Made by a program: the position numbers and the translations under genes. A stretch of 50,611 bases of DNA from NCBI GenBank assembly GCA_937889395.1, contig CALAOW010000084.1, positions 1 through 50,611 on the forward strand. Direction: 5' to 3'. Each line of letters begins with the position of its first letter. Position 1 is the stretch's first letter. Source of the DNA: an uncultured Pseudomonadota bacterium (GTDB lineage Bacteria; Desulfobacterota; Binatia; Binatales; Binataceae). Under the pieces are notes generated by a model. It made no database searches and had not been told where the DNA came from. It saw only the letters and a program-made list of their open reading frames with translations. This document shows, in pieces, positions 1 through 50,611 of this stretch.

Positions 1-106
1 ACGTTAGATAGGGTTTTTGGCGAGTCAGTGCGAAGCGTTTCGAAAAATTCAGCCGCGCGCGCCAGCGCCAGGGTGGTTGAGCTGCGACGGCCCATCGATA
101 CGCGCG
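1..106. repeat. Direct repeat, left copy (tetR upstream region plus first 26 codons)
   Basis: Matches 1409..1514 at 105/106 positions (only 99 T vs 1507 C). Divergence begins at 107/1515. The copy starts at the window edge, so its true left extent is unknown. Confidence 0.9.
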
Positions 107-118
107 GCGGCGGGGGGA

Positions 119-316
119 ATGGTGACAGGAGCCGCAGTGGGCGGCCTGCCGGGCGCCGTTATCGGTGCAGCTCTGGGCGGAGTCGGAGGCGCCGCTGCCA
201 GCTTCTTCCTGGATCTCGCGACACGCGCGTTCAATAAGGATATAAGGGCAAAGAGGACGCGTGCAGAACTGTTCGTGAGGATCGCGCAGAAGCTGGGTGA
301 TCCTGCCGAATCATAA
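119..316 (+). CDS. Small glycine-zipper membrane peptide, bacteriocin-like (65 aa)
   Basis: ATG at 119 inside ORF 17..316. MVTGAAVGGLPGAVIGAALGGVGGAAASFF is a run of GxxxG/A motifs, followed by a basic C-terminal tail (KDIRAKRTRAELFVR). The upstream part of the ORF is repeat-derived junk. Confidence 0.45.
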   Translation: MVTGAAVGGLPGAVIGAALGGVGGAAASFFLDLATRAFNKDIRAKRTRAELFVRIAQKLGDPAES

Positions 317-423
317 GCCGTTCTGCAGAGCTGTTAGGCTCACACAAGCGAACGGCGATCGACCACGTCGTGGTTTTACCTTCGGTCCTGCAAGGTCTAG
401 CGGATCCGCACGAAATTTTCTCT

Positions 424-1191
424 CTAAATCGGGGGACGGACTTTGCGATAAATGAGGTTTTGCCAATTTATCGGTCTGGGCGGGGCTATCATTTTTCCGA
501 CGATAGCCTCGATCTCCGACTGCCACGCTTTGTTCAAAGAGTCGAGGAGCACCCCCGGGGTCGCGCGTTTGCTATCGCGGCACGAGTGTATCCAGAACAT
601 GTAGCCAAGCTGGTCGTTAGGCAATGTTGCGGGCAACATATTGAAACAAATGACGTCGTCAATCCCGCCAAACCGATTGCCCTTTAAGCACCTAGCAGCC
701 AAGTTGAGAATGGCATCGGGTCCAATAGAATAGTCACCGTCCTGAGCAAGAAATAGCACGCCGATAGCATCAGGCATCTTCAACATCGTCCTGGTGGACT
801 TGATCTGCTCATTCGCCTTTCTTATCCGGCGCGCTATGGGCTCGCGATACAATGATATGATCTCCTTTGCACAGTCGGCAGGGAGTTTGCGGACGTCCAA
901 GACCGCTCTGCCTTATACGATCGGCACGCCAGCCCTCCGCTCACCAAGCCATTTCCGATACAGAGCATTGCGCTTCGCGGCCAGACCCGGATTGTCGCGT
1001 TGGTCCCTTTCCAACCGTTTCAATTCGCCTATCACTCCATATTCCTGAAACACGTAGTCAGCATTGCTCTCTCGGTCTTTGTTCGTCGGAAGTAAGTCGC
1101 TCACCAACGAGCCGCCAACCTTCTTAATGACTTTCGCCATCAAGTCTTCGACGGAAGATTGCGGGAGCGGCTGGTTCGGTTGACTGTTCAT
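424..1191 (-). pseudogene. PD-(D/E)xK-like nuclease candidate interrupted by one in-frame TAA
   Basis: ORFs 913..1191 and 424..900 are in the same frame, separated only by TAA (913-915) and four sense codons (...GVPIV*GRAV-LDVRK...). The N-terminal part has a D..ExK-type motif (ADYVFQEYGVIGELK). Confidence 0.45.
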
Positions 1192-1260
1192 AAGGCGGTC
1201 TGTTTGGCAATAAAGATTTGAAGGTTACGTCTAATTGCTCCCAAGCTCTGCTTTCGTTTG

Positions 1261-1333
1261 TGAGCTGCGCAAGTTTCGAACCCGCGATCGTGCTTGTGAG
1301 GCCGATGTTTTACCGCTGACCTAACCGCCGCCC
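1261..1333 (-). pseudogene. Degenerate tRNA-like sequence (tRNA-Val CAC-like)
   Basis: The minus strand reads GGGCGGC GG TTAGGTCAGCGGTAAAAC A TCGGC CTCACAA GC(A)CGA TC GCGGG TTCGAAA CTTGC GCAGCTC A. It is 73 nt with a T-arm (GGTTCGAA) and an anticodon loop CTCACAA. The D-stem and 3' acceptor do not pair, and the anticodon stem has a 1-nt bulge. Confidence 0.35.
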
Positions 1334-1408
1334 GCGACATGCTAGCAAAAAAAGGGTCCCGTGTGTTCCCCACGTGCTTCGAACCCTGACGGTTTGACAG
1401 CCTAACGC

Positions 1409-1514
1409 ACGTTAGATAGGGTTTTTGGCGAGTCAGTGCGAAGCGTTTCGAAAAATTCAGCCGCGCGCGCCAGCGCCAGGGTGGTTGAGCTGCGACGGCC
1501 CATCGACACGCGCG
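1409..1514. repeat. Direct repeat, right copy (continuous with intact tetR)
   Basis: See 1..106. This copy continues into a full TetR HTH. Confidence 0.9.
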
Positions 1515-2197
1515 AGCGCGTGCTGCAGGCGGCGCAGGCGCTGTTCGCCGAGCGCGGCTATCGCGGCACCAGCCTGCGAGACATCGCCAAGCGAATCGGG
1601 GTCAAGGCGCCGTCGCTGTTGCATCATTTTCCGTCCAAGCAGCAGCTCTACCTCGCGGTGCTGGACAAGATGTTCGAGAGCCTCGAGGATGCGGCCAACG
1701 CGATCGTCTGGAGGCACGAAAGCCGGCAGGAGCGGATGCGCCAGGCGATTGCGGACATTGTCGATTTTATCGCCAGCCACCCCGATTTCGTGCGAATCAT
1801 GTGGAAAGAGATGGCCGACGAAAGCGGAACCGGGCGGCAAGTGCTCAAACGGCGCCTGCCGCCGCTGTTTTCCACCGCGGTCACTTTTATTTTCCGCGGC
1901 CAGCGCGACGGCGAATTCCGCACCAACGTCGATCCGCTTCATTTCATGTGGGGCCTCAACGCGATCACGATTGGCTACTTCACGATCGCGGCGATGATCC
2001 GGCGGCTGTGGGACGTGAACCTGCTCGAGCCTGCGATGGTTGAGCGGCGCAAGCGCGAACTGACCGACATGGTCGAGCGCACGCTTTTCACTGTTGACGG
2101 CGCCGAGCGGTCCATCGAGTCAGTAGATTCGCGGGCGCGCGGCACGCGCCTGGAGATTGAATCGACGAAAACCCGAAGGAGAAAATCGCGCTTATGA
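1436..2197 (+). CDS. TetR/AcrR family transcriptional regulator
   Basis: N-terminal HTH signature RERVLQAAQALFAERGYRGTSLRDIAKRIGVKAPSLLHHFPSKQQLY. GTG start. The stop overlaps the next ATG (ATGA at 2194-2197). Confidence 0.85.
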   Translation: MRSVSKNSAARASARVVELRRPIDTRERVLQAAQALFAERGYRGTSLRDIAKRIGVKAPSLLHHFPSKQQLYLAVLDKMFESLEDAANAIVWRHESRQERMRQAIADIVDFIASHPDFVRIMWKEMADESGTGRQVLKRRLPPLFSTAVTFIFRGQRDGEFRTNVDPLHFMWGLNAITIGYFTIAAMIRRLWDVNLLEPAMVERRKRELTDMVERTLFTVDGAERSIESVDSRARGTRLEIESTKTRRRKSRL

Positions 2198-3387
2198 AGC
2201 TGGGAACCTTTTATGAGCATCAGTTGCCGCGTCCATGGAAGGAGGGCTCGGAGCTGAAGCTCTTCCAGGATGCGCTCGATCAGGTCGAACTCGCGGACCG
2301 GCTCGGCATCGACCATATGTGGGAAGTGGAGCATCACTTCCTCGAGGAGTACGCGCATTCGTCGGCGCCCGAAATTTTCCTGGCCGCGGCGAGCCAGCGC
2401 ACCAGGCAGATTCGGCTCGGTCACGGAATCGTGTTGCTGCCCCCGGGCTACAACCATCCGGCGCGCGTCGCGGAGCGGATCGCGACGCTCGATTTGATCA
2501 GCGGCGGGCGGGTCGAGTTCGGCACCGGAGAATCGTCGGCGGAGCTGGAGCTGGGCGGCTTTTGCATCCCGCGCGCAGACAAGCGCGCGATGTGGCAGGA
2601 GTCGCTGGGTGCGATCGCGCGAATGTTTGTCGAGGTTCCGTTTCTTGGTCATGAGGGCAAGTACTTCAAGATGCCGGTGCGTAACGTGGTGCCCAAGCCC
2701 GTGCAGAAACCGCATCCGCCGCTGTGGGTCGCGTGCTCGCGGCGCGAGACGATTCATCTGGCGGCCAAGCTTGGAATCGGCGCGCTGACGTTCGCGTTCG
2801 TATCGCCGGAAGAGGCGCGGGAGTGGGTCACCGACTATTACACGACGCTCGAGAATGAATGCGAGCCGATCGGATACGCGGTCAATGCGAACATCGCGAT
2901 CGTCACCGGCTTCATGTGCGACAACGACGCCGAGCGGGCGCGCAAGATGGGCGAAGAGGGGCTGAAGTTTTTTTCGTACGCGCTTGGCCATCATTATGCG
3001 TTTGGGCGGCACGAGCCGGGCAAGACCAACATCTGGAACAATTTCAAATCCAGCCCGATGAATATCCCGGGCATGGACGGGGCGAACTCATGCGTCGGAT
3101 CGCCCGACCAGATTCGCACGCGGCTTGGCGAATTCGAGCAAGCCGGCGTTGACCAGGTCGTGTTCATCTCGCAGGCGGGCAACAACAAGCACGAGGACAT
3201 CTGCTCATCGCTCAGCCTGTTCGCCGAAAAGGTCATGCCCGAGTTCAAGGAGCGCGAGCAAACACGCGCCAGGCAGAAGGCCGAGCGGATGGCGCCGATC
3301 CTGGAGAAGGCGATGAAGCGCAAACCCGAGCCGAAAATTCCCAAGAGCGACGGACCCGTCGTGGTGCAGGCCGGGATGCTCGTGTAA
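2194..3387 (+). CDS. LLM-class (luciferase-like) flavin-dependent oxidoreductase
   Basis: MKLGTFYEHQLPRPW...LGIDHMWEVEHHFLEEYAHSSAPEIFLAAAS...GHGIVLLPPGYNHPARVAERIATLDLISGGRVEFGTG is typical of the bacterial luciferase-like family. Translationally coupled to tetR. Confidence 0.85.
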   Translation: MKLGTFYEHQLPRPWKEGSELKLFQDALDQVELADRLGIDHMWEVEHHFLEEYAHSSAPEIFLAAASQRTRQIRLGHGIVLLPPGYNHPARVAERIATLDLISGGRVEFGTGESSAELELGGFCIPRADKRAMWQESLGAIARMFVEVPFLGHEGKYFKMPVRNVVPKPVQKPHPPLWVACSRRETIHLAAKLGIGALTFAFVSPEEAREWVTDYYTTLENECEPIGYAVNANIAIVTGFMCDNDAERARKMGEEGLKFFSYALGHHYAFGRHEPGKTNIWNNFKSSPMNIPGMDGANSCVGSPDQIRTRLGEFEQAGVDQVVFISQAGNNKHEDICSSLSLFAEKVMPEFKEREQTRARQKAERMAPILEKAMKRKPEPKIPKSDGPVVVQAGMLV

Positions 3388-3401
3388 GCGCGACGGCGCC
3401 G

Positions 3402-4013
3402 TCAATCTTTGACCGGCGCTGTCGGCGCGGGTCCGACGCGGGTGAACTTTACCGGGAATCCGCCGCAGTCATTCGGATTGACGAGTTCTTCGCGGAAGTT
3501 ACTCGCGTCACTGACGAGAATTCGCACCTTCACCCATCGCGCCTGCTGGAATCCATGCTCGGCGCATATCTGATCGGCAACCACGATGCCCGGCACGTGA
3601 TGATCGAGAGTACCGCGCCACACGGCCTCGCCCGGCGGGATACTTTTGTTGCCGTCAACCAGGGTCGCGACGTAATTGCGGCCGCGTAACATCGGGTCCA
3701 CACCGATAACCACTCGAAGCGGGCCGCCCGGATAGGTGGCCATCCAGTTTCCGTTCAGCAACCTCGCCACGTTCATCGGCGGCGGGGGCGGCTGCACGGG
3801 AGCGGGCGGAAGCATCGGCATCGATGGCCCCGCAGATTGTTGGAACGACTGCGAATTGCAGGAGGAGGTCACGCATGCGAGCAGAATCGTCAGCGCTGCA
3901 AAGGCAGCGCGGCGCGCGCTCGTCGGCGACGGACTCGCGGTGATCAACGTTCGTGAGCAGTGGCGGCGGACGCTCGGACGCGGCATAGATTCCTCCAGCG
4001 GATGGATGATCAA
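3402..4013 (-). CDS. Hypothetical lipoprotein
   Basis: Signal peptide with lipobox (AALTILLAC-VTSSC), then a Pro-rich linker (PPAPVQPPPPP) and a globular domain. Start codon uncertain. Confidence 0.5.
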   Translation of the reverse strand: MIIHPLEESMPRPSVRRHCSRTLITASPSPTSARRAAFAALTILLACVTSSCNSQSFQQSAGPSMPMLPPAPVQPPPPPMNVARLLNGNWMATYPGGPLRVVIGVDPMLRGRNYVATLVDGNKSIPPGEAVWRGTLDHHVPGIVVADQICAEHGFQQARWVKVRILVSDASNFREELVNPNDCGGFPVKFTRVGPAPTAPVKD

Positions 4014-4187
4014 GTATAGACTGAGCTGCGGCGCAGCACAGCAGGGTCATTTTTCCCGCGGCGCGTCAATATCGATGGGTTGACGGTTGACCGCCGCAAC
4101 GGGGTGCTGATGACCGCCTGACAGGCGGATGCCTGTCGTTTGAGCAGGCACGTTGCATTTTTCATCAATACTCGCTCGATTTTGAAA

Positions 4188-4203
4188 TGGCACTACTCCT
4201 GCT
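4188..4203 (+). promoter_or_regulatory. Sigma-54 (-24/-12) type promoter upstream of the permease
   Basis: TGGCAC-tactc-CTGCT compared with the consensus TGGCAC-N5-TTGCW. Located about 95 nt upstream of the ATG at 4298. Palindromes lie upstream at 4114-4128 and 4130-4150. Confidence 0.5.
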
Positions 4204-4297
4204 TTAAGCCTCCTGATGCTCCCGCCCGTAACGGGAGCCACGCGTGCGCATACGGCGGACAACAAACCAATCCGCGGTGTGAATCGAAGGAGGCAAG

Positions 4298-5968
4298 ATG
4301 GCTGAAGAACAGAAAAAGATGCTGCCGACGCTGGGCTTGACCGGAGTCACGGTCAACGCGATGGCGCTCATCGCCCCGGGAGCCTTCCTGTGGATTACAT
4401 TCGTCGTTCAAGCGGGATACGCGTACCCGTCCGGTATGGCGATGTGGGCTGGTATTTTCGTGGCGCTGCTACTGGCGTACGCGACGGCAATTTCGTACTC
4501 GGAGCTCGCCAAACTTTATCCGGGAGCGGGCAGTTCGTACCTGTTTGCGGAGCAGGCCTTCTTGAGCAAAACCCACGCGTACAAGTTCGCGCGCGTGGCC
4601 AAGTTCGTAATCGGATGGTCGTCGCATCTCTATTACTGGATGTATCCCGGCGTCATGGTCGCCACGATGGGCATCATGATCGGGTACATCGTCGGCACGG
4701 TCGCGCCGAGCACGATGAACGCGGGAATTCCCGGCCCGGTATTCATGGCGATAATTGCAATAATTTTCGCTTACGCGGTGGCGTGGATCGCGTTCCGGGG
4801 AGTCAACGGTTCCACCATCGTCAATATCGGGATCAACGGAATCCAGATCGTGGCGCTGCTGTTCTTTTCCGCGCTGGCGATCGCTTACCGCGCCGCGCAT
4901 CCCGCGGGCTCGGCGGGCTTTGCGCTCGATGCCAACGGCAACTCGATCGCTGCGACAATTGGCGCTTACGGTATAACCGGCGACCACCCGTCGCACGCCA
5001 GCGCACTCTCGGTCCTCCTGCCGCATAGGTTTGACTGGGTGATGCTGCAGGCGACGGTCGCGATTCTGCTGCTGGTCGGCTTCGAGTCGGTGACTGCGCT
5101 CGGCGAGGAAGCGAAGAACCCCAAAAAGGACATCCCGCGCGGCGTTCTGCTCTCGCTCACGATCCAGGGATTGTTCTGCTACCTGATCGAATACTTCGCC
5201 GCCAACTATTTCCTGAACAGCGCCTACAGTCTTGCGGAGGCCAAAGGATCGGCGGCGCCGCTCGGCGACATGATGGTGATCATCGGCAACGCGCTGCTCG
5301 GCGGACACGGCCAGGCGTTCATGCTGATGGAAGCGCTGACGGTTTTTCTGGCGCTGATCGGCACTACGCTGTCGTGCATCAACACCGGCGCGCGCGTGAC
5401 CTACGCGATGGGGCGTGACGAGGAAGTGCCCGAGCACTTCGGTCTGCTGCACGGCAAGAACCTGACGCCGCATCGCGCGATTTGGGTGCTGGCAACGATA
5501 TCGGCAATCCTTGGTGCATACGCCGCGCTGTTCTACTTCGCGGGCGCGTCGGCGCCTGATGACAAGACGATTGCGACGCTGCCGCACAACCTGTGGTACT
5601 CGCTCGGAATGAGCTCCAACGCGTCACTCTCGTCGCTGCCCAACGGGTTGCTGCTGGTCACTCTCACTTCAAACTTCGGAACCTTTCTGCTCTACGGTCT
5701 GACCAACATTGTGTGTATCGTCGCCTACTCGGAGCGTGACGAGTTCCACGGATTCAAGCACATGGTGGTGCCGGTGTTCGGCGCGATCGCGAACTTTGCC
5801 TGCCTCGCGTTCTACATCATAGGACCGCTGGAGGGGCTCGGCAGCGTCAAGGAACCGCTGATGGCGGTGGCGATCTCCGTGATTTGGGGAATCTACGGCG
5901 CGATTTACTTCGTCCGTAATTCCAAGAAGCGGGGCAAAGAGACGATTCTCGTAGCCAAGCCGGCCTGA
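4298..5968 (+). CDS. APC-superfamily amino acid/polyamine permease
   Basis: 556 aa and about 12 hydrophobic segments. The N-terminus LGLTGVTVNAMALIAPGAFLW...SYSELAKLYPGAGSSYLF is typical of APC permeases. RBS GAAGGAGG precedes the ATG. Confidence 0.8.
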   Translation: MAEEQKKMLPTLGLTGVTVNAMALIAPGAFLWITFVVQAGYAYPSGMAMWAGIFVALLLAYATAISYSELAKLYPGAGSSYLFAEQAFLSKTHAYKFARVAKFVIGWSSHLYYWMYPGVMVATMGIMIGYIVGTVAPSTMNAGIPGPVFMAIIAIIFAYAVAWIAFRGVNGSTIVNIGINGIQIVALLFFSALAIAYRAAHPAGSAGFALDANGNSIAATIGAYGITGDHPSHASALSVLLPHRFDWVMLQATVAILLLVGFESVTALGEEAKNPKKDIPRGVLLSLTIQGLFCYLIEYFAANYFLNSAYSLAEAKGSAAPLGDMMVIIGNALLGGHGQAFMLMEALTVFLALIGTTLSCINTGARVTYAMGRDEEVPEHFGLLHGKNLTPHRAIWVLATISAILGAYAALFYFAGASAPDDKTIATLPHNLWYSLGMSSNASLSSLPNGLLLVTLTSNFGTFLLYGLTNIVCIVAYSERDEFHGFKHMVVPVFGAIANFACLAFYIIGPLEGLGSVKEPLMAVAISVIWGIYGAIYFVRNSKKRGKETILVAKPA

Positions 5969-6083
5969 TCCCAGGCGCTGGTTTGGCGAATAATCCGTGG
6001 GGCGAGCCGTGAGCGATCGCGGCCCGCCCCTTGGCCGTTCAACGGACTTTACTCCTCAGCGTTAGCCGGGTAGCTCACTGCAA

Positions 6084-6911
6084 ATGGATTCGTCGCTCTC
6101 CGCTCTGCCTTCGGTAGAGCAGGCTTTCGAGCTGGCGCTATTGTCCGACGTAGGTACGGACCGCGCCGACAATGAAGACTCGTGCGGGCATTTCATCGAG
6201 AGTCCCGACAGCGTGATGTTCGCGATTGCCGACGGCGTCGGCGGCTACGAAGGGGGTGAAATCGCAAGCCGGATGGCGATCGACATAACGCTTGAAGCTT
6301 ACCGCGAGAGCCCGCCAGCGTGGGGCGCCGCCAAGCGGCTCCATCGCGCGGTTACGCGAGCCAACATCGAGATTCACGACAAGGCGCTGACCGTGCCGGA
6401 ACTGGGCCGGATGGCGACCACGATGACCGCGGTCGCGGTGGAGAAGGGGATGCTGTCGGCGGTGCATGTCGGAGATTGCCGGCTCCATCTGATCCGTCAC
6501 GGCCGAATCTCGCAAGTCACAAAAGATCACACGATGGTCGCCGACCGGGTCAGGATGGGCGTGATGTCGGCGGCTCGCGCGAAGAATCATCCGGAGCGCG
6601 GGATGCTTCTGCGCAGCCTTGGGCACGAGTTGATCGTGTCGATCGATCGGATCGCGATGCCGCTGCTGGAGCGCGATCGCCTGCTACTGTGCAGCGACGG
6701 ACTCTACAATGTACTGGATGACAAGGAACTGGAATCACTGACGCGCGGCGTTGACGCCGAGACGGGATGCCGCAATTTGATCGACACGGCCAATAACCGC
6801 GGTACCGCCGACAATCTGACCTGCGCTGTCTTCAGAATGACGTCGCCCACCGGGCACACGGCGACCACCGGCGGATGGCGCGATCGATTGCGAGGATTGT
6901 TCGGACGATGA
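6084..6911 (+). CDS. PP2C-family Ser/Thr protein phosphatase
   Basis: Motifs DVGTDRADNEDS, ADGVGGYEGGEIAS, VGDCRLHLIRHG, TKDHT, LLLCSDGLYNVL, DNLTCAVF. Confidence 0.85.
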   Translation: MDSSLSALPSVEQAFELALLSDVGTDRADNEDSCGHFIESPDSVMFAIADGVGGYEGGEIASRMAIDITLEAYRESPPAWGAAKRLHRAVTRANIEIHDKALTVPELGRMATTMTAVAVEKGMLSAVHVGDCRLHLIRHGRISQVTKDHTMVADRVRMGVMSAARAKNHPERGMLLRSLGHELIVSIDRIAMPLLERDRLLLCSDGLYNVLDDKELESLTRGVDAETGCRNLIDTANNRGTADNLTCAVFRMTSPTGHTATTGGWRDRLRGLFGR

Positions 6912-6997
6912 ATCATTTGGCGCCGCATCCCCTTCCATTGCCTGCGTGCCGGATGGTAACGTCCGCTGACCGGCTTTTTCCCAAGACGGCCTGAAAA

Positions 6998-8014
6998 ATG
7001 CGCGAGGTCAGCGTTGGTGAAAACCTCGATCAGTACAAATTGATCGAGGTGATCGCGCGCAGCGGGATGGCGTCGATCTTCAAAGCTATCGATCAAACCG
7101 ACGGCGCGACCGTCGCGATCAAAGTCCCCTACATCCAGTTCGAGAGCGACGTGGTCTTCTACGGCCGCTTTCAGCGCGAAGAAGAAGTCGGGCGCCGCCT
7201 CAACCATCCCGGCATCATCAAGGTCCTCACACCCAGGCGCAAAAGCCGCATGTATATCGCGATGGAGTACGTCGAGGGTCCCTCGCTGCGCGCGATGATG
7301 CACGAACCCGGCGGGCTATCGGTGGAGAAGGCGCTCGATCTCGCACGACAGGTGGCCCAGACGCTTGTGTACATGCACGGTGAAGGCGTGGTGCATCGCG
7401 ATTTGAAGCCGGAAAACATTCTGGTGACGGCCGAAGGCCGGACCAAGATCATGGATTTCGGAATCGCGCTCGACGAATCCGCGCGGCGGCTGACGTGGTC
7501 CGGCCTGTCATCGACCATCGGCACGCCCGACTACATGGCGCCCGAACAGGTCAGCGGCCGGCGCGGCGACGTTCGCACCGACATCTATTCGCTGGGCGTG
7601 ATTCTCTACGAGATGCTGACCGGCCACCTGCCGCACTCGGGGCCCAATGTTTACAACGTGATGCGCGCGAAGACCTCGGAAGATCCGCAGCCGCCAACCG
7701 CATTCAAGCCCGATCTCGATCCGCATCTGGAGGAGATCATCCTTCACGCGATCGAGCGCTCTCCGCGTGACCGCTATGCGAGCGCGGCCGAGATGCTTGC
7801 GGACCTGAGCGATCCGTCGCGCGTCGTTCCCAAGGGCCGCGCGCAGAACCTCCATCCACGCAGCCTCGCGCTGCAGCGCGCGCGTCGTACGGCCGGGTAC
7901 GTGCTGTTTTTCACGTCGCTCATCGGGATCTTTGCATTTCTGATTTGGCTGGCAAACCGTTACCCGGCGGCGCCGACTCCCGCGCGCCGGTCATATCGAG
8001 GACAGGTGAGATGA
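6998..8014 (+). CDS. Hanks-type Ser/Thr protein kinase with C-terminal TM anchor
   Basis: VAIKV, HRDLKPENILV, DFGIA, GTPDYMAPEQ. One C-terminal hydrophobic helix (YVLFFTSLIGIFAFLIWLA). Confidence 0.9.
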   Translation: MREVSVGENLDQYKLIEVIARSGMASIFKAIDQTDGATVAIKVPYIQFESDVVFYGRFQREEEVGRRLNHPGIIKVLTPRRKSRMYIAMEYVEGPSLRAMMHEPGGLSVEKALDLARQVAQTLVYMHGEGVVHRDLKPENILVTAEGRTKIMDFGIALDESARRLTWSGLSSTIGTPDYMAPEQVSGRRGDVRTDIYSLGVILYEMLTGHLPHSGPNVYNVMRAKTSEDPQPPTAFKPDLDPHLEEIILHAIERSPRDRYASAAEMLADLSDPSRVVPKGRAQNLHPRSLALQRARRTAGYVLFFTSLIGIFAFLIWLANRYPAAPTPARRSYRGQVR

Positions 8015-9450
8015 TGCCGAGACGATCGCAACTCGGATTGGCTGCCGCCACTTTCGCCGCGCTGACGCTATTTTCGTTTCCGTTGCTCGCACGCGCGCAG
8101 ACCGCCGCGTCGTCGCCGCCGCTGGACAATTCGCTGAACCTCGCGTGGCTGCTGGTCGCGGGGTTCCTGGTGATGTTCATGCAGCTCGGATTCGCAATGG
8201 TGGAGACGGGGTTCACGCGCTCCAAGAACGCGGTCAATACCATGGCGATGAATCTGATCATCTACCCGATTGGCATCATCGGCTTTTGGCTCACCGGCTA
8301 CGGCTTCATGATGGGCGGCGTCGCGCACTGGCCCTCACTTGGCATGGCCGCGATCGGCCATCACGAGCTGTCGATCACGATCGGTGCGCATTCGTATGGA
8401 ATCATCGGCTTCAGCAAGTTCGCGCTGCTCAGCGTCAGTCGCGATCCCGCCAACCTGGGCATGTTTCTATTCTCGCTGGTTTTCATGGACACCGCCGCGA
8501 CCATTCCGACGGGTGCGATGGCGGAGCGATGGAAGTTCAAAGCGTTCTTCATCTACGGACTGTTCATGTCGATGTTCCTGTATCCGTTGTACGGCAACTG
8601 GGTATGGGGCGGAGGATGGCTCTCGCAGCTCGGCGCGAACCTGGGCCTGGGCCACGGCCATCTGGATTTCGCCGGATCGTCGGTCGTGCACATGACGGGC
8701 GGAGTGGCCGGTCTCGCCGGCGCTTACATGGTGGGTCCGCGCATCGGAAAGTTCCGGCGCGACGGCGCCATCGGCGCGTTGCCCGGACATAACCTGCCCA
8801 TGGCCATCAGCGGAACGTTGATTCTCGCGTTCGGATGGTTCGGCTTCAACGCCGGCTCAACGCTCGCCGCATCGGATCCCCGAATCGCGATCATCGCGGT
8901 GAACACCATGCTCGCCTCGGCGGCCGGCGCGCTCGCGGCGCTGCTCTATCTATGGCATCGCTACAACAAACCCGACGTCGCGATCGCCTGCAACGGTCTG
9001 CTCGGCGGACTCGTCGCAATCACTGCCCCGTGCGCATTCGTAACGCCCGCGGCGGCTGTGTTGATTGGCGTGATCGCGGGACTGCTGGTCGTGTGGGCGG
9101 TGCTTGAATTCGAACTGCGCTTTCGAATCGACGATCCCGTCGGCGCGATCGCCGTGCACGGTGCGTGCGGAATATGGGGCGCGCTGGCGCTTGGTCTGTT
9201 TGCCGACGGCACCTACGGCGACGGATGGAACGGTGTCGCGGGTCCCGTGCGCGGCCTGCTCTACGGCGACGCGGGTCAATTTTTCGCCCAGTTGATCGGT
9301 GTCACGGTGAACGTGGTCGTGGTATTCGGCCTTGCGATCCTGTTCTTCAAGATCGTCGAGCGCACGGTGGGCAACCGCGTGCTGGTGGAAGTGGAATGGT
9401 CGGGGCTGGATGCGCTTGAGATGGGAAGCGACGCCTATCCACATTCGTAG
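8011..9450 (+). CDS. amt: Ammonium transporter (Amt family)
   Basis: Start taken at ATG 8011 (MMPRRSQ..., signal peptide ...LLARAQT). AWLLVAGFLVMFMQLGFAMVETGFTRSKN, DFAGSSVVHMTGG and VHGACGIWGALALGLFA are Amt hallmarks. The ATG overlaps the kinase TGA (ATGA). Confidence 0.9.
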   Translation: MMPRRSQLGLAAATFAALTLFSFPLLARAQTAASSPPLDNSLNLAWLLVAGFLVMFMQLGFAMVETGFTRSKNAVNTMAMNLIIYPIGIIGFWLTGYGFMMGGVAHWPSLGMAAIGHHELSITIGAHSYGIIGFSKFALLSVSRDPANLGMFLFSLVFMDTAATIPTGAMAERWKFKAFFIYGLFMSMFLYPLYGNWVWGGGWLSQLGANLGLGHGHLDFAGSSVVHMTGGVAGLAGAYMVGPRIGKFRRDGAIGALPGHNLPMAISGTLILAFGWFGFNAGSTLAASDPRIAIIAVNTMLASAAGALAALLYLWHRYNKPDVAIACNGLLGGLVAITAPCAFVTPAAAVLIGVIAGLLVVWAVLEFELRFRIDDPVGAIAVHGACGIWGALALGLFADGTYGDGWNGVAGPVRGLLYGDAGQFFAQLIGVTVNVVVVFGLAILFFKIVERTVGNRVLVEVEWSGLDALEMGSDAYPHS

Positions 9451-9544
9451 TTGCCCGCCGGCCGCATCCGCGGGCTTCGCGTTGCCAAAATTCCCGCGAT
9501 TTGAAATAGCTCATGTATCCGTAGCTGCATGAGGAGCCATCGCC

Positions 9545-10351
9545 ATGCCATACAGCGACATTCTCTACGACAAGCGCGACGCCGTCGCGACCATCACGCT
9601 CAATCGCCCGCAGGTAATGAACGCCTGCACGATCAAAACTTACGGCGAGATGCTCGACGCGTTGCGCGACGCCGAGGCGGACGACAGCGTGCGCGTGGTG
9701 GTGCTGACGGGCGCGGGGCGCGGGTTTTGCGCGGGTGACGACGTCAAGGAAATTTTTCTCAATCCCGAGTTTCGCGACGCCAAGCCCGCCCAGCGCACTC
9801 TGGTCGAGGAATGGCGCGAGCATCGTCCCGTCGCGCTCGATTTGCTCGTCACCTATCCCAAGCCAACCATCGCGTCTGTCAATGGCGCCGCCGTCGGCTA
9901 CGGGTGCGACATCGCGCTGATGTGCGACATGCGCGTGTGCTCCGACCAGGCTCGCTTCGGCGAGGTTTTCGTTCGACGCGGATTGATTCCCGAGGCGGGC
10001 GGATTGCTCGTGCTGCCCCGCCTGGTCGGACTCGCACGCGCGTACGAACTGATCCTGAGCGGCGACATCATCGACGCCGCCGAAGCCGAGCGAATCGGGA
10101 TGGTGAACAAGGTCGTGCCGCACGCGCAGCTCGGCGAAGCGACCGCGGCGTTCGCGAAAAAGATCGCGGCGCAGGCGCCGCTCGCGCAGCGGCTGGCCAA
10201 GGAGACCCTGCGCGTCGGGCTGAATCTTAATCTGCCGTATTTTTTCGACTACCAGCGCCACGGGCAGCACCTGATGCTCACGTCGAAGGATCATCTCGAG
10301 GGCGCGAAGTCGTTCGTCGAAAAGCGCGCCGCGAACTTCAAGGGCGAGTAG
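9545..10351 (+). CDS. Enoyl-CoA hydratase/isomerase (crotonase) family protein
   Basis: ITLNRPQVMNA...VVVLTGAGRGFCAGDD...KPTIASVNGAAVGYGCDIALMCD. RBS GAGGAG lies upstream. Confidence 0.85.
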   Translation: MPYSDILYDKRDAVATITLNRPQVMNACTIKTYGEMLDALRDAEADDSVRVVVLTGAGRGFCAGDDVKEIFLNPEFRDAKPAQRTLVEEWREHRPVALDLLVTYPKPTIASVNGAAVGYGCDIALMCDMRVCSDQARFGEVFVRRGLIPEAGGLLVLPRLVGLARAYELILSGDIIDAAEAERIGMVNKVVPHAQLGEATAAFAKKIAAQAPLAQRLAKETLRVGLNLNLPYFFDYQRHGQHLMLTSKDHLEGAKSFVEKRAANFKGE

Positions 10352-10529
10352 CGCGGGCCAAGAAATCGGCTTCGGAGCAAGCGGCGCGTTACCTGAGCGA
10401 TCGCGCTTGCACCCCAACAATCGCAGTATAGGTGAGCGGCAATCACTCGTTTAGACCTACATTTCGTCGGCGCGCATCATATTGGCCTGCACAAATTCAT
10501 CTTTTACTGAGTCAAATCCTTATAAACAC

Positions 10530-10558
10530 TTGACATGATTCCACTTTTCGCCTATCTT
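10530..10558 (+). promoter_or_regulatory. Sigma-70-like promoter for lrp-gltBD
   Basis: TTGACA (10530-10535), a 17-nt spacer, then TATCTT (10553-10558). Sits in an AT-richer intergenic region, 27 nt upstream of the ATG at 10585. Confidence 0.5.
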
Positions 10559-10584
10559 CATCGCCACTCGACGAGGATAACCTT

Positions 10585-11148
10585 ATGAAATTCGGCGGAG
10601 ATTCCCCCGAACTCGACGCCATTGACCTGCAGATTATCGGCCTCCTGCAGGAACACGGCCGCATTCCGCTCGTCAAGCTCGGAGAGCAAGTCGGGCTTTC
10701 GGCGCCGTCGGTCAACGAACGCGTCAAAAAACTCGAAGACGGCGGAGTTATCACCGGCTATCACGCCGCCGTCGATGCGACCCGCCTCGGCAAGGACGTC
10801 ACCGCGTTTATCGGCGTGTCGATTTCGCATCCGAAAACAATCTCGCTGTTCAAGGAATCCGTCGCACTGCTCGACGACGTGCTCGAATGCCACCACGTCA
10901 CCGGTCAGCACACGCTTCTGCTGAAAATCAAAACCGACAACACTTCGTCGCTCGAGCGGCTTATCAGTGCGATCCGCTCGATCGAGGGAGTGGCGCGGAC
11001 GGAGACGATGGTGGTGCTGTCGACGCATACCGAGCGCGGCTTGATTTCGGTTCATCCCAACGACGATTCGCACGAGCCTGCCAACGGCAGGCGCCATCGC
11101 CACGGCGCCGCGAGACCTGCGCCCGCGGAACCGAGACGGGTGTCATGA
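10585..11148 (+). CDS. Lrp/AsnC family transcriptional regulator
   Basis: [55 protein letters not shown] followed by a RAM-like domain, with a roughly 35-aa basic C-terminal extension. The stop overlaps the gltB ATG. Confidence 0.85.
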
Positions 11149-14100
11149 TGCACAACTACCGAAGCATTCCGAAGGCACAGGGCCTCTACGATCCCGCCCA
11201 TGAGCGCGACGCGTGCGGGGTCGGCTTCGTCGTCAACATAAAGGGCGAGCGCTCGCATGACATTGTGGCTAAAGCGCTGCAGGTGCTCGACAACCTGACC
11301 CATCGCGGCGCGTGCGGATGCGATCCGCGCACGGGAGACGGCGCTGGAATCCTGCTGCAGATTCCGCACGAGTTTTTCTCGAGCGAAGCGGCTCGGCTCG
11401 GCTTCGAACTGCCCGCGCCCGGCCAATACGGCGTGGGCCAGGTTTTCCTGCCGCTCGACCCGGTCAAGCGCAAAGACTGCGAGGACGCGTTCGAGAGAAT
11501 CGTCAACGATGAAGGTCAGCGTCTGCTCGGATGGCGCGACGTGCCGGTGGTCGAATCCGCGTGCGGCGATATCGCGCGGCGCGGGATGCCCGCAATCCGC
11601 CAGGTCTTCATCGCGCGCAGCCCGGACTTGCCCGATGCCGAGGCGCTCGAGCGCAAGCTGTACGTAATTCGCAAGCGCGCCACTTCAGAGGCGGGAAAAC
11701 TCGGCCTCTTCGATCCGGAACTGTTTTATTTTTGCAGCCTCTCGGCGCTGACCGTCGTTTATAAGGGTCAGCTCATCTCGACGCAAATCCCGCAGTTCTT
11801 CCCCGATTTGCTAAATCGCGCCATCAAGACCGCGCTCGCGATGGTCCATCAGCGCTTCTCGACCAACACCTTTCCGAGCTGGGACCGGGCCCATCCCTAC
11901 CGCTTCATGTCGCACAACGGCGAGATCAACACGCTGCGCGGCAATATCAACTGGATGCACGCGCGCGAGAAGCTTTTCTCTTCACCGCTGTTCGGCGACG
12001 ACATCAAGAAGCTGTTGCCGATCGTCGAGCCCAACGGCAGCGACTCCGCAACCTTCGACAATTGTCTCGAACTGCTGGTTCGCACCGGTCGTTCGATCCC
12101 GCACGCCGTGATGATGATGATTCCTGAAGCGTGGCAGAACGACCCGCAGATGAGCGACGGCAAGCGCGCTTTCTACCGCTTTCATTCCTGCATGATGGAA
12201 CCGTGGGACGGCCCCGCGTCGATCGCGTTCACTGACGGTATCAGAATCGGTGCGGTGCTCGATCGCAACGGCCTTCGTCCGTCGCGCTACACAGTGACCA
12301 AGGACGGATTGGTCGTGATGGCGTCCGAGACCGGCGTCCTCGATATCGCGCCGCACAACGTCGCGCTCAAAGGGCGGCTGCAGCCGGGCCGAATGTTTCT
12401 CGTCGATACCTCGCTGGGCCGAATCGTGCAGGACGAGGAAATCAAGAATTCGATGGCGGCGCGACAGCCGTATCGCACCTGGCTCGACGCCAATCTCGTC
12501 GCACTCGAGTCGCTCCCCGAGCCGAACGACAACGACACGCCTCCCGCTGACTGCTTCGAACACCACGAGCTGCTCAAGCTGCAGCAATCGTTTGGCTATA
12601 CGATCGAGGATCTCAAAATGATCCTCGCGCCAATGGCTACCAACGGCCAGGAGCCGGTCGGCTCGATGGGCACCGACACTCCGCTCGCCGTCCTCTCGAA
12701 CAGACCCCAGCCGCTTTACAACTACTTCAAGCAATTGTTCGCGCAGGTGACCAATCCGCCGATCGATCCGATTCGCGAGGAACTGGTGACCTCGACCGAA
12801 ACGACAATCGGCGCCGAGGATAATCTGTTCGAAGAATCGCCGCTCCATTGCCGCCAGCTTCAACTCAAGCGGCCCATTCTCACCAACCAGGAACTTCAAA
12901 GGATCAAACGGCTGGCCGTCGACGGCCTGCGCACCGTCACGCTTCCCACGCTCTACCGCGTTGACGACGGCGAAGGCGGGCTTCGCGCCGCGCTCGACGC
13001 GCTTTGCCGCGCCGCTTCTGACGCGATCGAATCCGGCTACACGATAATCGTGCTTTCGGATCGTGGCGTAAACGCGGACTACGCCGCCATTCCGGCTCTG
13101 CTCGCGACCGGAGCCGTGCATCATCATCTGATTCGCGAAGGGACGCGCACCCGGGCCGGCCTCGTCGTCGAGTCGGGAGAACCGCGCGAGGCGATGCATT
13201 TCTGCCTGCTGGTCGGCTACGGCGCGGGCGCCGTCAATCCATACCTCGCGTACGCGACGATGGCGGGGATGATTCGCGACGGCCAGCTCCGGGACATCGA
13301 CCAAGATACCGCCGTCCACAACTTCATCAAGGCCGTCTCCAAGAGCATTACGAAAGTCGCGTCCAAGATGGGAATCTCGACGACGCAGAGTTACCGCGGC
13401 GCGCAGATCTTCGAGGCGATCGGATTGGCGAAGGACGTGATCGACAAGTACTTCAGCTGGACGCCGTCGCGCGTCGCCGGCATCGGCCTCGACGCGATCG
13501 CGCGCGAGACCGCCGCGCGCCATACCTATGCGTTCAAGGTGGCCGCGAACCTCGACGGCGATCTCGATGTCGGCGGCCAGTACCAGTGGCGCCGCGCCGG
13601 CGAGTTCCACATGTACAACCCGAACACGATCGCCAGGCTGCAGCATTCCGTGCGCTCGGGAAATTACCGGCTGTTTAAGGATTACACCAGGGCGGTTGAC
13701 GAGCAGAGTCGCTCACTCACCACGCTTCGCTCGCTGTTCAAGTTCAATTCCGATCGGCCGCCCGTGCCGCTCGAGGAAGTCGAGCCGGCCGCCGAGATCG
13801 TCAAGCGCTTCAAAACCGGCGCGATGTCGTTCGGATCGATCAGCAAAGAGGCGCACGAAAACCTCGCCATCGCCATGAACCGGATAGGCGGCAAGAGCAA
13901 CACCGGCGAGGGCGGCGAGGACCCGGCGCGCTTCGTGCCCGATGCCAACGGCGATTGGCGCCGCAGCGCGATCAAACAGGTGGCCTCGGGACGCTTCGGC
14001 GTTACCAGTCATTACCTGGTCAACGCCGATGAACTCCAAATCAAGATGGCGCAGGGCGCCAAGCCCGGCGAGGGCGGTCAGCTTCCCGGTCACAAGATTG

Positions 14101-15710
14101 ACGATTTCATCGCGAAGATTCGCTACTCGACACCCGGCGTGGGATTGATCTCTCCGCCCCCGCATCACGACATCTATTCGATCGAAGATCTCGCGCAGCT
14201 GATCCACGATCTCAAAAATTCCAACAATCGCGCGCGCATCGGTGTCAAGCTGGTCGCCGAGGTCGGCGTCGGCACCATCGCCGCGGGCGTTGCAAAGGCC
14301 AAAGCCGACGTCGTGCTGATTAGCGGTTACGACGGCGGCACCGGCGCGTCTCCCCTGCAATCGATCAAGCACGCGGGAGTTCCGTGGGAGCTGGGACTCG
14401 CCGAGACCCAGCAAACCCTGGTGATGAACGGTCTGCGTGGACGCATTCGCGTCGAGACCGACGGCCAGCTCAAGACCGGCCGCGACGTCGCCATCGCCGC
14501 TCTCCTCGGCGCCGAGGAATTCGGTTTCGCCAGCGCCGCGCTGGTCGCCTCGGGATGCATCATGATGCGCGTCTGCCATCTCAACACCTGCCCGGTCGGC
14601 ATCGCGACGCAGGATCCGGTGCTCCGCGCGAAGTTCGCAGGCAAGCCCGAGCACGTCGTGAACTTCATGATGTTCGTCGCGGACGAACTGCGCGAATACA
14701 TGGCGCAGTTGGGCTTCCGCACCGTTGCCGAAATGGTTGGCCACGTCGAATGCCTGGACGCCAATGAAGCGATCGCGCATTGGAAGGCGCGCAACGTCGA
14801 TCTGGCCAATATTCTGCGTCGTCCGGACGCCGGGCCGGACGAACCGCTGCATTGTGTCGAGCTGCAGGATCACGGTCTCGGCGCCGCGCTCGACAACCAG
14901 ATCATCGAGCTTGCAAAAGACGCGCTCGAGCATCGCAAGCCGGTCGAAATCCATCTTCCCATTCGCAACGTGAACCGTACCGTCGGCACGATGCTGTCGG
15001 CGGAAGTGTCGCGGCGCTTCGGCGCGGAGGGACTGCCGCCCTACACGGTTCAGATTCATCTCAAAGGTTCGGCCGGCCAGAGTTTGGGCGCGTGGCTCGC
15101 GCCGGGAATCGCGCTCCATCTCGAGGGCGACGCGAACGACTACTGCGGCAAGGGACTCTCGGGCGGATTTATCTCGGTGCGTCCGCCCCAAGAAGCGACC
15201 TTCAAGGCCGAGGACAACATCATTGTCGGCAACGTCTCGCTCTATGGCGCCACCGGCGGCGAAGCGTTCTTCCGCGGCGTAGCCGGCGAGCGATTCGCGG
15301 TGCGTAACAGCGGTGCGCACGCGGTCGTCGAGGGAGTCGGCGACCATGGATGCGAGTACATGACGCGCGGGTTGGTCGTGGTTCTAGGCAAGACCGGCCG
15401 CAACTTCGCGGCCGGCATGAGCGGCGGTGTGGCGTATGTGCTTGACGAAGACGGCTCGTTTCCGTCGCGCTGCAACACCGGGATGGTCGAGTTGGGTCCA
15501 ATCGGCAATCGCGACGAACTCAAGCAGTTGCACGCGCTGATCGTACGGCACTTGCAGTACACGCAGAGCACGGTCGCACGGCGCGTCCTCGACAAGTGGG
15601 ACGACTACGCTGCGAAGTTTGTAAAAGTATTGCCGACTGAGTACCGTATGGTGCTCGAACGGCAGCATCTCAACATGAATTCCGATCTCGCGCGGCTGGC
15701 CGCAGTTTAG
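11145..15710 (+). CDS. gltB: Glutamate synthase large subunit
   Basis: Start taken at ATG 11145 ([30 protein letters not shown], with the Ntn amidotransferase Cys). Contains FMN and GXGXG-domain motifs; 1521 aa. The upstream ORF extension overlaps lrp. Confidence 0.95.
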
Positions 15711-15769
15711 CCGAGTGAGTAATCGACTGACTAATCAGAATTGACCTGACTCGGGAGATCACGGCTGCG

Positions 15770-17215
15770 ATGGGCAAGATTACGGGCTTCATGGAGATCA
15801 AGCGCGAAACTCCTTCGCGGCGTCCGATCGGGGAACGCCTGAAGGATTGGCGCGAATTCGATCTCAAGATGCCCGAAGACAAACTGCGCGCGCAGGGCGC
15901 CCGCTGCATGGATTGCGGGATTCCCTTCTGCCACAAGGGCTGCCCGCTCGGGAACATCATCCCCGACTGGAACGATCTCGTTTACCGGGGCCGATGGCGC
16001 GAGGCGATCGAGCGGCTGCACGCGACCAACAACTTTCCGGAGTTCACCGGCAGAGTTTGCCCCGCGCCCTGCGAAGAAGCTTGCGTCCTCGGCATCAACG
16101 ACGATCCTGTCACGATCAAGCTGATCGAGAAGAACATCATCGATCACGCCTGGGGAGAAAAATGGATCGTGCCGCAGCCGCCCGCCCGCAAGTCGGGAAA
16201 GCGCGTTGCGGTCGTGGGCTCGGGACCGTCGGGGCTGGCGTGCGCGCAGCAACTCATGCGCGCGGGACATTCGGTCACGCTCTACGAGCGCTCGGATCGC
16301 GTGGGCGGATTGCTCACTTACGGCATTCCAGACTTCAAGCTGGAAAAGTGGATCGTCAACCGGCGCGTTGAGCAAATGAAGGCCGAGGGCCTCGAGATTG
16401 TCACCAGCTGCCGCGTCGGCTTCGACATCCATGCGGACGAGATGCGCTCGAAGTACGACGCAATCGTGCTCGCGATGGGCGCGACCAAGCCGCGTGACCT
16501 GCCGATCCCGGGACGGGATCTCAAGGGAATCCATTTTGCCATGGAATTCCTGCCGCAACAGAACAAGCGTAACTTCGGCGACGCGCTCGATCCTGCCGCC
16601 GAGATCACTGCGAACGGAAAGCGCGTGGTCATTCTCGGCGGGGGCGATACGGGTTCCGATTGCCTGGGCACCTCAAATCGCCAGGGCGCGATCGTCGTGC
16701 ATCAGTTCGAGCTGCTCCCGATGCCGCCTGAAAAGCGCACCGCCGAAATGCCGTGGCCCGACTGGCCGATGATCATGCGCACCTCGAGCTCGCACGAAGA
16801 GGGCGTGCAGCGCGACTGGAGCGTGAACACGAGCAAGTTCTCCGGCGAAAACGGCATCGTGAAAAAACTCCACGGCGTGCGGCTCAACTGGAAGCATGAC
16901 AACGGGCGGATGGTGATGGAGCAAATTCCGGGCACCGATTTCGAGATCGAGTGCGACCTCGTGCTGCTCGCGCTCGGATTTCTCGGCCCCGAGCCCGACG
17001 GCATAATCTCGGAGCTTGGTGTCAAGCTCGACCCGCGCAGCAACGTGCAGTGCGAGAGTTACATGTCGAGCGTCCCGGGAGTTTTCGCCGCCGGAGACGC
17101 ACATCGCGGGCAATCGCTGGTGGTGTGGGCGATATGGGAAGGGCGCGAAGCGGCGCGCGCGGTCGATGCCTACCTGATGGGCGAGACCTTCCTGCCCTCG
17201 AGTCCTGAACTCTGA
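15770..17215 (+). CDS. gltD: Glutamate synthase small subunit (NADPH)
   Basis: [13 protein letters not shown]..., Fe-S Cys clusters ([18 protein letters not shown]), and the dinucleotide fold [17 protein letters not shown]. Confidence 0.95.
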
Positions 17216-17292
17216 TCGCTGCATACCGTGAGCGGAGGTGGGTGCGCGAAGTAGCGCTTGATTTCGTGTAGGCTGCCATTCATCGGACAGGA

Positions 17293-18570
17293 TTACTGAG
17301 ACGCCATAGCGAGGAAGTCTGCGAGGTGGACGACCTTGACGTTCGAACCGCGGCGGCTAAGTTCGGCGGCAATCTGAAACTCGCATCCGGGATTCGCCAG
17401 CACGACGTAATCCGCGCCTGTCGCAACAATATTGTCGGCTTTGCGCCGCGCCAAGTCGCGCGCCATTGCGGGCTCGGTCAAATTGTAGGATCCGGCCGAA
17501 CCGCAGCAGAGATCGGACTCCGTCATCTCGACGATCGTCACGCCCGGAATCGAGGCGAGCAATTTGCGCGGCGCTTCGCGCACCCCGAGTCCGTGCACGA
17601 GGTGACAAGCGTCGTGATAAGTGACGCGGCATCGAAATTCGTGCTTCGGACCCGCCGGTGCGTCGAGCAGCAAAGAACTCAGGTCCCGCACTTTCGAGGA
17701 AACCGCGCGCGCAGCCTCAACGAATTGCGGCTCGTCTCTGAGCAAATCACCGTATTCTGCGATTGCCACCGAGCATCCCGACGCGGCCGACACGATCGCA
17801 TCGGCACCGGAGTTCTTCAGCGCGCGAACGTTCGCACGGGCAAAATCGCGGGCTCGCGATCCGTTACCCGAATGCAGATCAAGTGCTCCGCAGCATGAGG
17901 TCGGTTCGAGTTGGACGACGCGATAACCTGCGGCGGCGAGCAGACGCTCACTGTTCAGGTTTTCCGAATTCGCAAGTACTTGCGCGACGCATCCGCGATG
18001 CACGACGACCGTCGGTGCGTCGGTGCGCGGCGCGATGGTTGCTCCCCTGGCGAGCGGGCGCAAGTCGGGTTCAAGCGGCGGAAGAAGATCGAGCCAATCG
18101 TCTATCATGCGCGGCAGCACGGCTCTCAGAGCGGGTCTCAGGCCAAGGCGATCGACAAGCTTCAGCGGCGCGAGCAGCACCCGCAGACGATGCGGGTACG
18201 GGAAAATCGCGCCGACGGCGCGCCGCTTGAATCGATCGACGAAGCCGCGGCGATGATTTTGCTCGACTAATGAACGCGCACCCGCAATCAAGCGGCCGTA
18301 ATGAACGCCGGACGGGCAGGCGGTCTCGCAACCGCGGCATCCGAGGCACAAATCGAAATGGCGCGCCGCGTCGTCGTCGAGGTCGATGCGGCCTTCGGCC
18401 AGCGACTTCATCAAATAGATTCGGCCGCGCGGCGAGTCCATTTCGCATCGCGTTACAACGTAGGTCGGACAAGCCTCGGCGCAGAGCCCGCAATGAACGC
18501 AGTCGAACAGCAGGTCGTAGTCGGAGACGCCGCGAGCCGGATTCAATGGTATCAGGGAGGCCGTGGCCAT
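17293..18570 (-). CDS. glcF: Glycolate oxidase iron-sulfur subunit
   Basis: CVHCGLCAEACPTY and CLGCRGCETACPSGV ferredoxin motifs plus CCG domains. Start taken at the ATG at 18568-18570 (GGAGG upstream), overlapping the glcE TGA by 1 nt. Confidence 0.85.
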   Translation of the reverse strand: MATASLIPLNPARGVSDYDLLFDCVHCGLCAEACPTYVVTRCEMDSPRGRIYLMKSLAEGRIDLDDDAARHFDLCLGCRGCETACPSGVHYGRLIAGARSLVEQNHRRGFVDRFKRRAVGAIFPYPHRLRVLLAPLKLVDRLGLRPALRAVLPRMIDDWLDLLPPLEPDLRPLARGATIAPRTDAPTVVVHRGCVAQVLANSENLNSERLLAAAGYRVVQLEPTSCCGALDLHSGNGSRARDFARANVRALKNSGADAIVSAASGCSVAIAEYGDLLRDEPQFVEAARAVSSKVRDLSSLLLDAPAGPKHEFRCRVTYHDACHLVHGLGVREAPRKLLASIPGVTIVEMTESDLCCGSAGSYNLTEPAMARDLARRKADNIVATGADYVVLANPGCEFQIAAELSRRGSNVKVVHLADFLAMASQ

Positions 18571-19841
18571 CAGATTCCTCCGACGAAGCATCCGGGGTTG
18601 AAGATCCCGACCGGGTCGAAGGCCGCCTTGAGCCGACGCATAAGCGCGAGCGCGCCGGCGTTGGGAGTGTCGAAGAATTCCAGCGAGTCGCGGATCGCCG
18701 GCGCGGCGGCGATCAGCCGAAGATTACCGCGCACCGAGCGCGCAACTTCACGCCACCGCGCGATGGTTTTAGCGAGAGCCTCCGCGCTGTGTTCGCCGGC
18801 CAGGATTATCTGCGCTACGCCGGAGCCGGCGTGAGCGCGAAATTCAATGTCGTTGCCGCAGGTCTCCAGCACTCGTGTGAGAGACGCGGGTGGAACCGCG
18901 ATTTGAGCGGCCAGCGGGGCCGAATGGAAATCGATATCGCGCAGCAGCTCGTAACTGCTTAGAGCGCGATCGCCGTCGAGAATTTCACCGCGCGCGCCGA
19001 CCAGATCGCGAATCCGCCCGGCCTGGTAGCTGACTTCCAACGGACTTCCAGAGAAACCGGCCAGAAGAAGAAACTGACTGGTAGAATTGAAGCCGGCTGC
19101 GAGGGCAGGACTGAGTATATCGAGATTACTCAATGGCAGTGCGTCATTGAGTATGCAAGCGGCGGCGAATGCGTCTGCTGCGCGCGCATAGGGAACGACC
19201 GTGAGACAGTAGTCACATGGAATGGGACGCACTTTGAACGTCGCCTCAGTTACTATTCCAAGTGTACCGAATGCCCCACCCATCAGTTTCATCAAATCAT
19301 AGCCCGCGACGTTTTTGACCACGCGGCCGCCGCCGTGAACGAGGTTGCCGCCGTGACCGACGAAGCGAACTCCGATCAGGAGGTCGCGCGAGGTGCCCTC
19401 GGAAAGGCGAAGCGGTCCGGAGTGCGCGGCGCCGATTAACGAGCCGAGAGTCCTCATCCCGGGGCCGCATGGATCGACGGGGAGCCGCTGGCGGGCGCCC
19501 GCCATGGCAGCATTCAGTTTGCCGACTGTGATTCCCGACTCCGCAACAATTGTCATGTCGTCGGGTTCGTAGGCGACAATTCGCGCCAGCCGCGCCATCG
19601 AGATACCGAGCGCGACGGGCGAGCGCCGAATCCCCGCGAGCGAGCGTGCCGCGCCAATGGGCGCGATCGCAATCCGATCCGCTTCGCACATGCGGACGAT
19701 CTCGCAGATTTCCTCGACGGAAGCGGGCTCGACGATCGTATCTGCGGCGCGCGCCTCAGTATCGGTTCGCGCGCGAACCCGGTCAGCACCGACGATTGAG
19801 TTGAGCCGGTTCGCCAGATTTGAAGATGTAGTGGCAGCCAC
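18570..19841 (-). CDS. glcE: Glycolate oxidase FAD-binding subunit
   Basis: FAD-binding PCMH-type region (IAPIGAARS..., GHGGNLVHGGGRVVKNVAGYDL). Positioned between glcD and glcF. Confidence 0.75.
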   Translation of the reverse strand: MAATTSSNLANRLNSIVGADRVRARTDTEARAADTIVEPASVEEICEIVRMCEADRIAIAPIGAARSLAGIRRSPVALGISMARLARIVAYEPDDMTIVAESGITVGKLNAAMAGARQRLPVDPCGPGMRTLGSLIGAAHSGPLRLSEGTSRDLLIGVRFVGHGGNLVHGGGRVVKNVAGYDLMKLMGGAFGTLGIVTEATFKVRPIPCDYCLTVVPYARAADAFAAACILNDALPLSNLDILSPALAAGFNSTSQFLLLAGFSGSPLEVSYQAGRIRDLVGARGEILDGDRALSSYELLRDIDFHSAPLAAQIAVPPASLTRVLETCGNDIEFRAHAGSGVAQIILAGEHSAEALAKTIARWREVARSVRGNLRLIAAAPAIRDSLEFFDTPNAGALALMRRLKAAFDPVGIFNPGCFVGGI

Positions 19842-19862
19842 GATATCCGTTGGAAGCGGCGA

Positions 19863-21296
19863 CTATATCGGCGCCTGGCGGCGCGGCGCGGCCACCTCGA
19901 CGCATGCGCCTGGCTGCGGAATCACCTTGCCGGGATTCGATCGCTCCATTGGATCGAACACGTGGCGCAGTTCCGTCATGACGCGAAGATCGTCGGGCGA
20001 GAACATCAGCGGCATCTCGCCGATTTTTTCGACGCCGATCCCATGCTCGCCGGTGAGGCTGCCGCCCATCTCGATGCAGGCCTTGAGGATTTCGCGTCCC
20101 GCGTCGATTGCCCGGCGGACCTGATCAGGTTCGCGCTCGTCGTAAAGAATGATCGGATGCAAATTGCCGTCGCCGGCGTGAAATACGTTGCCGATGCGCA
20201 ACTCATAGCGACGGCTGACGTCGGCGATCACGCGCAGAATCCGCGGCAGGCAGGTTCGCGGAACGACGCCGTCCTGAGTCGCGTAGTTCGGCGCGAGGCG
20301 GCCGACCGCACCGAACGCGCGTTTGCGCGCCTTCCATAACAGTGCGCGCTCCGCTTCGTCACGCGCGAGCCTGACGCTCGACGCGCCGGCCAGGCTTGCA
20401 GTTTTCGCGACCTCATCGGCGTAGCTGGTCAGTCCAGCCTCGAGACCTTCGAGCTCGATGATCAGCACCGCGCCTGCGTCGAGAGGCAGTCCGACATTGA
20501 ATGCCTCCTCGACGGCGCGAATGATGAGCTGGTCCATCATTTCGAGCGCGGCCGGCACAATTCCCGACGCGATTATCATCGACACGGCACGCGTCGCGGT
20601 GTCGGCGTCGGGAAAGGCGGCCAGGATTGTGCGATGATTTTCGGGCTCGCGCATCAGTTTGAGCGTTGCGCGCGTGACGATTCCCGCGGTGCCCTCCGCG
20701 CCGACGACGGCGCCGACCAGATCGTAGCCGCATCGCTCTTCAGCCGGTCCGCCGAGCTCGACGACCTCGCCGTCGGGCAGAACGACTTCGAGCGCGAGCA
20801 CGTGATTGGTGGTCACTCCGTATTTCAAGGTATGCGGACCGCCCGAATTCTCGGCGATGTTGCCGCCGATGGTGCATGCCACCTGCGACGATGGATCGGG
20901 CGCGTAGAAATATCCTCTCGACTTGACGGCGTTGGTGACGTGCAGGTTGACCACGCCGCTCTCGGCCTCGACGCGCCGATTGTCGAAGTCGATTTCCAGA
21001 ATCCGGTTCATCTTCGAAGTGCAGATCATCGCGGGCGCGTTCAACGAAAGGCATCCGCCCGAAAGGCCTGTCCCCGCACCGCGCGGAACGAAAGCAATGC
21101 CGCGGCGATGGAGCGCGGCGAGGACGGCGCTCAGCTGCGCGGTCGAGCGCGGGAGGATCAGCACGTCGGGGGCGCGCTTCTCGACGGTCCATCCGTCGCA
21201 CTCGTAAACCTTCAGCTCGGTTGCGCGCGAGACGATCCCGCCGGCTCCGATAATTTCGCCAAGCTCATCGAGAAGTTTGCGGTCGATGGCACTCAT
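19863..21296 (-). CDS. glcD: Glycolate oxidase subunit GlcD (FAD-linked oxidase)
   Basis: VPRGAGTGLSGG, GGNIAENSGGPHTLKYGVT, FHAGDGNLHP, GSLTGEHGIG. Confidence 0.85.
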   Translation of the reverse strand: MSAIDRKLLDELGEIIGAGGIVSRATELKVYECDGWTVEKRAPDVLILPRSTAQLSAVLAALHRRGIAFVPRGAGTGLSGGCLSLNAPAMICTSKMNRILEIDFDNRRVEAESGVVNLHVTNAVKSRGYFYAPDPSSQVACTIGGNIAENSGGPHTLKYGVTTNHVLALEVVLPDGEVVELGGPAEERCGYDLVGAVVGAEGTAGIVTRATLKLMREPENHRTILAAFPDADTATRAVSMIIASGIVPAALEMMDQLIIRAVEEAFNVGLPLDAGAVLIIELEGLEAGLTSYADEVAKTASLAGASSVRLARDEAERALLWKARKRAFGAVGRLAPNYATQDGVVPRTCLPRILRVIADVSRRYELRIGNVFHAGDGNLHPIILYDEREPDQVRRAIDAGREILKACIEMGGSLTGEHGIGVEKIGEMPLMFSPDDLRVMTELRHVFDPMERSNPGKVIPQPGACVEVAAPRRQAPI

Positions 21297-21485
21297 CTCT
21301 GTTGCGACGGCGCGTCCAATCCCCGCAGCACTCTACCACGACCGCGAATCAGGCGCGCGAGTAATGCTTTTGCTGTTGATCGCTCGCGGTCATAATAGCA
21401 AGGTTCGATTTCAGCCCGGAATCTCGTGGGCGCCCGATTGGTGCGCGCGGAAACCCCGGGCGATTCGTTGGAAGGAGAAACACAC

Positions 21486-22706
21486 GTGGCGGATTCATTT
21501 CCAGAACTCATGCCTGCGGCGCGGATTCTGCTCGGTCCGGGGCCATCCAACGTCAATCCGCGCGTGATGAAAGCGATGTTGTCGCCGGTCGTTGGTCACC
21601 TCGATCCGGATTTCGTGAAGGTGATGGAGAATATCAAGCGGCTGCTGCGCATCGTCTTCCGCACCAAAAACGAGATCACGTTTCCCGTCTCCGGCACCGG
21701 TTCCGCGGGGATGGAAGCCGTGATGGCGAATCTGATCGAAGACGGCGACGAGGTCGTAGTCGGTGTTAACGGCGCGTTCGGAACGCGACTAGCGGAAGTC
21801 GCATCGCGACTCGGCGCAAAGGTTCACAAGGTCGAGGCGGTTTGGGGAACGATCGTGGAACCGGCGAAAGTCGCGGCGGCGCTCAACGCGGCGAAAGATC
21901 CGAAGCTGGTCGCAGTGGTTCAGGCCGAGACTTCGACCGGGATACATCAGCCGATCGAGGAAATCGCCGATCTGGCGCATCGGCACGGCGCGATGATGGC
22001 GATCGACGCGGTAACATCGCTCGCGTGCGTGCCGGTCGAGATTGACAAGTGGGGCATCGACGCCTGTTACAGTTGCACGCAGAAAGGACTCGGCGCGCCC
22101 CCCGGGCTGGCGCCGGTGACGTTCAGCGCGCGCGCGATGGAGTCGGTGCACAAGCGCAAAACGAAGTGCCGCTCATGGTACTTCGACGTTGCGTTGATCG
22201 AGCAGTATTGGGGACCCGACAGGCTCTACCATCATACGGCGCCGATCACGATGAACTACGCGCTCTACGAGGCGCTGCGGATCGTCGTCGAGGAAGGGTT
22301 GGAAGCGCGATGGCGGCGGCATCGCATCAACGCAGCCGCGTTCCAGGCCGGAGTGCGGGCGATGGGTCTGCAGCTCGCCGCGCAGGAAGGATACCGCTTG
22401 CCGCAGCTCACGACGATCGCGGTGCCGGCGGGAATCGACGAAGCGAAGGTGCGAGCGGAATTGTTGCGGCTGTTCAATATCGAAATCGCAGCCGGACTCG
22501 GGCCGCTCAAAGGCAAGATCTGGCGCGTCGGTCTGATGGGCGAGGGTTCGCGGCGCGAAAACGTGATGCTGGCGCTGAACGCGCTCGAAGAAATCATCGG
22601 TTCGATGGGGTTCGAGATTGCGCGCGGCCGGGCGCTGACCGCTGCCGAGGATGCCTACAGTGCGGAGGGCACCGGCGCGGGCGAGCCGCCCGCGGAAGCA
22701 TCATGA
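21486..22706 (+). CDS. Class-V aminotransferase (alanine/serine-glyoxylate type)
   Basis: Start taken at GTG 21486 (AAGGAG lies 7 nt upstream). RILLGPGPSNVNPRV..., SGTGSAGMEA, and CYSCTQKGLGAPPGL (PLP-Lys region). Divergent from glcDEF. Confidence 0.8.
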   Translation: MADSFPELMPAARILLGPGPSNVNPRVMKAMLSPVVGHLDPDFVKVMENIKRLLRIVFRTKNEITFPVSGTGSAGMEAVMANLIEDGDEVVVGVNGAFGTRLAEVASRLGAKVHKVEAVWGTIVEPAKVAAALNAAKDPKLVAVVQAETSTGIHQPIEEIADLAHRHGAMMAIDAVTSLACVPVEIDKWGIDACYSCTQKGLGAPPGLAPVTFSARAMESVHKRKTKCRSWYFDVALIEQYWGPDRLYHHTAPITMNYALYEALRIVVEEGLEARWRRHRINAAAFQAGVRAMGLQLAAQEGYRLPQLTTIAVPAGIDEAKVRAELLRLFNIEIAAGLGPLKGKIWRVGLMGEGSRRENVMLALNALEEIIGSMGFEIARGRALTAAEDAYSAEGTGAGEPPAEAS

Positions 22707-22720
22707 GGATGGTGGTAAGG

Positions 22721-22775
22721 TGCCTTCGCGGCCGAGCGCGAAGGCATAGTCAGTGACTATTACGAAATAGTCACT
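22721..22775. terminator. Two perfect 10-bp hairpins between convergent genes (bidirectional terminator candidate)
   Basis: TGCCTTCGCG-gccgag-CGCGAAGGCA (22721-22746) and AGTGACTATT-acga-AATAGTCACT (22752-22775). Located between the aminotransferase stop (22706) and the gyrA stop (22783). Confidence 0.6.
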
Positions 22776-22782
22776 ACATTAG

Positions 22783-25326
22783 CTACTCTTCCGAATCCTC
22801 TGCGCCGTCGTTGCCGTTGGATCCGTTGCCGTTGCCTTCGTCCTCGTCGCGCTCCGCCATCCCGGCCACGGCGCGGACGCGTTCTTCCCCCTCGAGCCTC
22901 ACCATGTGAACGCCCTGCGCGTTGCGGCCTGTTATTCGCACTCCCTTGACGGCCAATCGAATCACCTTGCCGCTGTCGGTTATCAGCATCACCTGGTCGT
23001 CGATCCCGACCTGCCGGACGCTGATCACCTTGCCGGTTTTCTCGGTCACGTTCATCGTGATGACGCCCTTGCCGCCGCGATGCGTCAGGCGGTAGTCCGA
23101 GGCGGGCGTGCGCTTGCCGTAACCGAGTTCCGAAACCGTCAGCAGGGTCTCGTCGTCGCGCACGGTTGACATCGAAACGACTTCGTCCTCGAGCAGGATG
23201 ACGGTTTTGCCTTCCTTGACGGTCTGCGACTCGAGTTCCATCCCGACCACGCCGCCGGTCGCGCGGCCGATCGGGCGCGCTTCTTCTTCCTTGAAGCGAA
23301 TCGCCTGTCCCTCGCGCGTCGAGAGCACGATTTGCTGATTGCCGTCGGTGATTCGCACATCCACCAGCGTGTCGCCGTCTTCGAGATTGATCGCGATGAT
23401 TCCGGTCGAGCGAATATTTTCGTATTCGTCGAGCGCAGTCTTTTTCACGCGGCCGCGGCGGGTAGAGAAAAAGGCGAACTTGCCCGCAATCTCGCGCGGC
23501 ACGGGAATAAATGCGGACAGCGTTTCGTCATTGGCGAGGCTCAGCAGGTTGGCGATCGAGCGTCCCTTGGCTGCCCGCCCGCCCTCAGGCAGTTCGTAGG
23601 CCTTGAGCTCGTAAACCTTGCCCGCGCTGGTGAAGAACATCAGGCGATCGTGCGTCGAGACGCGCTCGAGATGTTCGACGAAATCTTCTTCGGTGGTGGT
23701 CGCGCCAATCTTGCCGCGGCCGCCGCGCTTTTGCGTGCGATAGAGCGAGAGCGGGGTGCGCTTGATGTAGCCGCCGTGCGTGACGGTGACGAGGACGTCC
23801 TCCTCGACGATCAGGTCCTCGACCGAGAACTCTCCCTCCGCTTCGATGATCTGGGTGCGGCGCGGATCGGCGAACTCTTTTTTTATTTCGTTGAGCTCGC
23901 CTGCGATCAGCTTCAACAATTCCTTCTCGTCGGCGAGAATGTTCTTGAAGCCGGCGATCAGAGCGACGGTCTCCTTGTGCTCGGTTTCGATCTTCTCGCG
24001 CTCGAGCGAAGTGAGACGGCGCAGCGTCAGATCGAGGATCGCCTGCGCCTGCAACTGTGAGAGGCCGAACTGCTTCATCAAGCCGCTGCGTGCGGTCTCG
24101 GCATCCTTCGACTTGCGGATCAGACTGATGACCGCGTCGAGATTCTTGAGCGCGGTCAGCAAGCCGTCGAGGATATGAAGCCGCGCCTCGGCTTCTCTCA
24201 GCTCGAAACGCGTGCGCCGCGTCAGCACGATCTTGCGATGCTCGAGGAACGCAACGAGCATCTGCAGAAGGTTCATCTCCTTGGGGCGACCCTCGTGGAT
24301 GCCGAGCAGAATGATCCCGTAGCCCTGCTGCATCTGGGTCAGCTTGTACAGCTGGTTGAGCACGATGCGCGGCTCGGCGTCGCGCTTGAGCTCGATCACA
24401 ACGCGCATCCCGTCGCGATCCGACTCGTCGCGGATGTCGCTGATCCCTTCGATCCGCTTGTCGTTGACCAGCTCGGCCATCCGCTCGATCATGCGCGACT
24501 TGTTCACCTGGTAGGGGATTTCGCGAATGATGATCGACGATCGCGAACTGCGCTTGTCGGTCTCGATCGCAGCCAGTGCGCGCATCGTGAGCGTGCCGCG
24601 ACCGGTCAGATAGGCCTGGCGAATCGCCTGGCGGCCGAGCAACTGGCCGCCGGTCGGAAAATCCGGGCCGGGCACGATGTCCAAAATCGTCTCGTGCGTG
24701 ATGCCCGGGTTGTCGATCAGCGCCAGCAGCGCGTCGCAAACCTCGCCGAGATTATGCGGTGGGATGTTGGTCGCCATCCCGACCGCGATGCCGTCCGAGC
24801 CGTTCACCAGCAGGTTCGGAAATTGCGCCGGCAGGATCTCGGGCTCCATGTGCGAGCCGTCGAAGTTCGGGACGAAATCGACCGTGTCCTTGTCGATATC
24901 GGCGAGCATCCGCTCGGCCAGCCGCGTCAGCCGACACTCGGTGTATCGGTACGCGGCGGGCGGGTCGCCGTCGATCGATCCAAAATTGCCCTGGCCGTCG
25001 ATGAGCAGGTAGCGCAGGCTGAACGGCTGCGCCATGCGGACCAGCGAATCGTAAACCGCCATGTCGCCGTGCGGATGGTAACGAGCGAGCACTTCGCCCA
25101 CCACCGCGGCGCACTTGGTGTAGCGGCGGTTCGACAGCAGGCCGGTGCGGAACATCGCGTACAGGATGCGGCGATGGACAGGTTTGAGTCCGTCGCGAAT
25201 TTGCGGTAGCGCGCGTCCGATATTCACCGACATCGCGTAGTCCAGGTAGGACTGCCGCATGTCGTCTTCGATATTCAGCAGCGCGGGTTCGTTGCGATGC
25301 GGTTCGTTGCCGTTGGTTTCAGCCAT
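22783..25326 (-). CDS. gyrA: DNA gyrase subunit A
   Basis: [42 protein letters not shown]-terminal beta-pinwheel repeats and an acidic tail. Confidence 0.97.
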
Positions 25327-25361
25327 TTATTCCGGGGCTCCCGCGAGTTCCGAGCGGCTCG

Positions 25362-27830
<2,469 letters not shown>

Positions 27831-28045
27831 CTATTCGTCTGCGGGATAAAAGTAAAGGAACAACCGACCGTCCGATGAGTTAATCAAACACTATTTGAGT
27901 TATGCGCCCATGGATAGGAAAGCATCCAATCAGTGGGCGTTTTTCAACCCATCGACACGACGCAATAAGGGCCTTTTTGGAAAAGCGGGCCGTGCCGAGA
28001 ACAGAACATTATTTTGCGAAAATGATACGCACACAAACCGACTCC

Positions 28046-28106
28046 GTGAAGCAGTGAAAAGTGAAAAAAATGAAAAAGTGAAAAAGTGAAAAAATGAAAA
28101 GGGAAA
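28046..28106. repeat. Tandem A-rich heptad/octad tract (GTGAAAA variants, about 7 units)
   Basis: gtgaagca gtgaaaa gtgaaaaaaa tgaaaaa gtgaaaaa gtgaaaaaa tgaaaaggg. Lies just downstream of the dsbD stop and about 270 nt upstream of the gyrB start. Related short tracts occur at 33334-33358 and 50349-50370 (opposite strand). Confidence 0.85.
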
Positions 28107-28116
28107 TCGCCCGCGT

Positions 28117-29940
28117 TCAATCGACCTGGCGCAGCTCGATCAGCATCTCCTGCGGGCCGATATAGCCGGCCTTGCGCTCCTGCACCTTGCCCGTCGAGTC
28201 GATAATCACCGTCGTCGGCACGCCCTGGATTTCGAACTTGCTGGTCAGCGCTTCGGTGGCCTTGTCCTGCGCCGTCAGATTCGCCTTCATCCGCACGAAG
28301 CGCTTTGCCTCGCTGACCACGGATGGATCGACAAAGGTCGAATGCTCCATCTCGCGGCATGGGATGCACCAGTCGGCGCTGAAATCGATCAGCACGGGCT
28401 TGCGCGCTTCGGCCGCCGACGCGAGCCGCTCGGGGTTGAACGGCTCGAAGCGAAGCTTCTCCGGCGCGTGGCGCGGATAGAGCATGATCGCGAGCGCTCC
28501 CACCGCAGCTATTCCCAGCGCTGACCTCAGCACCAGGAACGGTCGCCAGCTTCTCCCCTCGCGCGAAATGAAGCCGAGATAAATCCCCACACCGGCCGCG
28601 TAATACGGCAGAATTCGAGTCATCAGGTTGTTCGGGATGACCGGATCGAGAAAGTAGAGCGCGAGTCCGACCAGCACGAACCCGAAAAGATGCTCGACCC
28701 AGGCAAGCCATTCGCCCGAACGCGGCAGCCGGCGGATATGCCCGGCCGCCATCGCCAGCCCGATATATGGAACGCCAAGTCCGATCGCCAGTGTGAAGAA
28801 CAGCGCAAAACCGAAAAGCGCGTTCCCGCTTCTCTCCACCATCAGCAGCAAGCCCAGCACGATCGGGCCGATGCATGGCGCCGCCACCACGCCCATCCCC
28901 AGACCCATCAGGAACGCGCCCGCGTATCCGGGGTGGGCCGCGCCCGCCCGCTGCACCATCCAGTTCGGCGGCTGCAAGACGAACAAACCGAAGCACGACG
29001 CCGCCAGCGCCAGCAGCATCATGGACAGCGCGACGAGCACCAACGGATTGCGCATCGCAGCGCCGAACAATCCGCCCGACATGGCGACGGCGACGCCCAC
29101 CGCCGAGAACATCAGCGCGATGCCGAGCACGAAAAATATCGCCAGAAACATCACGCGGCGATGGCCTCCGCCCTGGCTGCCGAAATACGCGATCGTCACG
29201 CCGATCAGCGGATAGACGCACGGCGTCAGATTCAACGCGAGGCCGCCAAGAAATACCGCGAGGAAGCCGAGGAACCATCCATGATTGGCGAAGATGTCCG
29301 CGACCGCGCCGCCGGAATCATCGCCGCCGCCGATACCGCCGCTCTTCGCGCCTCCCGTGCCTATCGCCCCCAGCGCTCCCGCCGCCGCGCCCGGAGCCGC
29401 CAGCGCGACCGTTGTGCTGACCGACGCCGGCCGCAGGCATTCGTTGTTGTTGCAACCCTGGTAGTCGATGGTAACCGTGAGCGCGTCGCCCGGCTTCGGC
29501 GCGAAGTTGGCAGCCGCCTTGAGCGGCGCCTCAAACTTGATATCGCCTCCGAACACCGAGATTTTCTCGCCACCAGCCGCGACGTCGAGCGCCATCGTTT
29601 GCGCGGGCGGATACTTGACTGCGCCCGGCGTTACGCTGGTCGGGCCGCTGACCTCGAGCTTGGTCGGGATGTAATCCTCGCTGAGCGGCTTGTCGGAATT
29701 GATATGCCATCCCGCGATCACCTGCGCGGCGACTTTGAGCGTGCTGGCGCCGCCGGCCCGAAGCGGAGGATCGATCGTGGCGGAGGTGATCTTTACGAGT
29801 TCATTCGCCTTCGGATTAGCATGCGCCGCCGGCGCGAAAATCAACCAGGCGAGCGCAAATACTGCCGATACGATCGAGGCCCGCCAGAACGGACGAGCCT
29901 TTGTACCGTGGGTGAACAATCGGGATTCGCGCGAGATCAT
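28117..29940 (-). CDS. dsbD: Protein-disulfide reductase DsbD-like
   Basis: N-terminal periplasmic domain, a multi-TM core (LTPCVYPL, APCIGP) and a C-terminal thioredoxin domain (FSADWCIPCREME). Confidence 0.8.
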   Translation of the reverse strand: MISRESRLFTHGTKARPFWRASIVSAVFALAWLIFAPAAHANPKANELVKITSATIDPPLRAGGASTLKVAAQVIAGWHINSDKPLSEDYIPTKLEVSGPTSVTPGAVKYPPAQTMALDVAAGGEKISVFGGDIKFEAPLKAAANFAPKPGDALTVTIDYQGCNNNECLRPASVSTTVALAAPGAAAGALGAIGTGGAKSGGIGGGDDSGGAVADIFANHGWFLGFLAVFLGGLALNLTPCVYPLIGVTIAYFGSQGGGHRRVMFLAIFFVLGIALMFSAVGVAVAMSGGLFGAAMRNPLVLVALSMMLLALAASCFGLFVLQPPNWMVQRAGAAHPGYAGAFLMGLGMGVVAAPCIGPIVLGLLLMVERSGNALFGFALFFTLAIGLGVPYIGLAMAAGHIRRLPRSGEWLAWVEHLFGFVLVGLALYFLDPVIPNNLMTRILPYYAAGVGIYLGFISREGRSWRPFLVLRSALGIAAVGALAIMLYPRHAPEKLRFEPFNPERLASAAEARKPVLIDFSADWCIPCREMEHSTFVDPSVVSEAKRFVRMKANLTAQDKATEALTSKFEIQGVPTTVIIDSTGKVQERKAGYIGPQEMLIELRQVD

Positions 29941-29997
29941 TTGTCAGTAGTTAGAGCGTCATCGGCGCAACTCTGGTTCCATCCGCGCAGTCCGCCG

Positions 29998-31200
29998 CTA
30001 CTTAGCGGCGGCGCTCTGTTTGCCGTTGGTTGAAAGCGGAACCGATCCCACGACCTCCAATCCGTAGCCCGGCAGATTGGCAAGCCGCGGCGTCGCATCG
30101 GACATGATAATCATCTTGCGCACACCCACGTCGCGGAGAATCTGCGCGCCGATTCCGTAATCGCGGAAATCTGCCTCGGGCGCGTTGACCCGCGTAGTTG
30201 CACGGCGCGCCGGGCGCCCGCCCTCAAAATCCGACGCCAGTGCGTTGGACTCGCGCTTGAGGTACAACAGCACGCCCTCGCCGGCCGCCGAGATTCGTTC
30301 CATCGCGGAGCGCAGCAGGTTGCGGGTGTTGCGAACGGAGTAGCCGAACACGTCGCCCGGCAGATACTCGCGATGCGCCCGAACCAGAATCGGCTTGGCC
30401 GGATCCACCTTGCCCATCACCAGCACCAGGTGCTCGGTGTGATCGATCAGGTTGCGATAGACGATCGCGCTGAACTCGCCGAACGCGGTCGGCAGCTTCG
30501 CTTGCGCGATCCGCTGGACCATCGTCTCGTTGCGCAGCCGGTACTCGATGATGTCCGCGACCGTGACAATCTTGAGCCCGTGCACTTTGGCGAACTCGAC
30601 CAGGTCGTCGCGCCGCGCCATCGTGCCGTCTTCCTTCAGAATCTCGCAGATGACGCCCGCCGGCTTGAGTCCCGCCAGCCGCGCGAGGTCAACCGCGCCT
30701 TCGGTCTGCCCCGTGCGCACCAGCACGCCGCCGTCGCGCGCGCGCAGCGGATAGACGTAGCCGGGCGTGATGAACTCGGCGCCGCTGGCGTCCTCGCGCA
30801 CCGCCTGCAAAATCGTGGTCGCGCGATCCTGCGCCGAGATTCCCGACCCCGACGCTCGCCGCGCGGTGATCGCCGTCGTGAACGCCGTCCCGAGCGGCGC
30901 CTGGTTGTCGCCAACCATCATGCTGAGCCCGAGTCTGTCTATTCGCTCCGCCGACATCGGCAGGCAGATGAGCCCGCGCCCGAACCTGGCCATGAAGTTG
31001 ACCGCCTCGGGGGTGACTTTTTCGGCCGCCATGCACAAATCGCCCTCATTCTCCCGCTGTTCGTCATCCATCAGGATGATCATGTGGCCGCGGCGGGTTT
31101 CATCGAGTGCTTCCTCGATCGAAATGAACGGCGCGGGGGCTTTCTTGCGGGGACTTATCTCACCAAACATTTGTGCGGCTCTCGATAAACTCTTACTCAA
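29998..31200 (-). CDS. ribBA: Bifunctional DHBP synthase / GTP cyclohydrolase II
   Basis: RENEGDLCMAAEKVTPEAVNFMA..., then a C-terminal GCH-II half (LVRAHREYLPGDVFG, DFRDYGIGAQILRDLGV). The start could instead be Met-11 (31170). Confidence 0.9.
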   Translation of the reverse strand: MSKSLSRAAQMFGEISPRKKAPAPFISIEEALDETRRGHMIILMDDEQRENEGDLCMAAEKVTPEAVNFMARFGRGLICLPMSAERIDRLGLSMMVGDNQAPLGTAFTTAITARRASGSGISAQDRATTILQAVREDASGAEFITPGYVYPLRARDGGVLVRTGQTEGAVDLARLAGLKPAGVICEILKEDGTMARRDDLVEFAKVHGLKIVTVADIIEYRLRNETMVQRIAQAKLPTAFGEFSAIVYRNLIDHTEHLVLVMGKVDPAKPILVRAHREYLPGDVFGYSVRNTRNLLRSAMERISAAGEGVLLYLKRESNALASDFEGGRPARRATTRVNAPEADFRDYGIGAQILRDVGVRKMIIMSDATPRLANLPGYGLEVVGSVPLSTNGKQSAAAK

Positions 31201-31245
31201 CTATATACCGCCAGCAAGCATCCTCGAAGCCTGCGCGATGCTATC

Positions 31246-32013
31246 TTGGGCGGCGTGGCGGTGGAAATTACTACGGCGGTCCTGCTGGCTGCCGGGCGCG
31301 GCAAACGCCTGGGCGCTCTGACCGCCGAGACTCCGAAAACACTGCTCGATGTCGCCGGTTCACCGCTGATTACGCATATCGCCGACGCGCTCGCAGGGGC
31401 AGGACTGACGCACTTCATCGTCGTGGTGGGCTACCTGTCGGAGCAAATCGAGGGATGGGCGAAAACCTGGCAGCGCGAAAATCCGGGAATCAAAATCATA
31501 ACCGTCAGGCAGCCGCAATTGAACGGGACCGGCGGCGCGATGCTTGCGGCCAGCGCGCATCTTGCAGGCCTGCCGCGCTTTGTCTTCGGATGGAGCGATA
31601 TTCTGATGGACCGCGCGAACTACCCGCGCTTCGTTCATCACGCGCGGATCGACGAGTACGATTTGATGCTCGCGGTGAATCGCGTCAAGGATCCGTTCCG
31701 CGGCGCCGCCGTCTATGTGACCCCGCACATGATGGTCGAGCGCCTCGACGAAAAACCGGCGCCCGGAACCGCCAGGACCGAATGGAACAACGCGGGGCTT
31801 TTCGCAAGCAGCCAGGTAATTTTCGACTACCTCGCGCGGCTCGAACCGTCGGTGCGCGGCGAACTCGAACTGCCCGGTGCAATCGCGCAAATGATCGCCG
31901 ACGGCCGCGTCGTGCGCGCGCTTGATATGCGTGGATTCTGGAGCGACGTCGGCACGCCCGAAGACCTCGAGGCGGCGCGCGCCTGGTTCAAGCCAAAGAG
32001 GAAGCGGCGATGA
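31246..32013 (+). CDS. Sugar-1-phosphate nucleotidylyltransferase family protein
   Basis: AVLLAAGRGKRLGALTAETPKTLLDVAG (NTP-transferase G-loop) and LNGTGGAM. The real start is probably the internal GTG (VEITTAVLL). The stop overlaps the galK ATG (ATGA at 32010-32013). Confidence 0.75.
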   Translation: MGGVAVEITTAVLLAAGRGKRLGALTAETPKTLLDVAGSPLITHIADALAGAGLTHFIVVVGYLSEQIEGWAKTWQRENPGIKIITVRQPQLNGTGGAMLAASAHLAGLPRFVFGWSDILMDRANYPRFVHHARIDEYDLMLAVNRVKDPFRGAAVYVTPHMMVERLDEKPAPGTARTEWNNAGLFASSQVIFDYLARLEPSVRGELELPGAIAQMIADGRVVRALDMRGFWSDVGTPEDLEAARAWFKPKRKRR

Positions 32014-33419
32014 GTATCCCCGACGGATGGGACGCCGGAGAGTTGGCGCGCGCTGCCTGCCTCGCCGCTCGAGTCCGCGCCGGTGGCGACGCGCGAATCT
32101 TCGCGGCCCGCGCGCCCGGCCGCGTCAATCTAATCGGCGAGCACACGGACTACAGCGGCCTGCCCGTGCTGCCGGTCGCGATCGATCGATCCACAATCGT
32201 CGTCGCCGCCGCCATCACGGCAGCCGAAATCGAACTGGCGAACGCCGACCCCGGCTGGTCCTCGCGCCATTTTACAATCGCACGACAGATCCCATCATAC
32301 GAAACCGGCGATTGGGCGAACTACGTGAAGGCCGCGATCCAGGGAGTGATCGATCACTTCTCTGCGCGCGGCATCTTCACTGAAGATTTGCGGGGCGCAT
32401 CGATGGTCGTCGATGGCCGCGTGCCGCCCGCCGCGGGGCTGTCGTCATCGGCCGCGCTCACGGTTTCGACCGCGATGGCATTCATGGCGGTCAACGAACT
32501 CGAACTCGACCCGATCGAAACCGCGACGATGGTTGCGCGCAGCGAATGGTACGTCGGGACGCGGGCGGGCGGGATGGACCAGGCGGCGTCGATTCTCGGC
32601 CGTCGCGACCATGCGCTGTTTATCGAGTTCGACCCGATCCGCGTGCGCGCGGTGAAGATGCCGGCGAACGCCGCGCTGGTCGTGGCGGATAGCCGGGAAA
32701 TCGCGGACAAGTCGGGGATGGTGCGCGCGCAATACAATCGGCGGGTCGTCGAATGCGCGCTGGCGGCGCGAATTCTCGGGCGTGCGCTCGAGCTCGACGG
32801 CGTGACGATCCTTGGCGACGTGGTTCGCGCATCACCCGGATGGAACGCGGCGGAACTCGTCGAGAAACTCGCGGCAGCCGCGCCCGCGCGGCTCGGCGCA
32901 GATCTGAAAGAGGCGGCGAGCATCCTGGGAGTTTCGCAGCCGGCGCTCGACGCAGAGTTGCTCGGCCGGGGGCCGACTCGGATCGCTCTGGATTCGAGCC
33001 GCCCGCTGGAAATTCTGAAACGTGCGCGGCATGTCTTGGGCGAGACCGAGCGGGTGATTCGTGCGGCGGAGGTGCTCGAGGCGGGCCGCCTCGATGAAAT
33101 GGGGAAGCTGATGAATGCGTCGCATCAGAGTCTCGCAGATGACTTCGAATGCAGCACGGAGCGGCTCGACGCCATCGTGGAATGCGCACGGCGCGGCGGC
33201 GCGCTCGGCGCGCGGCTGACGGGCGCGGGCTTCGGCGGTTCGATTGTTGCGCTGTGCGACGTGGCGAGCGCGGACGCGGTGATTGAATCGATCGATCGCG
33301 GATATTACGCGAAGCTGGACCCCGGCGCGCCAAGTGAAAAAAGTGAAAAAACTGAAAATTTCAGAGCCGTGTTGCACGCGGGCGCGGGCGCGAGCGTGAT
33401 CGATTTACCAACGGCTTAA
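32010..33419 (+). CDS. galK: Galactokinase (GHMP kinase)
   Basis: APGRVNLIGEHTDYSGLPVLPVAI, the GHMP motif PPAAGLSSSAALTV, and GARLTGAGFGGS. The C-terminal tail contains a repeat-encoded SEKSEKTEN. Its stop codon overlaps the convergent GH36 stop in the palindrome TTAA (33416-33419). Confidence 0.85.
   Translation: MSIPDGWDAGELARAACLAARVRAGGDARIFAARAPGRVNLIGEHTDYSGLPVLPVAIDRSTIVVAAAITAAEIELANADPGWSSRHFTIARQIPSYETGDWANYVKAAIQGVIDHFSARGIFTEDLRGASMVVDGRVPPAAGLSSSAALTVSTAMAFMAVNELELDPIETATMVARSEWYVGTRAGGMDQAASILGRRDHALFIEFDPIRVRAVKMPANAALVVADSREIADKSGMVRAQYNRRVVECALAARILGRALELDGVTILGDVVRASPGWNAAELVEKLAAAAPARLGADLKEAASILGVSQPALDAELLGRGPTRIALDSSRPLEILKRARHVLGETERVIRAAEVLEAGRLDEMGKLMNASHQSLADDFECSTERLDAIVECARRGGALGARLTGAGFGGSIVALCDVASADAVIESIDRGYYAKLDPGAPSEKSEKTENFRAVLHAGAGASVIDLPTA
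33334..33358. repeat. GTGAAAA-type short tract inside the galK 3' end
   Basis: gtgaaaaaa gtgaaaaaa ctgaaaa. Same motif family as 28046-28106. Confidence 0.7.
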
Positions 33420-35329
33420 CGCTTGAGGCGCAGGATGCGCGCGGAGTGCGGCGGGATATCGATCGTATCGAAGATTTCAGTTTTCTCGTTGTGGGCCAGA
33501 TCCAGCGCTACCATTTCGCCTCCGCCCAGCTTCAGGTCGGACATTTGCACTCTTGCGGGCGAGTCGCCGCGATTCAGGAGCATCGCGATCGCGCCGCCGG
33601 TGGCGGTTTCAGTGATCAGGCCGCGCACGTCGCCGGTGGCCATCAGATCGAGCGCGAGTACCGGTTCGCGCGCCGCGTTGGAATCGATCTCGGCGGCGAT
33701 TTGCGCGACGGCGCGAAACAGTTTTCCCGCCTCGGCGTCAAGCAGGCTCATGTCGTCGGAGATTAGGAGCATCCCGCCGCTGGCGGCGATGGTCGCGGCC
33801 AGCGCTGCGCGCTCGTCGGCGCTGAGGCTGGTTTCGCGCGCCCGCAGCATCAGGCAGTCAGGGTCGTTCAGCCACAGGCGGCGATGCATGAAGCTGCGCG
33901 CGATGATCGCGTCGAGCGCATAGACGGTTGACGGGTCGCCCGCTCCGGAAGCGGTCGAGCCCCAGAACGGGGAAACGTCGGGGCCGATGCGCATCCCGTC
34001 CACGACGCCGATCGCCTGGCCAATCGGGCAGCCGCATCCGAGGATGAAGGCGTCATCGCCGGCGCCGGCGCGAATCGCCTCGAGGCCGTGGCGCAAGGTC
34101 TCGCCGCGCGTGAGACCTGGATCGCGGCGCCGGCCGGGCGAGGCGGCGGCGTAGAGAAAATCGAGTTTCAAATACGAGAAGCCGAAGTCGCGGGTAAGCT
34201 TGGCGAACAGATGGCGGAGGTGCGCGAGAAACGCCGGGTTGCTTGGGTCGAGCGCGTACGCGAATGGGTCGTCGCTGGTGGTCCAGTTCGGGTTGTAGCC
34301 GGCGCGAACCGGTTCGCCGGTCTCCTCGTGAATGATGAACCAGTCGGGATGATCGATCATCAGGCGCGCGTCGCGGGCGGCAAGAAAGGGCGCGGTCCAG
34401 ATGCCGGCTTTGAAGCCGGCGGCGCGAATTTCGCCGGCGATTTTTTTGAGTCCCCCCGGAAACTTGGCGTTGGTCGTATCCCAGTCGCCAAGCGCCGACT
34501 GAAAGCCGTCGTCGAGTTGAATCAGGTCGAGTGGAAACTCCGAGCGCATCGCTTCGAGCGACTTGATGTTGGCGCGGAGCGCGTCCTCGGTGATCTCGTG
34601 AAAGTAGTGGTACCAGGAGCACCATCCGCGCTGAAACGGCGCGCCGACCCGCGCGTTCATCCATCGCCCGGCCGCGTCGGCCCATCGCGCGGCCAGACGC
34701 GCGGCGGACTCATCGGCGGTGGCGATGAACAGCGGATCGAGTTCGCGATGCGCGCCCGGCGCGAGAGTTACATCGTCGAGGATCGCGCGTGCGATTATTT
34801 TTTCAGGGCTCGACACGGTGAGGGTCGAGAGCGAAGTAGCGGCTCCGATGAATCCGGCCAGGACGCGCTCCCCGGCAGATAGACTCTCGACGATTGTGAA
34901 AAGCTCGGAGGTATCCGCCTCGGGGAATTCAGGCGGGCGAGTCGATTCACTCTGATGATTGACGCGAATGACGAAATGGGCAGCGTCGCGCGGATGGTTT
35001 TTTTGCGACGCGCGTACGTCGCATCCGTCCGAGGCGCTCCATGACTGGTATCCGTGCTTGAAGAACCGGGCTGGTGCGGACGGCGCGAAACCGGTTGAGA
35101 CTTCGAAGATTGCAGACGTGAGCCGAATCGGATCGGCGCCGCGATTGGCGACGGTCGCGCGCACGATCGCGCCGCCGAGTGCGTGTTCGAGGCGGGCAGA
35201 GATGGCGAGGCCGTCGCGGATGGCGCTCGATTCGCGCGCGCCGGATGGCGCATCGAGATCGTGCGCGCGCGTGTGGCCGGCGGCGTCGATGAAGCGGAGT
35301 TCGATTCGCGACAGGAGTGCGTTCGTCAC
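33416..35329 (-). CDS. GH36-family alpha-galactosidase
   Basis: GWCSWYHYF, LIQLDDGFQ, KAGIWTAPF, YLKLDFLYAA, CGCPIG, WLNDPDC. The GTG start (35327-35329) lies inside the 59-bp repeat. Confidence 0.8.
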   Translation of the reverse strand: MTNALLSRIELRFIDAAGHTRAHDLDAPSGARESSAIRDGLAISARLEHALGGAIVRATVANRGADPIRLTSAIFEVSTGFAPSAPARFFKHGYQSWSASDGCDVRASQKNHPRDAAHFVIRVNHQSESTRPPEFPEADTSELFTIVESLSAGERVLAGFIGAATSLSTLTVSSPEKIIARAILDDVTLAPGAHRELDPLFIATADESAARLAARWADAAGRWMNARVGAPFQRGWCSWYHYFHEITEDALRANIKSLEAMRSEFPLDLIQLDDGFQSALGDWDTTNAKFPGGLKKIAGEIRAAGFKAGIWTAPFLAARDARLMIDHPDWFIIHEETGEPVRAGYNPNWTTSDDPFAYALDPSNPAFLAHLRHLFAKLTRDFGFSYLKLDFLYAAASPGRRRDPGLTRGETLRHGLEAIRAGAGDDAFILGCGCPIGQAIGVVDGMRIGPDVSPFWGSTASGAGDPSTVYALDAIIARSFMHRRLWLNDPDCLMLRARETSLSADERAALAATIAASGGMLLISDDMSLLDAEAGKLFRAVAQIAAEIDSNAAREPVLALDLMATGDVRGLITETATGGAIAMLLNRGDSPARVQMSDLKLGGGEMVALDLAHNEKTEIFDTIDIPPHSARILRLKR

Positions 35330-35365
35330 GTGGTGAGAGTTGCAAAGAGACGAGATCGCGGCAAG
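35307..35365. repeat. 59-bp perfect direct repeat, left copy (alpha-galactosidase start plus 36 nt upstream)
   Basis: cgcgacaggagtgcgttcgtcacgtggtgagagttgcaaagagacgagatcgcggcaag, identical to 36094..36152. Confidence 0.95.
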
Positions 35366-36093
35366 GCAGGGGTGACCCCTGCACCCAATGTTAAAACAAA
35401 TGAGATGCGCAAAGATCTACAGCCATCCGAGCGAGCCAAAGACAATTGCGAGCAAGAGGGAAACGGAGGCCAATCCACCCACGATGCTCCATCGCTTCGT
35501 TTCAGTTTCAGCGTCATGCGCCCACGCAGCGACCGCGAAAAACCAGGCGTATCCGAAGATGACAATCAAGATCAGTCCCGCGCCAAGATTCCAAAAGGGC
35601 CAGTACCAGTTCAGGTAGCCCCATCGATTCAGCACGACTTCCAGGATCACCGATGCGACCGATTGTCCGACGATCAACACCAATCGGCTGTTCAAGCCGA
35701 GTATTTTCGCGCGCGGATTTGCCGGCAGCAGCTTCGCAAACGCCATCCCGTAGATCAAAAACAACAGCGTGGTTTCGGCGTTGAGCCCGACCAGGATCTG
35801 ATATGAGGTGTGCCCGGTCTCGACCCATAACGGCGCGCGTCCGCTCCAAAACAAAATCGCCGAATTGACCAGTTCGTTAATCCAGTCGGCAAACCAAAGC
35901 GCCAGCCCCGCCGCGATCACGTTCCATCGCCGCGCCATGATCTCGCCCGAATAGATGAACAAGGTCAGGATTAGCAGGTACACGATTGTCCAGTCGAAAT
36001 TGGCGGAAATTCGCAGGACGGCGAGCGCCGCGCGTGTCGGGTCGGTCATATTCTCAGACCTCCTGCCTGGAATGTACTTGACGGCGCAAGACG
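35366..36093. other. Inserted single-gene cassette bracketed by the 59-bp direct repeats
   Basis: 728 bp carrying one membrane-protein gene with its own GGAGG RBS. A hairpin CAGGGG-tgac-CCCTG (35368-35383) lies downstream of its stop. No recombinase gene. Confidence 0.55.
35417..36049 (-). CDS. Hypothetical integral membrane protein (about 6 TM)
   Basis: 210 aa with Trp-rich hydrophobic segments (WNVIAAGLALWFADWINELV, WGYLNWYWPFWNLGAGLILIVIFGYAWFF). GGAGG lies 9 nt upstream of the ATG. No family recognised. Confidence 0.7.
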   Translation of the reverse strand: MTDPTRAALAVLRISANFDWTIVYLLILTLFIYSGEIMARRWNVIAAGLALWFADWINELVNSAILFWSGRAPLWVETGHTSYQILVGLNAETTLLFLIYGMAFAKLLPANPRAKILGLNSRLVLIVGQSVASVILEVVLNRWGYLNWYWPFWNLGAGLILIVIFGYAWFFAVAAWAHDAETETKRWSIVGGLASVSLLLAIVFGSLGWL

Positions 36094-36152
36094 CGCGACA
36101 GGAGTGCGTTCGTCACGTGGTGAGAGTTGCAAAGAGACGAGATCGCGGCAAG
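36094..36152. repeat. 59-bp perfect direct repeat, right copy
   Basis: Identical to 35307..35365. Its copy of the GTG (36114-36116, minus strand) opens a 20-codon uORF that ends at 36054, 4 nt before the cassette ATG. Confidence 0.95.
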
Positions 36153-36205
36153 CGGCCGGGGGTGGCTTGCGCGGGAGCGGGGCGGTCTTTGATAATCTAG
36201 CCGCC

Positions 36206-37630
36206 GTGCCGAGACATTCGCGAAAACATAAGGACGCAGATATCGACGCGCGTGCGGAGGCCGTCCGCGCACTCCCGCCGATCGACGAATGCCTCCGGGC
36301 CGCCCAGGCCAATCCCGCTCTCGCCGGATTCAGCCGCATCTACCTCAAACTGATGGTGCAGCGGGCGCAGGCGGAATTTCGCGCCGCGATTCTTTCGGGA
36401 CGCGACACGCAGCGGCGCGATCGGGCCGCGATGGTCGATGCGGTGGCGCGCGCGGTCGCGCGCGCCGTCGCTGCCGACGAGCCGCGCCTTGGGCCGGTGG
36501 TGAACGCGACGGGAGTCGTGCTGCATACGAATCTCGGCCGCGCGATCCTGGCGGAATCGGCGATCGAGGCGGTCGAGATGGCGGCGCGATCTGCGGTCAA
36601 CCTGGAATACGATCTCGAGACCGGCGCGCGCGGCGACCGGGATACGATCGTCGAGGACGAGATTTGCGCGCTTACGGGGGCCGAGGCGGCGACCGTGGTA
36701 AACAACAACGCTGCGGCGGTTGTGCTCGCGCTTAACTCGCTCGCCGACGGGCGCGAAGTAATAGTATCGCGCGGCGAGATGATCGAGATTGGCGGATCGT
36801 TTCGATTGCCCGACGTGATGGCGAAAAGCGGCGCGATAATCCGCGAAGTCGGGACCACCAATCGGACCCATCCGGGGGATTACGCCGATGCGATCGGTCC
36901 GGAAACGGCCCTCCTGCTGAAGGTGCATCCGTCGAACTACCGCGTGGTCGGCTTCACCAGCGAAGTGACGCTGGAAGAGCTGGTCGAAATCGGGCGCGCG
37001 CGCGGAATCGACGTGATGGAGGATCTCGGCGCGGGGGCGATTGTCGATCTGACGGATTTCGCAGTCCCGCGCGAACCTTTGGTGCGCGAGCGAATTGCGG
37101 CGGGCGCTGCGATTGTCACGTTCTCGGGCGACAAGCTGCTGGGCGGTCCCCAGGCGGGCGTGATTGCCGGGCAACGCGGGCCGATCGAACGAATCAAGCG
37201 CAATCCCCTGAAGCGGGCGCTCCGATGCGACAAGCTGACAATTGCGGCGCTCGAGGCGACTCTTCGGCTGTATCTTCGCTCGGGCGACCTCGGTGAGGAG
37301 CTGCCGACGATCCGACTCCTGGGGCGGCGTGCAAGTGAGATTGGCGTAATCGCGCCGCGCGCGCGGGAGATAGTGGCGGAGCGGCTGGGCGGAGATTACG
37401 TGGTCGAAATAGTCGATGCGGCTTCGCAGGTCGGCTCGGGCGCGATGCCGGTCGAGGAATTGAAGTCGGTTGCGCTTCGCGTGAGCCATCCGGAGAAATC
37501 CGCCGATGCGATCGCGGCGATGTTTCGCCGCGCGCGAATTATCGGGCGGGTGGTCGATGATTCGTTCCGTCTCGATTTGCGCACGATTGAGGATCCGGCG
37601 GTCTTCGCGGTGAAGCTGGAAACTGACTAG
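36206..37630 (+). CDS. selA: L-seryl-tRNA(Sec) selenium transferase
   Basis: LPPIDECL..., NATGVVLHTNLGRA, FSGDKLLGGPQAG (PLP-Lys). The ORF opens at 36104 inside the repeat. GTG 36206 was chosen as the start because typical SelA begins shortly before the LP.ID motif. Start uncertain. Confidence 0.85.
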   Translation: MPRHSRKHKDADIDARAEAVRALPPIDECLRAAQANPALAGFSRIYLKLMVQRAQAEFRAAILSGRDTQRRDRAAMVDAVARAVARAVAADEPRLGPVVNATGVVLHTNLGRAILAESAIEAVEMAARSAVNLEYDLETGARGDRDTIVEDEICALTGAEAATVVNNNAAAVVLALNSLADGREVIVSRGEMIEIGGSFRLPDVMAKSGAIIREVGTTNRTHPGDYADAIGPETALLLKVHPSNYRVVGFTSEVTLEELVEIGRARGIDVMEDLGAGAIVDLTDFAVPREPLVRERIAAGAAIVTFSGDKLLGGPQAGVIAGQRGPIERIKRNPLKRALRCDKLTIAALEATLRLYLRSGDLGEELPTIRLLGRRASEIGVIAPRAREIVAERLGGDYVVEIVDAASQVGSGAMPVEELKSVALRVSHPEKSADAIAAMFRRARIIGRVVDDSFRLDLRTIEDPAVFAVKLETD

Positions 37631-37667
37631 GATTATAAAAGTTCGAGCGCCAGGCGGGTTGAACGCA

Positions 37668-37906
37668 ATGAAATTCGGAATATTTTTGTATCAGACGTCG
37701 CCCAACGCTATCGCGGCGGTCGCTCGCAAAGCCGAGGAGAGCGGTTTCGAATCAATCTGGATACCGGACATATTATTTTGCCCGTAACCTACCGCTCGCC
37801 GTATCCGTATTCATCCAGTGGCAGGATGAGTGCGCCGCCGGAGACGCCGCTGCACGATCCGATGCCGGCGCTGGCGTTCGTCGCCGAGGTAATCGCCAGG
37901 CAGTGA
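37668..37906 (+). pseudogene. Truncated, frameshifted LLM-class (F420/flavin) oxidoreductase fragment
   Basis: MKFGIFLYQTS...AEESGFESIWIPD stops at TAA 37785. The -1 frame continues with the family-typical PVTYRSPYPYSSSGRMSAPPETPLHDPMPALAFVAEV, then TGA at 37904. Consistent with a 1-nt deletion near 37769 and loss of about 250 C-terminal codons. Confidence 0.6.
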
Positions 37907-38009
37907 TCGCGAGCGGACAGTATTACGGTGCGAGCTTTGCGCAGCCTGTTGGCGTGTCGCAATTCGCGCGGATATCATCGAAACTTGCGCCGGAGGAGCG
38001 CTTACCAAG

Positions 38010-39536
38010 ATGAAAAGGTGCCCGCGCTGCGAAAAAACCTTCCCCGACTCGGAAACCTTTTGCGAAGCTGACGGAACCGCGCTGGTGCAGGCGGGTCCCG
38101 CCTTTGCCGAAGGGGCGGCCGCCACCGGCGCGGGCGAATTCGGCGAGCAAATCGAATGCCCGGTATGCGGCGGCAAGGCGCAGCCGGGGGAACTGATCTG
38201 CAACTTCTGCGGCGCGCGGCTCGGGGTGGAATCGGCGGCGCCGTCGTACACACCGCCGTCGTCGGCGCCGCCGCGGGGCCGGACGACGGTTCGGCGCGAT
38301 GCGTCGCCGTCGATGCGCATCACGGGCAGGATGCCGGACGGCGACAACGACCGCGAAGAAGAAGGCCGCCGGCGGTTCGGCTTCGTTTGGTACTTGATCG
38401 CGGCGATAGTCGCGCTGGGGGGCGGCGCGTGGCTCGCGCTTCATCTCAGCACCAAGCCCGCGCAGGCCCCGGTGGCGAACGCGTCGCCGGCGGCGGTCGC
38501 GTCGCCGGCGGTGGTCGCGTCGGTGACAGCGCCGGCGCCCAGTGGGCTGTTGGTGGCGTTGTCGAAGGCGATGGGGGTGCAGGTGACGGGGGAATCGGCG
38601 GCGGCGCCCGAGCGCAATCAGGAAGCGGCGCGAAAATTTTTCGAAGATCACAAGGACGGATTGCTGGAGAGCTATTCGCATGCGGTCGCCGGTGACAGCA
38701 CGCTGCGAGATGGGATGGTGGTGCGGATCAGGGTGCTGCCCAACGGCAACGTGGACGCGGCGTCGGTGCGGACCTCGACCAATCCGAATCCGGCCTTCGA
38801 CGCGGAAGTAGTGAAGGACGTTTCGGCGTGGAATTTTGCGCCGCTGAGCGGCGGCCAGGTCGAGATCGATTATCCGATAATTTTCACCAACGATCCCACG
38901 ACCAAGGACGCGCTCGAGTCGCAACTGAGCTCGAAGGTGGCGGGACTGAGTCCGACCGAGGCGCCGGAATTCGCCAGCGCGTTGCCGTCGCCGGCCGCGT
39001 CGGAAGCGGCGAGTGCTCCCTCGCCGGCGCCAATCGAGACGCCGGCGATGGCGGTCGCGCCGGCGCCCGCGCCGCGCAAGCATCATCACGTGGCGAGCCG
39101 CGCGCCCAAGCCCGCGCCGCTGACCTTGCAGCAGAGCGTCAAGCAGGTGCTGGGGTCGAATCCGAGGACGCGCCGCGTGGACTGTTACACCAGCGGCAGC
39201 GCGGTGACGATTTTCGGCAAGGTGTTCGACGCCGACGCCAAGCGGTACACGGAAAAAATCGTGCGGCAAGTACCGGGGGTCGGCAACGTGATCGATTCGC
39301 TGACGACGGACACGGCCGATTGGGCAGCGCGCCAGGCTGCGATCGCGTCGCAGCTTTATGCCGCCGGCTTAACCGGCGTGACGGTGAAGGTGATCGGCCA
39401 CGACGCGTACCTTGATGGCACGGTCAAGAGCGATGCGCAGAAGCAGCAGGCAGTGACGATCACCCAGAGCGCGTCGCCGGTGCACGTGCGGGGCAATATC
39501 ATCAGAGTCCTGCCCGGAAACATGTTCGGATTCTGA
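38010..39536 (+). CDS. Zn-ribbon / TM / TonB_C-like / tandem BON-domain protein
   Basis: Two CxxC...CxxC ribbons (CPRCEK..FCEADG; CPVCGG..CNFCGA), one TM (FVWYLIAAIVALGGGAWLALHL), a TonB-C-like block (VVRIRVLPNGNVDAASV...AWNFAPL) and two BON-like blocks (VTIFGKV..VPGVGNVIDSL; AYLDGTVKS...VHVRGNI). Confidence 0.7.
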   Translation: MKRCPRCEKTFPDSETFCEADGTALVQAGPAFAEGAAATGAGEFGEQIECPVCGGKAQPGELICNFCGARLGVESAAPSYTPPSSAPPRGRTTVRRDASPSMRITGRMPDGDNDREEEGRRRFGFVWYLIAAIVALGGGAWLALHLSTKPAQAPVANASPAAVASPAVVASVTAPAPSGLLVALSKAMGVQVTGESAAAPERNQEAARKFFEDHKDGLLESYSHAVAGDSTLRDGMVVRIRVLPNGNVDAASVRTSTNPNPAFDAEVVKDVSAWNFAPLSGGQVEIDYPIIFTNDPTTKDALESQLSSKVAGLSPTEAPEFASALPSPAASEAASAPSPAPIETPAMAVAPAPAPRKHHHVASRAPKPAPLTLQQSVKQVLGSNPRTRRVDCYTSGSAVTIFGKVFDADAKRYTEKIVRQVPGVGNVIDSLTTDTADWAARQAAIASQLYAAGLTGVTVKVIGHDAYLDGTVKSDAQKQQAVTITQSASPVHVRGNIIRVLPGNMFGF

Positions 39537-39592
39537 CCTGCGGTCTCTGACGATGCCGCCGGGCGTGATTAATCCTGCGCCGCGTGTTAGTA

Positions 39593-39621
39593 TTGACACG
39601 GTGCGTGCCGCACGCTTATAT
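39593..39621 (+). promoter_or_regulatory. Sigma-70-like promoter for the SCP2 gene
   Basis: TTGACA (39593-39598), a 17-nt spacer, then TTATAT (39616-39621). AGGAGGA RBS lies before the ATG at 39671. Confidence 0.45.
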
Positions 39622-39670
39622 GGCGGAAAGAGCGGAGCAAGGACGCTCCCACCAGGAGGAATTTATTTCC

Positions 39671-40003
39671 ATGGCTGATGCAGCACCGACGACACCTAAG
39701 GAAATCTTTGCGGCGATGCCCGGTCGCTTCAACAAGGACGCGGCGAAGGGTTTGACTGCGACGTACCAGTTCGACCTCTCGGGCGATAACGGCGGCAAGT
39801 GGCACGTAGTCATCGCCGACCAAACGTGCACGGTCAAAGAAGGACCGGCCGCTTCGCCGAGCATCACGATTTCGATGACGGCGCAGGACTATGTTGACAT
39901 GACGAGCGGCAAGCTCAACGGGCAGGTCGCCTTCATGAGCGGCAAACTGCGAGTCGCAGGCGACATGGGCCTCGCGCTCCGCATGCAGAGTTTGTTTGCC
40001 TAA
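39671..40003 (+). CDS. SCP2 sterol-binding domain protein
   Basis: KGLTATYQFDLSGDNGGKWHVVIADQTCTVKEG...MTAQDYVDMTSGKLNGQVAFMSGKLRVAGDMGLALRMQSLF is the canonical SCP2 pattern. Start taken at the internal ATG with an RBS. Confidence 0.85.
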   Translation: MADAAPTTPKEIFAAMPGRFNKDAAKGLTATYQFDLSGDNGGKWHVVIADQTCTVKEGPAASPSITISMTAQDYVDMTSGKLNGQVAFMSGKLRVAGDMGLALRMQSLFA

Positions 40004-40033
40004 ACCACCAATCCCAGATCCGAATGAATTGAA

Positions 40034-40067
40034 CGCCGGCCGGAGCCAAAACCAGGCCCGGCCGGCG
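40034..40067 (+). terminator. GC-rich hairpin downstream of the SCP2 gene
   Basis: CGCCGGCCGG, a 14-nt loop, then CCGGCCGGCG. No T-run follows. Confidence 0.3.
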
Positions 40068-40303
40068 GAAAATCCGCCTGCAAAGTATCCCGCATAAAAT
40101 CATCCCAAGCCGAAACGCGCCGATAAAACTCAGATTCGGTACGCAGTCGATAGACAATCTTATCCACTGATTAACGACCCCAGGCTGCCGCGAGCGCGAG
40201 CGCCGATTAGTGTCAGTACATCAATTTCGGAAACTAAAATCCTGTTTCTTAAACGTTCCCAAGCAAGGAGGACAAATCCACGTCACAAGAAGAAAGAACA
40301 CAA

Positions 40304-40591
40304 ATGAGTTCCGCGGAGTTTGAGGGCGACCTCGACAAGGAAAGCGGAGAATCGACCGAGAACGGCCAGGACAACGAATCGCTGACCTCAAAACTGTCGA
40401 AGGAGCTCAGCAACTGGCGGCGCAATCGCACCTCGTCGCAGCCACGGCATTCTGACGGACCGGGTCAGAACTTTCAGTCAGAGCCGGCTCGCACGATCAA
40501 GGTCCGCGGTCACGAGACTTTGGTCGTTCGCAAACCGAAGCTGGCCGGCAAGCCCCCCACCAATATGAATCACACACCAAATAATCAGTAG
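40304..40591 (+). CDS. Hypothetical small acidic/low-complexity protein
   Basis: 95-aa ORF in an AT-richer intergenic stretch. The strong AAGGAGG lies 31 nt upstream, which is too far for a normal RBS. No recognisable motif. Confidence 0.3.
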   Translation: MSSAEFEGDLDKESGESTENGQDNESLTSKLSKELSNWRRNRTSSQPRHSDGPGQNFQSEPARTIKVRGHETLVVRKPKLAGKPPTNMNHTPNNQ

Positions 40592-40638
40592 TCAGTTTTT
40601 CACTTGTCCGCGGATGTGTGGTGGGGCGTGCGCAGGGG

Positions 40639-41889
40639 TCAGGAGCGGAAGATTTCGACAGGCATCTCTCGCGACGCTTGCCGGGCCGGATAGACGGTCG
40701 CGAGCAGGCACAGAAGCATCGAGGCGAGCGCGACGGCGGCGAAGTTCCACGGATCGACGGCGATCGGCAGCGTCGAGATGCCGTAAATTTCACGCGGGAT
40801 GTGAATGAACTGGTAACGCGCCAGCGCGAAGCATCCGGTGGCGCCGAGGATCAATCCGGCCGCGGTTCCAGCCGCGCCGACGATCAATCCCTTCATCACG
40901 AAAATCAGGCGCACGTCGCGCCGCGTCGCACCCATCGCGATCAGCACGGCGATGTCCTTGCGCTTCTCCATCACGACCATGATCAGCGTCGCGACCAGGT
41001 TGAACGCCGCGACCCCGATGAGCATCACGAGCACGAGTGCATAGACGCGCTTGAGCAGTTCGAAGCCGGCGGCGGCAGATTCGTTAAACTCGATCCAGTT
41101 GCGCACCCGGTACGGGCTCGCAAACAGTTTGCGCATCGCGTCGGTCACTGCGTCGGTCTGGTCGAGATTGGTCAGATGGATATCGATGCCGTCCACTCGT
41201 CCGGTGCGGCCGAAGAAATCCTGGGCGTGCACGAGATCCATGAAGACCATGTTGCTATCGACGAAGTTCATTCCGGAGTCGAAGATCGCGCCGATCGCGA
41301 ATTGACCGCTCTTGGTTGAGAGCGATCCATCGGGCGAAATAATCGGCGCAACCATCCGAACCGCGTCGCCGGGTTTGGCCTTGAGTTTTTTCGCAAGGCT
41401 GACTCCGATGGCGAGGCCACCTGCCGTAGCCGCGGGCTGCGCGCCGCTGCCTGGGATCGCGTAGCTTCGCGAGAGATCGTCGAGACCGCCGGCGGTCATG
41501 TAGCGGCCCCATTGCGCGCGCACGACGGGATTGTTCGGCTCGACGCCGCGCACGATGACGCCGCCGATTCCGCGTCCCGAACTCAGCATCGCCTGGCCCA
41601 CGATGTACGCGTCGGAGCCGTTGACGCCTGCCACGCCGGCGACCTTCTTCTCGATGTCGGCGTAGTTGTCGATCGATCCTTGCGAATTGAGTATCTGGAC
41701 CTGCGGGCTGAGGCTGAGCACGCGTTCTTTGAGGCTTTGCTCGAAGCCGCCCATCACGGAGAGTGTCACGGTGAGCGCGGCGACGCCGATCATCACGCCG
41801 ACCGCGGTAAAGATGGTCGTGATCGAGATGAAGGCGTCTTTGCGGCGGGCGCGCAGATAGCGGAGCGCAATTTTGAGTTCGTATCGCAC
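40639..41889 (-). CDS. LolC/LolE-family (FtsX-like) ABC transporter permease
   Basis: MRYELKIALRYLRARRKDAFISITTIFTAVGVMIGVAALTVTLSVMGGFE, a large periplasmic loop, and a C-terminal 3-TM FtsX domain. Confidence 0.85.
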   Translation of the reverse strand: MRYELKIALRYLRARRKDAFISITTIFTAVGVMIGVAALTVTLSVMGGFEQSLKERVLSLSPQVQILNSQGSIDNYADIEKKVAGVAGVNGSDAYIVGQAMLSSGRGIGGVIVRGVEPNNPVVRAQWGRYMTAGGLDDLSRSYAIPGSGAQPAATAGGLAIGVSLAKKLKAKPGDAVRMVAPIISPDGSLSTKSGQFAIGAIFDSGMNFVDSNMVFMDLVHAQDFFGRTGRVDGIDIHLTNLDQTDAVTDAMRKLFASPYRVRNWIEFNESAAAGFELLKRVYALVLVMLIGVAAFNLVATLIMVVMEKRKDIAVLIAMGATRRDVRLIFVMKGLIVGAAGTAAGLILGATGCFALARYQFIHIPREIYGISTLPIAVDPWNFAAVALASMLLCLLATVYPARQASREMPVEIFRS

Positions 41890-41908
41890 GACGGACTGCG
41901 CAACGAGC

Positions 41909-43126
41909 TCAGAATATCACGTTTTCGTTTTTCAGCTGCTCGATCTCATCGGCGCTGAGCGAGAGCATCTCGCGAAAGACTTCGTCGTTGTCCTGGCCGA
42001 GAATCGGCGCGGCCGAGCGAAGCGTGCCGGGGGTGCGGCTCATGCGATGCTCGAGTCCCTCGTACGGCGACGGGCCCATCTCCTTGTGCTCGAGCCAATG
42101 CCAGAAGCCGAACGCCTCGAGGTTGTCGTCCTGATGGATATCGACGCAGTTCTCGACCGGATAGGCGGCAACTCCGGCGGCCTGCAACTTCGCGGTGAGT
42201 TCCTGCGCGTTGTGGATGCGCGTGAGCGAGCCGACGAACTCATCGATTGCCGCGGCGTTCTCGATGCGCGCAGGCGCATTCGCAAAGCGCCGGTCGGTGG
42301 AATCGGCGGCGAGCGCGGTGAGCATCGCACGCCATTGTTCGTCGCCCGCGACGGCGATCGCGATCCATCGCTCGTTGCCGTCCTCGTCGGCGCATCGATA
42401 GGCGCCGTGCGGAGCGTAACGCGCCGACGCGTTGCCGCGCGGGCCAAGCACCCGTCCGGTTGCGAAGTAATCGATCAGCGCAGGCGCGAGATTCTGCATC
42501 GCGGCCTCGTACTGCGACATGTCGATATACTGGCCCTGGCCGGTGCGGCGGCGATAGTCGAGCGCGGCGAGAAGCGTGAAGGTGGAAAAGCGCGGCGCGA
42601 TGAAATCCGTGTAGGCGCCGTACGGCGGCGTGCATGAGCCTGGCCCGTAACCGGAGATGTAGTAGAAGCCCGACAGCGCGGACATCAGTTGGCCGAAGCC
42701 GGGGTAAAGCGCGTTGGGTCCCGTCTGCCCCTGCATGCAGGTCGAGAGCATGATCAGGTCGGGGCGCAGCTCACGCAGATTTTCGTAATCGAGTCCCCAG
42801 TTGCGCATCGCCTTGGGCGTGAAACTCTCGACGATGATGTCGGCCCACGGCACCATGCGCTTGGCGATCTCGCGCGCTTTGGGCTTGCTCAAGTCGAGCG
42901 TGATTCCCTTTTTCGAGGTGTTGAAGCTGGCGAAAAACTGACTGCGGTTGATCCCGGGCATCGCATCTTTCCACGGCGGACCGATTCGCAGCACGTCGGG
43001 GCGCGCGGCGGACTCGACCCGAATCACGTCGGCGCCGTTGTCGGCGAAATACTTGGTCGTGACCGGACCGACGCCGACCCAGGCGAAGTCGAGGACGTGA
43101 ACTCCTTCCAATGCGAAACGGCTCAT
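41909..43126 (-). CDS. Family III CoA-transferase (CaiB/BaiF)
   Basis: LEGVHVLDFAWVGVGPVTTKYFADNGADVIRVES, GPNALYPGFGQ. Confidence 0.85.
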   Translation of the reverse strand: MSRFALEGVHVLDFAWVGVGPVTTKYFADNGADVIRVESAARPDVLRIGPPWKDAMPGINRSQFFASFNTSKKGITLDLSKPKAREIAKRMVPWADIIVESFTPKAMRNWGLDYENLRELRPDLIMLSTCMQGQTGPNALYPGFGQLMSALSGFYYISGYGPGSCTPPYGAYTDFIAPRFSTFTLLAALDYRRRTGQGQYIDMSQYEAAMQNLAPALIDYFATGRVLGPRGNASARYAPHGAYRCADEDGNERWIAIAVAGDEQWRAMLTALAADSTDRRFANAPARIENAAAIDEFVGSLTRIHNAQELTAKLQAAGVAAYPVENCVDIHQDDNLEAFGFWHWLEHKEMGPSPYEGLEHRMSRTPGTLRSAAPILGQDNDEVFREMLSLSADEIEQLKNENVIF

Positions 43127-43142
43127 CTCGAATTTCTCCTGC

Positions 43143-44402
43143 CTAAATCGAGCCGGCGGCTCGCAGTTTGTTCAATCGCTCGGGCGCAATCCCGAGAAGC
43201 CCGCGGTAAATCTCGTCGCTATGCTCGCCGATTCGCGGCGCGCGAGTGGTCGATCCGATCGGGGTCGCGGTCAGTTTCGCGAATGGTCCCGGAAATGTCA
43301 GCGTGCGGCCGATGCTGTCGTGCGGCACCGCAGTCCAGAAGTCGCGCGCTTTGAGCTGCTCGTCGGCTGCGATGTCGGCGGCCGTCGCGACCGGCGCGAG
43401 AAAGATGCGGCGCTTGAGTCCCTGCGCGTAGATTTCGCGCTTGGTCATCGTGAGCATGAAGCGCTGGATCGTGGCTTCGAGTTCTTCGGTCTCCTTGTGG
43501 TCCTGCTCGGTCATATCCATGAAGAGGCCCGGCACCCACGAAATCCAATCCTTGGTCCGCATCCAGTCCGACCCCAATCCGTTCTCCCGCATCCACTCGA
43601 TCAGCGCCTTGGTCGAATTGCCGAACGTCATGCCGCCGGCGATCAGGGTCGAGATGTGCCCGTCCTTGCATTGGTACACCATCTTGCGCCGTGCGTCGGC
43701 CGAGCCGACGAAACCCCCGGTGCGCGTCAGATAGCTGCCGTGCAGGAACGGCATCGCCTGTTCGTTCATCAGCGTCCACACGATGCAGGCCTGCATGTTG
43801 ACGACGATTCGCTGGCCGAGCCCGTCGATTCGGCGCGGGTAGTGCGCGAGCATCATAGCCACCGCGGCCTCGCCGCCCGCGTGCAATCCGGCTTGCGGCA
43901 GACTCATTTGGAGTGGAGGCTTTCCCTCCTCGCCCATCAGGTACATCTGGCCGCCGGCCGCCCACGAGATGATGTCGGCCCAGGCGTAGTCTTTGCCCGG
44001 ACCCGTATCGCCGAACGGCGTGATCGACGCATAGATGAGGCGCGGATTTCTCTTGGCGAGCGTGTCGTAGCCGAGACCGATTGAATCGAGATAGCCGAGC
44101 GGGTGCGACTCGACGAGAAAATCGGATTGCGCCGCAAGATCGGCGACCAGTGCGCGCCCGTCGTCAGTGGCGAGGTTGGCGGTCACGGATTTTTTCCCCG
44201 CGTGATAGGCGATCGAATAGAGGCAGTGGTCGGGGTCGGCGATATCTTCGAGATAGGGCGGGATGCGCCGCGTCGAGCATCCATCGGGCGGTTCGACCTT
44301 GATAACTTCGGCGCCGAGATCGGCGAACATCTTGCCGCACAACGCGCCCTTCTCGTCGGTCAAATCGAGCAGTCGCAATCCTTTGAGCAACCTTGATGGC
44401 AT
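43143..44402 (-). CDS. Family III CoA-transferase (CaiB/BaiF), second paralog
   Basis: Start taken at the internal Met (MPSRLLKGLRLLDLTDEKGALCGKMFADLGAEVIKVEPPDG). Confidence 0.8.
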   Translation of the reverse strand: MPSRLLKGLRLLDLTDEKGALCGKMFADLGAEVIKVEPPDGCSTRRIPPYLEDIADPDHCLYSIAYHAGKKSVTANLATDDGRALVADLAAQSDFLVESHPLGYLDSIGLGYDTLAKRNPRLIYASITPFGDTGPGKDYAWADIISWAAGGQMYLMGEEGKPPLQMSLPQAGLHAGGEAAVAMMLAHYPRRIDGLGQRIVVNMQACIVWTLMNEQAMPFLHGSYLTRTGGFVGSADARRKMVYQCKDGHISTLIAGGMTFGNSTKALIEWMRENGLGSDWMRTKDWISWVPGLFMDMTEQDHKETEELEATIQRFMLTMTKREIYAQGLKRRIFLAPVATAADIAADEQLKARDFWTAVPHDSIGRTLTFPGPFAKLTATPIGSTTRAPRIGEHSDEIYRGLLGIAPERLNKLRAAGSI

Positions 44403-44690
44403 CGGTGAATTAAACCTCGCGAAAGCGCCGGCGCGCCCGCAAATCCCGTTTCGCAACTCCGCCCGCGCGTCAATCTTGGAAGTTTATATCCTACCGCGCC
44501 AAAGATGTAACGGCGCCCCCCTAAAACCAGCGCGCGTAAGCTGTAAAATCTGATTCAGATGGAGGGGCAGGGGGGCGCAAAGGGGAATTACCCATATTGA
44601 CACAATACCCCCATTGGGACATCGTTGCTTTTGACATATCTCCCATTTGGCTGCGTCTCATCTAATGGAGACGATATTAGGGGAACCCAT

Positions 44691-45047
44691 ATGACCAGGA
44701 CGACCGGCACGGCGACCATATTGAACAAAAGCTTTAAGCGGGTCGGCGACGCCACACTGGATGAGCGAAAGCGAATCTCTTTGACCAGAGCCTTGGAATC
44801 CTTGAAGGAAATTTTGGGCAACGAAAACGATTTGGATGCTGCCGTTCGATTTGGGATCTACGTAAACGACGCCGGCCAGCTATTGCTGACGCCGGAGGTT
44901 TCAGTGCCGATGCATGAAGCGTGGCTCTACCAACGAAAAAACCCGCAAGCGCTGAAAAAAGTCGTCAAGGGATTGGAAGAGGCTCGCGAGGGCAAATTTA
45001 TAGACTTGGGATCGTTCGAGAAATACGCGGATGACGATATTGACTAG
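44691..45047 (+). CDS. Type II antitoxin, AbrB/SpoVT-like N-terminus
   Basis: Start taken at ATG 44691. ATLDERKRISLTRAL resembles a swapped-hairpin DNA-binding strand. Acidic C-terminus. Sits 12 nt upstream of the toxin gene. Promoter-like TTGACA boxes and an inverted repeat CGTCTC-N8-GAGACG lie upstream (44658-44677 region). Confidence 0.6.
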   Translation: MTRTTGTATILNKSFKRVGDATLDERKRISLTRALESLKEILGNENDLDAAVRFGIYVNDAGQLLLTPEVSVPMHEAWLYQRKNPQALKKVVKGLEEAREGKFIDLGSFEKYADDDID

Positions 45048-45059
45048 AGGAGCGATCCG

Positions 45060-45359
45060 GTGCGGAAGTTCAAGTTGCTTTTCACGCCGGAACCACAAGG
45101 ATCACTGGTAGCTCTAACCAAAGACCCAGGTGCGGCAAAAAGACTCCGCGCTGTTCGCAAGACGCTCGGGCTTTTGGAAAGCAATCCCCGTCATCCGAGT
45201 TTGCGGACACATGGATACTCGAAGCTTTTTGGTCCACAAGGCCAGAAGGTCTTCGAGGCATACGCTGAAAACAAGACGCCGGCCGCATTTCGCGTATTTT
45301 GGTACTACGGTCCTGAAACCGCCCAAATGACAATTGTGGCGATTACACCGCACCCCTAA
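45060..45359 (+). CDS. Type II toxin, RelE/ParE superfamily
   Basis: 99 aa. HPSLRTHGYSKL...AFRVFWYYGPETAQMTIVAITPHP matches the RelE/ParE C-terminal pattern (..R..w.......i.i..i.pH). GTG start. Confidence 0.7.
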   Translation: MRKFKLLFTPEPQGSLVALTKDPGAAKRLRAVRKTLGLLESNPRHPSLRTHGYSKLFGPQGQKVFEAYAENKTPAAFRVFWYYGPETAQMTIVAITPHP

Positions 45360-45389
45360 CGACGCTTCCAGAGTCTGACCTGGAGACAC

Positions 45390-45415
45390 AAGAAGGCCCC
45401 CGCGGGGGCCTTCTT
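45390..45415. terminator. Strong GC hairpin after the TA pair
   Basis: AAGAAGGCCCC-cgcg-GGGGCCTTCTT, 30 nt after the toxin stop. Symmetric A/T flanks suggest bidirectional use. Confidence 0.65.
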
Positions 45416-45497
45416 GCGTCTCTCACTGATGTACTTTTACTCCGGCCAACTGACGCAGTTTTAGTCCGGCGTTGACAGGCGGGTCGTGAACGCACGA

Positions 45498-45623
45498 TTA
45501 TTTCTTGGACAGGTTGTTAATCACGACCACCAGCAGGACCACCACCAGTACGCCGATCACCGGCCAAATCCACATCCCTCCGCCCATCCATCCGCCCATC
45601 CATCCGTCTGTATGGTTCATCAT
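45498..45623 (-). CDS. Tiny Gly/Met/Trp-rich single-TM peptide (41 aa)
   Basis: MMNHTDGWMGGWMGGGMWIWPVIGVLVVVLLVVVINNLSKK. Start taken at the internal Met pair with GAAAGG upstream. Directly downstream of the Met-rich protein gene. Confidence 0.5.
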   Translation of the reverse strand: MMNHTDGWMGGWMGGGMWIWPVIGVLVVVLLVVVINNLSKK

Positions 45624-45756
45624 AAAGCGCCTTTCGTTGCGCTGCGACCAGCGCACCACTGGGCAATCCAGACCGCGAGCGCAGGCAGTGTCATTTGAAG
45701 TAGCCGCCACAGGACCGCAGCAACCGTTCGTCGCGGGGCATCGTGGCGCTCAGCAA

Positions 45757-46209
45757 TCATTTCTGTTCTTTTTGGGCATCCCCTGATTTTTCACCCATAT
45801 CCTGCATCATCGGACACTGCGACATGGATTCCTTGCCTATCTGCATATGCTGCATCATGTGCTTCATCATCTTCTCCTCCATCTCCGCCTTTCGCGCATC
45901 CATAGCGATCCGCTGCTCCGCCATGTGGGTGACCACGGCGGCCATCAGGCCCATCTTCTTGTCCTCCGGCGCGCGGTTCATATTGGCGAGCTCCTCGGTG
46001 AGTTGAGCGTCTTGAGCCTTCGCGTCTTCCTTCATTTTCTGTTTCTGTTCCTTCATTTCCTGGCAGCGTTCCGTCATTTTGGCCTCCGTCATGTTTTTCC
46101 CCTCCGCAGGCTCGGCGGATCGCGCTTGGACTGGAAACCAGATGGCCAGGGCCAAGGCCAATGCGAGGCTTGAACGGATGACGAGGTTCGTATTCGTTTG
46201 GTTTTTCAT
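45757..46209 (-). CDS. Secreted Met/His-rich protein (putative Cu(I)/Ag(I)-type metal binding)
   Basis: Signal peptide (SLALALALAIWFPVQARS). The mature part is helical and rich in M/K/E/Q, with clusters MEEKMMKHMMQHMQ and SQCPMMQDM. Confidence 0.6.
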   Translation of the reverse strand: MKNQTNTNLVIRSSLALALALAIWFPVQARSAEPAEGKNMTEAKMTERCQEMKEQKQKMKEDAKAQDAQLTEELANMNRAPEDKKMGLMAAVVTHMAEQRIAMDARKAEMEEKMMKHMMQHMQIGKESMSQCPMMQDMGEKSGDAQKEQK

Positions 46210-46542
46210 GTTCTGTTGCTTTCCTTTCGTTTTTCGTTTTTGTTCGCTGTTGGCGTACGGCTGACAGCGTGTTTAAGAAATCGGTTTCACCCCGAATCTG
46301 CACGGGTGTCAACACTCATATTGCGCCGGCGGCAGCGGACTTCGCTATGGGTATAACCCTGCCGTGTATTATGAATGGACACCATCTTGCTTTTCCACCC
46401 TTGAGACCCCCCTTTGCGGCCCAGTGCAACGGCAGCGGGGTCTTTGCCATCGTCTGGCTTCTCCGGCTTGCACCCTCACCTCTGTCAAGGCAACGGTTTT
46501 CTAAACTGAACTACTACTGGGCAAAGAGAGGCGAACGGCGGG

Positions 46543-47358
46543 CTATTGGTGCTGGCGGGCGTGGCGCGCGGCGCCGATCGCGGTTGCGAAATCGGCGTGC
46601 TCGGGAATCACGAAGCGCCGGCCGAACGGAAACGTGAGCCGCTTCATCTCCTGCATGAAGCGGAACAGGCGCGTCAACTTGCCGGTCAGCACGATATTTT
46701 CCTGGTCACAGGCGCGCGCGCTGGCCAGTGCGAGCACGCCGATCGATTCGACGATCATGTTCATGATCGCCAGCGCCTTGTCCTCGGGCGTCGCGTCGGC
46801 GCTTATCTTGCCGAAGTTCGCGGCGGTGGTGGACGGCGGCAGGTCGCCCATCGCGCCGCCGGCGATGTCGCGAACGCTGAGATCGATGCGCCGCAGGTCG
46901 CCCTTGCGCGCGAGTTTTTCAAGCCGCTCGATCGTCGAGACGCCGAGCATGTGCTTGGCCAGTCCGAGCAGCGTGCCTCCGCCGACCCCGGTGCCGCTGA
47001 AGTGCGCAATTTTGTCGCGCGTGACCGATACGATTGCGGTGCCGGTCCCAAGCGAGACCACCAGCGCGCTTTCCTTTCCGGCCAGCGACGTGCCGCCGAT
47101 TCCGATTGCGGTGAACTCGTTGACCTTGACCACCGGCCTGCCCAGCAGGGAATCGGTGAGTACGCGAGAGCCCGCGCCGGTGGCGGCGACGCATTCGATG
47201 TCTTCGAGTTTGATGCCGAAGTCGGCGACCAGTTTTCCCAGCGCGCCGGCCGCCGCAGCGACCGGGTCGTTGGCCTCGATCGTTACGACGTGCAGGCCGC
47301 CATTTTCGAGGATGACGGCGTCGGTGGTCGAACCGCCGATATCGATGCCAACGATCAT
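46543..47358 (-). CDS. coaW: Type II pantothenate kinase (ASKHA fold)
   Basis: MIVGIDIGGSTTD, VSLGTGTAIV, GTGVGGGTLLGL, IDLSVRDI...DLPPSTTAANFGKI, ADFATAIGAA. These align by eye with the staphylococcal type II PanK motifs. High GC, unlike its neighbours. Confidence 0.7.
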   Translation of the reverse strand: MIVGIDIGGSTTDAVILENGGLHVVTIEANDPVAAAAGALGKLVADFGIKLEDIECVAATGAGSRVLTDSLLGRPVVKVNEFTAIGIGGTSLAGKESALVVSLGTGTAIVSVTRDKIAHFSGTGVGGGTLLGLAKHMLGVSTIERLEKLARKGDLRRIDLSVRDIAGGAMGDLPPSTTAANFGKISADATPEDKALAIMNMIVESIGVLALASARACDQENIVLTGKLTRLFRFMQEMKRLTFPFGRRFVIPEHADFATAIGAARHARQHQ

Positions 47359-47561
47359 AGCCGGTGCCGGCTCCCTGTCCGGCCCGTCTTGAAGCTAGAT
47401 CAGCCCAGCCAACCGCGCAACGCCGCCGCGCCCGGCGCGAGTCGTCGAGCGTCGGGAAAGGGTCCAAATCCCAAGATGCCCTTCTCGGCGCGCTCTTCTT
47501 TTCCGTCCCTCCGCCCGAAGCGCAGCACCCCCGCCTCTCTTCCCGATCCTCTCTCTTAATT

Positions 47562-47585
47562 CCCTCTCCCTGTATCGGGAGAGGG
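47562..47585. repeat. Perfect 9-bp palindromic hairpin (REP-like)
   Basis: CCCTCTCCC-tgtatc-GGGAGAGGG followed by cagggtgaggg. Lies in a noncoding stretch. Confidence 0.6.
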
Positions 47586-47801
47586 CAGGGTGAGGGACAT
47601 CTGCGGCGCGAATGTCCGATGCGCCGCATGATCGCTCCCCTCCGTTATATTTGGATCCCGACCGAAGCGCAGCGACCCCGGATCTTTTTCCGCAGCTTCC
47701 TGATCGCGGAGACGCGGCGTCTCTGCGGACGCTGGCCATGACCCTTTTCGCTGGCCAAGTCCGCGCGCCGCCGGGTATGAGGTCACTCTTCTTGCGCTCC
47801 C

Positions 47802-47848
47802 AAGGACTGAAAATCCTTGTGTCGAGTGTTCGATTCACTCCCTGCCCA
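47802..47848 (+). other. 3' half of a tRNA-Phe(GAA) gene (att-like remnant)
   Basis: AAGGA CTGAAAA TCCTT (anticodon arm, GAA), GTGTC (variable), GAGTG TTCGATT CACTC (T arm), CCTGCCC A (acceptor plus discriminator). The 26 nt upstream cannot form the acceptor or D arm. The GC drop begins immediately downstream. Confidence 0.7.
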
Positions 47849-47917
47849 TCAAAAAGCCCGCATTTTTACGAGATATAATGGAAGGGCCTCGGGCAAGCTC
47901 GGGCGGGGCCGGAGCCG

Positions 47918-48006
47918 AATGAGATCAAATGAGATCAAACGGATCTCGACCGATTTCGACCGATATCGGCGACTGTGGACAGATTGTTGAGGAAATTGTT
48001 GAGGAA
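47918..48006. repeat. Three adjacent tandem duplications upstream of the orphan cassette
   Basis: aatgagatca x2 (47918-47937); tcgaccgat-t-tcgaccgat (47946-47964); attgttgaggaa x2 (47983-48006). Ends 96 nt before the ATG at 48102. Confidence 0.85.
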
Positions 48007-48101
48007 TCTCGTGCCTCCCAATTGAAAGCACCACCTACCGCGCGCATCCTCGAAATAAGGGGCAGCGAAAAAGCGCCTGCCGGGGAAAAAAGGGAGCACA
48101 A

Positions 48102-48350
48102 ATGAGCGACGAAATCGACCTTACGAAAAGAATGGGATTCTCTGAAGAGCTGTTGAAGGACTGCGGATCGGGAAGCCCTCCCGACTACCAGCGGTGGCTG
48201 CAAGAAAAACGCAGGACGCAGGTAGCGCCCGGTGAGTTTTGGTTCTATGTAAACCACGCGGATTCCCCAGACGCGACTGCGGATGCCATCAAGCAACAAA
48301 TCGGTGAGATATATAAGACGCTGATCGTTCGCGTGTATAGTCGGTACTGA
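48102..48350 (+). CDS. Hypothetical small protein (cassette gene A, 82 aa)
   Basis: GGGAG lies 7 nt upstream of the ATG. No recognisable motif. First gene of a tightly spaced same-strand set. Confidence 0.5.
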   Translation: MSDEIDLTKRMGFSEELLKDCGSGSPPDYQRWLQEKRRTQVAPGEFWFYVNHADSPDATADAIKQQIGEIYKTLIVRVYSRY

Positions 48351-48377
48351 AAGGCCGAGATCGCGGTCAGAGGAGAG

Positions 48378-49166
48378 TTGACCTTGCCTTCCAAACGAAC
48401 CCAGCCCACGGAGACACCGCCTAATCTGCCGCCCGAGAGAGCTTACGCAGTTCTGAAAGCTCAACTGGAAAAGCTGCAACTCCTGAAGGGCCGCAACTAT
48501 CAAGAGGCTAAGGCGGCGGAGGCTGAATGGTTCCAACTGACCGGGAAACTCGTACTTCGGTCTTTTGGCAGCGAGAGCACGAACTACAGCAATTTTCGGA
48601 GAGGACTCTCAGCAGGTGAGCATTTCGCGATTATGGACGGAGTTGTACCTCATGGTCGGTATCAACGGAATTTTGAAGCTCGGCAACAGGCTTACGAAGC
48701 TGCCCTGAAGAGCTGCATCGGAGAGCTTGAGCTAGACTTGCCTGATACTGGAATTAAAGGAGTGTACGAACCGGGAGAACAGTACGAATATTATCGTGAC
48801 GTGGCTACCTGCCTGAAGCTCGCACAGAAAGAGATTTTCATTATCGATCCGTATCTAAGCGCCGAAATATTTGACGTTTATGCTGGTGCCATCCCGCGTA
48901 CTGTACGCTTCCGTCTTCTGAGTGCGAGCATACCTGCAGACGTTAAGATCTTGGCCCATAAGTATGCTTCTGGTGGTAACCTCGGATTTCGCAGCAGTGC
49001 TTCGATTCATGACCGTGTTCTGTTCGCTGACGACCGCGTGTGGGTGTCGGGGCAATCTCTCAAGGACGCAGCGCGAAGCAAGCCAACATACATCGTGGAG
49101 CTCGATGAGCCTTCAATGCGCAAAATGTATGAGCCAATTTGGAACTCGGCATCGAGCGTAATCTGA
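48378..49166 (+). CDS. Helical N-terminal region plus single-HKD phospholipase D/nuclease-like domain, HxR variant (cassette gene B)
   Basis: C-terminal IHDRVLFADDRVWVSGQSL aligns position-for-position with PLD HxK(x)4D(x)6G (H0, R2 for K, D7, G14). An upstream strand KEIFIIDPYLSAEIFDVYAGAIPRTVRFRLLSA is typical of the PLDc_2 N-terminal half. TTG start at 48378 or 48384 after GGAGAG. Confidence 0.65.
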   Translation: MTLPSKRTQPTETPPNLPPERAYAVLKAQLEKLQLLKGRNYQEAKAAEAEWFQLTGKLVLRSFGSESTNYSNFRRGLSAGEHFAIMDGVVPHGRYQRNFEARQQAYEAALKSCIGELELDLPDTGIKGVYEPGEQYEYYRDVATCLKLAQKEIFIIDPYLSAEIFDVYAGAIPRTVRFRLLSASIPADVKILAHKYASGGNLGFRSSASIHDRVLFADDRVWVSGQSLKDAARSKPTYIVELDEPSMRKMYEPIWNSASSVI

Positions 49167-49216
49167 TCAAAGGAACTCCGCGCCACAACGCAGCCTATTA
49201 GGAGGTGTCTCTGAAA

Positions 49217-49573
49217 ATGAAGGCCCATATGTATAATCACCCCAAGATTAAGAATTGGCCGCCAGCTACCGGCGGTTCATACGGTCCGGGAGATGTTTTT
49301 CCTTCGCCTGGGGAAGGCAAGCTGCACAACGTCACGTTCGTTGATGCCTCCCGGCAAACCGGGTCTGAGCACCTACGAGTTGTGGTTGAATTTCGGGGGA
49401 GGCTTTCCAGCGGAGGGGTGTTTGCAGCCGACCCAGAAGACCATCGGGCGCTCCCCGTGCTATTCGATGAGTTGAAGAACCAGATCGGCAAAGAGATGGA
49501 AGACATTACCAATATGGAGTTTGATCTCTCACCCGCCACGCTGGCGCGCTCGCGCTTGTGGGCTGGTTTCTGA
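49217..49573 (+). CDS. Hypothetical small protein (cassette gene C, 118 aa)
   Basis: ATG 49217 after TAGGAGG. No recognisable motif. Confidence 0.5.
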   Translation: MKAHMYNHPKIKNWPPATGGSYGPGDVFPSPGEGKLHNVTFVDASRQTGSEHLRVVVEFRGRLSSGGVFAADPEDHRALPVLFDELKNQIGKEMEDITNMEFDLSPATLARSRLWAGF

Positions 49574-49588
49574 TGCTGCCGCCAATCA

Positions 49589-50071
49589 ATGAACGGAGGG
49601 GGGATCGTGGAAAGTGAACAGTTAATCTTGATTTGGGACAAGTACGAGCAAATCGCAATGCACTTCAACGGGCTGCTGATCCATTTGAGAACGCAAGCCT
49701 TGGGAGCGGTCGCCACGATTGTCACTGCGGCGGGTTTCTTACTTACCCGATCACCCGAGCCGCTGAAGCATCAATGGTGGGCAGTATGTGCGGTGTCCGT
49801 CTTGCTGTTTTTTGCGTGGTGTACGCTCTGGATGATCGACGTTTGCTATTACAGCAGATTGCTTCTCGGCGCAGTGAACGCCTTAGTCAAGATTGAGAAA
49901 CAGAGCGGCGGGCTGCTCGATCTAAGCACGCAAGTGCAGAAACTCTTCGGCGTCCCGAGGGAAGACGCGACGCGATTGAACTGGCAAATCTACGCGTTCT
50001 ATATGCCCGTCGGGCTCTTTCTGGTGTGTGTGATAGGGGTCTCGTTGTGCCAAGCTCTTCACTCTGGGTAG
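49589..50071 (+). CDS. Hypothetical 3-TM membrane protein (cassette gene D)
   Basis: N-terminal amphipathic helix (LILIWDKYEQIAMHFNGLLIHLRTQ). TM segments ALGAVATIVTAAGFLL, WWAVCAVSVLLFFAWCTLWMI and IYAFYMPVGLFLVCVIGVSL. The start may be GTG 49607 (GGAGGGG upstream). Confidence 0.6.
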   Translation: MNGGGIVESEQLILIWDKYEQIAMHFNGLLIHLRTQALGAVATIVTAAGFLLTRSPEPLKHQWWAVCAVSVLLFFAWCTLWMIDVCYYSRLLLGAVNALVKIEKQSGGLLDLSTQVQKLFGVPREDATRLNWQIYAFYMPVGLFLVCVIGVSLCQALHSG

Positions 50072-50276
50072 GGGTCGCCGGGCAAGAGTGACCGCGGCCG
50101 CCCTCTCGCGCGTCATCTCCACCTAATCGCGCCGCAATCGGGTAGGACAAAGGATTCTCCCTCCTATGCTCCCGGATTAGCCGCGCAAATGGACTGATCG
50201 CCACCATTCACCGCGAACTGCCCAGCGGCTTGTGCTCGACCATCCCCCTTAACCTGTTCTAACAGAGCCCGTTCGA

Positions 50277-50321
50277 CGGAGTTTACCCTGAGCCTAGTCG
50301 AAGGGCTCAGGGTAAACTCCG
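50277..50321. repeat. Perfect 18-bp palindrome (REP/MITE-like element)
   Basis: CGGAGTTTACCCTGAGCC-tagtcgaag-GGCTCAGGGTAAACTCCG. Confidence 0.8.
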
Positions 50322-50348
50322 CCCGCATCCCGCGGCGGTGCCGATTCT

Positions 50349-50370
50349 CTTTTCACTTTCCCCTTTTCAC
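50349..50370. repeat. GTGAAAA-type short tract (opposite orientation)
   Basis: cttttcactttccccttttcac is the reverse complement of gtgaaaaggggaaagtgaaaag. Same motif family as 28046-28106. Confidence 0.6.
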
Positions 50371-50437
50371 CGGGTGCAGGCGTCACCCCTGGCCGCGCGC
50401 GACAACGGAGCGCGGCCTTAACACTGCGTTGCCGTCG

Positions 50438-50477
50438 CCACGGCCAGGGGCCGCAGCCCCTGCCGCGTGGGTTTTTT
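50438..50477 (+). terminator. Intrinsic (rho-independent) terminator candidate
   Basis: Long imperfect GC hairpin ccacggccaggggc-cgca-gcccctgccgcgtgg, followed by G and TTTTTT (50472-50477). Confidence 0.55.
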
Positions 50478-50611
50478 CACTGGCCAGCCGTGCCAACGGC
50501 CGCAGGTGATTCTTCCTTCATGCCGCCGCCAACGACGCGCCCGCCGGGTCCCCCGCCGCCGCCTTAGCCGGACTCGCCGACTGTGCTAGGTTTCAAAAAT
50601 GGCACGGCGCA

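Follow-up and report, generated by a model that had tools for sequence, protein, structure and literature searches.

Gene content and flanks of the islet

Four open reading frames (ORFs), all on the forward strand and here called A, B, C and D, lie in a low-GC islet close to the right end of the window, by which we mean the whole 50,611-nt stretch of contig CALAOW010000084.1 that was analysed (Table 1). They are separated by 27 nt (33 nt with the later start of B) between A and B, 50 nt between B and C, and 15 nt (33 nt with the later start of D) between C and D, and reading of the sequence places a ribosome-binding site of the GGAG type upstream of all four starts, as had been described in the first-pass annotation of this DNA. 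The four genes sit close together on one strand and are probably co-transcribed in the window. All of them are under purifying selection relative to their homologues (dN/dS 0.08-0.30), with two exceptions that both come from comparisons of low divergence (A against locus L076, 0.72; D against L065, 0.54; related loci are referred to by L numbers).

Table 1. Positions of genes, domains and other features in and around the islet (window coordinates)
Feature	Position	Strand	Basis or remark
tRNA-Phe 3' fragment	47805-47848	+	sequence reading, predicted fold
Region upstream of A	47842-48101	+	co-conserved with A; tandem repeats by TRF
Gene A	48102-48350	+	82 aa; ORF and RBS
Gene B	48378 or, more likely, 48384, to 49166	+	262 or 260 aa
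N-terminal domain of B (four helices, residues 1-122)	48384-48749	+	AF2, HMMER
Gene B, C-terminal single PLD-fold domain	48750-49166	+	Foldseek, PADLOC, motif
Gene C	49217-49573	+	118 aa
Signal-peptide remnant ..HAGALALVGWFLMLPP..	49533-49583	+	alignment of copies, six-frame read
Gene D	49607-50071 (GTG start, where homologues begin) or 49589-50071	+	154 or 160 aa
Conserved non-coding element	50094-50194	.	right flank; 85-88% identity in L063/L064, L075/L076
Perfect 18-bp inverted repeat	50277-50294/50304-50321	.	9-nt loop
Terminator-like GC hairpin, then T-run	50459-50481 (about)	+	right flank

The islet has a GC content of 0.533 over 47851-50074, which is the lowest of any 2.2-kb stretch of the window, and the GC3 of its genes is 0.53-0.68 compared to 0.78-0.85 in three core genes checked. 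The 53% GC noted at first for the islet was therefore accurate, but the remainder of the window lies at ~62% rather than the 70% that had been set against it. The islet adjoins a 3' fragment of tRNA-Phe, which retains the anticodon arm with GAA, the variable loop, the T arm and the 3' acceptor strand, is also present at L061 10161-10210, and is an att-like scar left by an integrative element. The low GC and GC3 together with this adjoining fragment support horizontal acquisition of the islet, in line with the low-GC islet beside an att-like scar described previously. As for the scar itself, the 3' fragment is there, but no complete tRNA was detected in the window by ARAGORN or Rfam, and the window, which ends 540 nt beyond D, contains no second copy or repeat of the fragment as a right-hand att partner and no homologue of the integrases and transposases from related loci. 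From the features of a tRNA-targeting island, a tRNA-derived att repeat at the boundary was thus found, without the integrase and the second att. The stretch between the fragment and A is co-conserved with A at 87-88% identity in L075/L076 (from 47842) and in L070 (from 47919), and probably carries a promoter or operator. The repeat array reported to the left of the islet comes down to three short two-copy tandem duplications upstream of A, located by TRF (47918-47939, 47942-47968 and 47983-48006), which do not make up an array.

On the right-hand side, both the perfect 18-bp palindrome and the terminator-like hairpin with its T-run are where they had been placed. The inverted repeat, which has a similar counterpart in a MAG of Binataceae (L029 2639-2686), is probably REP-like or the terminator of a neighbouring gene. 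The conserved non-coding element lies downstream of D plus genes for 269 aa and 86 aa in L063/L064 and downstream of A plus a gene for 360 aa in L075/L076, that is, just 3' of differing variable genes in related contigs. At gathering threshold, Rfam gave no match to an RNA gene anywhere in the window, and a permissive scan of 47.3-50.6 kb returned sub-threshold matches only (Antizyme_FSE, 29.6 against 40 bits; beta_tmRNA, 13.6 bits). The toxin-antitoxin module suspected nearby (44625-45047 and 45060-45359) found no backing, as the ORFs at 44.6-45.4 kb match no type II toxin-antitoxin family, and nothing else, in Pfam or PDB, and the homologues of its 99-aa ORF are all 'hypothetical' and located on plasmids. 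The islet likewise shows no sign of being a recognisable prophage or plasmid module; in a viral-contig collection, B and D each had a single distant relative and nothing more, and a plasmid collection gave weak partial matches only. Relatives were recovered from metagenome contigs and from Acidobacteriota and Binataceae MAGs.

Domain structure and relatives of gene B

The AF2 model of B (pLDDT 84) has helices at residues 17-118, which form an all-helical N-terminal region without a winged helix, followed by a single domain with the alpha/beta fold of the PLD superfamily. Foldseek against PDB matched the model with probability 1.0 to TrmBL2, FAM83, F13, PssA, Zucchini, NucT and PLD1-4. The signature reads H209-D-R211-x4-D216-x6-G223-Q-S-x-K227-D-A-A...K-P-T-Y (H209 is encoded at 49008-49010), with HDR...D...GQSxKDAA invariant in two diverse sets of 28 and 26 sequences and the HDR motif constant from Acidobacteriota through gammaproteobacteria to archaea. 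The description of B in the first-pass annotation, a helical N-terminus followed by a single PLD-like domain with an HxR motif, is borne out by the model, the structural matches and the invariant H209-D-R211. The canonical HxK(x)4D(x)6G(S/T)xN is not present, since B reads H209-D-R211-x4-D216-x6-G223-Q-S-L-K-D with Lys changed to Arg and no Asn. Because the canonical residues are replaced by a variant that is invariant across the family, B belongs to a divergent PLD clade of putative catalytic activity.

No Pfam family was assigned to B, which does match profiles of PADLOC PDC-S05 (PDLC04879, E 1.8e-11; PDLC04869, E 5.9e-10). These are not full-length matches and cover only the C-terminal part, about 40%, of the profiles (~110-130 positions, within ~157-298 of 285-306), and the B relatives of ~232 aa also match only part of the PDC-S05 profile, with weak matches of the shorter relatives to PLDc_2, DrmC, MkoC and Regulator_TrmB. 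B has in common with PDC-S05 the C-terminal PLD-like domain and the absence of a conserved neighbour, being a stand-alone gene, but its N-terminal half differs and resembles that of PDC-S35. A PDC-S05 representative, described as having a RhuM domain, lowered the plating of phages T7 and T5 approximately 1000-fold in E. coli and also gave protection from T4 (bioRxiv 10.1101/2024.09.26.614923). As B covers only ~40% of the profiles and the tested representative has RhuM, this phenotype may not transfer to B.

Like Nuc, NucT, BfiI, Zucchini/PLD6, DrmC and MkoC, B has a single PLD-fold domain in each chain (Foldseek E 1e-4 to 1e-3) and keeps the His and Asp of the HxKx4D of single-HKD enzymes, but it differs from the single-HKD nucleases in the invariant Arg in place of Lys, in GQSx followed by KDAA in place of GSxN, and in its additional N-terminal helical domain. 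Single-domain PLD nucleases such as Nuc, BfiI and Zucchini dimerise to form one active site, and a dimer of B would similarly build one active site and then cut phosphodiester bonds, most likely those of nucleic acid. The best whole-chain structural match is to TrmBL2/TrmB (E 9e-9, TM 0.41), which also have a helical N-terminal part and then a PLD-like C-terminal domain; in TrmBL2, however, the N-terminal domain is a DNA-binding winged helix and the PLD-like domain is non-catalytic, whereas B has no winged helix and an active site that is not degenerate.

The N-terminal domain of B has a life of its own, with 211 representatives recovered in an exhaustive HMMER search. In longer proteins the domain is followed by TIR_2/SEFIR/spbK/ThsB or dCMP_cyt_deam_1 domains, and one TIR protein (P0162) is 77% identical to B over residues 1-122 and unrelated beyond, a domain swap that is both recent and clean. 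The domain also has a weak match to the N-terminus of PDC-S35. SpbK/ThsB-like TIR proteins and PDC-S35 have the same layout as B, with an N-terminal module and then one effector domain, and the N-module of B is homologous to that of proteins whose C-terminus matches spbK, ThsB and TIR_2; where the SpbK/ThsB-like proteins carry a TIR domain, B carries the PLD-fold domain instead. These alignments point to a sensor or scaffold module common to TIR- and cytidine-deaminase-fused proteins, which in B may sense a trigger or mediate oligomerisation.

Distribution of the four genes and their junctions

The complete order A-B-C-D was found only in the window and in L073, which is 98.8% identical. Elsewhere the genes occur in sub-combinations: A-B-D in L077, B-D in L060, A-B without D in L070/L078, L071 and L074 (which hold the closest B relatives, 87-88% identical), C-D in L065-L069, A beside an unrelated gene for 360 aa in L075/L076, a lone A-like gene in L079-L081, and D alone in L061-L064, L072 and L082-L085. 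A, C and D were absent within ±8 kb of the B homologues in 59 out of 59 GTDB genomes, and all-against-all clustering of ORFs within ±3 kb of these 59 loci revealed no conserved neighbour of B, only antisense shadow ORFs. Seven further genes next to homologues of B or D at related loci had no match in Pfam or PADLOC. The edges of the blocks are sharp (A-B, 47919-49191; C-D, 49214-50074), and divergence from L065 is discordant between adjacent genes, with a dS of 0.43 for C and 0.07 for D. Co-occurrence across divergent genomes, as expected of a multi-gene operon, was not observed. Since the genes are shuffled independently among related bacteria, the four do not appear to be parts of one machine, and the orphan four-gene system put forward in the first-pass annotation did not survive this comparison, the outcome being essentially the one that the annotation itself had named as a refutation, homologues that never occur together. 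The pairing of B with D, which had been singled out for checking, was found in the window/L073, L060 and L077, but not in the 59 B genomes or at most D loci.

Gene A has a narrow distribution (nine metagenome loci, 65-100% identity) and, apart from the low-divergence comparison mentioned above, a dN/dS of 0.09-0.30. It has no family match in Pfam, PADLOC, NCBIfam, PHROG or PDB, consistent with the earlier statement that its 82 aa hold no recognisable motif. Its neighbours vary between B, the 360-aa gene (which in L076 has no match in Pfam, PADLOC or PDB) and none, and A may best be described as a lineage-restricted small protein with its own upstream region that precedes varied downstream genes.

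Gene C, also correctly described as 118 aa without a recognisable motif, has no match in family scans (Pfam and PADLOC among them) or PDB, has homologues in seven clusters only, and has a dN/dS of 0.20. When the junctions are aligned with those of L077 and L060, C proves to be inserted between B and D. The segment at its 3' end (49533-49583) is the leftover 5' coding end of a small secreted-protein gene from a multi-copy family, intact members of which lie in L081 at 4588-4938(-), 5260-5523(-) and 6080-6457(-) and in L061 at 7628-7969, and this piece of 50 nt is found repeatedly in L079-L081. The last ~13 codons of C use the remnant in another frame, and the remnant extends into the C-D spacer. 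C was inserted recently into this recombination scar, the truncated gene of a secreted protein that separates B from D at other loci. An integron attC site or boundary repeat was also considered for 49533-49583 and was rejected, as the alignment and the ORF reading identify it as the signal-peptide start of a secreted protein; attC sites of an integron cassette array were not found, and spacers of 15-50 nt are too short for one.

Gene D encodes an amphipathic N-terminal helix (W..YE..AMHFN..L..LR.Q) followed by 2-3 transmembrane (TM) helices. The three TM segments claimed earlier were confirmed in part, as hydropathy and the model show the helix and two strongly hydrophobic segments, but the third is weaker, and D is likely to be 154 aa long. 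Its dN/dS is 0.08-0.15 apart from the L065 comparison. The AF2 model is of medium confidence (pLDDT 72) and neither Foldseek against PDB nor a profile search of PDB sequences gave a structural match for D. By profile, the D of the window matches the Hydrolase-TM membrane component of PADLOC (PDLC03009, E 9e-6; 9.1e-6 unrounded), and so does every one of the 29 aligned D-family sequences (the window D and 28 relatives; best E 1.9e-10), with the match of D spanning only positions 22-116 of 210. The adjacent hydrolase was not found; PADLOC detected no Hydrolase-TM hydrolase among A, B, C or four D-flanking genes (L060, L061, L064 and L072), and the upstream neighbours scanned later were compared to Pfam only. 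With Pfam PF24838 (8xMP), the window D scores 12.3 bits, below the gathering cut-off of 30, 18 of the 29 sequences match at E<0.01, and three homologues carry a precomputed match, which indicates no more than a distant relationship of D to 8xMP. No description of the 8xMP or Hydrolase-TM families was found in the literature. Both they and the D family consist of small multi-TM proteins from defence and mobile contexts, but D lacks the hydrolase partner of Hydrolase-TM, here and in related loci. The contexts of the D family include type I restriction-modification (R-M) genes with an integrase, TIR/NDT-like genes, AbiEi and transposases, and no partner is conserved, with only C (7 loci) and the 269-aa gene (5 closely related loci) recurring. 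B and D thus each fall into families of a defence-system database, and the combination, for which no named system had been recognised, is not entirely unrecognised, given the PDC-S05 and Hydrolase-TM matches of B and D; A and C are unmatched.

A probable mosaic islet and competing readings

Our data suggest that 47.85-50.07 kb is probably a hypervariable mosaic islet in which B is a self-contained conflict gene, D is independent, and A and C are lineage-restricted. The accessory genes would have been brought together by recombination next to the tRNA-Phe fragment and would not be a co-evolved operon. B would be the functional core, a single-protein conflict gene that is probably anti-phage, a role suggested by homology to candidate defence families. 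D would travel in mobile elements and defence islands beside shifting neighbours and would probably oligomerise in the membrane, as an effector or an anchor, so that B and D look like two separate candidate anti-phage genes. Several observations run against this explanation: the adjacency of B and D in three diverged loci, which could mean a functional link in this lineage; the close spacing and probable co-transcription of the four genes; the match of B to only part of the PDC-S05 profiles; the best structural match of B, TrmBL2, whose PLD-like domain is non-catalytic, together with the replaced HKD Lys and GSxN Asn; and the medium confidence of the D model.

A cooperative four-gene defence or conflict system, with A and C as adaptors, B as nuclease and D as membrane effector, would fit the single strand, the short spacers with an RBS for each gene, the purifying selection on all four and the recovery of the intact set in both the window and L073, which are independent metagenome assemblies. 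The full set is nevertheless limited to near-identical copies, with sub-combinations elsewhere, C has few homologues and was placed in a scar, A precedes an unrelated gene in L076, and no neighbour is kept around B in the 59 genomes; such a system is largely refuted by the co-occurrence data, and we regard it as highly improbable. A two-component system of B and D, with or without A, in which a PLD-type enzyme works with a Hydrolase-TM-like membrane partner and C is a passenger, is harder to dismiss but would still be unlikely. B is followed by D in the window/L073, L060 and L077, which have diverged to a dS of about 0.7-1.1 in both genes and carry the same degenerate signal-peptide remnant between B and D; D is of the family that provides the membrane component in a PADLOC two-gene system, and D homologues lie directly beside other conflict enzymes, TIR/NDT-like in L061 and Nuc_deoxyrib_tr in L082. 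The three loci, however, have one ancestral junction in common and so amount to a single event; the closest relatives of B (L070/L078, L071 and L074) lack D, D is missing at 59 out of 59 B genome loci, the majority of D relatives lack B, and an insertion of C between the two has been tolerated.

It is also conceivable that the islet holds no conflict system and is neutral cargo, with B a TrmBL2-like non-catalytic binder of nucleic acid or ligand, or a regulator, and D generic. The top Foldseek matches of B to the non-catalytic PLD-like domains of TrmBL2/TrmB and FAM83, its lack of the canonical HxK and GSxN residues and of a Pfam family, and the heterogeneous genome neighbourhoods of the B family speak for this reading. 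We consider it doubtful, as B has an invariant constellation of His, Asp, Arg, Asp and GQSxKD that is absent from TrmBL2-type pseudo-enzymes, its N-terminal region is all-helical without a winged helix, and the same N-domain is joined elsewhere to typical effectors of immunity, namely TIR and deaminase domains. Furthermore, three profiles of defence candidates (PDC-S05, DrmC and MkoC) match the PLD-like domain, and R-M, TIR, Abi and mobile-element genes abound in the contexts of the D family.

Within the preferred reading of a mosaic islet, we advise against treating the four-gene set as a new defence system of several components, and B becomes a testable single-gene candidate with an N-module exchanged among PLD-like, TIR and deaminase effectors. 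This exchange offers a handle on infection sensing and on the HxR branch of the PLD superfamily. We tentatively propose, as a possibility that falls short of an even chance, that the B family comprises undescribed single-protein immune sensors, in which a four-helix trigger or assembly domain of ~120 residues has been joined by recombination, at one fixed boundary (ELELDLP), to interchangeable effectors, which would be a PLD phosphodiesterase of the HxR type, a cytidine deaminase or a TIR domain; that the HDR...GQSxKDAA clade may be a catalytically active, uncharacterised branch of PLD; and that D-type proteins may be promiscuous plug-in partners. The islet is a worked example of a false operon, made of hotspot-stitched accessory genes whose junction scars are still legible, and the D family, of the Hydrolase-TM/8xMP type, moves as a single gene beside changing partners.

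Distribution of genes A-D among related loci

Genes A, B, C and D had been read in the first-pass annotation as one candidate multi-component defence system, but the full set is present only in the window and in a 98.8% identical copy (L073), with sub-combinations at the other related loci (L-numbers, metagenome contigs and MAGs), so a four-gene A-B-C-D system is not supported. There are 302 homologues of B, all unannotated, 32 of D and only 7 of C, and A has 9 related metagenome loci. At 59 B loci in GTDB species representatives, our tblastn analysis of the ±8 kb around each B homologue detected neither A nor C nor D, and clustering of all ORFs within ±3 kb of these loci returned no recurrent neighbour of B but antisense shadow ORFs. 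The region of A-D is instead a mosaic islet, with sharp-edged blocks at the DNA level (47919-49191, 87% identical to L070; 49214-50074, 90.7% to L065) and, within one block, discordant divergence from L065 (dS 0.43 for C, 0.07 for D). A lineage-specific partnership of B and D, for which the basis would be one ancestral juxtaposition common to three loci, appears improbable.

Gene combinations in the window and at related loci
Combination	Loci
A-B-C-D	window, L073 (98.8% identical copy)
A-B-D	L077
B-D	L060
A-B	L070/L078, L071, L074
A + unrelated 360-aa gene	L075, L076
A-like gene alone, amid small secreted-protein genes	L079-L081
C-D + 269-aa gene	L065, L066, L068
C-D, contig ending inside D	L067, L069
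D + 269-aa gene	L063, L064
D beside type I R-M, integrase, TIR/NDT-like gene	L061, L062
D in other mobile-element contexts	L072, L082-L085

Most of what was first observed in the islet holds. The prediction of four same-strand genes, each with its own ribosome-binding site, was borne out by the ORFs, by GGAG-type sites before each start and by dN/dS. Pairwise dN/dS against relatives was 0.08-0.30, two low-divergence comparisons excepted (A vs L076, 0.72; D vs L065, 0.54), so A-D are real coding genes. For B, the second TTG is better placed behind GAGGAG and gives the 260 aa of the protein database; for D, every homologue begins at the position of the alternative GTG. The islet is indeed low in GC (53.3% in 47851-50074, the lowest 2.2-kb stretch within the window), but the background is 61.6% for the entire window and not ~70%. 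GC3 is 0.53-0.68 in A-D vs 0.78-0.85 in the three core genes checked.

Coordinates of features in the window and at related loci
Feature	Position	Strand	Remark
Gene A	48102-48350	+	82 aa, ORF
Gene B	48378-49166	+	ORF; alternative start, second TTG at 48384
Gene C	49217-49573	+	118 aa, ORF
Gene D	49589-50071	+	ORF; GTG 49607 alternative, 154 aa
Non-coding element	50094-50194		downstream of different variable genes in L063, L075, L076
Shorter non-coding pieces	50322-50357, 50390-50429		recur likewise in L063, L075, L076
Perfect 18-bp palindrome	50277-50321		present
Terminator-like hairpin	~50459-50480		present
Gly/Trp/Met-rich membrane peptide, 70 aa	45498-45710	-	in 44400-46500 stretch
Met-rich secreted protein, 150 aa	45757-46209	-	in 44400-46500 stretch
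M..RHAAALALVGWYLM.PP secreted-protein family, L081	4588-4938, 5260-5523, 6080-6457	-	
M..RHAAALALVGWYLM.PP secreted-protein family, L061	7628-7969		
M..RHAAALALVGWYLM.PP secreted-protein family, L076	7868-8191	-	

Gene B as a candidate single-gene defence protein

B is the most interesting part of the islet. Its AlphaFold2 model (pLDDT 84) places four helices (17-118) ahead of an alpha/beta domain (126-258), and Foldseek searches of the PDB matched TrmBL2 (E 9e-9), FAM83/DUF1669, vaccinia F13, PssA, Zucchini, NucT and PLD1-4, confirming the PLD fold proposed earlier for the C-terminal domain. The motif, H209-D-R211-V-L-F-A-D216-x6-G223-Q-S-L-K227-D-A-A...K-P-T-Y, is an HxR variant lacking the GSxN asparagine and is invariant in 28 close and 26 distant relatives, the latter including ~232-aa proteins of gammaproteobacteria, betaproteobacteria and archaea. 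Single-domain PLD nucleases (Nuc, BfiI, Zucchini) dimerise to form one active site; B would do likewise, and may cleave nucleic acid upon sensing infection.

The PLD domain matches the PADLOC phage defence candidate PDC-S05 (E 1.8e-11) over the C-terminal ~40% of the profile alone, and the ~232-aa relatives give the same partial match as well as weak matches to PLDc_2, DrmC, MkoC and Regulator_TrmB. A PDC-S05 representative is reported to have cut T7 and T5 plating ~1000-fold in E. coli (bioRxiv 10.1101/2024.09.26.614923), but the tested protein is described as having a RhuM domain, so this result transfers just loosely to B.

Most informative was an exhaustive HMMER search that used just the N-terminal domain (residues 1-122): its 211 representatives include PLD-type proteins of ~260 aa, proteins of 310-450 aa that continue into TIR_2/SEFIR (PADLOC spbK and ThsB-like matches) and proteins of 425-541 aa that continue into a cytidine/dCMP deaminase domain. 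The N-terminus of another PADLOC candidate, PDC-S35, resembles this domain. The TIR protein P0162 and the PLD-type P0029 share 77% identity over residues 1-122 and are unrelated beyond, the mark of a recent swap precisely where the domain boundary is predicted. A single N-module that can be joined to a TIR, deaminase or PLD effector is the layout of single-protein conflict systems, and this layout, together with the absence of a conserved neighbour, argues that B is a self-contained unit. B is a candidate single-gene defence protein of new architecture, combining a PDC-S35-like N-module with a PDC-S05-like HxR PLD domain.

Genes A, C and D and the recombination scars

A and C, earlier described as free of recognisable motifs, indeed gave no match in Pfam, PADLOC, NCBIfam, PHROGs or PDB sequences. 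About 260 nt of upstream DNA, tandem duplications included, travels with A. In L076 a 360-aa ORF unrelated to B replaces B after A, so A is not specific to B and sits before different cargo genes; A may act as a small regulator, or may just happen to come first in the hotspot. This ORF (5267-6349, +), separated from A by a 20-nt gap, matches nothing in Pfam or the PDB; its sequence includes the motif RNKFVH (Rx4H, HEPN-like).

The 50-nt piece at 49533-49583, which recurs several times in L079-L081, was considered as a cassette-boundary site and rejected, as alignment and ORF reading show a secreted-protein 5' coding end. It is the highly conserved signal-peptide start (M..RHAAALALVGWYLM.PP) shared by a family of small secreted proteins present in multiple copies. 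Paralogues are 90-97% identical in DNA over this start and have different mature parts; several also end in C..DDPRLK.K. An intact member precedes D in L061, just a truncated remnant does so in L063, L065 and the window, and L077 and L060 have a degenerate copy of that remnant between B and D. C sits inside this remnant in the window, its last ~13 codons reading the remnant in another frame, and was therefore inserted between B and D at a later stage, perhaps as part of an L065-like C-D segment for which D served as the homology anchor. The conserved ends of small secreted-protein genes seem to serve as anchors for recombination in variable regions.

The amphipathic N-terminal helix of D is conserved (W..YE..AMHFN..L..LR.Q), and two strongly hydrophobic segments follow it, as first annotated; the third proposed transmembrane segment is weaker. 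Its model is of medium confidence (pLDDT 72), and neither Foldseek against the PDB nor a profile search of PDB sequences gave a match. All 29 aligned D-family sequences match the membrane component of Hydrolase-TM, a PADLOC two-gene system (best E 1.9e-10), and 18 of the 29 match Pfam 8xMP below the Pfam threshold. Unlike Hydrolase-TM, D has no hydrolase or other conserved partner in the neighbourhoods examined, which are rich in type I R-M, integrases, TIR/NDT-like genes, AbiEi_4, DUF4145 and transposases. D adds one more member to the Hydrolase-TM/8xMP type of small membrane proteins; it is probably independently mobile and possibly an oligomeric effector or anchor beside changing enzymes. 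TIR/nucleoside 2-deoxyribosyltransferase-like genes directly follow D-family genes on two unrelated contigs (L061 8833-9987; L082 5483-5932). In L061, an island of ~10 kb between a tRNA-Val with integrase and a tRNA-Phe fragment as in the window holds D-family and TIR/NDT-like genes and a type I R-M system.

Flanks of the islet

The palindrome and terminator noted earlier to the right are both present. The non-coding elements right of D are 85-100% identical in L063, L075 and L076 and have no Rfam match; they may represent repeat elements, a small RNA or a hotspot marker, and their recurrence after different variable genes suggests that they mark a type of hotspot and not a system. They also occur at a site without variable genes (L076 2243-2385). 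The palindrome element matches L029 2639-2686, from a Candidatus Binataceae MAG (87.5% over 48 nt), which hints weakly at where the window belongs taxonomically.

To the left, the proposed tRNA-Phe att-like scar holds as a 3' part at 47805-47848 (anticodon arm with GAA, T arm GAGTG-TTCGATT-CACTC and acceptor strand, from sequence and predicted fold); ARAGORN and Rfam found no full-length tRNA in any part of the window, and no right-hand repeat partner was found within it. The supposed repeat array comes down to three two-copy tandem duplications (47918-48006). The ORF pair taken for a TA module (44625-45047 and 45060-45359) lacks Pfam or PDB matches, and 'hypothetical' homologues of its 99-aa second ORF occur on plasmids of several phyla (cyanobacteria, actinobacteria, Lactobacillus). 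The pair lies in a second low-GC stretch (44400-46500, 54%), where none of the four ORFs, including the 70-aa peptide and 150-aa protein, has a Pfam match. A GC-rich hairpin at 47545-47602 (-) (ccctctccctgtatcgggagagggcagggtgaggg) has a sub-threshold Rfam match to Antizyme_FSE (29.6 vs 40 bits, E 0.001), which is almost certainly coincidental, the hairpin being a REP-like intergenic one. The more distant genes on the left are ordinary metabolic ones (Fumble/BadF-type ATPase, CoA-transferases, FtsX-type permease), and a short low-GC stretch (~52%) with strong AT skew lies at 40000-40600, where the profiled region begins.
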